Below are positions 1-10,475 of a DNA stretch of 10,475 nucleotides, one piece after another. Position 1 is the first letter of the stretch. Every line of letters starts with the position of its first letter. This stretch comes from Tubiluchus corallicola (Eukaryota; Animalia; Priapulida). The DNA is taken from contig JAQGDQ010002186.1 in NCBI GenBank assembly GCA_030141605.1, positions 1-10,475 of the forward strand, given 5' to 3'. The position numbers were made by a program, and so were the translations under genes. Under the pieces are notes generated by a model, which worked only from the letters and a program-made list of their open reading frames with translations, made no database searches and was not told the origin of the DNA.

Positions 1-45
1 GTAAATACAGTTAATGATGCGATAATCAAAGAGCTAAACGCAACG
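1..45 (+). CDS. Possible 3' part of a host exon truncated by the window edge
   Basis: Open frame VNTVNDAIIKELNAT followed by the donor gtaagc at 46-51 (phase 0). Confidence 0.22.
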
Positions 46-465
46 GTAAGCGAACTTTCAAGAACCTCACTAAGCGCTTGAATGGCCCAGGAGCCTCACC
101 TGCATGATGTCATTGAAGCAGCCAATTGTAGCTGGAAGGGATTTGAATTTCAATCTGAAATTTGAATTTTTATCTCAAAACTTGCCTAGTTTTAATACAA
201 CACGCTGAATGTCTTACAGTAGCACTGTACTTGAATTTTCGCTTTTACAAACACATGCAACATGCTCGTAGAATATTTTTTCTGCTGAAAATTATGTTAC
301 TTTATGATGTCATAAATAATCGGGCTCGCCCTCTGTTATTAAGATTTTCAAATCTATCATTTAATGATCAGAAACGCTTTTGCGGTATTAATCACAATTA
401 AAATGTATACTTATATAGGGACTTGAAAGATATATCAAGTCATTCTGTCTTCCTTTAAACTACAG

Positions 466-607
466 CAAACAGCAGCTACTGGTATTGATAAACAAACGAT
501 TACTATGGCACTACGCTGTCTGGTACGTCACTCCAATGTTGCTCACGTGACCAGGCAATTTTCTCGCCAGGGGCGCCGCTGCAGGTCCATGCTCACTGGT
601 GGCACAA
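466..607 (+). CDS. Possible host-gene coding exon, product unknown
   Basis: GC-richer island bounded by the acceptor tgtcttcctttaaactacag (ends 465) and the donor A|gtaagc (608). The open frame is QTAATGIDKQTITMALRCLVRHSNVAHVTRQFSRQGRRCRSMLTGGT. It is phase-compatible with an open stretch at 1-45 ending in ACG|gtaagc. No homology recognised. Confidence 0.3.
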
Positions 608-1484
608 GTAAGCGCGAGTTTTAAACGTAATTTTATGCAAACTTGTGACTAAAATTATTATGTGGCATTTGCGTCAAGAATGAGGTAAGTATTTGTATTC
701 GCAATACATTCAAGAGTTAATGAAACTCAACTTGATTTTGATTATGTTTCACCGTTTGAAATTAATGTATTTAATATCGCGTTGTTTTTTCAATGGATTA
801 AATAATGTGTAAAGCTAAAGGGGGAGAAATGGGAATTTTTTAGTATTTTCAGTACAAAGTTATATTTATTAAAATTACGATTACTTATTGGAAAGAAGTA
901 CGTAATCGAAAAAAAATCTTTACAATTTAAAATATTTGTGCCAGTTGGATGAAAGGCCTACCCAGTGTGCAACACTGATTCACTATAGGACACATTATTG
1001 ATCTTATTGATAATATTACGAAATTTAAACTTTTGCTAGAACGAATGCTGTGATAGTTTTTCAAACAATGTTATCTAAACTTCTTTCAAGCGACAATGGC
1101 TGCATGTAACGGTCATTACGGCAGTCTAAATCTCCTAGTTTTGTACAGTTTTACTGTCAATACAACCTGTACGCAATAAAACAATATGCAAAATTTCAAG
1201 ACGAAGTTTTAAGCTTTTTTTATGAAGCTTGTTTTCTTGTACTTTAACAGTGAGTGAAATAAAGAAACGTAAATATTAATGAAAAATAAAATAAGAATGT
1301 GAAAAATCGGTATTTGCAAAATGAGAAAAAGAAATTATTGGTTGTTATAACTTATTACTACTCTCATTAACAGCATTTCAGCTGCAATTCTGTTGACGAA
1401 GATTACAGGCGAATATTTTATTAACTTCTATAGTTAAAAACAAACAATTTTATTAAAACTTTTACATTAAAAAGTTAAAATCAT

Positions 1485-1526
1485 GCCAAACGTTTCGACA
1501 GGCTGCTGCTTTCATCATCAATGGTA
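1485..1526 (-). ncRNA. Degenerate minimal type I hammerhead ribozyme (Penelope-like element type)
   Basis: Minus strand ta-cca-TTGATGAT-gaaag-cagcagc-ctgtc-GAAAC-GTT-tgg-c. It has a (C>U)UGAUGA box, stem II gaaag/ctgtc with one mismatch, a GAAA box, a palindromic AACGTT minimal stem III with a GUU triplet, and stem I cca/tgg. Confidence 0.6.
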
Positions 1527-1547
1527 AATTTGAAAACGTACAACCAG

Positions 1548-1555
1548 TTTATATA
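1548..1555 (-). promoter_or_regulatory. TATA-like box upstream of the hammerhead
   Basis: Minus strand TATATAAA, ~26 nt before the UGAUGA box. An AATAAA follows the ribozyme at 1449-1454 on the minus strand. Confidence 0.35.
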
Positions 1556-1587
1556 GGCAGAGCATATTGTAGAATAAGAGAAGGCTT

Positions 1588-1636
1588 ATTAGGGTACATA
1601 GATAAACTCTCTTTTATTATTCTAATGTACCCTAAT
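1588..1636. repeat. Inverted repeat / hairpin
   Basis: attagggtacat (1588-1599) is the perfect reverse complement of atgtaccctaat (1625-1636). Pairing extends inward with two bulges (agataa / ttattcta). Confidence 0.8.
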
Positions 1637-1810
1637 TATGCACCCTTATGTCGAAGTATAATGGCGGCCATTACGTTTCCGCTTTGCCAGTTCTAGTTGA
1701 AGCTGCCATAACTTTAGCAAAGCATCTCATACAGGCAGTTCTTCTGATTTGTTTAAAAGAATGTTGTTTTTAAACACATCACTACATGTTTGGGCTTTAC
1801 CTCCTTGACA

Positions 1811-1820
1811 CCGCCTCCTT
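1811..1820 (-). promoter_or_regulatory. Polypurine tract (plus-strand DNA primer)
   Basis: Minus strand AAGGAGGCGG, ~80 nt after the pol stop and immediately followed by TGTCAAGG, the expected TG start of a 3' LTR at 1810. Confidence 0.75.
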
Positions 1821-1899
1821 AAATGTATGTTAGACATTTACTATTTACTACAAAGAGTTTAACTGAGCAAAAATCTTTATGAACTGTGCAATCTAATTT

Positions 1900-4800
1900 T
1901 TACAGTGCTTCTCCTTTAAACTCATCAAGTGCGCTTTCAATCAAGCATAATCTGTGAATGGGGCGCTGCAGCTGCCCATCCTTTGTTTTTAGTGTTACGC
2001 TTCTCACTAGGCCGTCTCTTCCAACATGTTTTTCCGTTATTCGAGCAAGAAGCCAACAACTTCTGGGGGTTTCATCCATTATCAGTACAACGTCGCCTAT
2101 TTCGACATCCTTCTTCTGACGATTCCATTTTGAGCGGATCTGGAAAAGCGGCAAGTACTCTGTCTGCCAACGTCGCCAAAAGACATCAACTAAGTATTGG
2201 ATCTGGCGCCATTTGCCGCGATAGATGTCTGCTGATGTAAACTTTCCAGGAGGCAGGTTTGTTAAGTTACACTTCGCCAACAGCAGGTGATTGGGCGTCA
2301 GAGGACTACAGTCTTTTGGGTCGTCCGAGGTTGCCGTTAAAGGCCTACTATTGACAACGTTTTCAACAATGCAGAATAGAGTGTTGAGAGCTTCATCGTC
2401 AAGAGCTTGTTCGTTTGTCACAGAGAGCAAATGCTTCTTGACAATCTTGACCATTGCTTCCCATACTCCTCCCATGTGGGGAGCTCGGGGCGGATTATAC
2501 TCCCACTCGATGTTCTCCTTGAGCAAGTCTTTCTGAATAGTGTTGTGATTCCACTCTTTCATAGCCATGGATAGTTCCTTGTTAGCACCTATAAAATTAG
2601 TGCCACAGTCGGACCTAATTCTGTTAGGTTTGCCTCTTCTGCTACAAAATCTATGGAGTGCTTTAATGAAGGAACCTGTAGACATCGAGAAGAGTACCTC
2701 CAAGTGGATGCTTCGTGTGGCTAGACAAGTAAAGAGTGCCCCATAACGCTTCACCTCGATTCGACCGCGTTTGACCACAATTGGTCCAAAGCAGTCCACG
2801 CCAACCGCAGAGAAGGAGCCTTGTTGAACTCTCTCAGGAGGCAAGTTGGCCATCTTTTGTTGCAGTGGTTGAGAGTAACGCAGCCTACATTGTCTGCATT
2901 CATGAATTACTTTCCGCACCATGACTCGCATCCCAATTATCCAGAACGCTCTACGGACTGAAGCCATGACATGTTCTCTTCCTGTATGTACATTTGCCTC
3001 GTGGAAGTGCTGTATGACAAGCCAGGAGAGTCTATGATTTTTGGGAAGAATAACAGGATGACGAGCTTCATGATCTACTAGAGCATCTTGCAGGCGACCG
3101 CCGACACGCAAAATTCCCTCTTTGTCAATAAAGGGATCGAGCCTATACAGGCAGGATGATTTGGTTACAGAGCGTTCTCGGCATGTAGATTTGGTACGGG
3201 AACACATCGTCTTATATTCTTTGTTGAAACTTTGTTTCTGTGTGTGTCTGATCAGCTCATTCTGGGCCTCATTTAATTCAGTCAGAGTTAGATTTGTGGA
3301 ACAATCCATATCACTTCCGCCAGAAGCTTTTCTGTGCAATATTGTTTTGGCTCGTAATAACCAGGCTAAACCTCTTTTTAGCCTGTAAAGGGATGAGTAA
3401 TGCTGCAACAATTGATCTATGACATTATTTGAAGTTCCTTTGCATTCTACGACGCTCACAGTGGCTGACCGCTTTACTTCTTTGTCATTAGCTAGTATGT
3501 CATCCGAATCTAAATTAGTCTGCGGCCACGAAGCTTCATCTTTTCTTAAGAAAGATGGAGCAAACTTCCATCTATTGGAAAGTAGCAATTCTTGAGCGCT
3601 CATGCCTCGGGAAGCATCATCAGCACAGTTGTCTGTTGAGCTAACAAACCGCCATTGAGTTGGTGAAGAAACTTGCAAGATTGAGTTGACACGGTTTTGG
3701 ACAAATGTATGAAACCGCTTTGCTGTGTTCCGAATGTAATGAATAACTATCTGACTATCAGTCCAGAAGACCGACTGATCTGTACCAACACAAAAGGATA
3801 GCTCTTCCCTTAGCATTTGATCAACTTTAGAGGCTAAAACTGCAGCACAGAGTTCAAGACGCGGTATTGTAAGACCTCTAAGTGGAGCAAGTCTTGATTT
3901 AGCCATGAGGAATGCTGTGTGAATTTCACCTTGAGCATTCTTCATACGTACATAACTGACAGTACCATAGGCATAGTTCGAAGCATCGCAGAAATGATGC
4001 AACTGCAACTGGAAAATCAGGCCAAAATCACGAGGCTTTATGCATCTCTCCAACTTGAATTTTTCTAGTGCGACACAATCTTCTTTCCATTTCACCCATT
4101 CGGCTTCTGTATCTCGTTCTAGAGCGTCATCCCAATCCTTTTTCTGAATTCTACATTCATCTTGGAAGAGTTTTTTGACCTGCAGAACGAATGGACAGAT
4201 CATTCCTAATGGGTCATAGACTGACGAAATGCAGCTTAACATTCCTCGTTTTGTACTGGGCTTAACTTTGAGTGAAACCAAAATTCCAAGGCAATCTTCC
4301 TCAACTAGCCATTTAACTCCCAGTACGCGATCAGCTGGCAGAGGGCTCTGAGTTAAGTCAAGATTCTTGACTTCGCTTCCAAGTTCTTCAGCAGGCACAG
4401 ATGCCAAGACCTCACGTCTGTTGCTCATCCACTTAGTTATGTGGAATCCACCAAGAGACAATAAGGCAGTCAGTTGAGAAACTAGCTGTATGGCTTCATT
4501 CACGGTGTTTAGCGATTTTAAAAGGTCGTCCACATAGAAGTTTCTCAAAACGGTAGCGACAACATTTGCGGGAAACAGATCTGCATTGTCATTGGCAGTC
4601 CTTTGCAAAGCAAATGATGCAACGCTCGGAGACCACACCCCACCGAACAAGTGTACACACATTCTAAAAGTACATGGTTGACTGTTAAGATTACCATCTT
4701 TCCACCAAAGGAAACGCAACATATCTCTGTGTTTTGGAGACACGATCACCTGGTGGAACATCTCCCGGATATCCGCCATTACTGCAATAGGATTGTCTCT

Positions 4801-4938
4801 AAACCGAAGCAAAACTCCAATGCACGTGTTTGTAAGATCTGGCCCTTGCAATGCTAGTTTATTTAGAGATATTTCATTTGTTTCCGCTCCTGCATCAAAA
4901 ACGATGCGAGTTTTCTCCGGTTTATTGGCATTAAACAC
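1900..4938 (-). CDS. pol: BEL/Pao Pol: reverse transcriptase, RNase H (Pao peptidase A17 family) and integrase
   Basis: RT: RIVFDA, LRFR, ADIREMFHQV, HLFGGVWSP, FYVDD (YVDD at 4525-4536). RNase H: FCDAS (D at 3985-3987), RLEL, WTDS, NCAD. Integrase: H..H (3001-3003, 2986-2988), CRQC (2887-2898), D (2794-2796), D (2608-2610), E (2458-2460), and a C-terminal DUF5641-like region. It is a continuation of the polyprotein, not an independently initiated gene. Confidence 0.95.
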   Translation of the reverse strand: MFNANKPEKTRIVFDAGAETNEISLNKLALQGPDLTNTCIGVLLRFRDNPIAVMADIREMFHQVIVSPKHRDMLRFLWWKDGNLNSQPCTFRMCVHLFGGVWSPSVASFALQRTANDNADLFPANVVATVLRNFYVDDLLKSLNTVNEAIQLVSQLTALLSLGGFHITKWMSNRREVLASVPAEELGSEVKNLDLTQSPLPADRVLGVKWLVEEDCLGILVSLKVKPSTKRGMLSCISSVYDPLGMICPFVLQVKKLFQDECRIQKKDWDDALERDTEAEWVKWKEDCVALEKFKLERCIKPRDFGLIFQLQLHHFCDASNYAYGTVSYVRMKNAQGEIHTAFLMAKSRLAPLRGLTIPRLELCAAVLASKVDQMLREELSFCVGTDQSVFWTDSQIVIHYIRNTAKRFHTFVQNRVNSILQVSSPTQWRFVSSTDNCADDASRGMSAQELLLSNRWKFAPSFLRKDEASWPQTNLDSDDILANDKEVKRSATVSVVECKGTSNNVIDQLLQHYSSLYRLKRGLAWLLRAKTILHRKASGGSDMDCSTNLTLTELNEAQNELIRHTQKQSFNKEYKTMCSRTKSTCRERSVTKSSCLYRLDPFIDKEGILRVGGRLQDALVDHEARHPVILPKNHRLSWLVIQHFHEANVHTGREHVMASVRRAFWIIGMRVMVRKVIHECRQCRLRYSQPLQQKMANLPPERVQQGSFSAVGVDCFGPIVVKRGRIEVKRYGALFTCLATRSIHLEVLFSMSTGSFIKALHRFCSRRGKPNRIRSDCGTNFIGANKELSMAMKEWNHNTIQKDLLKENIEWEYNPPRAPHMGGVWEAMVKIVKKHLLSVTNEQALDDEALNTLFCIVENVVNSRPLTATSDDPKDCSPLTPNHLLLAKCNLTNLPPGKFTSADIYRGKWRQIQYLVDVFWRRWQTEYLPLFQIRSKWNRQKKDVEIGDVVLIMDETPRSCWLLARITEKHVGRDGLVRSVTLKTKDGQLQRPIHRLCLIESALDEFKGEAL

Positions 4939-5109
4939 TGGAAAATGGGAAAGAAACCATTTCCTGCAGGTAGGGTCATCATCTTCATCGACCTCTTCTG
5001 CATATCATTTCTTGAATAGGTCATTCATAGCTATAGTGTATCGGTTGTGCAATTCTGGGATCCTCTGCAGCCGTTTACGTAGACTTTCCAATCTAGTTGA
5101 AGCCATTTA
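4939..5109 (-). pseudogene. Disrupted in-frame PR-RT connecting segment with two premature stops
   Basis: Same frame as both flanking ORFs (6975-4938 = 2037 nt, a multiple of 3). It reads LPDTL*MASTRLESLRKRLQRIPELHNRYTIAMNDLFKK*YAEEVDEDDDPTCRKWFLSHFPV, matching the Pao pre-RT consensus (LP...A..RL.SL..RL...Y......KGY.EEV...W(Y/F)LPH.PV). Stops are TAA at 5107-5109 and TGA at 5005-5007. Confidence 0.88.
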
Positions 5110-6975
5110 TAGCGTATCTGGTAAAACATCATTCTCAGATTTAAATGGGATGTCCAACTGGTAATGCCCATGTGGTTTTGTGATTGAAGCCTCCCATATA
5201 TCGAGAGCACGCATATCGTCTCTAGAGAATTGTCTGTCCGACTTGCTAGTTTCAATTTTCCAGAATTGTTCTATTTGCTGCTGCAAGGAATTGGTTTCTC
5301 CATGTGACAATGCATTGGCTTGGGTCAAATTACTACAAATGCGCCCTAAATTAGGAACGCCGCCTCCTATGGGTCCATTAAGGGTCCAGCCTAGCTTCGT
5401 CTTCACAGCATATGGCGTTAGTCTAGGACCTGTTCGTACCTCAAGAGGAATCAGCGCATCAGGAACATCCTGGCCGATCAAAAGGCCAAGCTCAGTTAGG
5501 TCTTCTGTATCTGTGAACGATAGGGGAAGTCCTTGCAAATGCGGCCATTGTTCTACATCCTTGCTAAAGGCCAAGCAGTCCTTTTCCAGTAACAATGCAG
5601 GCCTAACGAAGACATAAGGCAAAGCTATTTTATTGCCAGTGTTTACCCCAATAACAGACATCTTCGTGATTAAAGTGTTTATCTTGGAATATTTCTCTTC
5701 TATAGTGGTTAAAGAGAGCGTTCGTTTTTGTCCAGTAGCCCCAAGTTTGTCGAACAATGCCTTTGTACAAAAAGTGTTAGTCGAGCCAAGGTCAAGTAGG
5801 GCTAAAGTACGCACGGGCATCTTCCCATCAACTTCACCCAAAACTGAGACAACAGGGAGAGCCGCTTTGCCGCCTTCCTTAATACTAGCACAACTGCTAG
5901 AAGCCTCTGGTTTGCAATGTGTTGGCGCTTTTTTCTCCTTGCTTCCATCATTGTTTTTAGAAGGTGACATTTTCTCCAAGGCAGCATGCAGTAAATTTGA
6001 ATGCTTACGTCTGCAACCTTCTACGTCGCATCCTGCTTGGAAGCACCGAGCAGCCCTGTGCTTTCCTTTAATCAAACAATTGAAGCAAAGACCTTCTTTT
6101 CTGGCGTTTTTCAATCTATCAGAATCATTCATTGACTTAAATTTATTGCATAGCCTGAGTGAACGGTGTTCCGTAGAGTCACATAGAAAACAAGGTATAT
6201 CTAGGCGTTGAGAAGCCATTTTGCTACCACTTCCGGTTGTATTTCCGGGTTGTCGTTCACTGTTGCATTTCGTAATTGACGCAGTTTCCTGCGCTGAGCT
6301 CGCGAAATTCCTGGCTTTGGTGTCGCGTCTACCTTTTGGGCTCCTAGTAGGCTGACTAACGTCGCCAAAGACAGGATGATTCATTTTATCAGCTGCGTCC
6401 TTAATGAATTCGACTACATCAAATATCGTTGGATTCCTGTGCTCATATTTCAGAAGCCTGGCTTCAACATCCTTCCACCTATCCTGGAACTTGAATGGGA
6501 GTTTTTTAATTATTTGTAGCAAACTGCATTGAGTACTAATTTCGCAAACGTTGTTCATTATTTTCAAAGTTTCCACACAAGCCACAATCAAATCAGAAAA
6601 TTCCTGTAACTTTCCCGGTTCATTTATCTTTATGGGCTCAAATTCAGCAATTCTGGAAAGCCAGGCCTGTGTGACAACAAATGGCGAGCCGAATCTTTCG
6701 GTTAAAAGCTGTTTAGCATGCCCATATGCAAAACGGGGGTCCATGTAATTACAACTGTCAACAACTCTTTTAGCTTTACCAATGCAGAGTTTGGCTAACC
6801 TAGTGTACCTCGCTGCATCATCTTGGGTATAGTTCTCCACGCTGGCTTCGAAACGCTTGATAAAGCTCCAGAACTTCATTACGTCACCATCAAACGTTTC
6901 AAGCTGCACGTGGGGAAGCTGCATAGCATTGTACATATTTAAGTGTTGCCTTTGGCCTTCTAACATGAGGTCCAT
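5107..6975 (-). CDS. gag: BEL/Pao Gag (capsid region, DUF1759-like, plus nucleocapsid Zn knuckles) and aspartic protease
   Basis: LPHVQLETFDGDVMKFWSF and L.ERFGSP motifs. Zn knuckles CFLCDSTEHRSLRLC, CFNCLIKGKHRAARC and CDVEGCRRKHSNLLH at 5986-6192. Protease ALLDLGSTNTF (5782-5793), LLIGQD, and the Pao motif PYAVKTKLGWTLNGP. Confidence 0.92.
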   Translation of the reverse strand: MDLMLEGQRQHLNMYNAMQLPHVQLETFDGDVMKFWSFIKRFEASVENYTQDDAARYTRLAKLCIGKAKRVVDSCNYMDPRFAYGHAKQLLTERFGSPFVVTQAWLSRIAEFEPIKINEPGKLQEFSDLIVACVETLKIMNNVCEISTQCSLLQIIKKLPFKFQDRWKDVEARLLKYEHRNPTIFDVVEFIKDAADKMNHPVFGDVSQPTRSPKGRRDTKARNFASSAQETASITKCNSERQPGNTTGSGSKMASQRLDIPCFLCDSTEHRSLRLCNKFKSMNDSDRLKNARKEGLCFNCLIKGKHRAARCFQAGCDVEGCRRKHSNLLHAALEKMSPSKNNDGSKEKKAPTHCKPEASSSCASIKEGGKAALPVVSVLGEVDGKMPVRTLALLDLGSTNTFCTKALFDKLGATGQKRTLSLTTIEEKYSKINTLITKMSVIGVNTGNKIALPYVFVRPALLLEKDCLAFSKDVEQWPHLQGLPLSFTDTEDLTELGLLIGQDVPDALIPLEVRTGPRLTPYAVKTKLGWTLNGPIGGGVPNLGRICSNLTQANALSHGETNSLQQQIEQFWKIETSKSDRQFSRDDMRALDIWEASITKPHGHYQLDIPFKSENDVLPDTL

Positions 6976-7982
6976 AAAACGTTCATGTCATTCCGACTAG
7001 CCCTACCGGAGAAATTCCTAGAATTATTTTGAGCACCGCTACCATAAGAAGCCTGAGGCGATGTAGCCGGAAGCGGAAGTTGCGTATTCCATGGGACGAA
7101 ATCACGTGCAGAAATATTTAAAGTTTGCTCTACCTGAGGTGATTTAAATGCGGCATGGAAGAACGGCGTAGTCTGTTTAACGCTAGGTTCTAAACCTTCA
7201 CTGGGAGAATTTTCGAAGAAGGGCTGTACATCAGACAAATAGATATCCCACCATCTACGAAGAAAACCTGATTCATAGTCATCCGACAAATTGACGGAGA
7301 TCTCCCCGTTTACATATTCATTATAATCCCAGGGCTTCTTTCGGCCTAAAAAGTGCGCAACTTTAATCTTGCTACTGAACTGCTTCATTGCAGGAAGGTA
7401 ACCGTAACGACCTTGGACGGCAGCATTATACACAAAAGGTTGGCGTTTGTCAAACTGTGAACTCCAGTTCGGAAAGGCTAAATTTAATAAACCCTGATCA
7501 CCGCCATCGAATGAACAGGCCTCAGTTTGTGATAGTGACAACAATCTACTGTAAGTTTCCAAACTAGGCTGAAATACAAACATTCCAGAATTAAAACAAT
7601 CAGGCCACCCCACATCTGGGGCAGCCGCAAGCTCATTATAATTGAATAACTCATCAATATTATCTAATACTAAAGTATCAGCATCTAAGTAAACGCATTT
7701 AGTAAACTGTGTCATAGACCAGCAGTGCAATTTCGAGAATGTTACATTTAGCTCTGGCCTACCTAGCAAATGCAAGTTATCAAAATCACTACTCTTTAAT
7801 AAATCAATCATTTGTACATAATCAAAAACATTACTAAGCTCTGCCATAACTCTGCTAGAAACAGTATGGGTGACCAAAATTGCTAGATGTCGAGCTGTAC
7901 CAGTTCGACGCAAACTGTGTGCCAAGACAAGAGCTCCATTAGCATAACTGTCGATCGTTGCCATGGTGAGATAGGCCTCCAT
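6960..7982 (-). CDS. GYG1: Intronless glycogenin-like glycosyltransferase family 8 domain (~7982-7210) followed by a Ser/Pro/Gln-rich linker leading to Gag
   Basis: Colinear with animal glycogenin-1 motifs: AYLTMATIDSYANGALVL, RPELNVTFSKLHCWSMTQFTKCVYLDADTLVL (DxD at 7677-7685), AAPDVGWPDCFNSG, SFDGGDQGLLN, PFVYN, YGYLPA (acceptor Tyr at 7398-7400), VAHFLGRKKPW, WW. The first ATG at 7982 matches the glycogenin N-terminus; the ORF-track start at 8102 is a GTG. The symbol denotes homology, not orthology. Confidence 0.93.
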   Translation of the reverse strand: MEAYLTMATIDSYANGALVLAHSLRRTGTARHLAILVTHTVSSRVMAELSNVFDYVQMIDLLKSSDFDNLHLLGRPELNVTFSKLHCWSMTQFTKCVYLDADTLVLDNIDELFNYNELAAAPDVGWPDCFNSGMFVFQPSLETYSRLLSLSQTEACSFDGGDQGLLNLAFPNWSSQFDKRQPFVYNAAVQGRYGYLPAMKQFSSKIKVAHFLGRKKPWDYNEYVNGEISVNLSDDYESGFLRRWWDIYLSDVQPFFENSPSEGLEPSVKQTTPFFHAAFKSPQVEQTLNISARDFVPWNTQLPLPATSPQASYGSGAQNNSRNFSGRASRNDMNVLWTSC

Positions 7983-8047
7983 AGACGTATGATGAACTGC
8001 AGGCTTGGTGTCTGATGACTGGGCTTTGGCGACTATTGAGGCCAGGT

Positions 8048-8054
8048 GTCGCCA
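8048..8054 (-). promoter_or_regulatory. Candidate primer-binding site
   Basis: Minus strand ...GTTACA-AG-TGGCGAC. TGGCGAC is complementary to tRNA 3' ends in GTCGCCA (some Arg/Ser tRNAs) and lies 2 nt after a CA. Only a 7-nt match can be supported. Confidence 0.25.
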
Positions 8055-8731
8055 CTTGTAACTTATAGCTATACTAAATTTGACAAACAAAATCCTTGAC
8101 ACCTGGCTGCATCTTTGCGAAATTTAAAAAGATATTTTTTGTGTTTTTGCAACTCACTGCTGAGCAATTTAATAGCGCCTGTTAACCGGGCTGGTTTTGA
8201 TGGTCTCATCAATTCATCTGCTACAGTACCCACAGCCTGCGCTGTTGCGTACCTGACAACAACAGTCCGTACTGAATAGCCGCTAGGGCGACACTAACTG
8301 CGCGAACTACTGCGCAGAAGGACTTTCCCTACTTTATTGTGTATACTTTGCTGTGTATGTATACGTCTTTTGGGTTTACCATGTTGCCTTGTCTCTGAAG
8401 CCAGAAACAATGCGATCGAATGAGTGACGTGTAAATATGACTTTCTAATAATGGCTCAAATAAATTATTGCTGTTGATAAGAATAAAGGAACAAATTATA
8501 ATTTTTTTGTGCTTTGTCCCTGACACCCATAACGTCATAATCATATTTGCGTGCTAGTATCTCCTGTATTCTTTCCCAGCTTCTAGATGTAACTTTTGGA
8601 ACAATAAAAAAAAACAAATTTGAATTTTTCATGTACCGTCAAGTGCTTCATTTGTACTTCATTACTACAAATAAAATTACTACATTTTCTGACTCGCAGT
8701 TTTCTGTTAAATTGATGACTTCTCAATGCAA

Positions 8732-8779
8732 TGTGCGTGTATGTGTGTGTGTGTGTGTGTGTGCGTGCGTGCGTGTGTG
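8732..8779. repeat. (TG)n/(TGCG)n microsatellite
   Basis: tgtgcgtgtatgtgtgtg...gtgcgtgcgtgcgtgtgtg, an uninterrupted alternating purine-pyrimidine run. Confidence 0.95.
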
Positions 8780-9135
8780 ATGTTTCAATTTTATTTTACA
8801 GAAAATCAGCTTGACACTTGCAATGAGCGCTTGGCATTATCTTCGCATCCCCAGACGGTTGATAGCTTGATACAAGTTACATAACAAAACTAAAAAAAAA
8901 TTGAAACGCCAAAACTTGGTGAAGTTATGAGTTATGAAAACTAACTGCATCACATCGAATTTCAAGGTTAATTGTGCAATAAAAATGCTGTCATTACAAG
9001 GCATTATTAGTCAAATTCTACTCGAAATACTGAAATGTAAACACATTGAAGAAGTCTCACAAGATGAGACAACAACCTGAGGCTTCATTTATGATCTATA
9101 ATAAGTATAATAAATTCACGAATATATATTCTCGA

Positions 9136-9152
9136 ATATATATATATATATA
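9136..9152. repeat. (AT)n microsatellite
   Basis: atatatatatatatata, bracketed by the inverted pair ctcgaat (9131-9137) and attcgag (9155-9161). Confidence 0.85.
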
Positions 9153-9656
9153 AGATTCGAGGCCACAGCTTCGACGGCGGCACCATTTGCGACGATCTAT
9201 ACATCAAACGAAAGGTCTCGATTTAGTGTCGTGCTATTGGGGGTTTATTCTTCGAATCGGACGAACGGGAGGCGAAAAACCTCCAATAAATGACCAAACA
9301 GCGTGGAGAAAAACCGTTCTAGCGGCGCCTGGTTGGACTCTCGAAATGAGATATACGGCTTTTTAGAAAGAGCAAGAACATGACTATACGATGATGTGGG
9401 CTATGTGTTAGTACACGTCCACCAAGAGGAATGAGACGAGTTAATTATATGTTCTATTTTTGGCAATTTTCGCTAGGAAAACTGCTGACGCAAAGACATT
9501 GTTCTGATGTCATCCTATATCTGCCTATAATCTTATAACTTTAATACAGTAAAAGCTGCTGCTGCTGGCTTTGCGTTATAAATGAGGACTGTGTAGGATG
9601 TTCGCGTATTATTGATTATAAGTGTATTTATACGCAATTTTTTGCGGGGCCTTTGC

Positions 9657-9778
9657 GTTTCCACTCGTCGGCACAGACAGACTTTTCTGTTCGCACGTTT
9701 TGCGTCCGCAAAAGTTGTTTCTACTGCGTCCGCACGGACAGACTTTTCTGTTCGCACGTTTTGCGTCCGCAAAAGTTG
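9657..9778. repeat. Tandem duplication, ~61-bp period, two copies
   Basis: gcac(a/g)gacagacttttctgttcgcacgttttgcgtccgcaaaagttg at 9671-9717 and 9732-9778 (47 bp, one mismatch). The copies are preceded by the similar gtttccact-cgtcg and gtttctactgcgtcc. Confidence 0.92.
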
Positions 9779-10475
9779 GGTCCGCATTCATTTCGTAGCA
9801 TGCTACATAAAATATCATACATGCCGCGAAATTTTGGGCTTTCTAGAAGAAACAATAATTTGATTTTGCTACGTCGGTTAAAGAAAAGGACAAATAGGCA
9901 ACACAACAAGCGATTACGTCGTTCCTGAGCTCGAAAACAGTTAACAGCTAGGCGAATATCATCACATCGCAATAATGGATGAGGAAGACGTACCTAAATT
10001 AAGAATGCAACTTGCGATGTTCCGTATTTTTGGAATTTAAATAGATTGGGTATATTCAGTTTAATTCGTTGAAAGAGAATTGCTGTCAAGATAGAAATAT
10101 TTGGGCATATATATTTTTTACAGTTGCAACTGAACAACTATGTAATGTAAGTTTGAAAACGTGGACTAGCAAGATCAACATGGCAACGTCGAAATACTGT
10201 AAGAATTATAGCATATAGCTGTTTACTATACAGTGTAATTGCTTACTGTAAATTTTAAAAAAATCCCTTGAACGAGGAGTCGCATGCCGAGCTAAATTTC
10301 CAAAAGTTTGGAAAGAAGTAAAGTTAATAACAAAAACTAAATGTTCAACATTCATTACTGACCTCAAAAGCTATTTCAGTTAGCAAAGATTTTGTAAACT
10401 ATCAGTGATTGCACATAGGGGTACTCGTATCATAGAGGAGAAGCCAAATTCTACAGCGTGCATAACTTATTCCTT

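What the first reader, a model, noticed from the sequence alone, without database searches (positions are those of the whole stretch)
5107..7982. Glycogenin domain in the Gag N-terminal position of a BEL/Pao retrotransposon
Seen: an intronless, complete glycogenin catalytic domain on the same strand as gag, joined by a ~80-aa S/P/Q-rich linker that overlaps the gag ORF by 16 nt. No LTR, PBS or poly(A) tract is visible between them. Established: BEL/Pao elements usually encode one Gag-Pol ORF with a long, variable N-terminal region before the LP..FDG motif, sometimes with a PHD finger. Here only ~20 aa of gag precede that motif, so glycogenin occupies this slot. Animal glycogenin genes normally have introns, which points to capture through an mRNA. 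Inference: this may be a retroelement family whose capsid protein carries a self-glucosylating, glycogen-priming enzyme, giving glucan-coated particles, targeting to glycogen-rich oocytes, or shielding from host defences. I know of no described example but cannot check the literature.
Basis: partly seen in the sequence, partly recalled or inferred. Interest (0 to 1): 0.95.

Follow-up and report, generated by a model that had tools for sequence, protein, structure and literature searches.

The report
Glycogenin-Gag fusion in a retrotransposon
A multi-copy jumping gene in an animal genome carries a captured glycogen-priming enzyme joined in one reading frame to the front of its capsid protein, so its particles would likely dress themselves in short glucose chains, a cargo I could not find described for any retroelement.

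Summary
Confirmed and strengthened. The minus strand holds an intronless glycogenin catalytic domain (7982-7215), a linker and a BEL/Pao gag-pol. The window copy is decayed (frame break near 6975, two stops). Public contigs from two samples bridge the junction without that break, and a third sample continues 28 nt into the linker the same way. In run X1 glycogenin has the same depth as gag, 4-7 times the flanks. Contigs join the sequence just upstream of glycogenin to the element's polypurine tract, so glycogenin lies inside the LTR-bounded unit. The linker keeps a motif typical of related Gag N-termini, so glycogenin replaced the front of Gag. A lineage about 12% diverged in gag-pol keeps the domain gap-free at about 91% identity, with mostly silent listed differences (5 of 7). 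Catalytic and acceptor residues are kept; the glycogen-synthase-binding tail is lost. Against: one sample has a high-depth copy with broken glycogenin; expression, activity and donor are untested or unresolved. No such fusion in 70 Gag relatives, 358 glycogenins, 80 loci or ten literature searches. The scan had not reported it elsewhere.

The parts
8057..8101 (-). 5' LTR-like segment (TG...CA, about 45 nt if it ends before the PBS-like stretch; 3' end inferred, not seen in contigs)
   Evidence: Its first 9 nt recur right after the polypurine tract at 1810-1802. Contigs in X1 (2) and X4 (1, at least 255 loose letters) run from this segment into the element's 3' untranslated region 1813-1842.
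8041..8054 (-). PBS-like stretch starting TGG, 2 nt behind the CA; priming tRNA not identified
   Evidence: Sequence directly. No tRNA set of the host was available.
7215..7982 (-). Glycogenin catalytic (GT8) domain, intronless, codons 1-256; DxD (D100/D102), D159, D162, H210, K216 and acceptor Y193 (= human Y195) present
   Evidence: 66 of 73 near-invariant columns kept; model matches glycogenin structures, TM about 0.79
6976..7214 (-). S/P/Q-rich linker of likely Gag origin; lacks the glycogen-synthase-binding tail of host glycogenins
   Evidence: Tail motif in 116 of 120 long host glycogenins, absent here
7092..7121 (-). PAM2-like motif (name recalled) shared with the N-termini of related Gags
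   Evidence: 13 of 58 N-terminal regions of Gag relatives hold it against 0.37 expected; 1 of 120 host glycogenin tails; chance in shuffled linker 0.002
6960..6987 (-). Junction; frame break private to the window copy
   Evidence: Bridging contigs X1 6701-7296, X2 6620-7155, X4 6633-7029 do not share the break; the X5 contig goes on 28 nt into the linker likewise
5107..6975 (-). gag (DUF1759, three Cys-His motifs) and aspartic protease; stop at 5107-5109 in this copy
   Evidence: best relatives 38% identical
1900..5106 (-). pol: RT (YVDD), Peptidase_A17 / RNase H region, integrase, DUF5641; second stop at 5005-5007 in this copy, not shared by the four runs laid
1811..1899 (-). 3' untranslated region ending in a polypurine tract (1820-1811)
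1802..1810 (-). Remnant of the 3' LTR (first 9 nt), cut off by an unrelated high-copy repeat

Best explanation
This is a BEL/Pao LTR retrotransposon family of an animal in which a captured glycogenin catalytic domain sits in one reading frame at the front of Gag, where it likely still works as a self-glucosylating, dimer-forming module on the outside of the particle. SHOWN: family-level in-frame fusion inside the LTR-bounded unit, several copies, a second lineage that keeps it, intact catalytic and acceptor residues, loss of the glycogen-synthase-binding tail, and a decayed window copy. INFERRED: the domain came in during reverse transcription by recombination with a spliced glycogenin RNA and replaced the coiled-coil front of Gag, leaving Gag's own linker. 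The glycogenin-Gag protein assembles with glycogenin outside the shell, dimerises with neighbours or with host glycogenin, and adds a short alpha-1,4 glucose chain to Y193 from UDP-glucose. The most likely pay-off is docking of Gag or particles onto glycogen granules, an assembly and storage site that is passed on in glycogen-rich germ cells. My odds: family-level fusion 0.92; domain kept by selection 0.7; enzymatically active 0.6; glycogen-granule docking as the purpose 0.35.
For: Junction bridged in X1, X2 (one sample) and X4 (another study) without the window's break; the X5 contig continues into the linker the same way. X1 single contigs over glycogenin have depth 961-1682, the gag junction 1327, the flanks 239-251, a ratio of 3.9-6.9. 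X1 shows no indel in the catalytic domain, and none of 17 listed X1 substitutions tested makes a stop. Contigs join the segment upstream of glycogenin to the polypurine tract. X5 glycogenin contigs are 88.8-91.5% identical with 0 gaps, against 85.6-88.5% for its gag-pol contigs. Silent changes: 5 of 7 listed X5 differences against a neutral share of 0.278 (p=0.02), and 11 of 19 with the X4 variants (p=0.006), whereas window-private changes are 6 of 7 non-silent in the domain. 66 of 73 near-invariant columns are kept against 33 of 103 variable ones; the two non-conservative losses at codons 10 and 181 are private to the window copy. The N-terminus of a Belpaoviridae capsid is exterior and tolerates a fused domain (bioRxiv 10.64898/2026.03.22.711591, passages). 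Y195 is the autoglucosylation site of human GYG1 (PMC12267440, passages).
Against: In X4 the deepest glycogenin contig (7345-7689, depth 127, against 25-48 for gag-pol contigs) has a 2-nt gap at codon 151 and a change at catalytic codon 162, and another X4 contig has a 13-nt gap in the linker: copies with a dead glycogenin multiplied there. The selection test rests on 40 of 94 difference rows chosen by the tool for support, and on short contigs. Conservation against other glycogenins may predate capture, since the donor is unknown. No single contig spans LTR to gag; the unit is pieced from overlapping contigs, and X5 has no cover over most of the linker. Depth is not a true copy number, and X1/X2 may be the source sample. 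The LTR would be far shorter than the 0.2-1.2 kb usual for BEL/Pao (PMC3118150, Background). The helix proline P238 that helps autoglucosylation in human GYG1 is not kept. Nothing tested here shows expression, activity or localisation.
Confidence: 0.6

Rival explanations
1. Passenger cargo: glycogenin was transduced into the variable Gag N-terminus, is tolerated as a folded spacer, and is held in frame only because Gag lies behind it; its enzyme function does not matter.
For: Relatives have N-terminal extensions of very different length (median 264 aa, range -12 to 464, n=61). X4 holds an amplified copy with a broken glycogenin. The element's glycogenin has the longest branch of 76 rows (1.43 against a median of 0.19).
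Against: Silent-change excess between lineages, identity over glycogenin at least as high as over pol, and a full catalytic set despite only 53% median identity to host glycogenins.
Confidence: 0.25
2. The domain is selected, but for shielding or host manipulation rather than docking: a short glucan layer hides the particle, or the tail-less glycogenin acts as a decoy that diverts host glycogen priming.
For: The synthase-binding tail is gone, and non-priming glycogenins can suppress glycogen synthesis (PMC12267440, passages). Baculoviruses carry a GT8 gene, p13 (PMC4133818, passages).
Against: The element has no env between the end of pol and the polypurine tract, so particles are probably intracellular. 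The suppression described works through synthase binding, which this protein would lack.
Confidence: 0.12
3. A single host retrogene next to a 5'-truncated element, or a misassembly.
For: In the window itself the two ORFs are out of frame and the 3' LTR is nearly absent.
Against: Junction contigs in independent samples, equal multi-copy depth, and an LTR start upstream of glycogenin; a Gag-type motif in the linker; private, mostly non-silent decay of the window copy (15 of 19).
Confidence: 0.03

Closest known systems
BEL/Pao (Belpaoviridae) LTR retrotransposons (PMC3118150: abstract, Background, supplement search)
   Same: Gag with three Cys-His motifs, then protease, RT, RNase H and integrase in Gypsy-like order; 6.3 kb span within the 4.2-10 kb range; best Gag relatives from marine invertebrates and metagenomes.
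   Different: The Gag N-terminus is a glycogenin; 0 of 70 relatives list PF01501; the LTR appears unusually short.
Burro / GYPSM1 giant Gypsy elements of planarians (PMC6431247, section 7 read)
   Same: Host-derived domains carried in frame in a Gag polyprotein.
   Different: Gypsy, not BEL/Pao; Gag is N-terminal there and the cargo (BIR, BCL2, MATH, ankyrin, SUMO-like, dUTPase) follows it; 'glycos' occurs 0 times in that review.
Bdelloid LTR elements with enzymatic ORF3 (GDSL esterase, DEDDy exonuclease) (PMC5408684, abstract)
   Same: An LTR element has captured an enzyme.
   Different: Separate third ORF rather than a Gag fusion; lipid or nucleic-acid enzymes, not a sugar transferase.
Animal glycogenin-1 (PMC12267440 passages)
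   Same: Fold, DxD motif, acceptor tyrosine and dimer-contact residues (equivalents of Y197, D160, W128).
   Different: At most 59% identical to any glycogenin found; no synthase-binding tail; fused to Gag.
Baculovirus p13 (GT8) (PMC4133818, passages)
   Same: A virus-borne family-8 glycosyltransferase.
   Different: Free-standing gene of a large DNA virus; not fused to a capsid; exact function unclear in that paper.
Gag-onc fusions of transducing retroviruses (recalled, no call)
   Same: Spliced host sequence recombined into gag.
   Different: There the host part follows and replaces Gag or Pol and the virus is defective; here it precedes a complete gag-pol.

Membership tests
BEL/Pao LTR retrotransposon | Gag with DUF1759 and three Cys-His motifs | tested here: met
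BEL/Pao LTR retrotransposon | Protease-RT-RNase H-integrase order with Peptidase_A17 and DUF5641 | tested here: met
BEL/Pao LTR retrotransposon | Direct LTRs starting TG, polypurine tract before the 3' LTR | tested here: met
   Same start at 8101 and 1810; contigs join the polypurine tract to the 8101 segment
BEL/Pao LTR retrotransposon | LTR of 0.2-1.2 kb | tested here: not met
   Only 119 nt lie between the LTR start and the glycogenin ATG, and glycogenin depth is not doubled; published ranges. The exact LTR end was not seen.
BEL/Pao LTR retrotransposon | tRNA primer-binding site | tested here: inconclusive
   TGG-starting stretch at 8054; no host tRNAs available
BEL/Pao LTR retrotransposon | Target-site duplication | not testable with these tools
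   The 3' LTR of the window copy is cut after 9 nt
BEL/Pao LTR retrotransposon | Placement in a named clade (Sinbad, Suzu and others) on an RT tree | not tested
   No named reference elements were at hand as sequences
Glycogenin (GT8, EC 2.4.1.186) | GT-A fold and DxD metal site with conserved Asp/His/Lys (residue roles recalled) | tested here: met
Glycogenin (GT8, EC 2.4.1.186) | Acceptor tyrosine (human Y195) | tested here: met
   Y193 aligns with Y195
Glycogenin (GT8, EC 2.4.1.186) | C-terminal glycogen-synthase-binding motif (motif recalled) | tested here: not met
   Absent here; present in 116 of 120 long host proteins. The pattern also misses 86 of 238 further hits, among them non-animal and partial ones.
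Glycogenin (GT8, EC 2.4.1.186) | Self-glucosylation with UDP-glucose and Mn | not testable with these tools
   Needs an assay
Host retrogene (single locus, poly(A), own promoter) | Single copy, outside the element, poly(A) tract behind the coding region | tested here: not met
   Depth 4-7 times the flanks, inside the LTR start, no poly(A) tract

The most novel reading that the evidence does not exclude
A lineage of retroelements has evolved a capsid that glucosylates itself: the particle primes its own glucan and hitches onto host glycogen granules to be stored and inherited. Several diverged glycogenin-bearing families exist in this animal group (the colinear, more diverged glycogenin contig in X5 would be a second one), so the capture is old and adaptive.
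Probability: 0.33. Interest if true: 0.93.

Novelty: new variant of a known kind. Interest (0 to 1): 0.8.

Why it matters
LTR elements are known to pick up envelopes, nucleases, lipases and regulatory domains, but a carbohydrate-priming enzyme fused to the front of the capsid protein would link retroelement particles to glycogen metabolism. It gives a direct test of whether glycogen granules serve as assembly or inheritance platforms for mobile elements. It is also a natural example of an enzyme displayed on a Belpaoviridae shell, and of a glycogenin that works without its synthase-binding tail.

Tried and rejected
No genome is held for the window, so copies could not be listed. Exact protein look-up: 0 of 6 in the collection. 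Fusion searches: 0 of 120 listed long glycogenins (of 659 hits; 596-2000 aa only, while a read-through would be about 2027 codons) match BEL proteins; 0 of 238 further glycogenins (one search listed the best 150 of 644 at 1e-30); 14 long or odd hits had no retroelement domain; 0 of 70 Gag relatives list PF01501; 0 of 80 JGI loci (of 353 confirmed; mostly short transcript-like contigs) have BEL sequence; two viral-contig scans found no glycogenin; the ESM Atlas shows only plain glycogenin/GT8 clusters. No RNA holder listed, and nothing laid from the guessed RNA run X6: no evidence either way on expression. Programmed frameshifting between glycogenin and gag was considered and rejected because the break is private to the window copy. 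Glycogenin inside the LTR was rejected because its depth equals that of gag in X1 and X2. A non-animal donor was considered after FastTree grouped the domain with ichthyosporeans (0.81); the careful tree of 38 rows did not keep this, and no starred group holds the element; the 7-residue loop state is homoplasious. Rfam and tRNA scans were empty. No complex prediction was sent.
Full report
OBSERVATION. All coding parts lie on the minus strand. An ORF from ATG 7982 to the stop ending at 6960 gives 340 aa. Residues 2-256 match human glycogenin-1 at 1e-81 in one uninterrupted frame and Pfam Glyco_transf_8 at 6e-17. An AlphaFold model (mean pLDDT 68, 12-row alignment) finds glycogenin structures first (TM about 0.79). 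A second frame from ATG 6975 encodes Gag (DUF1759, three Cys-His motifs) and a protease motif; pol follows to 1900 with RT, Peptidase_A17, integrase and DUF5641. The window copy is broken at three places: a frame break near 6975 and stops at 5107-5109 and 5005-5007.

THE FUSION IS A FAMILY TRAIT. No genome is held, so I used public runs. Four runs of two studies hold the stretch and two more were added by species label; X1-X3 are one sample and may be the window's source. Contigs bridge the junction in X1 (6701-7296), X2 (6620-7155) and X4 (6633-7029), about 98% identical to the window, and none shares the window's frame break; none of the four runs laid shares the stop at 5005-5007. Whether the family shares the stop at 5107-5109 was not shown (1653 difference rows were not displayed). 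In X1, single contigs over glycogenin have depth 961-1682, the junction contig 1327, pol contigs 1716-1727 and flank contigs 239-251, a ratio of 3.9-7.0; X2 gives 4.2-6.2. The tool warns that depth is no true copy number, so I read this as 'several copies, glycogenin as many as gag'. X1 has no indel in the catalytic domain, and none of 17 listed X1 substitutions tested makes a stop (X1 had 22 places of change in that stretch, of which 18 were listed and 17 tested). Changes private to the window copy are mostly non-silent (15 of 19 rows; 6 of 7 in the domain), as expected for a decaying insertion.

GLYCOGENIN IS INSIDE THE ELEMENT. The 9 nt that start at 8101 recur directly behind the polypurine tract at 1810. 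Contigs in X1 (2) and X4 (1) run from the 8101 segment into the 3' untranslated region 1813-1842. So 8101 is the LTR start, and the window's 3' LTR is cut after 9 nt. A CA at 8057 followed by a TGG-starting stretch suggests an LTR of about 45 nt (inference; its end was not seen). In any case it is under 119 nt, well below the 0.2-1.2 kb given for BEL/Pao (PMC3118150 Background) and the 102-2110 nt for Sinbad (its supplement 9). No single contig spans LTR to gag.

GLYCOGENIN REPLACED THE FRONT OF GAG. Relatives have N-terminal extensions of median 264 aa (n=61 of 70 aligned from the start). 13 of 58 extensions of at least 100 aa hold a PAM2-like motif (name recalled) against 0.37 expected. The linker holds one at 7121-7092 (chance 0.002), against 1 of 120 host glycogenin tails. 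The synthase-binding tail found in 116 of 120 long host glycogenins is absent.

SELECTION. X5 holds a diverged lineage: gag-pol contigs are 85.6-88.5% identical and glycogenin contigs 88.8-91.5% with no gaps. Its gag contig goes on 28 nt into the linker without the window's break; the rest of the linker has no cover. Of the listed X5 differences in the domain 5 of 7 are silent (neutral share 0.278, p=0.02), and 11 of 19 with the X4 variants (p=0.006). These come from 40 of 94 rows, chosen by the tool for support; two of the seven X5 rows are also carried by a more diverged contig, and I left out one row carried only by it. Against 191 host domains the element keeps 66 of 73 near-invariant columns but only 33 of 103 variable ones, with median identity 0.526 against a host minimum of 0.571. 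The non-conservative losses at codons 10 and 181 are private to the window copy. T9, Y13, R75, K84, D100, D102, D123, W126, N131, D159, D162, Q163, Y193, Y195, H210 and K216 are present (roles recalled, except Y195, Y197, D160, W128 from PMC12267440 passages). Against: in X4 the deepest contig over 7345-7689 (127, against 25-48 for gag-pol contigs) has a 2-nt gap at codon 151 and a change at codon 162, and another has a 13-nt gap in the linker. Dead derivatives have multiplied there, probably as non-autonomous copies (inference).

DONOR. Unresolved. The domain has the longest branch of 76 rows (1.43 against a median of 0.19; quick tree). FastTree on 233 rows placed it weakly with ichthyosporeans (0.81). 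The careful tree of 38 rows placed it, unstarred, beside two unnamed proteins at the edge of the animal-containing group. Capture through a spliced RNA remains an inference from the missing introns.

MECHANISM. The N-terminus of a Belpaoviridae capsid is exterior and tolerates a fused domain (bioRxiv 10.64898/2026.03.22.711591, passages; its supplements were not seen). Glycogenin acts as a dimer and glucosylates its own tyrosine (dimer action partly recalled). I therefore infer a particle, or at least a Gag precursor, whose outer module dimerises and makes short glucans. Without the tail it would not recruit glycogen synthase directly, so a full glycogen coat is unlikely. Docking on glycogen granules through the glucan or through host glycogenin is my preferred function (0.35). 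The protease may also cut the module off at maturation. None of this is tested.

NOVELTY. No fusion appeared in 70 Gag relatives, 358 glycogenin proteins, 80 of 353 JGI loci, two viral scans or the Atlas; the limits are given under Tried and rejected. Ten literature searches (listings and abstract starts only) showed no paper on it; most subscription journals are not searched. Papers seen: PMC6431247 (passages and section 7), PMC5408684 (abstract), PMC3118150 (abstract, Background, supplement search), PMC8556966 (passages, not used), PMC4133818 (passages), PMC12267440 (passages), and the Atlas preprint (passages). The scan's notes hold no look-alike. One unchecked note describes a ubiquitin-Gag fusion in another BEL/Pao family, which suggests this position can take host domains.

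VERDICT. A real, family-level, probably selected glycogenin-Gag fusion in a BEL/Pao element: a new variant of a known kind (an LTR element with captured cargo) whose cargo and position I could not find described. Interest 0.8.

Noticed in passing
window 8107-8098 and 8050-8041: A perfect 10-nt inverted repeat brackets the short LTR-like segment; six of its letters lie upstream of the LTR start. It folds at -23 kcal/mol (no shuffle control). Unexplained; a self-priming hairpin is one idea.
   Followed up: partly
window 7092-7121 and Gag relatives: A PAM2-like motif (name recalled) in 13 of 58 BEL/Pao Gag N-termini; it might recruit poly(A)-binding protein. A search for PAM2 + retrotransposon + Gag listed nothing on point.
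   Followed up: partly
run X5 record 20, laid on window 7473-7685: A 1065-nt contig with a more diverged glycogenin, colinear with the element's over 213 nt and deeper (21.8) than the X5 family contigs (3-14): a second glycogenin-bearing family or the host gene.
   Followed up: no
run X4, window 7345-7800: A high-depth glycogenin variant with a frame break, deeper than gag-pol: possibly a non-autonomous derivative.
   Followed up: partly
window 8029-8033: Loose ends on both sides of these 5 nt in X1 and X4 look like another element inserted with a 5-nt target duplication in one copy.
   Followed up: no
run X1, loose end before window 7719: A contig with a glycogenin sequence of the usual animal type, perhaps an exon of the host gene.
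   Followed up: no
window 1-700, 1401-1750, about 8110-8340, 9100-9800: Very high-copy non-coding repeats flank the element (depth up to 5e5 in X1); 9666-9778 holds a 52-nt direct repeat.
   Followed up: no
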